64,000 nt of DNA, from NCBI GenBank assembly GCA_030390025.1, contig CM059432.1, positions 43,774,001-43,838,000 on the forward strand. The letters run 5' to 3'. The position numbers and the translations under genes were made by a program. The notes beneath the pieces are model-generated. The model worked only from the letters and a program-made list of their open reading frames with translations, searched no databases and was not told where the DNA came from. This document shows, in pieces, positions 1 through 64,000 of this stretch (position 1 is the first letter of the stretch; each line of letters starts with the position of its first letter). This DNA comes from Squalus acanthias (lineage: Eukaryota).

Positions 1-309
1 GTAGAACTAGTTCTGCTGAGAGAGTTTGAGGAGCTAGGGTAGAAATTAAAACGCAGAACCTCACAGGTAATAATTTCTGGATTGTTACCTGAGCCACGTG
101 CAAATTGGCAGAGGGACAAACAGATTAGAAGGTTAAATGCATGGCTCAAAGAGTGGTGTGGGAGGCAGGGGTTTCAATTCTTGGGGCACTGGCACCAGTA
201 CTGGGGAAAGAGGGAGCTGTTCCGTGGGGATGGGCTCCACTTAAACCGGGCTGAGACCAGTGTCCTGGCGAATCGAATAACTAGGGCGGTAGATAGGGCT
301 TTAAATTAA
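1..309 (+). pseudogene. CR1 ORF1 C-terminus (SGNH/GDSL esterase-like), in-frame stop at 40-42
   Basis: LNAWLKEWC...FLGHW...DGLHLN motif typical of CR1 ORF1 esterase. Confidence 0.85.
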
Positions 310-499
310 TGAAAGGTGGGGGGGGTGGTGAGCGGGAGGATTCAGGAAAGAGTAAATTCAAAAGCAGTAAGAGAAATGTCAAGGCTGTAGAGCAGAGTAG
401 TGATCTAGGTAAAGATAAGCAGAGTGGGTCAGGAAGGGACAGAAAGATTAATAAAGGTAATAGGGCATTAGTGACTAAAGTGACATCAGGAAAAAATAG

Positions 500-3400
500 A
501 AAAAGGTTAAAGCTAAAAGTACTATATCTGAATGCACGAAACATTCACAACAAAATAGATGAATTAATAGCCCAGATAGAAATAAATAGGTTTGATTTAA
601 TAGCCATTACAGAGGTGTGGTTGCAGAGTGACCAAGGTTGGGAACTAACTATTCCAGGATATTTGACTTTTAGATGAGACAGGCAGAATGGAAAAGGAGG
701 AGAGTTAGCCCTGATAATAAAGGAGGAAATAAAAACAGTAGAGAGAAAGGATCGTGGCTTGGAAAAACAAAACAGAATCAGTTTGGGTGGAGCTAAGAAA
801 CAACAAGGGGCAGAAAACACTAGTGAGAGTAGTCTATAGGCCCCCTAACAGTGGTTGTAGTGTCGGGCAGAGTATAAATTGGGAAATTAGAGATTCACGT
901 AACAAGGGTAATACAGTAATCATGGGGGACTTTAACTTTCATATAGACTGGGCAAACCAAATTTGCAGAAATAGTGCAGAGAAAGAGTTCATGGAATGCA
1001 TTCAAGATAGTTTTCTAGATCAGTATGTCAAGGAACCTATGAGGGAATTGGTTATTTTAGATCTAGTACTGTGCAATGAGACAGTGTTAATTAATAACCT
1101 TGTAGTAAAGGAGCCTCTGCGGAGCAGTGATCATAATATGATAGAATTTTATGTTGAGTTTGAGAGTGATTTAGTTAAGTCTGAAACTAGGGTCCTAAAC
1201 CTGAGCAAAGCAAACTACGTAGGTATGAGAGGTGAGTTGGCTAAGGTCGGTTGGGAAGCTAAATTAAAACATATGACAGTAGTAAAGCAATGGCAAACAT
1301 TTAAAGAAATAATTCATAATTGGCAATGAATATACATTCCCTTAAGGAATAAAAACACCACAGGAAAAATGGTCCAACCATGGCTAACAAGAGAAATTAA
1401 AGATAGCATTAGATTAAAGGAAGAGGCTTATAATGTTGCCAAAAAGAGTAGTAAGCCTGAGGATTGGGAGTATTTTAGAATTCAGCAAAGGAGGACCAAG
1501 AAATTGATAAAGAAAGGGAAAATAGAATATGAGAGTAAACTAGCGAGAGACATCAAAACAGACTGAAAAAGCTTCTATAGGTATGTAAAAAGGAAAAGAT
1601 TAGCGAAAGAAAACATGAGTCCCTTACAGGCTGAGACAGGAGAAATTATAATGGGGAATAAGGAAATGGCATAGAAATTAAACAAATACTTTGGCCGCGA
1701 TTTTACCAGTGCTCAGAGGGCAGGTTTGGAGGTGGGTCATAGGTTAAATTCATTTTGATTGATGGCGGGTTCCGATCCCGCCGTCAACCCACCTCCAAAC
1801 AGCTTTCCCAAGTGTTGGGTCCCCGATTTGCGAATGGACCTGACACCTAGCAGCGGGAAGTGGATTAAAGGCAATTACCTGCCTATTAACAGGTACTTGC
1901 CAGTAGTTGTCAGCCTATTTTTGGATTTTCCGCTTCTGGCTCGGGTTTCCCAACTTCCGGACACCACACCAGGTAAGTGTGGTGTGTTGTGAGTCTGCTG
2001 TAATGTTTCTGGATTGATGACAGCTGCAGAAGTGGTGTGAAGGATCCAATGTTGCACATGGTGAGTCTCAGAGGAAAGAAAATGTTGGGTACTGCATTTT
2101 TAATACATTTACAGATTTCTTTAGCTTACAAGTTTTAAATCCATGTCCAGCGCCACCTCATTGGGAAAACCTCTCTCACCAGTGACAGATCGCTTCTGTC
2201 ATCTCACCTGCAGCTGCGATCTATTCCAGCCTATGGAGGGAGTCATTGGAGAGCCTGGGTGCAAGAGTTCACCTTTGTGCAGTGATTGTCAGTGTTTTCA
2301 GCACCTCAATGCTGTCAAACACTGAGAAATCAACTGTCAAAATAAAATTGTACGTGATCCCTTTAAGGAAACCAGCAGATGACATGTCATCAAATGACAT
2401 CATCTGACCTGCTTCCTATTAACTGGCTGGCAAGCCCGCAGGGCGGGCTTAACAAGGTCAATCAAGGGAAAATCACGTCTGTGGAGTGGAAGCAGCTGGG
2501 GGCAGGACCGGAAGTCGAAAACCAGCTGACCCGCACTCAACCCACCTCCATTAATAAAATCGCGGCCTGAGTGTCTGTCATCACGGAAGAAGACTCAAAA
2601 ACTTCCCGGAAATAGTGGAGAACCAAGGGTCTAGCGAGAATGAGGAACTGAAAGAAATTAGTATTAGTAAAAAAAAAGTTCTGGAGAAATTAATGGGACT
2701 GAAATCCGATAAATCCCATAGCCCTGATGGCCTACATCCTAGGGTTTTAAGAGAGGTGGCTATAGAGATAGTGGATGCATTGGTTGTCATCTTCCAAAAT
2801 TCCATAGATTCTAGAACGGTTCCCATGGATTGGAAGGTAGCAAATGTAACCCCACTATTTAAGAAAGGAGGGAGAGAGAAAACGAGGAACTACAGACCAG
2901 TTAGCCTGACATCAGTAGTAGGGAAAATGCTAGAATCTATTATTAAGGACATGGTAACAGGGCACTTAGAAAATAATAATAGGATTGGGCAGAGTCAACA
3001 CGGATTTATGAAAGGGAAATCATGTTTGACAAATCTGTTAGAGTTTTTTGAGGTTGTAACCAGCAGAATAGATAAGGGGGAACCAGTAGATGTGGTATAT
3101 TTGGATTTTCAGAAGGCATTCGATAAGGTGCCACACAAGAGGCTATTAAACAAAATTAGGGCTCATGGATTGGGGGTAATATACTAGCATGGATTGAGGA
3201 TTGGTTAATTGACAGAAAACAGAGAGTAGGAAAAAACGAGTCCTTTTTGGGTTGGCAGGCTGTAACTCGTGGGGTACCGCAGGGATCAGTGCTTGGGCCT
3301 CAGCTATTCACAATCTCTATCAATGATTTAGATGAGGGGACCAAATGTAATATATCCAAGTTTGCTGATGATACAAAGCTAGGTGGGAATGTAAGTTGTG

Positions 3401-4155
3401 TGGAAGATGCAAAAAGGCTTCAAGGGGATATAGACAAGCTAAGTGAGTGGGCAAGAACATGACAAATGGAATATAATGTGGAGAAATGTGAAGTTATCCA
3501 CTTTGGTAGGAAAAATAGAAAAGCAGAGTATTTTTTAAATGGTGAGAGATTGGGAAATGTTGGTGTTCAGAGGGACCAGGTTGTCCTTGTACACGAATCA
3601 CTGATAGTTAACATGCAGGTACAACAAACAATTCGGAAAGCAAATGGTATGTTGGCCTTTATTACAAGAGGATTTGAGTATAAGAGTAAAGACGTCTTAC
3701 TGCAATTATATAGGGCCCTGGTGAGACCACACCAGTTTTGGTCTTCTTACCTAAGGAAGGATATACTTGCCATAGAGGGAGTACAACGAAGGTTCACCAG
3801 ACTGATTCCTGGGATGGGGGGATTGTCCTATGAGGACAGATTGAGTAGACTAGGCCTATATTCTCTGGAGTTTAGAAGAATGAGAGGTGATCTCATTGAA
3901 ACATACAAAATTCTTACAGGGCTTGACAGGGTAGATGCAGAGAGGATGTTTCCCCTGGCTGTGGAGTCTAGAACCAGGGGTCACAGTCTCAGAATAAGGG
4001 GTTGGCCATTTAGGACTAAGATGAGAAATTTCTTCACTCAGAGGGTGGTGAATCTTTGGAATTCTCTACCCCAGAGAGCTGTGGAGGCTCAGTCGTTGAG
4101 TATATTTAAGACAGAGATCGGTAGATTTTTGGATATTAAGGGACTCAAGGGATAG
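500..4155 (+). pseudogene. CR1 ORF2 (APE endonuclease + reverse transcriptase), fragmented by stops, frameshifts and an insertion; start approximate
   Basis: ORF-track pieces 309-677, 754-1329, 1369-1566, 2615-3187, 3247-3462 and 3466-4155 are collinear parts of one EN-RT protein. Confidence 0.93.
1693..2567. mobile_element. Non-autonomous PIF/Harbinger element inside CR1 ORF2
   Basis: 13-bp perfect TIR GGCCGCGATTTTA; CR1 sequence resumes on both sides; right end resembles that of 41874-43634. Confidence 0.85.
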
Positions 4156-6532
4156 GGGGATAGTGTAGGAAAGTGGAGTTGAGGTAGAATCTTATTGAAT
4201 GGCGGAGCAGGCGCGAAGGGCCGAATGGCCTACTCCTGCTCCTATTTCTTCTGTTCTTCTGTTCTTAAAAACATATCTATATTCTTACAGTATCATCTGG
4301 TCAACACCATTAAATCTAGGCCTATATTCAATGGAAATAAAAATCAAAAGAGATGTAAAATGGACTGCCGATTCACTATCACCCATTCTACACTATTGCA
4401 CAATGTCAAAATAACCCCCTATTTCCTTAACTAAACGCTTTCAGTAAATGACGCCACAATTGGAGTGAATAGTGAATATGTAAATCACATTGTTTTTCTT
4501 AACAGTGCCTACTGTATATACTTTGATAGAAAAAAATTACCATAATTGATTAACAACTTCAGCTTGCTTCCACCATGGGAACAACTGGAAGACGTACTGC
4601 ATATGAATCAGAAACTGGAACTGAGAAGTAGCTACACTTGATTTTGAAGCAAACACCAGAACTGAACAGCGCCCTTGTAAGTTCCATATGAACACTTAAA
4701 AACAAGCAATTTATAACGTACGATGCTAACAGTGGTTACTGCCTGCATTACAGTGCTGAAAGATTGCGGCTCTCAGTGTATCTAATATTTTTTTTTTCGA
4801 GTCATCTTTTCCAATGTTTGCAGGATTCAGTACCAGTGTAGCAGAAACCACCTACATCCTATCAGTTAACAATGTTTCCAATGGGAATCCTTGAAAGCAA
4901 CCAATTCCATACAAATTCTCTATGTAGATATAAGAATGTTTATCAGGTTCTCTTATGCCTGTAGATAGACCTCTGTGCAAAGTAAACATTTGACTCCATT
5001 TTAAATGTTATCTGAATGGACTGTATATAAATACCGTAATAAATTGTTGCTACTTTGCAGGGACATCTGTTTGCAATTAATCAAACAGCTGATTGCTATT
5101 CCTTACTGATATTCATCATCCCAGTCACAGCAGTGATTCAAAATGGAAAAGCATGATTTTTAAGTCATAAAATGCAACCAAATGTTTTTACACAATCATA
5201 AAAGCAGAATGTAAGTTTTGATCTCTGAATACAGGATATATTTTGACAAAAATGGAAGTAGTATTTTTTCTTATTGTAGATGTATTTGGTGCCAGTCTGT
5301 CCACTTGAAATATAAAATAATTTGTTCGCCTTGGATGCCACTTCTCTATGCAAGACCAGCACACTCTGGTCCAGAGAGCTTAGGTACTAGCTGGTAACAC
5401 CCGCTGCCCAGATGTGTGCAGGAGCACTGCTGGAATTTAACCAGTTAAACCCCTGTAGCTTACCAAAGTAGTTTCCCGCTGCTTATCCAGCCAGAGCCAT
5501 CCTTCCCTGTTAAGGCATTTGTGTGAAGTGTTATCTGGAACTGAGTGGGAAGAAACCCTGCTCCCACTGACAGGTCTATTCCTCTTGATGCCAACAATGA
5601 ACCAGGTTAGCAGGTCAATCATCGTGTCCTAGAAAACTGCAGTGCTGCCTGGTTTCATGTAGGTTTGCCGAGTCTGATGTATTTAGTTGGAGACTCAAGC
5701 ACAGATCACTCATTGCCCTAGCAGGAGATCTCGGAATCCCTCACTGATGGTCTCTTTCCAAGTGCAAGCTTTATCACATGTTGGATTTTGGAGCTTAGCA
5801 CAATGACTATATATGGCTCACTGGCAGTCTGCAGAGCGGATAATCCTTGTGGGCACTGCATTATCCAATTGTGTAACCATTGCTTGCATCCTGCCCTGCA
5901 AAGAGGTAAATGACTCGTGCATCTATTCAAGCTTTTGAAATATTGTCCATTTCAACCAGTACCGTAACAATGCTAGGCCGCATTCATCAACATCTAGCCC
6001 TTCGTCAACCCTCACATCTACACCTTTCTCATTGTGTGAAATGATTCGCCCTGTGTATATTCTTCTAAGTCTATGCACCTCCCAGGAAGTGTTTGTCTGG
6101 ACTGTTGTCTGCTTCAAATGATGATGAAACAAGGTGCTGTGGTAAGGCCCATTGCTTAGAGAGCTTAGCTTGCAGCTCTGGTTTCACCATTACTGTCATA
6201 ATAAGAAAAGAGCATATGATAAGCACGTGTGGATATTTTGCCATGTTGTAATTACACAGAAAATACATAACACACTTCACAGCACTCTACATTCATTGTT
6301 TCAACTTGCTGAAACACAACTGCACTGAAAAGATGGATGAGTTCAATTAACCAAGTTTCTCTCTCCCATCCAATGACTCCCCATTATCATTTTTTTGAAG
6401 GGGGTGAGATGGGGTGGCTTGCTGATACCCTCTGCCCATCTATGCTTAGTTTTAGAATTTTGACTGCTTCCAACATCATTTGCATAAGTGAACCACAGGG
6501 TAGATTTAACAAATTTATGCTCCTGGCACAAA

Positions 6533-7250
6533 GGGCTAGAAATTGGGTACCTTAGCGCCGCCCGTTAGTACCTCTGGGGGGCGCTAACGGGACGCAAACA
6601 TCTTTTCGCCTGGGAGCGGTGCCGCTAACGACTCCTGCTAAATTCAGCGGGAGTTTAGCAGCGGCGGTAACCGGTAGTGCCCTGCGCCGCTGCGCAGGCG
6701 ATGACGATGTCATCACCATGCGCAGCGCCCCGTTTCACCCCGCCTGCAAAATTGGCCCGCGCCCCCTGAATCTGCGCCGGACGATGACAGCGACCGACTC
6801 AGGGGGCGGGAACGGAGCGGCAGGAGGCTCGCGGGGCGCTAAGTAAAGGGGAGGTGGCGGGTGGGGAAAAAAAATCAGCCAACTTACTTGTCACGGCCCG
6901 TTGCGTCTTTGAACACAGGGTCCGTGCTGCGATCTGGCAGCCCCTCCTCTTGTGTGCCGGGCTGCTGGCACGGCACTCCACTCCCCGGTGGTCCAGGTAG
7001 GGCCCCGCAGAGTTGTAGTCTTGGACCCGCCCCTTTAATGAGGGGAAGAACCCTACCATGCAGCAGCGCTACGTGGCCCAGTGCATAGCGCTGCAGAACG
7101 CGGGGTTAGCGCTCTAAGAAGAAAGTTCTACCTCCCTCTTGGGGCACTAAAACTGAATTTCATGGTCGCTGGCGTCAATTAGCCCCGGCGCTAAAGTTAG
7201 CGCCCAGGTGATGTTAACGACCCAAAATGGTCGATACTGAATTTTTCCCC
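6533..7250. mobile_element. Non-autonomous Harbinger element (AGCGCC-rich subterminal family)
   Basis: Imperfect TIRs GGGCTAGAAATT / AATTTTTCCCC, AAA on both flanks, subterminal sequence similar to the ends of 30943-35092 and 59029-60355. Confidence 0.75.
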
Positions 7251-7400
7251 AAAAGCTTTTAATACCAGGAGCACATCTTGGTTAATCAGTTGGACTTCGG
7301 CAAGCTTCCCAGGATCTTCCATTCAGTTCCCAGTGCACAAAGGTCTATGTTGAGACCGCCACTTCATAACAATCATGTTCCTCACAATGTGAAACCTGAA

Positions 7401-7672
7401 GGGCTGGATTTTGATACTGGGGCGGGTTGGGGTCGTGTTATCCACTCTTCGTGTTATCCACCCGACTGCAATTGGATGTGGGAGATTGATGCGATTTTCA
7501 CCTAATTGGGCAATTGAGTTCCAGCATGTGGGAACCCATGAACTAATTAGTGTTTTCAGTCTGAAAGTCGCCTCTGATGATGTCATCATTGCTGCTGCAT
7601 TGAAGGTCTGTAAAGACTGCCTGGCCTTTGCTGTGAGAGGACCTGGATGCAAAAGTCTGCTCCCAGATATTT

Positions 7673-7705
<33 letters not shown>

Positions 7706-8137
7706 CTGGCCTTTGCTGTGAGAGGACCTGAAGGCAAAATGAGCAGCAGCAGCCCTACGTCTGCTCCCAGATATTTTTCCTATTACTACTTCTCCATTGT
7801 AATAGTGGACCTGCAGCTGATAGTCAGCTTTCGAAATGTGCTCCCACCAGGTTTCACAATCATGGTTCAGAACAGGCGTGTTTCACGTAGAACAAGGGTT
7901 AAAATCACAAAGGCCTTTCAAAATGGCATTATAGAGCCAATTTAGTGCTTGTTAAGGGCCTTAACAGCCTATCCCATCTCTTAGAGGCGGGACAGAGTCG
8001 GGACCAGCAGACACGATTTAATGAAAATTGCGTGGAGGCGGGATGGAGGCGGACTTGTGCCCGCCTGCCAGTTTTCGCAATTTTAACCCCCCACACGTCT
8101 CCAAACCCGCCTCCACGGGTCAATGAAAATCCAGCCC
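7401..8137. mobile_element. Non-autonomous Harbinger MITE with internal (GA)n
   Basis: TIR GGGCTGGATTTT / AAAATCCAGCCC, GAA TSD; second copy at 43638-44453. Confidence 0.9.
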
Positions 8138-9073
8138 GAAATCTCTCTACTGTATTGAGTTAGCATAGCCCAGGGCTAATAATTGCCCTATTTAACAGTA
8201 ATATTGAGCACCAAAACTTACATAGGATTCCCACTATGTCTCCTGTTAACCCCAAAGGCAGACAATATTAAATACTAGATCCACTTCATACAGGCTGAAA
8301 CTACTCATCATAGAAACACATAAAAGTTACAACATGGAAACTGTCCATTTGGTCCAACCAGTCCATGTCAGTGTTTACCCTCCACATGAGCAAACAATCC
8401 TGATCACATTTACTTGCACCATTCTCATATCCCTTTAATCGTTTATCATTCATTCAACTATCCAATCTAATCTTGAATATTGACATAGTTTCTGCCTCAA
8501 CCATTAACCCTGGAATGAATTCCTTAGTCTCAGAACTATGTAAAGAGGTATATCTTTGTTTTAAATGTCTTGCATCTATGGCCCCTCATTTAGATCTCTC
8601 TACTACTTAAAATAGGCTGCTTCTAGCTACACTACCCATCGTTTCATAATTTTAAACACTTCTATAACATAACGTTGTAACCTGTGCTGTTCTAATAAAT
8701 AAACAATATTTTAAGGGGGCAAAATTCATTATCGCCCAGGAATGGGCGCTAACTTATGAAAAATTTGAGATTTAGCTCCAGGCGCTAATGAATCTCGCTG
8801 CAAGCAAAACTAAGTGTCATCGCTCAAAGAAAGGATGGGAGCGCTAAATCAAGCGCTCACGGCCTAGCTCAGTGGCGATAGACTCAAAGCTCTAAGCAAT
8901 ATCAGGTGCAGTCTAATCGCTAGTCATCATTGCCACAGGCTCTTTCCAGTTCTTAAAGGGGAGGTTCAATCATGTAGCAGAACCTCATTCTCAGCATTGC
9001 TGGTTCTGCAGCTATCTCAGCAAGCAGCAGAAGGCCAAGGAGAAGGAACCAGACCATTGAAGGAGGTGTCATT

Positions 9074-11303
9074 ATGGCAGATCCACAACCCAGGGAGAGA
9101 GCCTGCAGATTCTGCGATGAAGCACTGGAGGCTTTGGTTTTCGCTGTGGAGGGATGGAGGGCGGTGCTCTACCCGGCAAGTGGCAGGAGGCCCTCGCCAC
9201 AAGTCTTCCGCACCATGTGGAGGGAGGTAGCCCAGCAGGTCTCGGGCAGCACTGTGGTCCCCAGAACCCACACACAGCGCAGGAAGAAATTTAACGACCT
9301 CACTCAGGTGGTCAGTGTGACTGCATGCTTCAACAAATGCTACATACCACCACCTGAACCACACTCTTCACACACTGCCCAAAGCACCACAGCCCCAGCA
9401 CTCACCCACCAACAATCTCTACCGACCAACACTCACACCCACATCTCACACCTTGCACACAATGACAGCTATTCAACTATGGCAGGCACATCTCCCAAAC
9501 ACACAGCTCCACACTCACTCACACACTTTCCTTTCTCTTGCAGGCCAAGGTCGCTCACAACAGGAGGGAGCAGGAGCGCACAGGCGGGGTCAACCTCATA
9601 CCCAACTACAAGATGCACTGCAGCAACTCACCAAGGCTTCTTCGGCAGCACCTCTCAAACCCACGACCTCTACCACCTAGAAGGACAAGGGCAGCAGGCG
9701 CATGGGAACACCACCACCTCCAAGTTCACCTCCAAGTCACACACTATCCTGACTTGGAAGTATATCGCTGTTCCTTCATTGTCGCTGGGTCAAAATCCTA
9801 GAACTCCCTACCTAACAGCACTGTGGGAGCACCTTCAGCACACGGACTGCAGCGGTTCAAGAAGGCGGCTCACCACCACCTTCTCGAGGGCAATTAGGGA
9901 TGGGCAATAAATGCTGGCCTTGCCAGCGATGCCCACATCCCATGAACGAATAAAAAGAAACACTTTCTGAGCTGGAGGAAAGAGTGCTGCAAATCACTGG
10001 GTGCCAGGTGGTGGGCGCCGTGGCCACCGGCGACGTTGACCCCCTTGGGGACAACAACGGTATGTTCATCCCTACTCCTTCTTCTCAAATCCCACTTCTC
10101 CCTCACCCCACAAGCCTTTCCCACTTTCCAGCTAATCATGCTGTATGCATGCATTTCTCTCTTCCTGCCCCCCTCCCCTCACCTTAACCTGACTCTTGTG
10201 CCTTTATGCTTTCAGATAATGAGCAAGCACCTGAACAGCACTGTTGAGAGCGAGGCGGGAGAAGAGGTGGAGGAAGAACACACCACGTCACTGCATGTCT
10301 CACCCACAGGCACCAGCTCAGATACTGGCACTAAGCGTTCTTTAGCGGCTAGTATAGTAGCGGGATCTGCACAGGGTGCTGCACCGGGGACGAGTGGGCT
10401 GCAGCAAGGCCAAGGGGATAGGGTAGCTCAGGAGTCAGCTCCCCGGAGGGCGAGTTCGCGCATGAGTTCTGTTGCACAGGACTCAGATGAGGACCTCAAT
10501 GGGGAGGCCTTTAGAAGAAGGGTGATGGGCATGCACACGGAGATGATAGGTGCAATGGCAAGGGTGCCCGAGAGCCTCTCGGCAATGGTAAGGAGTGTGG
10601 ATGAGTTCACCTCCAACATTGCACAGAGCTCTGCGCACACCATGGAGCCCATCATTTGCAGTCTGCAAAGAATGGTGGTCTCCCAGAGAAACCATGGCGA
10701 CCCAGACCTCATGCCGCGTGTGATGGGCGATGTCGTAGCTTCCATTGCAGCACAGGCGGAAGCCACGCAACGTCTTAGTGCTGTAATGCAGTCTATGCTT
10801 GGTGCCATCGAATCTCAGACTGCTCTCACGCAGTCTCAGCTTGATGCCACGCAAGCTCTGACTGCTGCCATCGTGGCTGGGTCGACCACCGTCCACCGGG
10901 GCTTTCACGGTGTCGCAGCAGGCCAGCAATCTGTGCTCCAGCAGATTGGTAGTGATGCTGAGGTGCTGCCCCGGGGGAGTGGCAGTGGGTCAGTGGAGCA
11001 GGACCTGCTGTCCTCTCTCAGGATGACAGCATTCCTGCTCCCACCACTGCCACTCTGCCATTGCCCTTGTCGCTGCCTGTAATCCAGCCAGCCCAGACCG
11101 CTGCTGCCCATGCTGAGGTGGTGCAGTGTACAGCCGGGCATTCCAGGGCCACAGCTGGTCGAGGGCATCCTGTAAGGCCATCTGAAGTCTCCCACATGGA
11201 CACGCAGCAGCTTTCCACCTGCCATGCTGCACTTCGTAGGAACACTAGAGTAGGCAAAGGCACAGTAACAAGAGGCACTAAGCGATTGCACAAGGGTGAA
11301 TAG
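9074..11303 (+). pseudogene. Harbinger Myb/SANT-like DNA-binding protein gene; predicted exons 9074-9316, 9544-10059, 10216-11303
   Basis: RF..EALEALV...W.EVA..V...RT..Q.RKKFNDL and REQERTGG motifs; GT-AG introns at the same positions as in H2 and H3; frameshifts and a LINE insertion in exon 2. Confidence 0.85.
9604..9960 (+). mobile_element. 3' end of a non-LTR retrotransposon (CR1/L2-group, distinct from the CR1 families here) inserted in Myb exon 2
   Basis: Encodes YKMHC...YRCSFIVAGSKS*NSLP...; ends in an A-rich tail; same family as 21846-23540. Confidence 0.8.
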
Positions 11304-11468
11304 CTAATATTGTTGTTGTAAATATGTGTTCACTAATTATTGATAAATTTATTAATTGGTTTTAGATGATTTTGTGGTGTCTCTCATTTCAGCTTTGCGC
11401 TGTGATATGGCCTGTGACAGAGATGGAATGATGGGGATGTGGTGAGCAACGGGGATCTGGGGTTTAAT

Positions 11469-12641
11469 TTATTGGAACCACAGTCTGATGAGGCGATCTT
11501 CCAGAAGGCCGATTGAGTGGCTGCCTCCTCCCTCACGCCTGTTCCTCCTCCTCAACCTCCTCCTCGTCTTCTGCTTCCTCCTCCTCCTCCTCCTCTCCCT
11601 CTTCCTCCTCCTGAGGTGGTCCCACAATCCCTGCTGGCAAGGGCTGGGCCCTCATGATGGCCAGATTGTGGAGCATGCAGTAGACCACGATGAAATGGGA
11701 CACTTGCTCCGGCAAGTACTGGAGGGCTCCTCCTGAGCAGTCACGGCAGCGGAACTGTTGCTTGAGCACCCTGATGGTCTGCTCGATGATGTTCCTTGTT
11801 GCAGCATGACTCTCATTATATGAGTGCTGGGCAGGAGTGTTGGGGCTGCAGAGGGGAGTCATGAGCCAGGTGGAGAGCGGATAGCCCTTGTCTCCGACCA
11901 GCCAGCCGTGAGCTTGATGTGGTGGCTGGAAGCGTGCTGGCACATCGGTCTGGTGCAGTATTGGGCTCTATACTACAAGATAGGTGACATTCACATTGAG
12001 GATTCACTGTCTGTGGTCGCACACCGACTGCACATTAAGTGAGTGGTAGCCTTTGCGGTTAGGGAAGACCTCAGGATTGTTATGAGGTGCCCGCTAAGTC
12101 ACGTGGGTGCAGTCAATGGCGCCTGGACCATGGGGAAGCCCGCTACCCTGGCAAAGCCACATGCACGCTCGTCCTGCTTCTCTCTGGTGATGGGGAAAGA
12201 AATATAGTCCCTTCTCCTACTGTAGAGAGCCTCTGTAACCTCTCGGATGCAGCGATGGATGCCGAACTGCGAGATGTTCGCTATATCTCCTGTTGCAGAC
12301 TCGAAGGAACCGCTGGCAAAGAAATTGAGAGCGACCGTGACCTTGACTGCCACTGAGAGAGCCGTGGTCGACCTGATCTGAGGCTCGAGGTCTGGTTGCA
12401 GGAAGTGGCAGAGTTCTGTGACCACATCCTTGCTGAAGCAGAGCCTTCTAATACACTGCTCCCTGCTTAATTGGAGGTAGGAGAAGTGCTCTCGGAATAC
12501 CCTCGGAGGGTAAGGCCTCCTGTTGAGAGGCCTGATGGCCCTCCTCCTCCCTCTGGTCACATGTTCCAGTCTTTCTCGCTGCCTGCGCTCCCTCCGCTGT
12601 AGATCCTGGAGGGCGAGGTCGACTGCCAGTACAGCGCCCAG
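11469..12641 (-). pseudogene. Harbinger (HARBI1-like) DDE transposase of H1
   Basis: RRPYPPRVFRE, VKVTVALNFFASGSF, GFPMVQ, WLVGDKGY, IEQTI..LK, C.LHN and a C-terminal poly-Glu tract; start degenerated to CTG; frameshifts. Confidence 0.92.
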
Positions 12642-13257
12642 TAATGTAATGATGTGTAGCACTTTGAAATTTTGTCAGAATAAATGTAACAAATTTTTAG
12701 TGGCCACAATTCTCCTTATACTAAAGAACCTTTAAATGACTGAATTAAACTCTTGCACAATTGCAAACTGACAAGGAAGCAGTGAAAAAGCGCTAGCCTG
12801 ACAGCTGCGACTGATCCCTTTAAATATCGCTCCTGGAGCCGCCATCTGCCTGCTTCACACCTCCTCTTCCTGTCATTGTCGGGGTGAGTGTTAAGGCTGG
12901 GGGTGATAATCAATTTGGCAGATCAGGCGCTGGGTGAGCGTTGCACACTCACTGATGCCACGATCTGCCTGGTGCTAAAGCCCCAGGTGCTAACTGTTAG
13001 TGGCGGTGCTAAGGGGCGACTGAATTTGGCGTGCGGTGTTGGATTCGCCTCGCCCCGGCACTACTTCATTAGTGCCCCGTTAGCAGCCCCGCCAGGCTAA
13101 ACGGGAGGCACTAACCAACCAAATTTCTCCCCCAGAGTCTTTCTTCATCTATGTATTTCCTCATACCAGGCAGCATCCTAGTAAATCTGCATTGTTCCCA
13201 CTCTAAACCTCATTTTCTTCTTATAGTATAGTGCTCAATACTGCACATAATACTCTA

Positions 13258-13825
13258 TTGGTCCGACCTCAACTGGAGTATTGTGTCCAATTCTGGGCAC
13301 CGCACTTTAGGAAGGATGTGAAGGCCTTAGAGAGGGTGCAGAAGAGATTTACTAGAATGGTACCAGGGATGAGGGACTTTAGTTACGTGGATAGACTGGA
13401 GAAGCTGGGGTTGTTCTCCTTAGAGCAAAGAAGATTGAGAGATTTGATAGAAGTGTTCAAAATCATGAGGGGTCTAGACAGAGTAGATAGAGAGAAACTG
13501 TTCCCATTGGTGGAAGGGTCGAGAACCAGAGGACACAGATTGAAGGTGATTGGCAGAAGACCAAAGGCGACATGAGGAACAACTTTTTTACGCAGCGAGT
13601 GGTTAGGATCTGGAATTCACTGCCTGAAAGGATGGTGGAGGCAGACTCAATCATGGCTTTCAAAAGGGAATTGGATAAGTGCCTGAAGGAAAAAGATTTG
13701 CAGGTCTACGGGGAAAGGGCAGAGGAGTGGGACTAGCTGAAGTGCTCTTGTAGAGAGCTGGCACAGGCTCGATGGGCTGAATGGCTGCCTTCTGTGCTGT
13801 AACCATTCTATGATTCTGATTCTAT
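13258..13825 (+). mobile_element. 5'-truncated CR1 (family B)
   Basis: LVRPQLEYCVQFWAP...; (ATTCTATG)-type tail; TCTATTG duplicated at the flanks. Confidence 0.9.
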
Positions 13826-14703
13826 TGAAGTCTTGTTAACATTTTATATTGGCTCCATATTACCTCTTGGCTCTTGTATTCTATACAGCTTGTGATAAAA
13901 CCCAGAATTCCATTACATTTTTTATGGCCTTATCAACATAGGTAGTGCCTTTAATGTCCTGTGAACCTGCACTCTCAAATCCTTCTGCTCTTCCACAGTA
14001 CTGAGCCTACTTCCATTCAGAGTATATTTACTGCTGTTTAGCCTCACAGTTATACTGATATTAAATTCCATCGGCCACTGTTTAGCCCATTTCCCCATCT
14101 TATCAATATTTTGTCGCAGCTTCCTTTGCTCAATTAAAGTATTAACTATGCTTCCTATTCTGGTACATCTGCAAATTTTGACACCACTCCCTCTAAGCCT
14201 ATACCAAAATCATTGATATACATAGTGAACAGAAGTGGCCCCAGTACTGAACCCTGTGGGACACCACTACTCACTTCCAAACACTCTGAAAAACTGCCCT
14301 TCACTGCTACTTTCTGTTTTCTTCCTTCTAACCAATTTTTAATTCAATTTGCTATCCCCCTCCCTAATTCCATATCTCTTAATCTTCTCTAGTAATCTCC
14401 CATATGGAACTGTTTCAAAGGCTTTCCTAAAGTCCATGTACACTGCATCCATTGCATGTCTCCCATTTACTATGTCTGTTACCTACTCAAAAAAATTGAT
14501 GAAGCTTGTCAAACCTAATCTTCTCTTTTGAAATCTGTACTGGCTACCTCACCTATTTTCTCTTTATCTAGATATTTGGTCATTTCATCCTTAATCAGAG
14601 ACTCAAAAATATTCCCTACCACAGATGTTAAACTAATTGGCTTGTAATTATCTGGGTTAGCTCCAGCTCCCTTTTAAAAATGCTTGCTATATTGGCCACT
14701 CTC

Positions 14704-14799
14704 CAATCCTCCACTCAATGGAGCCCTGAAATATAAATTCTAGAGCCTCGGCAATCCTCCACTCATTAGAGCCCTGAAATATAAATTCTAGAGCCTCGG
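14704..14799. repeat. 48-bp tandem duplication at a deletion junction in the old CR1
   Basis: CAATCCTCCACTCA..GAGCCCTGAAATATAAATTCTAGAGCCTCGG twice. Confidence 0.9.
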
Positions 14800-16707
14800 C
14801 AATTCCTGCATTTCTACAGCATATTTTCTTTCTTTTATCAATATTGCCACTCCACCTCCTTTCTTATCTTTTCTATCTCTCCTAATTATGTCCTGATATG
14901 TTTATTTTCCATTCTTAGCCAGTTTGCAGCCAGGTTTCTGCTAATGCTGTTAAGTCTAGATCTTCCTGTAAAATAACTGCTTCCAGTTCCCCCAGTTTAT
15001 TTCCAACATTGCAATATTTGCATTTTAACATTTTGATTTGCTTTCTTTAACACTACTCCTTTTCCCATGATTTGTTTGTTTAAGCTACCTCCAATTTTAC
15101 TTCAGTCTTTTCCCATTCATAACTAGTCCATTTAATTTTAATCCTGTGCTCCATATCTGTCTTACTAAATTGTTTTCTGCATGAATGATTTGCTCATTCA
15201 TTTCTCCCTTCACCATTAGCTGATTCTGATTGCTTTTATTTTCCCAGCATCCCCCCACTCCCTTCTTAGTTTAAATACCTCATCACTTCACTATTTTACT
15301 AGTATATTAGCACCCTCTGTGATCTGATGTAGGCCATCCTTGCAGAATAACTTTCATCTGTCCCAGAAGTGGTGCCAATGCACAACAAAGTAGAATCCTT
15401 CTTCCCTGACACCATATCTTCAATTATTTACAATTAGATCATTTACAGAAGCAAAGATATAGACAGCTAAGCAAAGATATGGGCAGATAAGGGCCAATTT
15501 TAAGACTGCATGCCCCCAGGAAATCACAGGCGTGATGCCCATGATTTTTCATCCATTTTCTGCACTCGTATAATTGATCCTGTCCTATAAGGAACAAGTT
15601 GTACAGTACAAAATTTACAAATGAGAAAGACTGCTTAAAAAGTCTGTTGTTTTCCCAGCTCCTTCTGACACAGGCCTAAAAGAATGTTAGTCTATTCTGT
15701 ATTACATAAGCCACTGTACACAAAGTTCAATGATCTAAACTTATATTAACCACTGCCAAAGTTAAAAAATGGCCATTGTGCCTACCATTTATACATTTGA
15801 TTCCATCGATGTGAGTGCAATTCCTTTAAGAAGTATAGCAAACAAAATCTTAACAGTATTAACTTGATAGGACACAATGGGATAATCTTTTATGTTATTC
15901 GTATCCCTCTGCAGTTTCCCTTCATCACAAGCGGCCCTGTTTTATTATATGAAAATAACGCAGACTTTCGTCATGTTTCTCTGAGATTAAATTACAAAAT
16001 TACAGGGAATATTTGCTGAGGCAGTGAAAATAAGAAAGTAGGAACATCTAAAAGAATACAATGGTCTAACTTTCAGTGTGGGCTGAATAACTAACATTTT
16101 GGAGATTTTCCATAACATGTTAAACACACTGAGCCCAATTTTACATTGGCTTTCTGCCTCATTTGAAGCTGATCTGGGGCAAGTGGGGGATGGAAATCAT
16201 CCAGGGAGCCATTCCGCTAGCTTCCACCCATTGCCCTCATTTCCAAGATTTTGGCTCCAGGACTGATGGTGGATATTGCATATGTCTGTCCCAATTATGA
16301 TGGAGTAACATCAAATGTCACGTTTTCCATCAGTACCACTATAGCAATGCTGGACACAAGGAGCACCAGCATGTTCCTGGCTTTTAGCATCGCTGTGGCA
16401 TGTGGAAGGGGAATCTAAATTGTAAATAGTCCCATTGAGGAATGCAATCAAATGCATGCGCTCTGCAACCCTGTGATTCTTTAAAAAAAAAATTGGCATC
16501 CTGTCCAGCTGCTGCAAAGGCAGCCACCCACTCCATGGCCAAGGCCTGCAGCAGCCATTTTTCTCCCTCTCTGAGGTGGGCCACCTAGCGCAGATGAGAT
16601 CCTGCTTAAAACCTGCCAAGATTACTCAAAGTAGTCTGACTCTGAAACCTTCTCCAGCACCAGCAGTTGCCAAGTCCAGTGGGCACAAAGCCTACCCTAC
16701 TGACTTT

Positions 16708-16917
16708 ATAACAACAGAAAACGCTGGAAAAACTCAGCAGGCCAGGCAGCATCCGTGGAGAGAGAAACAGAGTTAACGTTTCAGGTCGAAGACCTTTCGT
16801 CTTCGACCTGAAACGTTAACTCTGTTTCTCGCTCCACAGATGTTGCCTGGCCTGCTGAGTTTTTCCAACGTTTTCTGTTGTTATTTCGGATTTCCAGCAT
16901 CCGCAGTATTTTGCTAT
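16708..16917. mobile_element. Penelope pseudo-LTR fold-back (about 86-bp arms, 5-nt loop) with a 14-bp TSD
   Basis: Arms 16708-16793 and 16799-16884 match the Penelope terminus at 26856-26923; CCTACTGACTTTAT at 16696-16709 and 16918-16931. Confidence 0.88.
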
Positions 16918-17027
16918 CCTACTGACTTTATGTTGGGTTTTCACTCAAGAGAAAAAGCCTGACTACTGTCCCCAGTCAAGTGAGTGAAATCGAGTTTAGA
17001 GCTGTGTATATAGATATATATATATCT

Positions 17028-17125
17028 TACTGCACTTCAACAGTATTTCTATGGTTGTAAAGCGCTTTGGGGCATTCTGAGGTTGTGAAAGGCACTATAT
17101 AAATACAAGTCTTTCTTTTTTTCTT
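17028..17125 (+). mobile_element. 3' tail of a Deu-domain SINE or L2-type element
   Basis: GTAAAGCGCTTTGGG...GTGAAAGGCACTATATAAATACAAGTCTTTC tail, recognised from memory. Confidence 0.6.
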
Positions 17126-19649
17126 TACCTTATTAAAAATATTCCATAAGGCATGTACTAATGTAACCTGCTATGCTAACATTTCCAATCGGGTTTTCAA
17201 TGTTAATCTGTCAACGCTTAACTGTCATATTTATTTGTTACACTTCCTTGTAATGCCACTAATTGGGGGAAGGGGGAGGCAGTCTAATGGATGTTCCAAT
17301 GTTAACACTGATTGGTTACAATTACTTGTTACACCATTAGGTGGCAGTGTATTATCTATTCTCCACAAATCAATCAAAAAGCTTTCTGAAAAATTGTCTG
17401 CTTTTTACTCTCAATAACCAAAGTTTATAAGATTACATATTTTACTACATGATTAAATTAATCCATTCAATTGTCTTTTGTGTCTTTAATCTCTTCATGC
17501 CACTGTCAGTCACTAATGACTTTCAAAAAGGGATCTCAAATAGACGTTAGGCGCCCAATTTGCAAAGGACATAACACCAGTTTCAGGCAGGCACTTTGGA
17601 TGACTACAGGGCGCTTTATCCAATATGGTATATTGCACATTTCCAGTGCAGAATGAGCCAGGGCACACACTGTATTGGGTCTCATCAGAAAAATGGGCAA
17701 TTGCAAAATCGAATTTCTAAGTCAGTATCTTTCCTCATCCTAATTTGAGATCATTTTTTAATAAAAGTTGATTAACTGATTATCACCTATGTTTTGTTGG
17801 CTGTTAAATAATGTACAATTCTAATTAATATCTGTTTATGAGAGGGAGACCAATATATAGACGTGCATAGTAACTTTCCTCATTCTAACTTGAAATCTAT
17901 TTAAGCAAAAATAAAGTTACATTCTGAAAGCAAACCAAGTGTCTTTGAGAGAAATGGATAGGGAGGAAGGAAGCAGGTTAAAAGTGAGGGTAAGGGAGCC
18001 TCTGGCCTCTCACCGCCTGCTCTCAGTGGAAATGAGGGGGTAGTGGATAGAGGATTAAGTGTGAGGTAAGTTATGGTGAGGGGAAGGCACAATGGGAGCA
18101 GAGGTTGGGGGGAACATGAGTGACAAAGAAGAAGATAAGAAGGGAGACACTAAGGCCTGTGGGTTACATTTTTCCTGCAACTCAACTGGCAAATGCAGCC
18201 TTCTGCCCTCAATAACTTTTTTCCCCAGTACACTAATCTATTGCACCCACCACCACTCATCCAAAAGGTAAGATGAAAAGGAAAGGACACAGAGATGCAA
18301 AAGAGAACAGAGGCAGAAAAAGAGAGGCAGAGAAAGAGCAACATAAAAGCATAATTTTGTGAAATTTATCTGAAAAAATTATGTATTTCTGAGGCATATG
18401 CTAGAAATGGTTATGATTCACTGCATGTCTGTATTTTCAGAACATAGCAACATTTTCTATTTGCAAACTTCACCCTCTTTCCAACTGATAGAAAATGGAT
18501 GACAGCACAAATACAGCAAACCATTTTTAGGGCTTAAAGGTAAAAATATTTGCAGTATTAAACTCATGGAAACTTTCCTATATTGTAACCATGCATGGAT
18601 GCTATATATAAACCCTTAATACTGTTTACATGTGGACAGATTAACCTTCCATATCTTCATGGACAGATAATTCTACTCTGAGATAGCATTCACTACAAAT
18701 TTCTGGTTTTGTTGCATATTATTGAAATGAGACGTTGCTTGAGTTGCAACACAATTACTTAGTGCAACAGATTGTGTTGCTTCTGGTGACTCCATGTCAT
18801 TACCTGTGGATATATACATTGGATATATACATCGTCTTGTCTACAGGTCACAACTCCCAGGGTTATGGAATATCAGCAGAGATTATAGTAGTCGGCAGCT
18901 GTCAAGAACTGATATGTGCAATGTTTTCAAATGCTGTCTGGTCCCACTTTTTACTTTGTACCATTGGGTTTCTGCCTGCAACTGGACAATATCTGGTATC
19001 TATTTCTGAATGCCACAGGAGTCTCAACCTAACACTGGTTGTCTAAGTTGTACTTGACATACAGCAAGCCCTTGTGAATTATTGTTTCTGCTGCTTTTTT
19101 GTTTAAGGTATTAAAGTGCAAATTCCAGCCCAAAAATACCATTTCCATTTATAGCAGTTCAGTAGGTGCAATTTGTTTTGACATTATTGCATTGTGTGAC
19201 ATTTCGGAACTCGTCAGAATGAACTGTTGGACATTATTGCCTACAAGTTGTTCATTCTTGGACAATGTAGTCTATATCCCGATCATCCTCAGATCTTCTG
19301 TTTAACTTTGCCTTAAGGCTTAATTCACAGCAGTTCATCAAATAGATTCTTGCACAATTTGATGGGAATCAGAACCTCAATTTCCCCACATAAAACATCT
19401 TGATAAGAAAGTCAGTTCATCCTGTTGATTAGAATGGGGCTGTGGCAAGTGTTTCAAACCACAACAAGCGCAAGATGTCTACTACATCATAGTGATTCGT
19501 CTTAGTTTACAGTGGTATTCACAACAAGCAGTCTGCCTTGAAATACGTCTTGGTACTCTTATATTCAATATAATATGGATGTTCCATTGAAAAACAAGGC
19601 ATGTCATCAGCAGGATTCACATTGTTAGTTGATAAATAACAGAAATATT

Positions 19650-20696
19650 GGGCCAGAATTTGCTGTCAAAATAACAAGGCTAATGGTGCTCGCTGTTATT
19701 TAAGGGTAAATGGTACAGCAACTTCAGGCTTGGAGCAGATGTATGATTAAATATGAATATCCAAAAATTGCTGTCCGGGTTGTGCCGCTCCGCTGTTAGC
19801 TTCATGAAAATGGACTCTCACCCTTAGCCTCCCCAGTTTTTTAGGAACTTGCTGTATTTGCCCATTAAACGCACCACAGAAAGTTAAGTCTTGTCATTAC
19901 AAGCGGAAGTACCATTTTAACGATGTGATAAGTGTTAATTACTGCCAATCAACCTCTCTGACACTGAAAATTAAGTAGTATGAGTGTGGGGTCTCATTCC
20001 TTCAGGTTTTTAATTTTTCAGGGAGATTTTAAGGATGTCGCGGTGGCATAGTGGTTAGCACTGTTGCCTCACAGTGCCAGGGACCTGGGTTCGAATCCGG
20101 CCTCGGGTGACTGTCTGTGTGGAGTTTGCACATTCTCCCCATGTCTGCGTGGTCTGGTTTCCTCCCACAGTCCAAAGATGTGTTGATTTGGCTATGATAA
20201 ATTGACCCTTAGTGTTAGGGGGATTAAATATGTGGGGTTACGGGGATAGGGTGGGATATGTGTCAGTGCAGGCTCGATGGGCCTGAAATGGCCTCTATCT
20301 GCACTGTGGGGATTCTGTGATGTCAAATTTTAAATAATTTCTTTTCTTACTTTTCCTTTCTTTCTCTTTTCTCTCTCTCAATCCGATCCTTCTTTCCCTC
20401 TCTTTATTTCTCTTTCTGTACCCAATTTGACATTGAATTCACCCATTCTAATTCACCCTCCTTCTCAGTCCTTCCTGTGTTTATTTTGAAATCCTTAAAT
20501 CTCATTGGTTAAGGAGATATCCTGTTGGTTGCCCTGTTCACTCAGGTCCCAGATGCCCTGTTTCCTTCACTTTGCTGTTACCAGCTCATACTTTCAGTAA
20601 CTTTGTGGGCAGAAATGTTTTGAGCTGAAGGATGCAGGGGCAAGTCTAACTAATGGCAGATGCCGTTATATGCCATGCTACAGCAAATCCTGGCCC
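19650..20696. mobile_element. Non-autonomous Harbinger-like element (MITE family A)
   Basis: TIR GGGCCAGAATTTGCTG / CAGCAAATCCTGGCCC, ATT TSD; homologous to 47442-56297. Confidence 0.88.
20040..20318 (+). mobile_element. V-SINE (HE1-like) inside MITE A
   Basis: tRNA-like A/B boxes (TGGCATAGTGG, GTTCGAATCC), V-domain TGTGTGGAGTTTGCACATTCTCCCC, CR1-like tail, GATGTC at both flanks. Confidence 0.9.
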
Positions 20697-21845
20697 ATTG
20701 ATGATTTGCATCAAAGATAAATTTACAACTGTGCAGGTATGTGTGAAAGTAAATGACATTTTGCTGTTATTTCAAAGAGTTGGTTGAGTAGATGAAATGC
20801 AGTTGCTAGGTCTGACAGGAATCAATGATATTAATTTATTCATTTAAACTTGGATAAGACTCTGTGGCTTGAGGCATTTTGTGCTTTTTAGGCTCGTTTT
20901 CTATTGCCATTTGCAAGTAACTTTGTTATATTTGTAAAAATGTTGTCAAATTCGAGGAAGTAGGCACCTATCAGCATGCAATGCAAGGCTAACAGAGATT
21001 TTGGCACACTCAGATTTAGGATGCACCATTGGATTTGAGCATAGAAATGATTGTGGTGGCCCATTCACTCTGCTATTCTGTCCACGCTTTCCTAGTTTAG
21101 TTATCATGTTGGGAAACAAGGTATATCACATTAGGTTTGGACAATATAATTTAAAGTCTATATTTTCCTATAGCATAAGTATTGCTTTTATTCCTAATTT
21201 TACTCTTGGAATATATATTTTTGTATTCCTGCAGCATGGTAATCAACTGTTTTCTCTGCAGATGTAGTCAACTGGAATGTCTTGATATCACTCCAATCCA
21301 CACACAGTTGTTGCATGCCACTCCTGCCAAACAGTGCTCAACTTTTTAACCACAAATTGCTTTTGTTGTTTGCTCAGCTGGACACTTACAGTTTTCGTAA
21401 CAAGGGAACCATCTCACTCCCTTCATGTGTCTGATGTTTTTAGCAACTTCAAGTGATTTAGATAAACCTAGTAGTTAGCCTATGGTAGTACTGACACATC
21501 TGATCCAATGTTGACTTCCATGCATGTTCATCTTCCACTTAGATTATAACACAGATGACATTTATGTTGGGCTTTTGACAGTAAACTTTCACACATGCTA
21601 TCATTGTTTTCATTGCTGTTTTCTTTCTATCTCAAAATTATTCAACTCCCTTTTCCTGTGTTGTTCAGTTGGTGTACTTAAGCATTTAGTTTACTGATGG
21701 GTCTCTCCTTTTGTAACACACTAATTTCTGAAATGGCAATCATTTGGACTATGCCTACTTCATACGTATCGCACTTTAACTGTCTGGAATTTTCTGTACA
21801 AAGAAGGTAGTTTTTCTTTAAAAAGTCATGCTCAAGATGTGTGTG

Positions 21846-23540
21846 CCACTGACCAGGCCTATCCCTAGTTGCCCTTGAGAAGGTGGTGGTGGGCCATCTT
21901 CTTCAACCGCTGCAGTCCATGCAGTGAAGGTACTCCCACAGTGCTGTTACATAGGGAGTTCCAGGATTTTAACCCAACAACAATGAAGGAACAGCAATGT
22001 ATGTCCAAGTAACTTGGAGGGGAAAGTTGATGTGATGTGCACCTGCTGCCCTTGTCCTTCTAGATGGTCATGGTCATGGGTTTGGGAGGTAGTGTGTAAT
22101 CATCAGCGAACAACCCTACTTCTGACCTTATGATGGAGGGAAGGTCATTGATGAAGCAGCTGAAGATAGTTGGGCCGAAGATGCTGCACTGAGAAACACC
22201 TGCAGCAATTTCCTGGGGTTAAGGTGATTGGCCTCTACCAACCACAGCCATCTTCCTTTGTGCCAGGTATGACTCCTGCCATTGGAGAGTATTTCTTCTG
22301 ATGCCCAGTGACTTCAGTTTTACTCGGACTCATTGGTGCCACATTTGGTCAAATGCTACCTTTAATCAGAGCACTGCACCCCCCCCCCCCGACAGGGGGT
22401 CAGACCCCCACCCCCATCCGGGGGGGATCACACCCCCCTGGGGCCTGGAACACGCCCCCAAGATCGCAACTCGGCCCCAGGGTCGGGGATCGGAACCTCC
22501 CCGGGATCACGACTCAGCCCCGTGGTTGGGGATCGGACCCCCTCCCCCCCACCATCCTGGGCCCAGAACTTACCTTGTCCTGCAGCCTCCTTCTCCGAGT
22601 TCCCTGCATGACTGGAAGCCAGCCTGTCAATCAGGCTGACTTCCGGGCGGGGAACCCACCCCTGACGTCACACGCACGCTGTGGAGTTAAAACTGCACAG
22701 CGTGCCAGGAAACCCTAATCCCGGTTTCCCGCCATCTCCTGAGTCCCCTCGCACTGTGCGGGTGAGACCCAGCAAAATCCAGCCCCTGGTCTCTACAAAG
22801 ACTACCAATTCTGTCATGGGCAGATGCAGCTGCAACAGATAGATTGGTGAGGACAAGGTCAAGTAGGTTATTCCTTGGTGTTGGTTCTCTCTCTACCTGC
22901 TGCAACCCAGTCTGGCAACTATGACCTTCAAGGCTAGGCCTGCTCAGTCAATGGTGTTACTACCCAATCACTCTTGATGATAGACAGTGAAGCCCACCAC
23001 CCAGAGTACATTCTATGCCCTTGCTATCCTTAGTGCTTACTCCAAGTGGTGTTCAACATGGAGGAGTATTGATTCATCAGCTGAGGGAATGCGCTAGGTG
23101 GTATTCAGCAGGAGCTTTCCTTGTCCATGTTTGACCTATAGCCATGAGACTACATGGGGTCCACAGTTAATGTTGAAGACTCGTAGCGCCACTCCTATCA
23201 ACTGTATACAACTGTGTCCCTACCACTGGTGGGTCTGTCCGGCCGGTGGGACAGGACATACCCAGGGATGGTGATGGAGGAGTCTGGGAGATTGGCTGTA
23301 AGATATCATTCTGTAAGTATTACTATGTCAGTTTGTTGCTTGACTAATCTGTGGAACAGCTCTCCCAACTTTGGCACCCAGGTGTTAATGAGGGGAATTT
23401 TGCAGGGGCGACTGGCTTGGGTGTGCCTTTGTTGTGACCTGTTTCGATGGCTAGGTTGCAGCTGAGTCGTCCGTCCAGGTTCATTCTTGTTTTTCTTTCT
23501 ACAACTTTTTCTCAGTGGCTTGCTAGGCCACTTTATAGGT
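21846..23540 (-). mobile_element. Degenerate, internally deleted LINE (same family as 9604-9960); ends approximate
   Basis: 21846-22100 is the reverse complement of the 9604-9960 tail; endonuclease remnants (EPT..NNLLDLVLTN, GYVLSHR.DR). Confidence 0.75.
22361..22785. mobile_element. Partial Harbinger MITE (one TIR) within the LINE
   Basis: Ends in AAAATCCAGCCC; GC-rich block foreign to the LINE; other TIR missing. Confidence 0.6.
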
Positions 23541-24974
23541 TCACTTTTACTGGTGCCAGATTTTTATTTCCAGATTTTTTAGAAACTGAATTCAAATTTG
23601 CAAACTGCCATGGTGCGATTTGAATTTAGGTTCCCTAGATTATTAGCCCAGGCCTCTGGATTACTCGTCAAGTACTATATCTGTTGGAGCCACAAAATTA
23701 CACAGCATCTTTAGCTATTTCTCTGAACAATCGCTTTAGTGAAGGTACGGTTTGCTTCAGATACTGATCCTTTTTCGATGCTTTCCGATTGCAAACTACA
23801 GACTAGAAGAGTAAAAGTAAACCGATGGCACGCAAGACCAAAGTGGTACGTATGACCAATTCTAGATGTACATGGAGGCATAATTCCAAATAAAAAATAA
23901 AAAAGAAAGCAAAAAAATGTTGATTGCGCCTACAATATTCAATGGCAACCTGGGATTTTTCTGCATCAGAGAGTAAATTTTACAAATGCGTTCTTCTGTT
24001 GTGGAACCTTGTCTACCTGGAGCACATATTGGGAAAGTACAGGCATTCTCCACACAATTTTCTATCCATTATAATTTACCCTTCGATATTAGGCAACACC
24101 AGAACATGAATATGTGCTGAATGCTTCAACCCGCAACAACACATTCCTCCACAGCTGACACCACATGAGTTGTTTGGAATGGGTTGCAATGCAAATGACA
24201 TTCAGCAGAAATAAGAAACAAAAGCTTGACACAAGTGCTGAATGTAATAACAGTTCCAAGAGTGCTGGGCAAAGAAGTTCAGCTTAACTGACCCCAATGT
24301 CAAAGCTTTGTGTGCACTCTATTTCATCAGTTCTGTTTCTAGAACTTCCAGTGTATTTTGAAACATATGATAAAAAGAAAGAGAATTTAGCACAGAACCT
24401 CCAGAAATATCAAGGCCAGTTTAATAGATTCAGCATGTGCCTGAAGAAACCAAATAAACTCCAAAAAGTTACATTGCAAAGCATAGTTAGCCTATTTCGG
24501 ATGGTGAACTTATCAAGAGTGTTATACTGATTATTACTGACACCTGAATGAGAAATTTCCAATCAAGAAAATTGCGTCTGTAAAATGGGCAATCCCAACT
24601 GGAAAATTGGGCAGGGATCTGTTACATGCCCAATGTTGGGGAGACAGGTAAGACTGTTATTTGAAGCACAGCATTAATCGACAGGAGCTTCATTTAGGTA
24701 TTCAAATTGGGAACACTGACATCCTGACATTCCAGCATGCAGGATGTTGTTTTTAAATAACCTCCATGTGAAAATGGGCTTCCAGGATTGCTTGGTGATG
24801 ATCAGAGTACAGAAGTCATAGAAAGGATGCAATGGGAGTAAAGTTTGTCACCATCTTTGACGTATTTCTGGTGCATAATTGGGGCAAGTACATTTTTGTG
24901 GCAGGAAAATCGGGCAAAAGCTCTTTCTGCCAATTTTCTGCCATAAAATAGGCAAAGAATATAAGAGCAGGGAA

Positions 24975-25270
24975 GGGCAACACGGTGGCATAGTGGTTAG
25001 CACTGTTGCCTCACAGCGCCAGGGACCCGGGTTCGAATCCGGCCCCAGGTGACTGTCTGTGTGGAGTTTGCACATTCTCCCCGTGTCTGCGTGGGTTTGC
25101 TCCGGTTTCCTCCCACAGTCCAAAGATGTGCGGGTTAGGTTGATTTGGCTATGATAAATTGACCCTTAGTGTTAAGGGGATTAAATATGTGGGGATAGGG
25201 TGGGATATGTGTCGGTGCAGGCTTGATGGGCCGAAATGGCCTCTATCTGCACTGTTGTGATTCTGTTATG
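24975..25270 (+). mobile_element. V-SINE (HE1-like), full length
   Basis: GGGCAACACGGTGGCATAGTGG head, B box, V-domain, tail stem-loop. Confidence 0.92.
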
Positions 25271-25289
25271 CTAGATGTATGAAATGCGA

Positions 25290-25818
25290 GTTCGGCCACA
25301 GCTAGAGTACTGCGTACAGTCCTGGTCACCACATTACAGGAAAGATGTGATTGCACTAGAGAGGGTACAAAGGAGATTTACGAGGATGTTGCCAGGACTG
25401 GAGAATTTTAGCTACGAGGAAAGATTGGTTAGGCTGAGGTTGTTTTCTTTGGAACAGAGAAGGCTGAGGAGAGATTTAATTGAGGTGTATAAAATTATGC
25501 GGGGTCCAGATAGAGTGGATAGGAAGAACCTATATCCCTTAGCAGAGAGGTCAATAACCAGGGGGCATAGATTTAAAGTAATTGGTAGGATTAGAGCAGA
25601 GTTCAGGAGAACATTTTTTACCCAGAGGGTGGTGTGGGTCTGGAATTCACTGCCTGAAAGGGTGGTAGGGGCAGAAACCCTCATCACAGTTAAAAAGTAC
25701 TTGGATATGCACTTGAAGTGTCATAACCTACAAGGCTACAGACTAAGATTTGGAAAGTGGGATTAGGCTAGATAGCTCTTTTTCGACCGGCGCAAGCACA
25801 ATGGGCCGAATGGCTTCC
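25290..25818 (+). mobile_element. 5'-truncated CR1 fragment
   Basis: VRPQLEYCVQSWSP...WNSLPE translation. Confidence 0.88.
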
Positions 25819-26479
25819 TGAAGGAATTCTCTGAAAATTGCTCCCCCTGAACTCCCGTGCACTGGCTGCTCAATTGCTCATTTCCCTTTCCTCCATCGTA
25901 CACTGCTTCTCCTACTCTTCCATTAAAATTGCATACAAGGGAATGCCCATTGGGAATCTTGGTACTTAGTACCTTACTGTGGGTGAGGGCAAAAAATTCC
26001 CAGCGGTCTCAGAGGCCCTCAAGTTATTAGAGGCAAGTCCAGCTCAATCCAGGTGCAAGACAAAAAAAAGGTTTAAAAGCTCTTCCCTAACTCCAGGAAT
26101 CTCTCTTGACAGTTTCTTCAGGCTGCAGTTTCCAAAGTATCAACTGATACTGACAACAGGTAAATCTTTTATTTTGTTCTAACTTATTCTTGGTGTAATG
26201 GGCGCACAAGTTTCAGGATTTGGTGACTCCAATGCCAATCCTCCTCATTTTTAATAAATGTCAATGGACTCCAAGCCACATGGTGTGTGCACACATGGAA
26301 GGATCCAAATTATGATGCAAACTACAGCACAGTCACTAGGGGTGGAACCCCAGCGGAAATAAGTTCTGCTCTACAACCAACCTACGAAAATGCCACTGCA
26401 TTAATTTTAAAGAAGAAAGCTGACAAAAACAACGAGTAAATTCAGGCCCTGGATATTTTTCAGAGAATCCTGAGGACCA

Positions 26480-26835
26480 TGGTGAATTCTGCCAACAGTT
26501 TTCTGAAGCAGTTGAAGATTTACAAGAAATATTTGCTGCTCAATTTCATCAGTTCCACAGCTTAGAGACATTCAGAATTGGATAATTGATAATATGAGCA
26601 CCATATGTGTCTCTACTGAGAAAAAAAGTGGACTAAGCACGGACCCCTGGTGTACAGCAATTACCAACCCTTCTCCAATCTGAGCACCATACATTAACCT
26701 TAACCTTTTGTTTCCTGTCTGACAACCAACTGAATGCTGCTACTTTTGCTTTTATAAATAAAAACACAAGGCACTAAACAAATGCCATCTGAAACCCAAT
26801 ATGCACTACATCTGCTGCGTTCCCTTTATCTACCT
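26480..26835 (-). mobile_element. Highly decayed CR1 RT fragment; ends approximate
   Basis: Reverse complement CCAGGGGTCCGTGCTTAGTCC (PGSVL.P) and GTAGATAAAGGGAACGCAGCAGATGTAGTG (VDKGNAADVV). Confidence 0.55.
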
Positions 26836-26923
26836 AATATATATATATATTATATAAAAACAGAAAATGCTGGAAACACTCAGCAGGTCAGGCAGCATCT
26901 GTGGAGAGAGGAACAGAGTTAAC

Positions 26924-29710
26924 GGGCTCAATTTTAATAGCCCTGAGGAGGCGGGTTTGGAGGCGTGTCAGCTGCGAAAATCGGAAAAATTGGTTTCAGA
27001 CACCCATCCAGCCTCCACACGATTTTCGTGAGTGTCTGTTCAGCTGCTCCCAAACTGACCCGACTGGAACCAGTGGGACAGGTAGTTAAGAGCCTATTGA
27101 CTGCCTTGATAATCCTATTTTGATAGAGGTTTCTCATTTTCGTGCCTCTGGCTCCTGTTTCCCGTCTTGTCAGAAACAGTGCAAGGAGATGAGTTGGTGG
27201 AGGACATGATATGTGGTCATTATTGGTGCAGAACTTTAAAAGCATCCCTGTAACATGGCTGGCATTCAAATGCAACAACTTTGTTGTTGGAGGTTTGGGA
27301 TAAGATTTTGCAAATCTACTGACCTTGTGACTGGTCAAGCTGACACATATCTGCTGTTTGAACTGATTGGAATAATTTCAGGCCACGTTGAGTGTGCGCT
27401 TGCAAGCTTCTTGCCTCAACTGAAATCTATAACAATGGGATGGGAACCATTTACATTCTCTCATTCTGGTCATCAGATTTGGAGGCAGAGCAGCGCGGCT
27501 TAGTGCTGCCGGATGAACAAGTGGCTCAGCACACAGCCTCCTTCAAGGACGAGGAAGAGGACGAGTAGGAGGATGGGGAGTGACGCCTTGCGGGGCCGGA
27601 TGTGGCCAATCCAGCAGCAGACGACCACATTGATGGCCGTCAGGGAAGGGATGCACTCATCCATGTCAGATTCGCATAAGCTAACGCTTCAACCACAGGT
27701 GGCTGGCACATGGAGATGAATATAAGTCCGACATCCTCAAAACCCCAGGCATCATCTGTCCAATAAACGGTGGTTTGCGCTCAGTGTCACCACCATCATT
27801 CAACATGGAAATCGCCCTGAGCCCTCACTCTTGAACTTCCATGTCCCAGAACACAGAGGCCACACTTTAGGTGATCTCAGCAGATCATTAAACCTTTTTC
27901 AACACTAAACCCATGTGCGTCTGCACACAGACCTCGAGCTCACCTTCTCAGCAATTTGCAGCCAAGCTGCCTTGGTTTGCTGAGGAGGCCTCCTCCTTCC
28001 GTTTCCAGGGAAGAGGAGCTCCTGACGTCCTCTAACTCCCTCCACAAGAGCATGGAGAGAGCCCTCATTGAACTGTGAAGGAATAAGCCATATAACCTAT
28101 TCAGAAAAATACACTATCTTATGAAAGAATTCTGGCCTTATTAAAACATGACAAACTGGGTTTGGAAATTTAGAAACCTAACTATGAAATAGCTATGAAA
28201 GCATTCTGGCTATTGAGATAAGACAGTTGTTGACCCTGAATAAATAAACTTATTGAAACAGAAGGTAAAGGGTTCCGACAGGCAGACCTTTGGGAACAAA
28301 AATAATGGTTCACCATGGATAAGGTGTTCTAATTTACACTTCGTAAAGAGGCACATAAGATAAGGAACATCTGCCCTCGTAAAGATGACATAAAGTAAGG
28401 AACACCTGCCGTCACACCGTTTTTATATGGTAAACTTAGAACACCTAGAGAGGAGACACAAGTCTGGCTGAGGTGGCAGTAAGAGTTGCAGAGGTCGGCA
28501 GAAAAATTACTAGAGATAATTAGCTTGCATCAGCAGAAAACCTTAAAGGAAATACCACTGGAAAAAGGTATAAATATTGAAAACTCAAATAGGATAACAG
28601 ACTCGCTTTAATCGGGCAAAGCGATTCTCGGCTTCAGAGGCAGCTCTAAGTCTCCAACTCTTTGTACCTCGGGGATCAAAGGTATTTGATTTTGGTGGAT
28701 ATCCTGTAGAACACTAAGAACTGTAATACTGTAGTGAAGTTAAGATTTAAAAGTAAGATTCCCTGATAATAAGATTGTAAGTTTTCTCTTTTTGGAACTG
28801 TTAATGTTGCGATTGACTCACCAACTGTAAATTACATGTCGGTTCTTTAATAAATCTATATATTTTTAGAATTGTCTCACATAAGACTTCTGTATCAAAA
28901 ACTCACAAACTCAATCTCTGTACACTCTTTGGTGAGGAGTTGCAGAATTCTGAGGGAGTTTTCCGGACCCTCAATATCCGGAATGTTACAGTCTAGCTAA
29001 ACTTATTAAAAGTGCTATCTGGAGCATGGTAACATTCTCGGGTTATTCCTTTCCTTTAGGGAGAGATAGCTCGGACCTTTAGATCCAATTAAACGTCTTT
29101 AGGATTCGGCTACCTCAAACTTTAGTTGAAAGTGAACGTCTTGAGAAATACGCCTGATCCAGAGTAGCCCTAAAGGGACTAGTACTAGTAATTATCCCTT
29201 CAGAACCTGGGTGCAGCCTTAGTTTTTGGGGCTGCCATTCCTGCAGCTCCCAGCACCTTTAAGATAAAAAAGCATTAATATTACTAAGCAAATGATTGGA
29301 ACACATCTGGCATCTTTTTCATTTCATAGTCAGATAATAAAGCCATATATCAAAAAATCATGAATCTCTTTCTGGAATAATATGACCAGCAATATCATTC
29401 ATTAAATTTTGCTCAGATCAGACGCTGTCAACTCCCCTTTCAAGATAATAAAGCACCAAGCCATCCCAATGACATTTGTATGCAAAGGGGACATGGCCGC
29501 TTTAAATTTTCAAACAAACAACGCATCATCAGACGCGAGAAACTGACATCCTCCAAGCAATTGCCTGGAGGGACCCGACCCGCACATCGCTGTAACGAGG
29601 CCAATGAAGCCACAATTGGAATTTCTGGGAGGAGGCAGCCGGGTGCGGGTCCGAAAGCTGCTGAGCAGCGGGCCCGCCCTCAACCCGCCTCTGTTATTAA
29701 AATCAAGCCC
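26924..29710. mobile_element. Harbinger internal-deletion derivative with remnants of the transposase ends and Myb exon 1
   Basis: TIR GGGCTCAATTTTAATA / TATTAAAATCAAGCCC, AAC TSD; minus strand AAPRF|NEGSLHALVEGV...LFP.NGRR; acidic tract near 27545. Confidence 0.88.
28074..29202 (+). mobile_element. Solo LTR (1129 bp) of an ERV or LTR retrotransposon
   Basis: TG...CA ends (TGTGAAGG...CCCTTCA), 4-bp GAAC TSD, TATAAA at ~28569, AATAAA at ~28849; splits Myb exon 1 cleanly. Confidence 0.85.
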
Positions 29711-30400
29711 AACGTTTCAGGTCAATGACCTTTAGACAGAACTGGAAAAGTTTAGAGATGTAACAGGTTTTAAGCAAGTGCAGGGGCAGGGAAAGGGGGG
29801 AGGGGAGGAAAGAAAAAAGGGGACGGTCTGTGATAGGGTGGAAGGCAGGAGAGATTAAATGACAAAAGGTATGGTGGTGCAAGGCAAAAGGAGATGGTAA
29901 TGGGACAAGTAAAGAAACAAAAGATGGGTCTAGAAGAGGTGTAAATGGGAATGGCAGAATCATCAACAGCTACCATCTGAAAAGATCAGGGCACAGGTTG
30001 TGGTCTGAAATTGTTGAACTTAATGTTGAGTCCAGAAGGCTGTAAAGTGCCTAATCGAAAGATGAGGTACTCCTCCTTGAGCTTACGTTGAGCTTCATTG
30101 GAACATTGCAGGAGGCTGAGGACAGAGAGGTCAGAGAGGGAGTGGAGCGGAGAATTAAAGTGACAGGTGACCAAAAGCTTCTGGTCACGCTTGCGGACTG
30201 AACAGAGGTGTTCCGCAAAGCAGTCAGCAATCTGCGTTTGGTCTCCCCAGTGTAGAGGAGACCGCATCATAAGCAATGAATACAGTATGTTAAATTGCAA
30301 GAAGTACAAGTAAATCGCTGTTTCGCCTGGAAGGAGTGTTTGGGGCCCTGGGTCTTTTATCTATCTATTTTGTCACTTCTTCAAAAAAAAACTCTGATTT

Positions 30401-30700
30401 GCCCACAGCAAGATGCCACAAACAGCAATGAGATACATTATTAGATCATCTATTTTAGTGATAAATATTGGCCAGGATATTGGAAGAACTCCCCTGCTCT
30501 ACTTTTGGGATCTTTATTTCCACCTGAGAGGACAGACAGGACCTCAGTTTAATGTTTCATCCTAAAGATGGCACCTCCAACACTGCAACATTTCTTCAGT
30601 GAAGTGTTTGTCTAGAACATCTAGAATACTTGCTCAAATGTCTGAGTGGGGCTTGAACCAACGATGATCTGTCTGACGTGAGAGTACTATCACTAAACCA
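30401..30700 (-). mobile_element. Deu-domain SINE (SacSINE1-like), decayed
   Basis: Reverse complement resembles 61790-62083; B box GGTTCAAGCCCC, AAAGATCCCA and TTGTGGCATCTTGCTGTG blocks. Confidence 0.7.
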
Positions 30701-31430
30701 ATGTTGACACTTTGGCAATTAACTTTTAGAGTTAATATAAATGGTAATTTTATAAAGTTGAGCCTCCAAGAGCATATATTGGGATTTTAGCTTGCACTCC
30801 CCACAATTTTCCAATTAAAGGATGGAAAACTGCGGGGAGGGCATACCCAAATTCTAGATATAAATTCCTGCCAGGCAAGGCTCTTCGGTGGGAGTGCGAA
30901 TTAGTAAACCAATCCGTATAGTACCAGCATCATAGAATCATAGGGGCAAAATTCGGTTGCTTAGCGCCTCCCATTAGCGCCTGTGGGGGGGTGCTAGCGG
31001 GGCGCTAGGATGTTAGCGCCCGAGTGCGGTGATTTTAGCGCCGCTCACGAAATTGACCAGACATTTTGCGGCGGCGCTAAACACTACTGCCACAATCTCC
31101 TGCGTCTGCAGATCGTGACGTCAGTCGAGCATGCAATGCCCCGGTAGCACCCCGGACCGGATATTGAGTCGCGCCCCCTGCTTTTCCACCTGCCGCTAGC
31201 AACGACAGGCAGAGGGGAACGTTTTGCAGTCAGGAAGGGGCTGGGGGAGCGCTATTTAAAGGCGGCCACTTCCTGCCTTTTCTTGTCAGCAAAATTTTTG
31301 CACCACGCATGCTGAGAGGGAGAGAGACTTCTGGAGAGATTCAACACTGTGTGAAGGAGTTTTGGGTCCTGAGCAGCACTTTGCAGGTTCATTTTTATTT
31401 CACCTTCATTCCAGCGATTTAGAAGAGACT

Positions 31431-32604
31431 ATGGGGGCTGCACTGAATCGGGGCGTTGTCCTGCACCTGCAGAATCGGAGGCAGTAGAGGCGCAGAGAGA
31501 GTGGCAAACATGGCCAGAGGGAGGAGGGCCAACAGGCCTCTGCACAGGAGACCTTACCCTCCGAGGGTATTCAGGGAGCAGTTCTCATAACTTCATTTGT
31601 CTGAGGAGCAGTGTTTGTTCAGGCTGTACTTCAGCAAGGAGGTGGTCACTGAGCTCTGCCACCTGCTGCAACCAGATCTGCAGCCTCAACTGAGGACCAG
31701 GACGTCTCTGTCTCTGGCAGTGAAGGTGACAGTGGCTCTGAATTTTTATGCCAGCGGTTCCTTTCAAGCTTCTACTGGGGACATCGCCAATGTCTCCCAG
31801 TTCGCTGCCCATTGTTGTATCCGGGAGGTGACAAATGCCCTGTATAAAAGGAGACGCCAGTACATCTCTTTCTCCATGACCCGGGGCAAGCAGCACAAAC
31901 GCGCATGTGGCTTTGCTAGGATAGCGGGCTTCCCCATGGTGCAGGGCGCCATTGATTGCACGCATGTGGCATTGTGGGCACCGCATGAAAATGCAGAGGT
32001 ATTCCGAAACCGCAAGGGCTACCACTCCTTAAATGTGCAGTTGGTCTGTGACCACAGACAGCTCATACTCGCCGTCAATGCCCGCTATCCTGGCAGCAGC
32101 CATGATGCTTTCATCCTGCGCCAGACTGGTGTGCCAGACCTTTTCCAGGCACCGCATCACTCAAGTGGATGGCTCCTCGGGGACAAGGGTTATCCACTCT
32201 GCACCTGGCTGATGACACCGCTCCGTAACCCCAACACCCCTGCCGAGCTGCGGTATAATGAGAGCCATAGCGCCACCAGCAACATAATTGAGCAGACGAT
32301 CGGCATGCTGAAGCAACGGTTCTGCTGTCTGGACCACTCAGGAGGAGCCCTGCAGTACTCTCCTGAGCGAGTCTCCCTGTTCATAGTTGTGTGCTACATG
32401 CTTCACAACCTTGCAATCCAGAGGACCCAGCCAATGCCACCAGGGATTGGTGCACCAACTGAGGAGGGGGAGGAGTAGGATGAGGAGGAAGAGGAGGAGT
32501 AGGATGAGGAGGAGGATCAGCAGCAGCTCCAACGTGGGAGGGAGGTGCACAATGTTGCCAGTGCAAGGGCCGTCCGTGAACGGCTGATAAGAAGCTGCTT
32601 CTAG
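31431..32604 (+). pseudogene. Harbinger DDE transposase of H2; catalytic core still open over 31597-32478
   Basis: GAIDCTH, NRKGYHSLNVQLVCD, YPGSSHD, LLGDKGY, IEQTIGMLK, LHN; stops in the N-terminus and the poly-Glu tail. Confidence 0.95.
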
Positions 32605-32879
32605 GCCTCTACTGAGAAGATGACTTCTGGCATGGAGAACATCATGGAAAGCAACCTGCACCCCCTATTGCCGGCCAAAGCTGGAATGATTCAAAAGACC
32701 AAAAATGTAAATTTTGAATTAAAAAAACGTATTTATTTAACAAACTCTGTGTGTGTCATTTATTCAGGACAAACAATGAGAAACCAACACAGCAAATCAT
32801 GAACTAACAGAACTCGTTCTCACAAGATGGAGATAAATGGCAAAACAGTAAACAAATATAATCACACGAACCTCGACCT

Positions 32880-34736
32880 TTACCACAAACATTGCCACCA
32901 TTTATTTAGACCTCCTACTGTTTGCCCTTCGAGGGTGATCTCCATCCCCTGCGCACGTCCCCCCCTTCCCACCCTACTGCTCCTCCGCAATGGGGCCTCA
33001 GTGGCTGCAGCAAGGCTGGTGGAAGGCTGCTGAATGTCAGATCCAGAGACTGCAGATGCCCTTGAAGGACACCCTCGACCAGCTCTGGGCCTGGAGGCCC
33101 CAGCTGCAAACTGCACCAACTCTGCATGGGCGGCAGCAGTCTGGGCTGGCTGTGTAGCAGGCGGTGGCATGTGCAATGGGGAAGTGCCAGTGGTGGGAGC
33201 AGGAATGCTGTCATCCTGAGAGAGGACAGCACCTCCCTGCTCGACCGACACAATGGCACTCCCACAGGGCAGCACATCAGCATCCGGAGCAATCTGCTTG
33301 AGCACAGATTGCTGGCCTGCTGCAGTACTGTGAGATCTCCGAGGGACTGAGGGCGACCCAGAAGGATGGCAGCAGTCAGTGCTTGCGTGACATCAATCTG
33401 AGACTGCATGAGAGCAGTCTGAGACTGGATGGCACCAGCCAATGACTGAATTGCAGCACTAAGCCGTTGCAGACTGCTCCACACTCCTAGCCAGTCCATC
33501 CATGCTTTCGGGCACCCTTGCCATTGCCCCCATGAGCTCAGTGTACATGCTCAAGGCCTGGCTATTCATGGCTGCGATGGCGCGGTCCTCATTTGCCTAC
33601 TCACCCTCTGGGGAGCTGGCCCCCGAGCTTCCCTACCCACCATGGCGTTGCTGCAGCCCGCTGGGTCCAGGAGCTTCGCCCTCATCAGACCCTACCCCCC
33701 CCCCACCCACCGCCCCGCTCCACTCCAGGGAAGGCGTGGTCCCAGTGTCGGAATTGGCTCCCTCGGGAGATGCAGGCGGTGAGGCTCCGGCTTCCTCTTC
33801 CTCCTCGTCTGGTGCGTCGTTACCACTGTTAGGTTGAGGAACAGGCTGGTCAGCTGGTGGTTCACTATCTGAAAGCAGGGAGGTACAAGAGTGGCTTTAG
33901 CGTGAGGACAGGAGGGCAGTAAGGGAGTAAGGACTGGAGACAATTAGTAAGTTGGATTGAAAGTGTAAAAGGCTGGTGTTGTGAGGGGCAAGTGGTATGA
34001 GAGAGGAGAGAAAGCTGACGAACATACCATTGCTGTCCCCAAGGGGGTCGACCTCTCCAGCAGCCACGGCACCTATGACCTGGCTGGCAACGATCCTGTA
34101 CATGTGCACATCCAAATCGGTGAGGGTGTGTAGGTCAGCCGGTCCTCCTCCCGTGCGTTGCTGCTCCCGCCTGTTGTGAGAGAGCTTGGCCTGCAAGAAA
34201 AAGGATGGCGTCTGAGTGAATGTGTAGCCATGTGCTGGCCTGATGTGCCTCCCATAGCTGTATAGCCCTTAATGTATGCAGCCATGTGCTTGCCTGATGT
34301 GTCTCCCATAGTTGAATAGCCCTTAATATATGCAGCCATGTGCTTGCCTGATGTGCCTCCCATAGTTCAATAGCCCTTAATGTATGCAAGGTGTGGAATG
34401 TGCGTGTGTGTTTTGTGAGATGGACATAGGCTTGGATGAGTGTTGGGCATTTGGGGTTTTTAAACCCTCTGGGCACAGAGTGAATTTGAGATGGAGGGAC
34501 GTAGAGGCATTGAAAAGCAGCCACTCACCCTGACCACCCGAGTGGGTCCTCGGCACCAGGCTCCTCGAGGAGACGTGCTGAGCCACCTCCCTCCAGACTC
34601 TTCTGTACTCCCGGGGCAACGGCCTCCTACCACTCTCTGGGTAGAGCACTGCCCGTCGCTGCTCCACAGCGCCAACCACAGCCACCAAGGCCTGGTTGCT
34701 GAAGCGTTGAGCTCTCTCTCTGGGCCTATCCATCAT
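32880..34736 (-). pseudogene. Harbinger Myb/SANT gene of H2; predicted exons 34736-34529, 34190-34028, 33868-~32880
   Basis: MMDRPRERAQRFSNQALVAVV...WREVAQHV; the RKKFNDL helix is deleted; GT-AG introns homologous to H1. Confidence 0.85.
34221..34388. repeat. 54-bp unit repeated about three times in H2 Myb intron 1
   Basis: GCAGCCATGTGCTTGCCTGATGTGCCTCCCATAGTT.AATAGCCCTTAAT.TAT repeated. Confidence 0.9.
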
Positions 34737-36940
34737 TCCTCTCAGCAGAATGGTGCTAGGTCTTTCCAGCACCAGAGTCAACGCTACAATGAGAAGGGCG
34801 TGGCTGGCTAGCAAGATGGACACTCCCCTTTAAGAATTGGCTGGCGCCAGTCTGTCTGTGTTCCATTGCTAACTGACATCACCTGAGCTTCGGTAGCGCT
34901 CTGAGGTAGCGCCTCGCTCCTCGGCGTTAACGCCTTAAGAGAGGTATGTAGCGCGTGATTTAGCGCTCAAATCACCTCCAGGGGCGATAGAGGCGAATTT
35001 TGCAGTCGGAGGCGATAATTAGCAGCAGGCGCTAAACTTTGAGTCCGGCCGATATTAGCGCCCCAAACGAGGCAATACCGAATTTCTCCCCCATAGAATC
35101 ATAGAATGGTTACAGCACAGAAGGAGGCCATTCAGCCCATCGAGCCTGTGCCAGCTCTCTGCAAGAGCACTTCAGCTAGTCCCACTCCCCCGCCCTTTCC
35201 CCATAGCCCTTCAAATTTTTTTTCTTCAAGTACTTATCCAGTTCCCTTTTGAAAGCCATGATTGAATCTACCTCCACTACCCTTTCAGGCAGTGCATTCC
35301 AGAGCTGATCCATTCGCTGCATAAAAAAGTTTTTCCTCATGTCGCCTTTGGTTCTTCTGCCAATCACCTTAAATCTGTGTCCTCTGGTTCTCGACCCTTC
35401 CGCCAAAAGGAACAGTTTCTCTCTCTACTCTGTCCGGACCCTTCATGATTTTGAACACCTCTATCTAATCTCCTCTCACCCTTCTCTGTTCTAAGGAGAA
35501 CAACCCCAGCTTCTCCAGTCTCTGCACATAACTGAAGTCCCTCATCCCTGGAACCATCCTTGTAAATCTTTTCTGTACCCTCTCTAAGGCCTTCACATCC
35601 TTTCTAAAGTGCGGTGCCCAGAATTGGACACAATACTCCAGTTGAGGCCGAACCAGTATTTTATAAAGGTTCATCATAACTTCCTTGCTTTTGTACTCTA
35701 TGCCTCTATTTATGAAACCCAGGATCCCATTTGCTATTTTAACCGCTTTCTCAACCTGCCCTGCCACCTTCAACGATTTGTGCACATATATCCACAGGTC
35801 TCTCTGTTCATGCACCCACTTTAGAATTGTACCCTTTAGTTTATATTGCCTCTCCTCATTCTTCCTACCAAAATGTATCACTTCGCACTTTTCTGCGTTA
35901 AATTTCATCTACCACGTGTCCGCCCATTCCACCAGACTGTCTATGTTCTCTTGAAGTCTATCACTCTCCTAGAACATAAGAGCATAAGAAATAGGAGCAG
36001 GAGTAGGCCATTTGGCCCTTTGAGCCTGCTCTGACATTCAATAAGACCATGGCTGATCTTCTATCTCATCTCCACGTTCCTGCACTATCCCCATATCCCT
36101 TGATTCCCTTAATATTGAAAATTCTATCGATCTCTGTCTTGAATATACTCAACGACTGAGCCTCCACAGCCCTCTGAGGTAGCGAATTCCAAAGATTCAC
36201 CACCCTCTGAGTGAAGAAATTTCTCCTCATCTCAGTCCTAAATGGCCGACCCCTTATTCTGAGCTTGTGACCCCTAGTTCTAGACTCCCCAGCCAGGGGA
36301 AACATCCTCCCTGCATCTACCCTGTCAAGCCCTGTAAGAATTTTGTATGTTTCAATGAGATCACCTCTCTTTCTTCTAAACTCTAGAGAATATAGGCCTA
36401 GTCTACTCAATCTCTCCTCATAGGACAATCCCCCCATCCCAGGAACCAGACTGGTGAACGTTCGTTGCACTCCCTCTATGGCAAGTATATCCTTCCTTAG
36501 GTAAGGAGACCAAAACTGCACACAATACTTCAGGTGTGGTCTCACCAGGGCCCTTTATAATTGCAGTAAGACGTCTTTACTCTTATACTCAAATCGTTTT
36601 GTAATAAAGGCCAACATACCATTTGCTTTCCTAATTGCTTGCTGTACCTGCAGGTTAACTTTCAGTGATTCTTGTACACTGACACCCAGGTCCCTCTGAA
36701 CACCAACATTTCCCAATCACTCACCGTTTAAAAAATACTCTGCTTTTCTATTTTTCCTACCAAAGTGGATAACCTCACATTTCTCCACATTATATTCCAT
36801 TTGTCATAATCTTACCCATTCACTTAGCCTGTCTATATCCCCTTCAAGCCTCTTTGCATCCTCCTCACAACTTGCATTCCCACCCAGCTTTGTATCATCA
36901 GCAAATTTGGATATATTACATTTGGTCCCCTCATCCAAAT

Positions 36941-37125
36941 CATAGAAACATAGAAGATAGGAGCAGGAGTAGGCCATTCGGCCCCTCGAGCCTGCTCCGC
37001 CATTCGATGAGATCATGGCTGATCATCCAAACTTAGTACCCTGTACCTGCCTTCTCCCCATATCCCTTGATACCTTTAGCTTTAAGAAATATATCTAACT
37101 CATTCTTGAATATATTTAATGACTT
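36941..37125 (-). mobile_element. Short 3' fragment of a third CR1 family (C)
   Basis: SLNIFKNELDIFLKAKGIKGYGEKAG followed by UTR and (TTTCTATG)n tail. Confidence 0.85.
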
Positions 37126-37358
37126 GAAGTAGATTGTGAATAGCTGAGGCCTAAGCACTGATTCTTGCGGTACCCCACTAGTTACAGCCTGCCACCCCGA
37201 AAATGACCCATTTATTCCTACTCTCTGTTTTCTGTCAGTTAACCAATCCTCAATTGATGCTAGTATATTACCTCCAATCCCATGAGCCCTAATTTTGTTT
37301 AATAACCTCTTGTGTGGCACCTTATCGAATACCTTCTGAAAATCCAAATACACCCCAT

Positions 37359-39041
37359 TGTAGAGATTCACGTATCTCTGGTAAACAGGATCGAGTGCAA
37401 ACCAATATGGTGGGTATATTGTGTTTAATCAGAGTTTAGGACGGAATACAACACACTAGTAATACAGCAAAAACATACGACCGTGACAAGCAGCTGGTAC
37501 CGGACCCGATCAGACAGACGGGTGGCGTGCATGAACAGTTCTCTGGCTTCCGGCCTCTCTCTCTCTCTCTCTCTCTGGGGCCTCCGATGATGAGCATGGG
37601 ATCACTCTCAAAAGAGCATTCGACCAGCCCAACTTCTGCTCGGCTCTCCCCTCCACCGTCTGTGTGCAAGCCCTTGGGGTGTCACTTTTTATTCTCTTTT
37701 TAGGGGTGGGCCTGAGGCCAAGTTATTGACAAGACCATTTAACCTATAGAGGTTCCTCCAAAACTTCATCAACCAATGACAGCTCAAGTTCTTTGTCTTG
37801 GTTCTTGGATGAAAGCCCTCCCCAAAAAAGGGCCTCATTACTTCATCCAATTTATCTTTCTTGTTTTTACATTTTGAAGGTTCCTCCATTGGAATCCATC
37901 CTATCTCTTTTAGAAACATAGAAACATAGAATCTAGGAGCAGGAGTAGGCCATTCGGCCCGTCGAGCCTGCTCCACCATTCAATACGATCATGGCTGATC
38001 ATCCAAATCCAGTACCCTGTCCCTGCTTTAATCCCCACAGTACACATATCCCACCCTACCCCCATAACCACACGTATTTAATTCCCCCTAACATATCCCA
38101 TCCTATCCCCATATCCCCACATATTTAATCCCCCCTCTAACACTAAGGGTCAATTTATCATAGCCAAATCAACCTAACCCGCACATTTTTGGACTGTGGG
38201 AGGAAACCGGAGCACCCGGAGGAAACCCACGCAGACACAGGGAGAATGTGCAAACTCCACACAGACAGTCACCCGAGGTCAGATTCGAACCCGGGTCTCT
38301 GGCGCTGTGAGGCACCAGTGCTAACCACTATGCCACCGTGACTCTATCCTCCTTAACCCAGCAAGTACAAGGCCCGGCCCTGTCCTTCTGGCCCCAGCCA
38401 GAGCTGTCGCACATTAACCAGTCGCTATCTCACCATTCTGACCTTCATGATTCCCTCCCCTTTTCTGCTGTGATCTTTTCTCTCAGAACTTTTACAGAGC
38501 CAGACTTCCCATGAATTACGCTGCTTTCAGTGTTCAATAGCTGTTGTTTTATACCTTTTTTTCCCTTTCAAAATACATGGCAATTTGCAGCTGCTTGGGC
38601 TTGCTCACCTTCACCTAACAAATGGCCCATTCTAAGATGGATACCTTAGCCTCCTCAAATTCCTTTCATTCTATGTCTTTTCCTAATTAACTTTTAATTA
38701 TCTTCACAAACAGTTCTGCTAAACAAACTCCAAATTCTATCTGTGGAGATTATAATATGGTTATTAGTAATAATGGAAGAAACATAGGTTGGGCCTTCAC
38801 TGGCCAAATTAAAGATACATTAACAAAGTCAAAACCCTAACTTACAAACAACAGAAAACTAGCCTGGCAGGACCATCCTATGGGCCCCCCGTGTGGAATG
38901 TTTATGTTTCACCTAATCTAACTGATTAAAAAGACTGTCTCAAATTCTAATGCAAGCTTTCCAGGAAAACGAAACTTATCATTTAAACACAGTATTATTC
39001 GTGTAGCCATATACATTTTTAGGCACCCCTAGTTTCTAACA
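37359..39041 (-). mobile_element. Probable solo LTR (~1.25 kb after removing the nested SINE)
   Basis: TG...CA ends, 4-bp CCAT TSD, CR1 continuous across it; AAAAAGGTATAAA on the minus strand at ~38547-38560. Confidence 0.78.
37911..38340 (-). mobile_element. V-SINE with a partially duplicated body joined to a CR1 family C tail
   Basis: Head and V-domain at 38340-38140; 38030-37911 matches 36941-37050. Confidence 0.85.
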
Positions 39042-39390
39042 CCATCCACTGGTTCCCCCTTATCTATTCTGCTAGTTACAACCTCAAAAAACTCGAACAG
39101 ATTTGTCAAACATGATTTCTCTTTCATAAATCTGTGTTGACTCTGCCCAATCCTATTATTATTTTCTAAGTATCTTGTTACCACGTCCTTAATAATAGAT
39201 TCTAGCATTTTCCCTACTACTGATGTCAGGCTAACTGGTCTGTAGTTCCTCGTTTTCTCTCTCCCTCCTTTCTTAAATAGTGGGGTTACATTTGCCTCCT
39301 CCTCACTGTTCACTATACTTCCAAGTTTCGTGTCATCTGCAAATTTTGAAATTGTGCCCTGTACACCCAAGTCCAAGTCATTAATATATA

Positions 39391-39815
39391 CAGGAAACTT
39401 TCGTTTATCCGGCACCCAAATATCCGGAATTCTCGCTTAACCGGCAAAAATCATCCTCCGAAAACTCCTCTCAAATAACCGGCAATGTTGCCGAGTCGCA
39501 GTCGAGTCTCCGCGAACGCCGAGTGCTCCGAAAAATCCTCTCAAATAACCGGCAATGTTGCCGATCCCGAGTCCGAGTCTGAGTCCGCGAACGCCGATTT
39601 AGTCAGTAGGGGTACTTTTCAAAAGTGCCACTACTCGGCCTCCTGGCGCTGTCGCAAGTCCGAAACATTGCAGTAGCATGAGTAGATTCTCCCGTGCTGC
39701 TTGGAGTCTCTTTGTTAAAAATAGCCTCGGTAGATATAACTCTCTGTTATCCGGTACTTTCGATAAACCGGCACCACGCCGGTCCCGTCGATGCCGGATA
39801 AACGAAAGTTTCCTG
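39391..39815. mobile_element. Tc1/mariner-pogo (Tigger-like) MITE
   Basis: Perfect 24-bp TIR CAGGAAACTTTCGTTTATCCGGCA, TA TSD; related copy at 60984-61338. Confidence 0.92.
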
Positions 39816-40376
39816 TATCAAGAAAAGCAGTGGCCCTGGTACTGACCCCTGGGGAACACCACTGTATACCTTCCTCCAGTCCGAAATACAACTCTTCGCC
39901 ACTACTCTCTGTTTCTTGTCACTTAGCCAATTCCGTATCCATCCAGTCACTTAGCCAATTCTGTAGCCAGTTGTATCAAAGCATACAACTATCAATATTA
40001 GTGCCACAAGTTAAATGGCAGCATAACAAAAAGATGTTCAATTTATTTAATCTGATGAGAGGTTAAATGATATGTAAAAATCATTCAGGTCTGTTTCTGG
40101 TCCCTTTTCACGGGAATGAACAATGAGCCCATGCACTAGTCTGGTGTGCTAATTCAAACATCTTTTAGGGTAGTCAAAGAATGTCTATTCTGCCTCCTGC
40201 AGCACAGATCAATCTATTCAGCTCTTAAGCCTAAAATCTCTTTACTCTTCTCTTCCCAATAGCCTTGTTTCATTGTCTTCCACAATCATGACAAGAAGAG
40301 GTAGGTGGCTACCACAGGTGCACACTTGAAAAATTACCCTCTATCAGTAGTTTTGTAGAAATAACAGTTTTATATA

Positions 40377-41082
40377 GGCCTGTATTTTCCGATGCCTACG
40401 GGTGTGTACGCGCTGTGTACACACCCATAGGGACCTCACAAATGCCGGTTTCAGGCATGCGAAGCGCATGCGCTGAAAACCGGCATTTCCGATCTGTCAA
40501 GAATCCTCTTGACAGATCGGACGCCTGCCCTGGAGAAGGGCCTCTGCGGGTGGAGAGTTCCGCTTTCTGCGTAAGGCCTGCTTTTACCAGTATAAGAGTT
40601 TAAAAAAGTAAAAAAAACATTTTTTTCACTCATTTATAATTTAAAAATACTTTAAAAAAAGGTAAGTTTATTTTTAGCCCCGTAAAAAACTTTAATTTTT
40701 TTTTCAAAAAATTAATTTTTTTAAAAAAATATTTAATTTAATGTAATTTTAACTAATTTTAAAAACGGGATTTTATTTTTTAAATGTATTTAATGTTTTG
40801 ATGTGTTTTTGGAGTGATCTCCATTCATACTTTTGACAGGTCGATCTGTCAAAAGTATGAAGGGAGATTCCCTTCTCCCATTGGCTCCTGGTGGCCCACG
40901 TGATCCCAGGGACGCTTGCGAACCGCATGCACCCCTGGGATACCTGGGCTCTGAGCATTCCGTCGTGGAGAGGCCCAGGAGCGGAAATGGCCGGACCTCT
41001 GGAGCCCTCAGGTAAGGGCGTAGATTTTCTCCAGATCGGAGGCCTCCGCACGCAGGAAGCCTCCAATTGGAAAATACGGGCC
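40377..41082. mobile_element. Harbinger-like MITE with an AT-rich centre
   Basis: TIR GGCCTGTATTTTCC / GGAAAATACGGGCC, flanks ATA / ATT, internal TTGACAG...CTGTCAA palindromes. Confidence 0.82.
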
Positions 41083-41873
41083 ATTGTTTCTCGAAACTCC
41101 CATTTCCAATACATTCAAACTGGAAGCTGCAGAGATTTGCAGAGATTACTTTTATTTATTCAACCTCACAAGCACAGTTGGAATAAAACTAGTTGCACAC
41201 ATGGAGCAGGCCAATAATTACATGGCTGCTGCACTTTAGATTCAGCAGGAGTAAGTTTGGATTGGGATGGCAGAGGAAGTCAAGTTGATAAGAGTGCTGA
41301 GGCCATATCCCCTGCCTCTAAACCTGCCTCTTGTGGATATCTGTCAATCAGCCACTACTCCTGAAGGTACACCATACATTTTTCTTCTGCTATCTAACTG
41401 GACGTCTGCACGCAGTCTGTATAATAGGCTTGCAAAATCTTTGTTGGACATTTTGACTAAACTTCATTCTGTCAATTAAGTGCTTATTTAAGTGGTTAAG
41501 ATAAATGAAGGGAGCATTTTTATAGATGAGTCCCAGCTGGCTGATTAGCACCAATGCATTCAGTTTGCACTAAAATCTTGGAAGCAAAAGGGTGCTTTTG
41601 ATTTTGATCATTAAATATATAAAAGAAGGGCTATTAATCGTAATGGATAAGTTCAGTGAGACTATACTTCAATCGTGGAGCTTCACTGAATGGGAGCAAA
41701 GAGTGGAGAACTGGCCATGTCAGCATGCCTGATTCTTAACGTTCTCAATCTTCTAGTGACTAAAACGATTGAAGAATATGTTCTGGTTTTTGCCACTGTC
41801 AAGTGGGGTTCCACACCAGGAGAGCCAAATCTCTGAATTTACCCTTATATTCCTGATGAGAGGAAAATATATT

Positions 41874-43634
41874 GAGGGGAATTTTCCGGGGGGTCAGCGG
41901 GCGCGATTGGTGGTGGGTCGGGTGGGAAATTTTATTTTTGACAACAGGTAGGGAACCCGCTGTCAACCTGCTTTCACGTTAGTCTCCCAGATGTCGGGTC
42001 TGTCAGCACTGAACAAACCCGACATCAAGCAGCGGGGGAGGCAATTTAGATCATTAAAAGATTGTTAAGAGGCACTTAAATACTATTTTAAGCTTACCTT
42101 TCAATTTTACGAGTTCCCCCATGGGTTATACGCTGTTGGGGGATCACGTCAGCTCAGCAGGTCAGGAGTTGTGTCACCGTTGAATTATCTGATTACTTGT
42201 CAGCTGCAAAAGTTGTACAAATACTCCCATCTCACAGCTGTTCACTTTCCAAGCTCAGAAACTGTTGCTTACTGCATTTGGAAGACAGATTGAGCTTTAT
42301 GCATCTTGCAAGTGTTTGAAGCCAACTCTCTACCCAGTGCCATCTCATTGGAACAACCTCTCTGACCATTGACAAATTTGCTTCTGTCATCTCAACTTCA
42401 CCTGCCATCTATTACATCAGCATCGGTGCCCTTGAAACTATCTCACCTTGGTCCTCAGAATCCCACCACGATCAGCCCCAACACCAGCAGCACCAGGCAC
42501 ACCAGCAGCACCAACAACAACACCAACCTTCTCCGCAATCAACTGATGCTGCACAGGACAGAGGGCATCAGTACCCGACCACATTGCTGCCTGGGACACC
42601 AGGGATGGCCTCACCATAGCCAGATTTACTTCACTTCATGCTGTACACCCTGGCTGCCACATAATGCGCCAGGTTGGCACCACCCCACACCAACACCATA
42701 AAGCATCCCTATAATGCCCAAGCCATTCCTTTCACACTCATCGCCATTGCGGGGGGTACCATTATGTCTCCCCATTCACTGCAACTCACTAAGCCACTTC
42801 CAAAGGTGCACTCAAATCTGTAAAAGAACACAGTGTTGAAAATAAAGATTTAAAAGTTTGACAGCACATTAACAGAAACTTCACATGAACATTGGCTAAA
42901 ACACCCAAGTGCCTTCCCTTGTGTGTTGTTAGTTGGTATGATTGGACTAGGATGAGGGTGAGTGTGAGGGGTGGCTAGTGAAATGGGGAAGTGATAATGT
43001 AGGTAGAGAGGGATGGGTGGAGGTGCAAGGTAAGTTGGTGTGAGTAAGGATGTGCAGGAGTAGGGTACGGAAGGCAGAGTGATGGGGATGTGATGAGAGA
43101 CACAGCAGGATGACGTTTCGTGATCTACTGAGATAATTTGAAAGGTTTGCGTCACCGCAGCCTGGTCCTCCTGACGACATCCCTGCTTGTGCCCTCCTCT
43201 GCAATGTGCAACCAGGCTGTGTTGATCTCCTGAGGAGATCTCTTCCGCCCATAGGAAGGGAAGAGGACCTCTCTGTATGCTGTGACTCCCTCCATAAGCA
43301 TATGGAAGGAGTCATGGGAGAGCCTGAGTGCAGCCGTGCACCTTTGTGCAGTGCTTGTCAGTGTTTGCAGCCCCTCAATGCTGTAGAACACTGACAGCAG
43401 AACTGTCAAAATGAATGTGGACATGGCACCTTTAAGGAAACTGGCTGATGACGCGTCATCAAATGACTTCATCAGACCCGCTTACTTCAATTGGCCAGGA
43501 AATGCGCTGGGCGGCTTAACAAGCCCAATCATCTTAAGATCACTCGACAGAGTGGGCTGGAGCCAACAGCGAGGTTGGGACCCGCCACCGACCCCGGCCA
43601 CACCGGACCCGCATCAGTTGGCGAAATCACGGCC
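41874..43634. mobile_element. Harbinger internal-deletion derivative with Myb exon 1 remnant (-) and a Gln/His-rich probable transposase 5' remnant (+)
   Basis: ATT TSD, degenerate TIRs, LMEGVTAYREVLFP..GRKR...AWLHIAEE at ~43150-43330; right end similar to 1693-2567. Confidence 0.8.
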
Positions 43635-43637
43635 ATT

Positions 43638-43907
43638 GGGCTGGATTTTGATACTGGGGCGGGTTGGGGTCGTGTCATCCGCATTTCATGTTATCCACCC
43701 GCCTGCAATTGGATGTGGGAGATTGATGCAATTTTCACTTAATTGGCCAATTGAGTTCCAGCATGTGGGAACCCATGAACCAATTAGTGGTTTCAGTCTG
43801 AAAGTCACCTCTGATGATGTCATCATTGCAGGTCAGAGACTGCCTGGTCTCAGAGATTGCCTGGCCTTTGCTGTGAGAGGACCTGGATGCAAAATGAGCA
43901 GCATCTC

Positions 43908-43983
<76 letters not shown>

Positions 43984-44453
43984 TTTTTTGCAACCAAGTC
44001 CTCCCAGGCAGTCTCTGAAGACATTCAATGCAGCAGCATCAGAGGCGACTTTCAGACCTAATACTACTACTACCTTCATCACAATACTACTACTACCTTC
44101 ATCACATCTCCGTTGTAATAGTGGACCTGCAGCTGATAGTCAGCTATCCACTTGTGCTCCCGTCAGGTTTCACTGGCATGTTTCACATCAGGCATACTTC
44201 ACGTCGAAAAAGGGTTAAAGTAGCTAAAACGTTTCAAAATGGCATTACAGAGCCAATTTAGGGCTTGTTAAGGGCTTTAATGGCCTCTCCCGCCTCTTGG
44301 AGGCGGGACGGAGTCGGGAACCCCGCGACTGATTTTGTCAAAATTGCGTGGAGGCGGAATGGAGTCGGGATGGGGTCGGGACCCCCGAATCTGCAACTTT
44401 AACCCCCCACACGCCTCCAAGCCTGACTCCACGGGTCATTGAAAATCCAGCCC
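43638..44453. mobile_element. Harbinger MITE (same family as 7401-8137)
   Basis: TIR GGGCTGGATTTT, ATT TSD. Confidence 0.92.
43908..43980. repeat. (GA)n microsatellite inside the MITE
   Basis: About 36 GA units with two interruptions; shorter tract in the sister copy at ~7682-7705. Confidence 0.95.
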
Positions 44454-45139
44454 ATTGTGTTTGGACAACATTGCCGGTAATTGACTTGGGGGTTCTTCTG
44501 TTCGGCTGTTATTACTTTGGCAGAAGAGCGGCAGAAACACCATTGATGTGTGTGTTCCAGTCTTCCACTGAAGTTACGGTGGCTGATCAGGTAGAATCCC
44601 TGAGGAAATTGCCAGCGGACGTCTCAAACTGAATTGTCTGTTTCAAAGAATATCAATGATCTCACATATAACACAAATAAGAACATCTTGACACCTGCCT
44701 GACTACAGTTAATGTCTTTGGACATGTTTCTGTCTTTTACCTGTTAACTGTTAAACTGCTGGTATAAATTTTGTAGGATTTTGAAACATTGTTTAATTCA
44801 GCATTACTATTACAGTAAAATAATTAGCACCATAATTTGACGTCTGTATATATACAGCTATAATTGAAGTATGTATGATGTTTAAAAAAAAATCAAAAAT
44901 TTAAATTTGTTTCAAAGATGATGCCAGCTTTTCCACAAATTAATCTTTGTCAATGCTCTTACCATTAACTTGACTGGCAAACAGTAAAGAAAGTTGCAAA
45001 CACTGGGAACCTGCCATGTTAAAAAATGTCACCTGTGGCATGTAACTTCTACTTAGTCCAAGCCAAGGAAATTCTTATTTTCTGTGACGGACAAGTTGAT
45101 ATACCAAAGTTTATCGATATATTAAGTTCATATGATAAC

Positions 45140-47393
45140 ATTTTATATTGAGTTTGAAAGTGATTTAGTTAAATCCGAAACTAGGTCCTTAAATCTAAAC
45201 AAAGCAAACTACATAGGAATGAGGGGCAGTTGGCTAAGGTAGATTGGGAAACTACATTAAAAGGTATGACGGTAGACAAGCAATGGCTAGCATTTAAAGA
45301 ATTAATGCATAATTTACAACAAATATACATTCCTTTAAGGCACAAAAACTCCACAGGAAAAGTGGTCCAACCGTGGCTAACAAGAGAAGTTAAAGATAGT
45401 ATTAGATCAAAGGAAGAGGCTTATAATGTTGCCAAAAAGAGTAGTAAGCCTGAGGATTGGGAGGATTTTAGAATTCAGCAAAGGAGGACCAAGAAATTGA
45501 TAAAGAAAGGGAAAATAGAATATGAGAGTAAACTAACGAGAGACATAAAAACAGACTGTAAAAGCTTCTATAGGTATGTAAAAAGGAAAAGATTAGCAAA
45601 AGTAAATGTGGGTCCCTTACAGGCTGAGACAGGAGAAATTATAATGGGGAATAAGGAAATGGCTGGGAAATTAAACAAATACTTGTGTCTATCTTTACGG
45701 ACGAAGACGCAAAAAACTTCTCGGAAATAGTGGAGAACCAAGGGTCTAGCGAGAATGAGGAACTGAAAGAACTTGATATTAGTAAAAAAAAAATAGTTCT
45801 GGAGAAATTAATGGAACTGAAAGCCAATAAATCCCCTGGACCTGCTGGTCTACATCCTAGGGTTTTGAAAGAGTTGGCTATGGAGATAGTGGATGCATTG
45901 GTTGTCATTTTCCAAAATTCCACAGATTCTAGAACAGTTCCCGCAGATTGGAAGGTAGCAAATGTAACCCCAATATTTAAGAAAGGAGGGAGAGAGAAAA
46001 AGGGAAACTACAGACCAGTTAGCCTGACATCAGTAGTAGGGAAAACGCTAGAATCTATTATTAAGGACGTGGTAACAGGACACTTAGAAAATAATAATAG
46101 GATTGGGCAGAGTCAACACGGATTTATGAAAGGGAAATCGTGTTTGACAAATCTGTTAGTTTTCTGAGGTTGTAACTAGCAGAATAGATAAGGGGGAACC
46201 AGTGGATGTGGTTTATTTGGATTTTCAGAAGGAATTCGATAAGGTGCCACACAAGAGGTTATTAAACAAAATTAGGGCTCATGGGATTGGGGGTAATATA
46301 CTAGCATGGATTGAGGATTGGTTAATGGACAGAAAACAGAAAGTAGGAATAAACGGGTCATTTTCGGGTTGGCAGGCCGTAACTAGTGGGGTACCACAGG
46401 GATCAGTGCTTGGGCCTCAGCTATTCACAATCTACATCAATGATTTGGATGAGGGGACCAAATGTAATATATCTAAGTTTGCTGATGATACAAAGCTGGA
46501 TGGGAATGTAAGTTGTGAAGAGGATGCAAGGAGGCTTCAAGGGGATATAGACAGGCTAAGTGAGTGGACAAGAACATGGCAAATGAATATAAAGTGGAGA
46601 AATGTGAAGTTATCCGCTTTGGTAGGAAAAATAGAAAAGCAGAGTATTTTTTAAATGGTGAGAGATTGGGAAATGTTGGCGTTCAGAGAGACCTGGGTGT
46701 CCTTGTACACAAATCACTGAAAGGTAACATGCAGGTACAGCAAGCAATTAGGAAAGCAAATGGTATGTTGGCCTTTATTACAAGAGGATTTGAGTATAAG
46801 AGTAAAGACGTCTTACTGCAATTATATAGGGCCCTGGTGAGACCACACCTGGAGTACTGTTTTGGTCTCCTTACCTAAGGAAGGATATACTTGCCATAGA
46901 GGGAGTGTAACGAATGTTCACCAGACTGGTTCCTGGGATGGGGGGATTGTTCTACGATGAGAGATTGTGTAGACTAGGCCTATATTCTCTAGAGTTTAGA
47001 AGAATGAGAGGTGATCTCATTGAAACATACAAAATTCTTAGAGGGCTTGATAGGGTAGATGCAGGGAGGATGTTTCCCCTGGCTGGGGAGGCAAGAACCA
47101 GCGGTCACAGTCTCAGAATAAGGGGTCAGCCATTTAGGACTGAGATGAGGAGAAAGTTCTTCACTCAGGTGAATCTTTGGAATTCTCTACCCCAGAGGGC
47201 TGTGGAGGCTCAGTCGTTGAGTATATTCAAGACAGAGATCGATAGATTTTTGGATATTAAGGGAATCAAGGAATATGGGGATAGTGCAGGAAAGTGGAGT
47301 TGAGGTAGAAGATCAGCCATGATCTTATTGAATGGCGGAGCAGGCTCGAAGGACCAAATGGTCTACTCCTGCTCCTATTTCTTATGTTCTTAT
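45140..47393 (+). mobile_element. 5'-truncated CR1 family A
   Basis: Collinear and highly similar to 1147-4260; RT motifs; frameshifts. Confidence 0.95.
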
Positions 47394-48248
47394 AAAGTTA
47401 TTACTATCACTATTGATTGAGGTAGAAACAGTAGAATCTTGGGGCCAGATTTTGCTTTAGGTATCTAACGGCATCTGCCACTAGTTAGACTTGCCCGGGC
47501 ACCCTCCAGCTGAAAAGATTTTGTCCATAAAGTTGCTGAAATTATGAACTGATAACGGCGCAATGAGGGAAACAGGACATTTGGGGCCCGAATGAACAGG
47601 GCAACGAAATGGGTATATCCTTAACCAATGAGATTGAAGGATTGGGAAATAAACATAGGAAGGACTGAGAAGGAGTGTGAATTAAAGGGGGTGAATTCAA
47701 TGCAAAATCAAGTGCATAAAGCGAAATAAAGCGAGGGAAAGAAAGATTGGGCGCAAAATTTGTATCATTAGTGCCTGTTTTTTGGATGCTATGAGTGCTC
47801 TTAGAGCTCAAAAATGGACTCCGCTGTGTGTGACGAATCAAGCCGGCCGCCATATTGGTGGGAGCGTTAATGCATGCACAGTGAACATCTACCGGAAGTA
47901 TGCAGAGCAGGCAGATCATGACGTCAATCAGCGTGCAATGTTGATTTGCCTCCAACGCCGCCATTTTGGTGCTCAATGCTCCATCTAATGCGCTCTCTTA
48001 ACCTCACACAACTGAACACACGTTCAGCAGCAGGAAGGACCTCCCACCAGTACTATTTAAAGGGATAATCAACTACTTACAGGTTAGATGCTGGTTGACT
48101 TCTTCTGGCTGTTTGTACGATTCTAAAAGTTTTTGGTGCTTTCTATAGTTGTTTCACATTGCAAAAGTTTGCAGGGAGATGTGCGGCAGGTGATGAAGGA
48201 CTTTTTCCCTGACTTCAAGGCTTCTGCACAGACCATTTGCTGCCAGAC

Positions 48249-49360
48249 ATGGGTGCACTAGTAGGAACTCTCCCTAGAATACAGCATGACTTGGAGAATG
48301 AACAGAGGCCATGCAGAGTAGGACAAGCTGCTAGAAGAGGGAGGAGGAGGAGGAAGAGAAGGGCTCTCAGCAGGAGGCCATATCCACCCAAGGTGTTCAG
48401 GGAGCAATTCTCCTATCTGAACCTCAGCAAGGAACAATGTGTGAGACATCTGCACTTCTGTAAGGACGTCCTCACTGAAATCTGCCACCTGCTGCAGACA
48501 CAACCTCAGAGCAGGGCAGGAATCACATTTCCAGTGACTGTGACAGTGACCGTGGCGATGAACTTTTATGCGACTGGCTCCTTCCAGGTTGGAGTTGGAG
48601 ATATTTGCAACATCTCACAGTTTGCTGTCCACTGTTGTGTAAGGGAGGTCACTGAGGCTCCCCATTCAAAGAGAGCTGGCTACATTCCATTCTCTCTTAC
48701 CAGAGACCAGCAGGTGGAGCGAGCACACGGCTTTGCGAGGATTGCAGGTTTCCCCATGGTGCAGGGTGCCATTGACTGCACGCACATCGCTTTGCGGGTG
48801 CCGCATGTCAACTCTGTCATATACCGGATCTGAAAGGGATTCCACTCCCTCAACGTCCAGCTGGTGTGCGACCATAGGCAGCGAATGATGCAGGTCAATG
48901 CCCGGTATCCTGACAGAGACCTTATGCCTTCATTCTGCAGCAGTCCGCAGTGCCAGTTGCATCTGAGCCACCACGGCAAACCAAAGGGCGGCTACTGGGT
49001 GACAAGGGCTATCCACGGATGACATGGCTCCTGACTCCAGTTCGCAATCCATGCACACGTGCAATGAAAGCCATGCTACCACACAGAATGTGATAGAGCA
49101 GACCAATAGCATGCTGAAACAACGCTTCCACTGCCTGAACTGCTCTGGAGGAGCCCTGCAGTACTCGGCAGAGTTGGTGTCAAATTCGTGGTGGTCTGCT
49201 GCACAACCTCGCCATCATGAGGGCACAGCCCTTGCCACCAGCTATACGGCGAGCAGCTGAGGAAGAGGAGGAGGAGGAAGAGGAAGGGAGAAGGTAACCT
49301 AGACAGCCCGTTTCTGCCTGGGCTGTCCGTGAACAACTTATCCGAGTGCGACACGAGTAA
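48249..49360 (+). pseudogene. Harbinger DDE transposase of H3
   Basis: RRPYPPKVFREQFSYL, GFPMVQGAIDCTH, LLGDKGY, IEQT..MLKQRF, poly-Glu; stops and frameshifts. Confidence 0.92.
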
Positions 49361-49883
49361 CGGCAGCCCCAATTCCCCATTCACCAACAGTCCCACACCT
49401 TACCTTCCCTCTGTCACTGATCATCACAGCATCCGCTTGGCCGCAATGCAAAAATAAAAACCTCCACACAATAAACATTGCAAACCAAATTTATAAATCA
49501 AATCATGCCATATTGCATACAGATATCAACTAATCACCCTTGTACATTCCCTCAGTGCCTGTCTTCCATGTGTCTTTGCCTGTCCTAGTAGTCTATGCAG
49601 TGCTACCCCAGTGTCTGCAGCATGGCTGGTGAAAGGCTGCTGAATTTCAGTGGAGGACACTGCAGATGGCCTTGGAGGACGATCTCAAGCAGCTCTGGGC
49701 CTAGAAGGCCCGGCTGTGGACTGCAACATCTCGGCAAGGGCGGCAGCAGTCTGGGCTGGCTGGCTGACAGGCAACAGCAAGGGCACTGGTGGAATGGTGG
49801 GGTGGGAGGACTAATGCTGTCATCCTGAGAGAGGACAACAGTCTCGTGCTCCACGTGCTGCGAGTGTGAAATCGAGTGATGGT

Positions 49884-50077
49884 TGTCGTAAGAATGAGCC
49901 TTACGCGTGGTGAACTTAAAGTAAGCTTTAATCAACTAAAAAGGTGCTACATACAAAAGAGGTCTTACTCTATGCCTCTCCAGGATCCAACTGATCAGTC
50001 CAGTATTTATCCTGGACTAATCACAGGAAGTGATGCAATAAAGTTCGAGTCACAGGAAGCTGTATTGTGTTACCACA
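49884..50077 (-). repeat. Gypsy 3' LTR
   Basis: Matches 54134-54327 except one C/T; adjacent to the PPT. Confidence 0.97.
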
Positions 50078-50096
50078 TTCTCCCCCCCCCAAAAGA

Positions 50097-53000
50097 TTAG
50101 GAGGCCGGGATGCTCCCTCCATTTCGTAGCCGCTGGACGAGGGAGAGCCGCACCCGTTTGGGTTCTCGTTGCGGTAGAGGGCCCCTAGCCCGTTTACCCA
50201 CCGCGGGCCGTGGACCAGAGTCCGAGTGATCCAGCCCGCTCTGTGAGGTGTCAGGACGATCCTGACTGTGTACTGGTGCCCGAACGGGTGTCGGGCAGGG
50301 CTGTGGCAGATCCGTTTCCGAGCGTACGGTACGGGGTGGATCGTGGCTGCGTGTGCGAGCCCCGACGGGCTCATAGTCAGTCTGCCCCAGGTCGGCACGC
50401 TGGAGTGAGGTACCAGCCGGCGTCAGATCCAGATCGTGATGAGAGGCACCTGGCGAGCCCAGAGATGTGCCTGGTACAATATCATCCCCTGGTGTCTCTC
50501 TATGTTTCGGCGGGCAGGGAGCCAGATCCCGCAATGACACGGTAGATTCCCGACCGTCAGGATACCGAATATAGGCGTAGGTAGGGTTGACGTCAGTGAG
50601 CTCAACTTCATCTACCAGGGGGTCATTCTTAGATGCCCGGACATATCTTCGGAGTAGCACTGGTCCCGGTGCAGTCAGCCACGACGGGAGAGATATCCCA
50701 TAGGATGAGCGACGCTGAAATCGGAAGAACCGTTCATGAGGCGTCGTATTTGTGGCGGTCGAAAGGAGGGACCATGTGGAGTGTAATGCGTCTGGAAGTA
50801 CTGCTTCCCATTGCTGGTTGGGTAGGCCCCGAGATCTCAAAGCCAGACGTACCGCATTCCAGATGATAGCGTTAAAACGCTCGACTTGCCCATTCCCGAC
50901 CGGATGATAAGGCGTCGTTCTGCTGGCAGCAATACCCCGTTCTGAGAGATAGGCCTTGAGTTCTCCTGACATAAAAGAAGGGCCCCGATCCGAATGAACA
51001 TAGGATGCCATGCCACAGAAAGCAAATACCTGCTCAAGGCAGCTGATAACCGTGGTCGTCAGCATATTGGGGCAGGGAAAGGCAAACGGAAAATGGGAAT
51101 ACTCATCGACCATGGTCAACAGATAAGTGTTGCGAGTTGAAGAGGGCAACGGCCCCTTAAAATCGATGCTAAGCCGTTGCATTGGCTGGGTCGCATGTAT
51201 GAGTATACCACCCGAGGGGCGGAAAAACTGAGGTTTCAATTCCGCACAGACTCTGCAGTCCGAGCACATCTTCTTTACATCCCCGGTAGAGAATGGGAGA
51301 TTTCGGGACCGCACGAAGTGTAGCATGCGAGTAACGCCCGGATGACACAACCCATCATGGATGTCTACGAGCGTAGAGGGTGCCATGGCGGAGCAGAATG
51401 CTCGTGAGAGGGTATCCGGAGCCACATTCTCCTTGCCAGGTCGATAGTGGATGGTGTAACCAAAAGAGGCCAATTCCAGCCGCCAAAGCTGGATTTTACT
51501 ATTTTTAATTTTGGTCCGTTTTCGATTATCGAGCATGAAGGCGACTGATCGCTGGTCCGTGATTAAGGTAAAGTGCTGGCGAGCTAGGAGATGACTCCAC
51601 TTCCGTACTGCCTCTATGATGGCTGTAGCTTCTTTCTCGACTGGAGGATAATGTAGCTCAGCCCCTTGAAAAGTCCTGGACAAAAATGCCACCGGACGAC
51701 CTTCCTGATTCAGAGTGGCCGAGATCGCCACCTCCGAGGCATCACACTCAACAACAAAAGCAAGACTCTCATCGATGGAGTGAAGAGCCGCTTTCTCCAA
51801 CTGTTTTTTCAGGAGGTTAAAGGCTGCAACAGCCGCTGTGTCTAGTGGGAATGTGCTGGCCTTCAGTAGAGGTTGGATTCGGTCCGAGAAGTTAGGAATC
51901 CATTTAGCATAGTATGCAAACAGGCCGAGGGCCCGGCACAAGGAGGCCGGATTCTTAGGTGGCGGGAGTTCTTGGAGTGGGCGAAGCCTTTCAGGGTCAG
52001 GTTTAATGATGCCATTGCCCACACAATAGCCAAGGATGTTGATGGTTGGTTGTGACTCAATGGATTTAGCCGCATTTAATGTCAAATTACGGTGCTGGAG
52101 TGCATCCCAAAATCGTTGGAGATTGGCGTCATGTTCCCGCTGATTGCGACCTGCGACAGTAATATTGTCCAGATAAGGAAACGTATCCTTCAAGTCTTCC
52201 TGTTTGACCAGGTCATCCATTGCTCGCTGGAAGACAGCCACTCCATTAGTGACCCCAAAGGGGAGGCGACGAAATTGATACAGCCGTCCATTGGCTTCAA
52301 AGGCCGTATACTGCTTGTCTGAGACCTTCAAGGGTACCTGATGATAGGCACTTTTCAGATCCTATGTTGAGAACACCGTGTACTCAGCCAGTTTATTAAC
52401 CATATCATCGATGCGCGGCAATGGGTATGCGTCCAAGTCCGTATATTGATTGATGGTCTGTGAATAGTCAATGCACAGCCGTTTCTTGTGAGGTTGTAGA
52501 GGGTTCTTAACAATAACGACCTGGGTGCGCCATGGCGACGAACAAGGCTCGATGATATCCTCTGCTAAAAGCTGAGAAATCTCAGCCGCAATAAAAGACT
52601 GGTCTTCCTGACTGAAACGTCGTGACTTTGTTATAATCGGTTTGCATCGAGGAGGGATACTGGTAAACAGTGAGGGTTCATCCAGTGAAGCTGCTGACAA
52701 TGCACAGAACGGTAATCGAGGTCGTATATTAGAAATAGTGAGTTCAGGTTTGGATCCGCCGAACTCAATGGTGAGCTTCCTATGCTGCTTTTGAAAATCC
52801 AGCCCTAAGATAAGATCACTACATAAATCCTTGAGCACCGAAAGCCGGGTAGAGGGATACCTGTGACCATTAAGTGTTATTTCAACCATACAAAAGCCAG
52901 AAATTCTGGTATTAAGTGATGACTGAGCCATCGCAATTGCCTGGTCCGATGGGAAAACATGTAGCTTTAACTCTGCAACAATCTGTTCCCTAATGAAACT

Positions 53001-54055
53001 ATCAGTGCTACCTGAGTCAATTAAGGCATCTAAAGTATGTCCATTAATTGATGCTTTTGTAGCTGCATGGAATAGGTTCTGAGGACAAGCAGCTGTAATT
53101 GGTGTTGTTGCACAAAGAGTGGCTGAAACTCTAGGTGTGTTTCTTCGAGAGGAAACCCGAGAGGAAGCACGATAGATGTTAGCCGGAACATCTTGATAGG
53201 CCCTTACCGGGGCAGTTCGGTAGGACTTAGCTTGATAAGCCCTCGTAGAGGCTTTTGATAGGCAAACCTTTGCAAAATGACCCTTTTTGTTGCAATGACT
53301 GCAAAACGCATTGCGAGCAGGGCAGAATTTCCGAGGGTGAAACTCATCACCACAAAAGAAGCATTTCTTAGATTGCCAAGAGGCTGCCACAGTGGGGTCA
53401 TCATCCTCTTCATCAGTGAAGTCATCAGATTGATCGTCAGGGATAAAGACCTCCCTAATAGAGTTCACCTGTGGCCTCTTAAATTGCCTGACTGTAGTTA
53501 AGGCAGTAGACCGAGGTCTGGGCACTGTATAAAGGTCTGGATTTCTTTTTGCCAGATCTAGAGAGCAAGCCATGTCATAAGCTCTCTGAAGCTCAAGTGT
53601 CTTACTTTCCAGTAGACGCTGGCGTATAAATGGGGAGGCAAGCCCGCAGATGAAAGCATCACGGATCATTTCTTCACGGTACAGCTCAGCTGAGGCCGCC
53701 TGAAAGTTACAGTCCATACTAAGTATCTGCGAAGCTCTTGGAGGAATTTATCAATGGATTCCTCCGGCCCTTGTTGGGCTGTAGCTAGTAGATGTCTGGC
53801 ATAGACCTCATTCGGTGTCTTAGTATATAGTCTCTTAAGCGTCCGAATTGCCTCCTCGTAACTGCCCCATTCCTCCACATACTGAAATACATTCGGGGTG
53901 ACACAGTTGATGAGTATCCGCAACTTTGAGTCATCATCAGCCTTGCAATACTCAAGAAAATTGTCAAACGTGCGATACCAGTGTTTCCACACCTTACCGG
54001 CTGCTGGGGTGTTTGGGTCCAAGTCAAGACGCGATGGTTTAAGGATGTTTTCCAT
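50097..54055 (-). pseudogene. Gypsy gag-pol polyprotein with one frameshift (~53720) and one nonsense codon (52362-52364)
   Basis: Double Cys/His knuckle CFFCG...H...CPA...CSHC..KGH...C; protease LIDSGS; RT *DLKSAYHQ, LPFG, YLDN; RNase H CDAS; integrase HHCC, IDFKGP, HSDRG, GQVER. Confidence 0.95.
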
Positions 54056-54133
54056 GATGGGTGATTCCCTGGATCCTTCGTTCCGAGTTCGTCCAAAAAG
54101 TTTGAGTGTGAAGTTTTCCAAAGTTGATTAAAT

Positions 54134-54327
54134 TGTCGTAAGAATGAGCCTTACGCGTGGTGAACTTAAAGTAAGCTTTAATCAACTAAAAAGGTGCTAC
54201 ATACAAAAGAGGTCTTACTCTATGCCTCTCCAGGATCCAACTGATCAGTCCAGTATTTATCCTGGACTAATCACAGGAAGTGATGCAATAAAGTTTGAGT
54301 CACAGGAAGCTGTATTGTGTTACCACA
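54134..54327 (-). repeat. Gypsy 5' LTR
   Basis: Direct repeat of 49884-50077, upstream of gag on the minus strand. Confidence 0.97.
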
Positions 54328-54967
54328 ATGGTGTGTCTTCATCATCACTGTCTCTTTGCTCTTCCACTACCACCTGGGTAGGTTGCAGTTCTTGGGTATC
54401 TGAAAGGAGAAAGGCACATGGTTAGGGTTGTGGTGAGTGGAGTGGTGGTGGGGGAGTAAGAGGTACATGCTTATAGCATCTGCAGCTTGTAAATCAGAAG
54501 AGATTGTTGAATGAGGGGGAAATGGGATGTGAGAAGGAGGATTAGGTATGACAATACCATTGTTTTTGATGGTTTCAACCCCACCGCTGGCCACGGTCTC
54601 AACAATGGCCGTTCCAATAATGGCCAGCACAATCTCCTCCATGGGGGTTAGGACATGCCTGTCCTGCTTTGGTTAGCTCCTGCTGCCTCCAGTTGTGCGC
54701 CACCTTGTCATGCAAGAGAGAGGAAAGTGTATCAGTGAGTGTCGTGCAATCTGTTTTAGTGATATGGCTGTCATGGTTGAATAGCTGGCAGTATGTGCAA
54801 GCTGCGAGATGTGGGTGTGAGGCTTGCAGCAGTGCTAAGTGTGTGAGGGTGAGGTGAAGCTATGAATGTTAGTTATGAGTCCTGATTGACAGAGATTGTT
54901 GGCAGGTGAGTGATGGGGGTGTGGTGCATTGAGCAATGGCTGAGGCTAGTGGTGCAGTTGGTAGGAT

Positions 54968-55316
54968 AAAAGAACATAAGAACATAAGAAATAGGAGCAG
55001 GAGTAGGCCATTCGGCCCTTCGAGCCTGCTCCGCAATTCAATAAGGTCATGGCTGATCTTCTACCTCATCTCCGCTTTCCTGCACTATCCCCATATCCCT
55101 TGAGTCCCTTAATATTCAAAAAGCTATCGATCTCTGTCTTGAATATACACAACGACTGAGCCTCCACAGCCCTCTGGGGTAGAGAATTCCAAAGATTCAC
55201 CACCCTCTGAGTGAAGAAATTTCTCCTCATCTCAGTCCTAAATGGCCGACCCCTTATTCTGAGACTGTGACCCCTGGTTCTAGACTGCCCAGTCAGGGGA
55301 AACATCCTCCCTGCAT
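54968..55316 (-). mobile_element. CR1 family A 3' fragment in H3 Myb intron 1
   Basis: RMFPL...WNSLPQ translation, UTR and (TTCTTATG)n tail. Confidence 0.92.
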
Positions 55317-56299
55317 TTGGCATTTGAAGATGCATTCACTGACCTTGACCACTCGTGTGAGGACATTGAACTTCTTTCGACACTGCATCCAGGTCCTCGG
55401 GGCTTGACTCCTGACATTAAACTCCATGGCTATCTGCTCCTATTGCCTTTTGTGTGTGTGTCTGGAGGCCTCCTGGCCCCCTGCGGATACAGGACAACTC
55501 TCTTCCTTTCCACCTCCGCCACCAAGGCTTCCAGTGCAGTGTTCAAAAACCTTGGAGCACGCTCTCTCCCATTTTGTGCCATTCTTCACTGTCAGATTCA
55601 CTTCCTGAATAACTTCCAGCACCTCCTCCAGCCACAATGCACCTCCCCTTTAAGAGGTGTAGGCTAGCTTTAAGCAGTGCAGGCTAGCTTTAACTGGTGC
55701 TAGCAAGTAATGATTTTGGGCCCCTTGCTGATGCGTGCAGCCAATCAACAATGTGGTTGGCGCTGACTGCATGCTGAAATCATTGTTATGAGCAGGCAGC
55801 ACGAAGTTGGCGTGCTGCCTACATTGCATCAAACAGCGCAGGTTAATCGAGCATCACGATCCCACGCCCATTTTTGGGGGGGGTATCAAATTTAGCCCCC
55901 TTCGAATTAAGAGAGAAAAAGAAAGGAAAAGTAAGAAAAAAAAATGTTATTCTACATTTGCCATTGTTAAAATTTCTCTGAAAAATTCAAAACCTGAAGG
56001 AATAGTTGTAATAGGTAATTTTCAATGCCAAAGAGGTTGATTTGCAATCATTAACACTTATCAAGTCATTAAAATGGTACTTACGCTTTAAATGACAAAA
56101 CTTAACTTTCTGTGGCGCGTTTACTGGGCAAATGCAGCAAGTTCCTAAAATAAACGGGGAGGCTAACGATGAGATGCCATTTTCACGAAGCTAATGGCAG
56201 ATTGGTGCAACTCAAACAGAAACCTTTGGATATTCAGATCTAACGCATATCTGCTCCTTGCATGAAGTTGCTGTACCATTTACCCATAAATAATGGGTT

Positions 56300-56897
56300 T
56301 TCTGGGACCTTGATGAATGACAGGACCAATAGTCTATATCCTTTATCAATGAGATTTAAGGATTTAAAAAGAAACAGAAGAATGACCAAGAAGGGTGAAT
56401 TAGAGTCAAATCAGGTACAGAAAGAGAAATAGAAGAGAAGAAATGTAGAATTAAGAGAGAGAGAAAAAAGAGACAGAAAGGAAAAGTAAGAAAAAAAATA
56501 AAAAGTCTCTAACAACAATTTGGTACCTGAAGGAATGAGGCTCCACCGTTTAAATTGTTCCCTTTCTGGTCCAGAGATGTTGATTGGTATTGCAGGAACA
56601 TAAATCTCCTCATTAAAAAGGTACTTACACTGTTAAGTACCAGCCCTAACTTTCAACAACAAGTTTAATGGGCAATTAATGCGCAAGTGCAGCAACTTCA
56701 TGAAGCTCACAGGGAGATTGAGGACGAGCTGCCGTTTTCGCGAGGCTAATGGCGGAGCAGCGCAAATCATCCAGCAACTTATGGCGATTTGCAATTCATG
56801 GGTTATCGCTCCCTCGCCACAAGTTGCTGGACGTTTCACACACTAATAACGACGAGCATCATTAAACTCATCGTTATTTTGGCAGCAAAGTCTAAGC
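56300..56897. mobile_element. Second, diverged MITE-A-related segment in tandem
   Basis: Repeats the motif order of 47580-47748 plus 55904-56297; ends CAGCAAAGTCTAAGC (degenerate TIR). Confidence 0.65.
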
Positions 56898-58329
56898 TAT
56901 CATATATTCAAAATCTAAAATTCACAGAATTATATTTATGAAAGCTGAACCTCAAAGCCATTTCTATGTATTGAAAACTCACTCTTATAGTTAAACACTT
57001 CTTTTTAATCTACAAAATGAACAATGCCGAAAGCTCTGCAACACACTGAAGAAAACCACATTTTCAACAACCGCACTCACCCTATATCATTGTAATTCAA
57101 TCCCAAGCATAGAATTCAGGTCTGCCAAATCACATCCATTGCATTGGATCCCTCCAGACATGACACTTGCATTTACAATTAACATAATTGTCTGCTGCTT
57201 AATACAAACATAACATTTTCTCCAATTATTCCTATTTTTAATGCTCAGCCCACCGAATATTGTCTCTTTACTGCCCAATTTTAGTTTAAAACTGTACATT
57301 CAAAGACTAATCTTTTTTTAAAAAATGATGAAAGAGAATATTTTATTCTTGAATTATGAATTGCTGTGTAATATTTTTCCATTACAGAATGAGTATTTCA
57401 TCTGGTAGAAGTATGAGCCTGATAATGTATTTCATTTTTTTGTACTTTATGGAAATTCTGATCCAAACATAATCCAGGTTCAGATATGAAATCATTTATC
57501 AAAAATGGCTAGATGTTATTCTCGGTTCATGAGGCACCAATATTTGTTCTTATATCGTATCCACTACAAACTGTGGAAATACAATAAGTTACACAAATAT
57601 TTAAATCTAATATAAGCAAACGCCTGATCTAAGCAGTTCTCAGATTTATTGTTGACTTAAGCCTTGTTCACAAAGTTCAATGCAAAAAAAATAGTTTGCT
57701 ATAATGTTTTTGAAATTAGCCAGATTGTCACTTGATGAAATGTAGATGCATGCCACTCACAAACCCGAGCTTGCCAAATCCTGCTGAATATCCCTTTAAA
57801 TGACGTGTGCCACCATGAATTAGTAGATTTGGATTATTCATTCAATTGAAAATGAAAGGGGAGCCATTAGGTTGCTGTTATTTATGCAGAAACATTGCAG
57901 CATCTTTAAGTTTTATTTTGGCAATATGGCTGTTTACTTCATTCATAGAGGATAACAAAGTGGGTGAGACATCATGAAACCTCTTTGCCAAGAAGAGTGA
58001 GTCAGGGTCACCTTCCAAGACCAAACATGCATGGCATGGGGAGCTATAGGCTAAATAAGCAATGCTGGCCACTGTAATGGGTAAAAGTTTAATCTCAAAT
58101 CCTGGATTACTAACTGATCTATCTATTAGTCCTGTCAAGGTTACCTTTATTTCCACATTCATTTCAGATGACCAGCTGGAACACACCTACCATTATATAA
58201 TGCCAATGGTAAATTATATATCTCAGACTGCTGGTCTTGTCAGGTCAAAGAATCCAGATATGTGTTTCCTGTTGTGTATTACATGCAACACTAGATTGTA
58301 ATGCACATGAATATGAAGTTAACTGTGAG

Positions 58330-58493
58330 CAATGTACCCATTAAGCTGCCACGGCCGCGCGACGGTCTGGAGCTCTCGCGCAGGCCGCTCGTCAGCTTTT
58401 CAATTGGAATAACTGCGCATGCGTGGCCATTTAAATGGGCCGCACAGACACTTAAAGGGGCCACGCACCCAAAAAAAATTATAGGGAACATTG
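58330..58493. mobile_element. hAT-type MITE (164 bp)
   Basis: TIR CAATGTACCC / GGGAACATTG; 8-bp TSD ACTGTGAG / ACTATGAG. Confidence 0.8.
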
Positions 58494-58696
58494 ACTATGA
58501 GGTTGTTCAGATGCGCTTGAATACAAATTGCACTGCATAGTTGTCAGGCCACAAGTAAAATTAGTTCTACACCAGTCACCTTGCGATGATGTATTGTGTA
58601 AAGTCAATAAATACACCATGGTTCTCATGGTCAAAACAGCAGCTGCAACTCATCAAATACCAGATCTAATAAATAGCAGGCTTTCCAAATGCTCTG

Positions 58697-59028
58697 GGAT
58701 GTAGAGAAGATGTATCCACTTGTGGGGAAGTCGAAAATGAGGGGCCATAAGTATAAGATAGTTACTAATAAATCCAATAAGTAATTCAGGAGAAACATCT
58801 TTACTCAGAAAGTGATGAGAATGTGGAATTCGCTACCACATGGAGTGGCTGATGCAAATAGCACAGATGCGTTTAAGGAGAAGCTAGATAGGTACATGAG
58901 GGAGAAAGGATTGGAAAGATATGTTGATAGGGTGAGATGAAATAAGGTGGGAGGAGGCTTGTGTGGAGCATAAACATTGCAGAGACCTGTTGGGCCAAAT
59001 GCCCTTTTTCTGTGCTGTAAAATTCTAT
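58697..59028 (+). mobile_element. CR1 3' fragment (another family)
   Basis: FRRNIFTQKVMRMWNSLP; tail ...AAATTCTAT. Confidence 0.82.
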
Positions 59029-60355
59029 GGGGGAAAAATTGGGTTGCACCCGCTTTGGGGCGATAACTTCGCCGGGGCACTACTTTTATGGTAGTACCCC
59101 AAGCAGGAGGCGGGGCACTACTGGAAGCGCTCCCATTGAATATCGCGGCGCTACGTGCAGCAGCGCCACACGCGCTGGCACGTAGCATAAGAACATAAGA
59201 AATAGGAGCAGGAATAGGCCACTTGGCCCCTCGCGCCTGCTCCGCCATTCAATAAGATCATGGCTGATCTTGGGCTCAAAGCCGCTTCCCCGCCCGCTCC
59301 CCATAACCCTTCACTCCCTTATCTTGCAAAAATCTGTCGATCTCTCCACGGCTCTCTGGGGCAGAGAATTCCACAGATTTACGACCCTCTGAGAAAAGAA
59401 ATTCCTCCTCATCTCAGTTCTAAAAGGGCGACCCTTTATTCTGAAACTATGCCCCCGAGTTCTAGATTTCCCCACGAGGGGAAACATCCTCTCTGCATCT
59501 ACCTTGTCGAGCCCCCTCAGTATCTTGTATGTTTCAATAAGATCACCTCTCATTCTTCTAAATTCCACTGAGTATAGGCCCAACCTGCTCAACCTTTCCT
59601 CATACGTCAAACCCCTCATCTCTGGAATTAACCTCGTGAACCTTCTCTGAACTGCCTCCAATGCAAGTATATCCTTCCTTAAATAAGGAGACCAAAACTG
59701 TACGCAGTACTCAAGGTGTGGTCTCATCAATACCCTGTAAAGTTGTAGCAGGACTTCCTTGCTTTTATACTCCAACCCCCTTGCAATAAAGGCCAACATT
59801 CCATTTGCCTTTAATCAGGGGAGGGAGGCCTGCAGCGCCGCGGTACTGCAGGCCTTCCTCCCCTGATTAAAGAGGAGGGGCCTAGCGCAGCGTGCACCGG
59901 GACCCTGCTGGACCACCGGGGAGCGGGATGCCGGCAAAAGAGCCTGGCACTCAAGAGGAGTGCCGGGCTGACCGATCATGGCCGGCACCCTGCAGGAGGA
60001 GGCCAGAGAGGGCAGGTGCTGGCAGGCGGCCCAAAAAAAATGGCCGCCCGGCACCTGCCCTTTAATTATTGCTGTCCCGGCCGCAAAAACGCCTCCCTGA
60101 CCCTGTCGGACAGTGTCCGGTGGTAGGTCAGGGGGCACGAGCCAAGTTTGCGGCCGGGGAGCGAGAGAGGCACTGCGCATGGCGATGATGCCATCGGCGG
60201 AGGCGCAGCGCCGTGGAGCGCTACCTGACACCGCCGCCGCTAACCTCCCGCTGAATTTCGCGGGAGGCGTCAGTGGCACCGCGCCCAGGCGCTAGGGAGT
60301 TTGTGCCCCGTTAGCGCCCCCCTCGGGAGGCACAAAGCAACCGAATATTTCCCCC
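59029..60355. mobile_element. Non-autonomous Harbinger element related to 6533-7250 (inverted)
   Basis: TIR GGGGGAAAAATTGGGTTGC / GCAACCGAATATTTCCCCC, TAT TSD. Confidence 0.9.
59186..59811 (-). mobile_element. CR1 3' fragment nested in the Harbinger derivative
   Basis: MLAFIARGLEYKSKE...WNSLPQ; (TTCTTATG)n tail. Confidence 0.92.
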
Positions 60356-60461
60356 TATACATTAAACCAATTGCATATAAGTGAAATTCCTTCAAAATAG
60401 GAAAGGGATTCATTCCATGGACAGGGGGTTTGAACAGTGATGCCAATTGTAAAAGTAGTTC

Positions 60462-60668
60462 GCTAAGAAGATCATTACGAGCTCCTCTACTGATGGAGCT
60501 TCTCTTAAGTTCACTCCAGATGGATGAAGGAAGCACACAGTGAAATCTCACTCTAACCAGATGGGAAATCTTGCAAAGCTTTATTTAATTGCATTCCATT
60601 GCCTGTTCTGGCATACAGTTAGGCACCACTATTTCCAGAATTAAGCAATATTCCAATGTTAAATATTT
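60462..60668. repeat. 207-bp direct repeat, copy 1 (copy 2 at 62312-62518)
   Basis: Ungapped match, about 12 mismatches by manual count. Confidence 0.93.
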
Positions 60669-60983
60669 GTTCAATCCACAGGGATTCTTACTACTGGTTT
60701 GGTGCATCACCTATTCTTTTGTATACCACTTCAGGTCATCCCATCGTTAATTGATACCAATTATTATCCTGGATGCTTGGGAGCCCATGTTGGCTTGTTT
60801 TCAAATTTCCTAGCAAATTTTTCTGTTTTCCCTGCGAAAGTCTGAGGTGAGCAAGACCAAAAAGTCCTGGTGGCTAGAAACTTCAGAATTGAAAGATCTA
60901 ACCTGTATTCTGATTGGAGGGTGGGAGATTCTTTTTCTCTGTATACACCAGAGACAGCAAAAGGTAAACAGGTTCGGCTAATA

Positions 60984-61338
60984 CAGGAAACTCTTTCGTA
61001 TCCGGCACCGACGGGACCGGGATGGTGCCGGTTGATTAAAAATTCCGGATAACGGAGAGGTATATCTACCGAGGCTATTTTTAACAAACAAAAATAAAAA
61101 AATCAAGAAATGTGCAGTATAATTGGGTACTCACCTACAGAGACTTCCGACAGCGCCAAGATGCCGAGTAGTGGCGGTTTGGAGAACTACCCCCACTGAC
61201 TAACTCGGCCACCGCGGGAGACTCGGACTCGGACTCGGCAACATTTCCAGTTATTGAGGTGTTGTTTTCGGAGTATGAATTTTGCCGGTTATTAGAGAAT
61301 TCCAGATATTTAGGTGCCGTTTAAACGAGAGTTTCCTG
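60984..61338. mobile_element. Tc1/mariner-pogo MITE related to 39391-39815 (inverted)
   Basis: CAGGAAACT...AGTTTCCTG ends, TA TSD. Confidence 0.88.
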
Positions 61339-61789
61339 TAATGCACTGCCTTTGTGTATCATTACCAATTTCTTCCATTTTTCCATTCTGTGCAATTTCT
61401 GGATCTTTACATTTTTCTGCCAGTGATTAGTAAGAAAATGTCATATTTCACAAACCTTTTCTATTGTAAATTATATTTGTAGGATAAAAATAGTGCAATC
61501 CACTTGGTACTTAGTCAATGCATGTTTAGGGCTGATTTTGACTGGCATTTAAATTTAAAATAGAACTGTCGGTCGTATGCAAAGTGAACCAATTATACAG
61601 CGTTGTTTAAATTTGAATTATTCCTCTTTCCAGACTGCAACTGGTGAAACTTGGTATAAGGATCTGAACTGCAGCTGTTTTTTTTTTTCCAACAGCGTGT
61701 GCACTGTAACTGAATTTAAATGAACAGCCACTAAATCAAAACTATAGAAATATACATCAATTTGTCAGTCAGCTTGTCACAGTTTGAAG

Positions 61790-62083
61790 CATTCTCATAT
61801 CTGGACTAGAATGTTCTGAGTTCAAGTTCCATTCCAGCACATAATCTGTGATGACACTCCAGTACAGTGATGAGAGACTGTTACATTGATGGGACTGTCG
61901 TCCTTCAGAGGAGTTGTTGAATTGAGATCCATCTGTGTGATTCAGGTGGAAATTAAAGATCCCATGATATTATTCCAGGAAGAGAAGAGAGTTCTCCTGA
62001 TGTCTTGATCAACATTCCTCCCTCAAGCAACACTACCAAAAACTGGTCATTCATCTCAGTGCTATTTGTGGGATCTTGCTGTT
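61790..62083 (+). mobile_element. Deu-domain SINE (SacSINE1-like), decayed
   Basis: B-box-like GAGTTCAAGTTCC, CAGGTGG...AAAGATCCCATG, TTTGTGGGATCTTGCTGT blocks. Confidence 0.72.
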
Positions 62084-62311
62084 TTTACCTAGATTACAGC
62101 TGTAACTGCATTCCAGAGTGATTAATTTGGGGTAGGCAGAAGCTCCACCCACAAGCAAAGCTACAGGAGACTCTCAGACAAAGTGAGGAGCTAATGCATC
62201 TGAGCCCTGGTTTGTTTTTCAGCCACACTCCTGCTAGAGTTGCAATGGGAAGTGCACCAGAAAGGCCACAGGATATTGGCCCCATAATGCAAAACCACAA
62301 AATCAAATATG

Positions 62312-62518
62312 GCTAAGAAGATCATTTAGAGCTCCACTGCCTATGGAGCTTCTCTTAAGTTCACTCCAGATGGATGAAGGAAGCACCCAGTGAAATCTCA
62401 CTCTAACCAGATGGGAAATCTTGCAATGCTTCATTTAAATGCAGTCCATTGCCTGTTCTGGCATGCAGTTAGGCACCACTATTTCCAGAATTAAGCAATA
62501 TTCCAATGTTAAATATTT
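62312..62518. repeat. 207-bp direct repeat, copy 2
   Basis: Matches 60462-60668. Confidence 0.93.
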
Positions 62519-63189
62519 TATGTTCAAAAAAGTATGCCTCATATTTTCAGTGAAAATCTAAATGACACATGCAAATGTCAGAGATTCCCTGAAAATTCAG
62601 TTTGGCCAACTAGTTCAGCTCTGGGTAGCAATTTAGATTGCCTTTAATATGTTTCTGTTAAGAGTCACATTGAAAAATGGACAATATTCTGACTGCAATT
62701 TCAGTCTCCACAAATTTATGTGGAGTAAACCTGATGACAAGATAAGGTAGTAATAGCTAGAGAGGATAGATGAATATATTTTCATTTTGGAGGATACTAG
62801 CTTACTTAGGTTACATTTTCCACTCACAGCACCCTCTTGCTGATAGCCCACAAGGGACCCTTATCTTTTGTGGATAATAATCATAAAAGTATGTATATAT
62901 GTGTTGACATCTCAAAATGGTATAGAAAGCACCTGATCAACAAGACGGACTACCACATCTTAAAGTGCACTCAGAAAATTTGGTTTAAAAAACCAGATTG
63001 ACAAAATAGAAATTTCTCTGCCCATGGAAAAAAACTTTTTTAAAGGCAATTATTAGTATTGCCGATAATAAAATTAGAAATATGGTTCGTGGTAAATTTT
63101 AATTCTAGCTTAAAAGTTTAAATATTAGTATTATCCGATCTGTTTATTGAACTACTCTTAAGTTTTATTATTATTATTAAGAAGCCACA

Positions 63190-63785
63190 GGGGCGATCTT
63201 CCACTTCCGCCTGAAACGGGCATGAAGTCAGCGGAGTGGCCCTGCCGCCCGCCCATTGGTGCCGGTGTGAGGCCTGAGCTATTTTGAGTCCCACTGCAGC
63301 TCGCCATTTCTGGGAGGGTGCAAAATTGGCCAAATCCCATGCTGGTTGGCAGGTATGGTCTAGCGGTGGGGGGGAATGGGAGGGGATGGCTATCCAGTGG
63401 GCAATGGGGTCTCGAAAGGGCTGGCAGCCGACCGGAGATTTTTTTGGATGCCCAGCTGCAGCACTCCTGCTCCTTCTGGACTCACCACAAAAATAAAAAT
63501 TACAAGTTTCCTGGTCCATTTTTTGAGCGACTACCAGCAGTCCCTCGAAGGACCTGTTGGTTAAACTGCTCACCGCATGGTCCCGGCGTAGGACCCCGAT
63601 TTGCATATTTAAGCAGTCTCCAGCCTGTCTCAGGTCGGCAGATTGCTTGCCAATTTACAGGCCCGTGTGAAAATGGCATCAGGCGGGTCTTGAGCATTAA
63701 TGGGGCAGCCAAGGTGCCATCCTGCAACCCCCCACCCCACCAATTTTCAATTACTAACGGGCAGCCGGCAGTTGAAAATCGCCCC
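63190..63785. mobile_element. Harbinger-like MITE
   Basis: TIR GGGGCGATCTTC / GAAAATCGCCCC; TSD not matched. Confidence 0.68.
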
Positions 63786-64000
63786 CCTGATCACTTTATT
63801 GCAATTCATACAGTGTGTATGCATGCCTACTTCTTCTTACCACTGTGTTTCTCCCTAGGGTCTGTGTGTGATGTTTGAACTCTTAAAACTAATCTAGTGT
63901 TCCTCCTAGATGATACCTGAGTGGCAAGAATGCATTAGCTGACTGGTTGCTACGTCTCATGATGAGCATCTTGGGACTGAGGTGGTCTTTGTCCCATGAC

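Follow-up and report, generated by a model that had tools for sequence, protein, structure and literature searches.

The window analysed here, a 64,000-nt stretch of the Squalus acanthias genome, contains a compact Ty3/Gypsy element of 4,444 bp on the minus strand (54327-49884). Its long terminal repeats (LTRs) form a pair of 194 nt each with one mismatch between them (1/194). The TG..CA ends of the LTRs, a target-site duplication, a polypurine tract, and the order gag, protease, reverse transcriptase (RT), RNase H, integrase place the element in Ty3/Gypsy, and the closest solved relative of its RT is the RT of Ty3. The copy is broken, with a shift of the gag frame near 53750-53666 and an in-frame stop in RT at 52364-52362. 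Read along the element strand, its features are as follows.

54328 to 54332, minus strand: target-site duplication, left copy, ACCAT
54134 to 54327, minus strand: 5' LTR, 194 nt, with TG..CA ends
54254 to 54261, minus strand: TATA-like word GATAAATA, a candidate promoter inside the loop of a short inverted repeat
54239 to 54244, minus strand: TCAGTT, an initiator-like word (TCAKTY, from the accessible text of PMC3601003) upstream of the arm and a candidate alternative RNA start
54177 to 54187, minus strand: the arm, an 11-nt predicted self-primer
54182 to 54177, minus strand: ATTAAA, a likely poly(A) signal formed by the last six bases of the arm
54164 to 54176, minus strand: hairpin 1 of the predicted fold, 5 bp, beginning at the first base past the arm
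54137 to 54155, minus strand: hairpin 2 of the predicted fold, 7 bp, near the LTR end
54133, minus strand: spacer, a single A between the LTR end and the primer site
54122 to 54132, minus strand: primer-binding position, without TGG, an exact complement of the arm
53666 to 54055, minus strand: N-terminal part of gag, with its ATG at 54055
52362 to 53747, minus strand: remainder of gag, aspartic protease (about 53024), and start of RT
53363 to 53322 and 53303 to 53262, minus strand: the two CCHC knuckles of gag
50097 to 52361, minus strand: RT, RNase H, and integrase, with no match to a chromodomain or SH3_Tf2-1
52175 to 52164, minus strand: RT active-site motif YLDN
50078 to 50090, minus strand: polypurine tract
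49884 to 50077, minus strand: 3' LTR, with a copy of the arm at 49937-49927
49879 to 49883, minus strand: target-site duplication, right copy, ACCAT

The rest of the window is rich in repeats (742-4258, 8978-9910, 31591-32478, 45685-47391, 48346-49284, 54975-55316, and 59186-59811). Decayed pieces of non-LTR elements (endonuclease and RT) occur there, with an inverted copy at 91%, alongside short interspersed repeats and frames for Myb and DDE_Tnp_4 of the kind carried by Harbinger-type transposons.

Past the 5' LTR, the A at 54133 is followed not by TGG but by TTTAATCAACT (54132-54122, minus strand). The exact reverse complement of this 11-mer lies inside the 5' LTR at 54187-54177 (minus strand), 43 nt upstream of the LTR end, and is repeated in the 3' LTR. 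A first-pass annotation of the window had described both the missing TGG and the complementarity, and had proposed from them that the element primes reverse transcription with its own RNA; both observations were reproduced. Because the site has no TGG, the 3' end of a tRNA cannot fit it. The accessible text of PMC6317226 predicts self-priming where at least 10 nt, starting 0-5 nt past the LTR, are complementary to the LTR, and the element, which has no TGG or site for a tRNA 3' end, shows this arrangement. In dinucleotide shuffles of the LTR, an 11-nt match arose by chance in 5 of 20,000.

The duplex between arm and site is present in the predicted RNA fold of 54100-54200 (z = -2.6, with 5 of 200 shuffles equally good), and a longer piece, 54110-54245, retains it but with z = -1.0. 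The predicted fold is a three-way junction of the duplex, hairpin 1, and hairpin 2, and for the five RNA starts tried the pair probability between arm and site is at least 0.88 at 9 to 10 of the 11 pairs. A CGTAAG/CTTACG hairpin noticed earlier in the enclosed loop is part of this fold, at 54155-54137. A TTAAAG/CTTTAA hairpin, which had been suggested to compete with the duplex, is not favoured at these pair probabilities, and its bases fold instead as the hairpin directly after the arm (54176-54164). The ATTAAA reported within the putative primer is indeed there, and in the 3' LTR copy of the arm this hexamer has no pairing partner downstream, the partner existing only past the 5' LTR.

Because the arm starts with AG behind a pyrimidine run, which resembles a 3' splice site, and a GTAAGA further upstream resembles a donor, the primer might be made by splicing inside the LTR. 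However, the intron would be 33 nt long, the spliced form pairs over 9 nt rather than 11, and in the other families described below the pairing continues into the pyrimidine run. Contigs over the 5' LTR show no such joint, which, for contigs only, is a weak argument. We consider splicing the least probable source of the primer.

The family to which the element belongs is young, abundant, and recently mobile. Its 40 best matches are 99-100% identical to the element, and the duplex is retained in all 30 copies fetched. LTR-end junctions with the arm number 3,212 in the host genome (G000), over three families that share the 11-mer, and 0 were found with a reversed control. Since these counts and the single difference between the LTRs show that the family moved recently, priming must have worked without a TGG site.

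An inverted repeat at this position could also be a by-product, left by template switching between the arms at the DNA level or by chance. Individual host copies bear on this reading. In a comparison directed at primer copying, position 7 of the arm was changed at 15 junctions, with a matching change in the site at one of them. A second LTR was in reach at 14 of the 15; the change was in the 5' LTR only in 13, the matched copy included, and the remaining one has the arm change in both LTRs with an unchanged site. One copy, L205 (G000:C3218:47615-47681), carries matching transversions in arm and primer site that are absent from its 3' LTR. A DNA-level template switch, a chimeric copy, or two hits could each have produced L205. 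Since its two-sided change is missing from the 3' LTR, matching changes in arm and site can in some cases come about in DNA and need no function in RNA. In another copy, L189, the looped part has been lost, the 5' LTR lacking the arm, the loop, and the LTR end. Both copies fit a by-product, whereas the 5 matches in 20,000 shuffles speak against chance for the window element.

The named homologues of Gag and Pol belong to cnidarians, crustaceans, a tunicate, and a shark. A metagenome scan yielded 80 loci, which with 2 host representatives made 82, and 65 of these, in 21 families, were usable. We dropped 4 loci without a gag-start match, 5 with less than 110 nt upstream, and 8 without an LTR-end anchor; among the last 8 the duplex is present in L082, L102, and L105 and absent from L035, L063, L064, L065, and L086. 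In 4 of the 21 families and in the third host family, comparison with the 3' LTR fixed the LTR end; in 4 more it agreed to within a few bases, and the remainder rely on a CA-A anchor motif. Each family was represented by its lowest-numbered locus, not its best-scoring one.

Over the 12 nt after the spacer, the match of a site to its own LTR is at least 11 in 19 of the 21 families and at least 10 in all 21 (at least 11 of 12 in 52 of the 65 loci). Among cross-family pairs of site and LTR, 18 of 420 reach 11. Permuting the LTRs among families gave a total of 181.6 +/- 4.8 against the observed 243, and none of 100,000 permutations was as high. The sequence itself is not conserved, with 19 different 11-nt words among the 21 families. 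In a covariation alignment, the segment ends of which were picked from the pairing, 92.9% of 336 cells are paired; no shuffle of 500 was as good, and registers slid as a control are 29-46% paired. Two-sided changes occur at 14 of the 16 pairs, and RNAalifold, unprompted, predicts the same 16. The shuffle counts overstate significance because the families are related; neither the slid controls nor the range of pair types depends on this relatedness. The first-pass annotation had proposed looking in relatives for compensatory changes between the two 11-mers, and these are clearly present. The pairing is a real feature of the whole lineage. In other families the duplex is typically about 16 bp long (position 16 is paired in 12 of 21 families and position 17 in 3 of 21), and it spans 11-13 bp in the three host families and 11 bp in the window copy.

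A second helix starts from the first base past the arm and reaches at least 4 bp in 15 of the 21 families. Its mean length is 4.05 bp, compared with 2.75 +/- 0.23 in 300 shuffles that kept the first four bases, none of which was as high. The closing pair is G-U in 13 families and the second pair C-G in 19. Hairpin 2 is similar in the second host family and absent from some invertebrate-type families. Together, the covariation across families and the second helix largely refute the idea that the inverted repeat is a by-product, as a neutral process would not explain why the register at the LTR end is fixed, why there is a second helix, or why actively spreading families lack any tRNA site. We regard such an origin as very improbable.

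Covariation demonstrates pairing, not priming, and the sole role of the duplex might be to mask the 5' poly(A) signal, or another role in RNA folding, while something else primes. In favour of this, the arm ends in a canonical hexamer in 14 of the 21 families (ATTAAA in 9, AATAAA in 5), and its partner exists only past the 5' LTR. Against this, the partner is always one base past the LTR end, where priming must begin if the LTR end is to be rebuilt, the 7 families that lack a canonical hexamer pair equally well, and the 19 words are fit by no other primer. A duplex without a role in priming thus appears unlikely.

A fragment of a tRNA could pair with the site even though a tRNA 3' end cannot. 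As a negative control for the self-pairing, we examined 20 other Gypsy copies of the host genome (L164-L183), older TGG-primed families with LTRs of 115-140 nt, which from their motifs, rather than from named references, we take to be Mag-type. The LTR end was resolvable in 7 of the 20; TGG lies 3-4 nt past the LTR in all 7, and their self-match is only 6-8 of 12. A search of the host genome for the arm 10-mer in a tRNA context gave 21 exact matches, against 14 in a reversed control. ARAGORN called a tRNA in none of the 21. One of them is a decayed tRNA-Ile(AAU) (L240, G000:C27:12781647-12781721) with a D-loop identical to the arm over 10 letters.

This copy led to the intact tRNA-Ile(AAU) genes of the host. 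Their commonest D-loop 11-mer, present in 12 of 32 ARAGORN calls (among which overlapping loci may double-count genes), pairs with the site through 9 Watson-Crick and 2 G-U pairs, and one call does so through 10 and 1. A 24-nt 5' fragment of this tRNA, ending in the D-stem, could prime the window family alone or as a back-up, with the arm resembling it by ancestry or chance. The two bases behind the D-loop 11-mer (GC) match those behind the arm. When the site was shuffled, an 11/11 partner turned up in only 27 of 2,000 cases among 79 tRNA sequences from about a dozen anticodons, and the word of the window family has the commonest letter at all 11 positions across the 21 families. As an 11-mer the D-loop pairs at -9.3 kcal/mol and the element's own arm at -9.9 kcal/mol, and the whole 24-nt piece at -12.4 kcal/mol compared with -10.5 kcal/mol for a 16-nt own arm. 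However, the LTR arm has Watson-Crick partners at exactly the two positions where the tRNA wobbles, and the tRNA explanation leaves the exact match to the LTR unaccounted for. The uridines of D-loops are usually dihydrouridine, which pairs poorly. The major D-loop 11-mer pairs fully, with G-U allowed, in 4 of the 21 families only, and the own arm is the more stable partner in 21 of 21 (11-mers with a 5-nt flank, against tRNAs of about a dozen anticodons). A tRNA or tRNA fragment complementary to the site was among the findings that the first-pass annotation would have counted against self-priming, and the outcome is divided: a host tRNA fragment does pair with the window site at 11 of 11 positions, two of them G-U, and it fails across the lineage. 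No single host tRNA fragment in this incomplete sample fits the lineage, which sets it apart from elements of the half-tRNA type. The likeness between the arm and the tRNA-Ile D-arm is possibly due to chance, because initiator-like and hexamer words together with the conserved hairpin can explain most of it; ancestry is a conjecture. Priming of the window family by the tRNA-Ile fragment seems to us rather improbable.

Tf1-like self-priming, with a primer taken from the element's own RNA that usually ends in a poly(A) hexamer, is the probable explanation of the duplex, and the compensatory changes across the lineage support the self-priming first suggested for this copy as the best reading of the data. 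In Tf1, pairing with the primer site involves the first 11 bases, and the RNase H cut falls between bases 11 and 12 (PMC7175516, PMC4600332, PMC6317226, each in its accessible text). By analogy, the arm in the genomic RNA would fold onto the primer site, and the element's RNase H, a domain predicted from its sequence, would cut at the 3' end of the arm (54177/54176), at the foot of the conserved hairpin. RT would then extend the arm into a first DNA of 44 nt. Poly(A) sites generally lie 10-30 nt beyond the hexamer. Because the arm usually ends in this hexamer, the stretch of the 3' LTR from hexamer to poly(A) site would give a short overlap for the first strand jump, and the pairing would also shield the 5' hexamer, so that polyadenylation does not occur there prematurely. 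Against this scheme, the typical duplex of about 16 bp is unlike a fixed 11-nt primer, and 7 of the 21 arms lack a canonical hexamer.

It is also relevant where the RNA begins. The first A of the arm lies within TTAGTT, an initiator-like word with one mismatch to TCAKTY (motif from the accessible text of PMC3601003), which favours a Tf1-like start, judged from the motif. A perfect TCAGTT lies 55 nt further upstream. The TATA-like word GATAAATA was found at 54261-54254, where the first-pass annotation had placed it in cautioning that transcription may start before the duplex. It begins 85 nt before the 3' end of the arm, and the corresponding distance is 103 nt in the second host family; because of these distances, transcription may begin far upstream of the arm. 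Across the 21 families, 7 have a TATA-like word within 200 nt, at no fixed distance, and 14 have none in the DNA available up to 200 nt. In both host families examined, the word lies in or on a short inverted repeat (window 54244-54270 and the LTR of L144). Contigs of six public runs contain no RNA start, end, or poly(A) joint, and as contigs only are evidence neither way. The odds that, as in Tf1, the arm itself forms the 5' end of the RNA are about even. Since self-priming needs only a cut at the 3' end of the arm, a 5' extension would alter the comparison with Tf1 and not the mechanism.

The absence of a chromodomain, reported in the first pass, extends beyond this copy: neither a chromodomain nor a Tf2-type SH3 module was found in the element's proteins or among the precomputed domains of the 120 listed homologues (120/120). 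Of 125 homologues checked (within P0008-P0133), 105 have Asn as the last residue of the RT motif and 15 have Asp, with 5 not parsed. The two states are mixed over the tree, and YLDN is seen in young, multi-copy families. We built trees of RT-RNase H, as had been proposed, with FastTree (157 rows) and in a quick IQ-TREE run (41 rows, SH-aLRT only). Chromoviruses are represented in them by two stand-ins, P0231 (Chromo and SH3_Tf2-1) and P0226, with no Tf1 or sushi sequence. All duplex-bearing rows fall on one long branch, joined by YxDD proteins of 37-50% identity, and in the smaller tree 11 duplex rows form one side (SH-aLRT 99-100), apart from P0231, P0226, and the host TGG elements. When the FastTree tree is rooted on retrovirus-like copies (L149-L163, with RT motif YVDD and long RT-integrase spacing, used as an outgroup only), the TGG-primed Mag-type group is the sister of the duplex lineage. 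Because the trees separate the lineage from chromodomain elements, its position outside Tf1/sushi, with chromoviruses represented by two stand-ins only, is well supported by sequence comparison.

A relationship to Mag is moderately supported by the same trees, which hold no named references. The lineage shares with Mag (A, B, and C clades) short LTRs, a compact single gag-pol frame, a 5-bp target duplication, and two CCHC knuckles, which are typical of Mag, and the host Mag-type elements are its nearest sampled neighbours in the FastTree tree. In contrast, these host elements have TGG 3-4 nt past the LTR, the RT motif YLDD, and no self-complement, and share 27-31% identity over RT-RNase H. The earlier label "Mag-like" thus holds broadly, although the TGG-primed host elements, at this low identity, occupy a separate branch. 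With no TGG site and no grouping of its RT with the host Mag-type elements, the lineage would fall outside Mag A/B/C, as represented by those elements. The Cigr-1 clade (Ciona intestinalis, also molluscs) is listed under Mag and outside the A/B/C clades in the accessible supplement of PMC6238403, a position that fits that of the lineage in a comparison by description only, and a tunicate protein, P0106, is 62% identical to the element. Membership of Cigr-1 is a lead to follow; the accessible part of PMC6238403 contained no statement on the Cigr-1 primer.

Other assignments were also considered. Saci2/lennie was rejected as the identity of the element, as those elements have 4-bp duplications and a tRNA-Leu site (accessible text of PMC12471100 and PMC4558846). 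Weak PF24626 matches, taken as candidate host chromoviruses, turned out to be the retrovirus-like copies L149-L163, and the PF16297 profile had no match in the host genome, where its control was equally silent. No relatives were found among viral contigs, Rfam gave no match, and the protein atlas returned generic RT clusters only.

Self-priming has been described for Tf1/Tf2, Tj1, Tf1/sushi, Tcn1, and the plant TAR lineage (accessible text of PMC7175516, PMC4600332, and PMC6317226). As in Tf1/Tf2 of Schizosaccharomyces pombe, Tj1 of S. japonicus, Tf1/sushi, and plant Tcn1, the sequence past the LTR is complementary to the LTR and there is no tRNA site, and the match of the window copy is 11 nt, as in Tf1. 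The differences are that the lineage lacks a chromodomain or SH3_Tf2-1, has two CCHC knuckles and the RT motif YLDN, and forms a separate branch from Tf1/sushi, and that, compared with Tf1, its duplex ranges over 11-16 bp across families and its primer mostly ends in a poly(A) hexamer. For the TAR lineage of Ty1/copia (Houba, Osr-1), which belongs to another superfamily in another kingdom, self-priming was likewise predicted from LTR complementarity (PMC6317226, accessible text), and, being outside the chromoviruses, it sets a precedent for a repeated origin.

Most likely, then, the mechanism is of a known kind in a lineage where we found it undescribed, with a distinct design. No description of self-priming in a Mag-related animal lineage was found in the literature covered, which included the accessible text of PMC13524379, PMC6934838, PMC2774666, PMC5006619, and PMC12471100; the search did not reach Butler et al. 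2001, the Cigr-1 paper, or Repbase, which could lessen the novelty. More tentatively, this may be a large, animal-wide, non-chromovirus lineage that self-primes independently, with a poly(A)-signal primer cut at a conserved helix junction, an RNA starting further upstream, a single fold that both primes and suppresses the 5' poly(A) site, and an RT with mostly Asn for the last catalytic Asp, in which the likeness between arm and tRNA-Ile could be a relic of an ancestor primed by a tRNA fragment.

The mechanism of self-priming is established for a single yeast element, and it commonly counts as a hallmark of Tf1/sushi chromoviruses. An abundant animal lineage that is distinct from these and carries the same signature would mean that the mechanism arose, or survived, more than once. 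It would also bear on whether hairpin priming preceded tRNA priming, as has been proposed (PMC3601003, accessible text). The self-complement accounts for the classification of such elements as lacking a primer site, and the lineage would presumably escape silencing by tRNA 3' fragments. The 21 natural variants with a common helix junction offer material on how RNase H chooses its cut in double-stranded RNA.

Further variants were seen among the host copies. L185 and L203, two distinct copies from the third host family, have two changes of the site in common, and their arms carry no changes to match. In an LTR subfamily about 93% alike, found in runs X1, X5, and X14, there is an extra base at the 5' end of the arm (window 54186), which would give a 12-bp duplex if the primer site is unchanged; no single contig shows both. 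In L187 the LTR start lies directly behind its 5' repeat. Finally, three same-strand junctions at G000:C1:566513-575072 are spaced 4,247 nt apart, forming a tandem array that shares LTRs.
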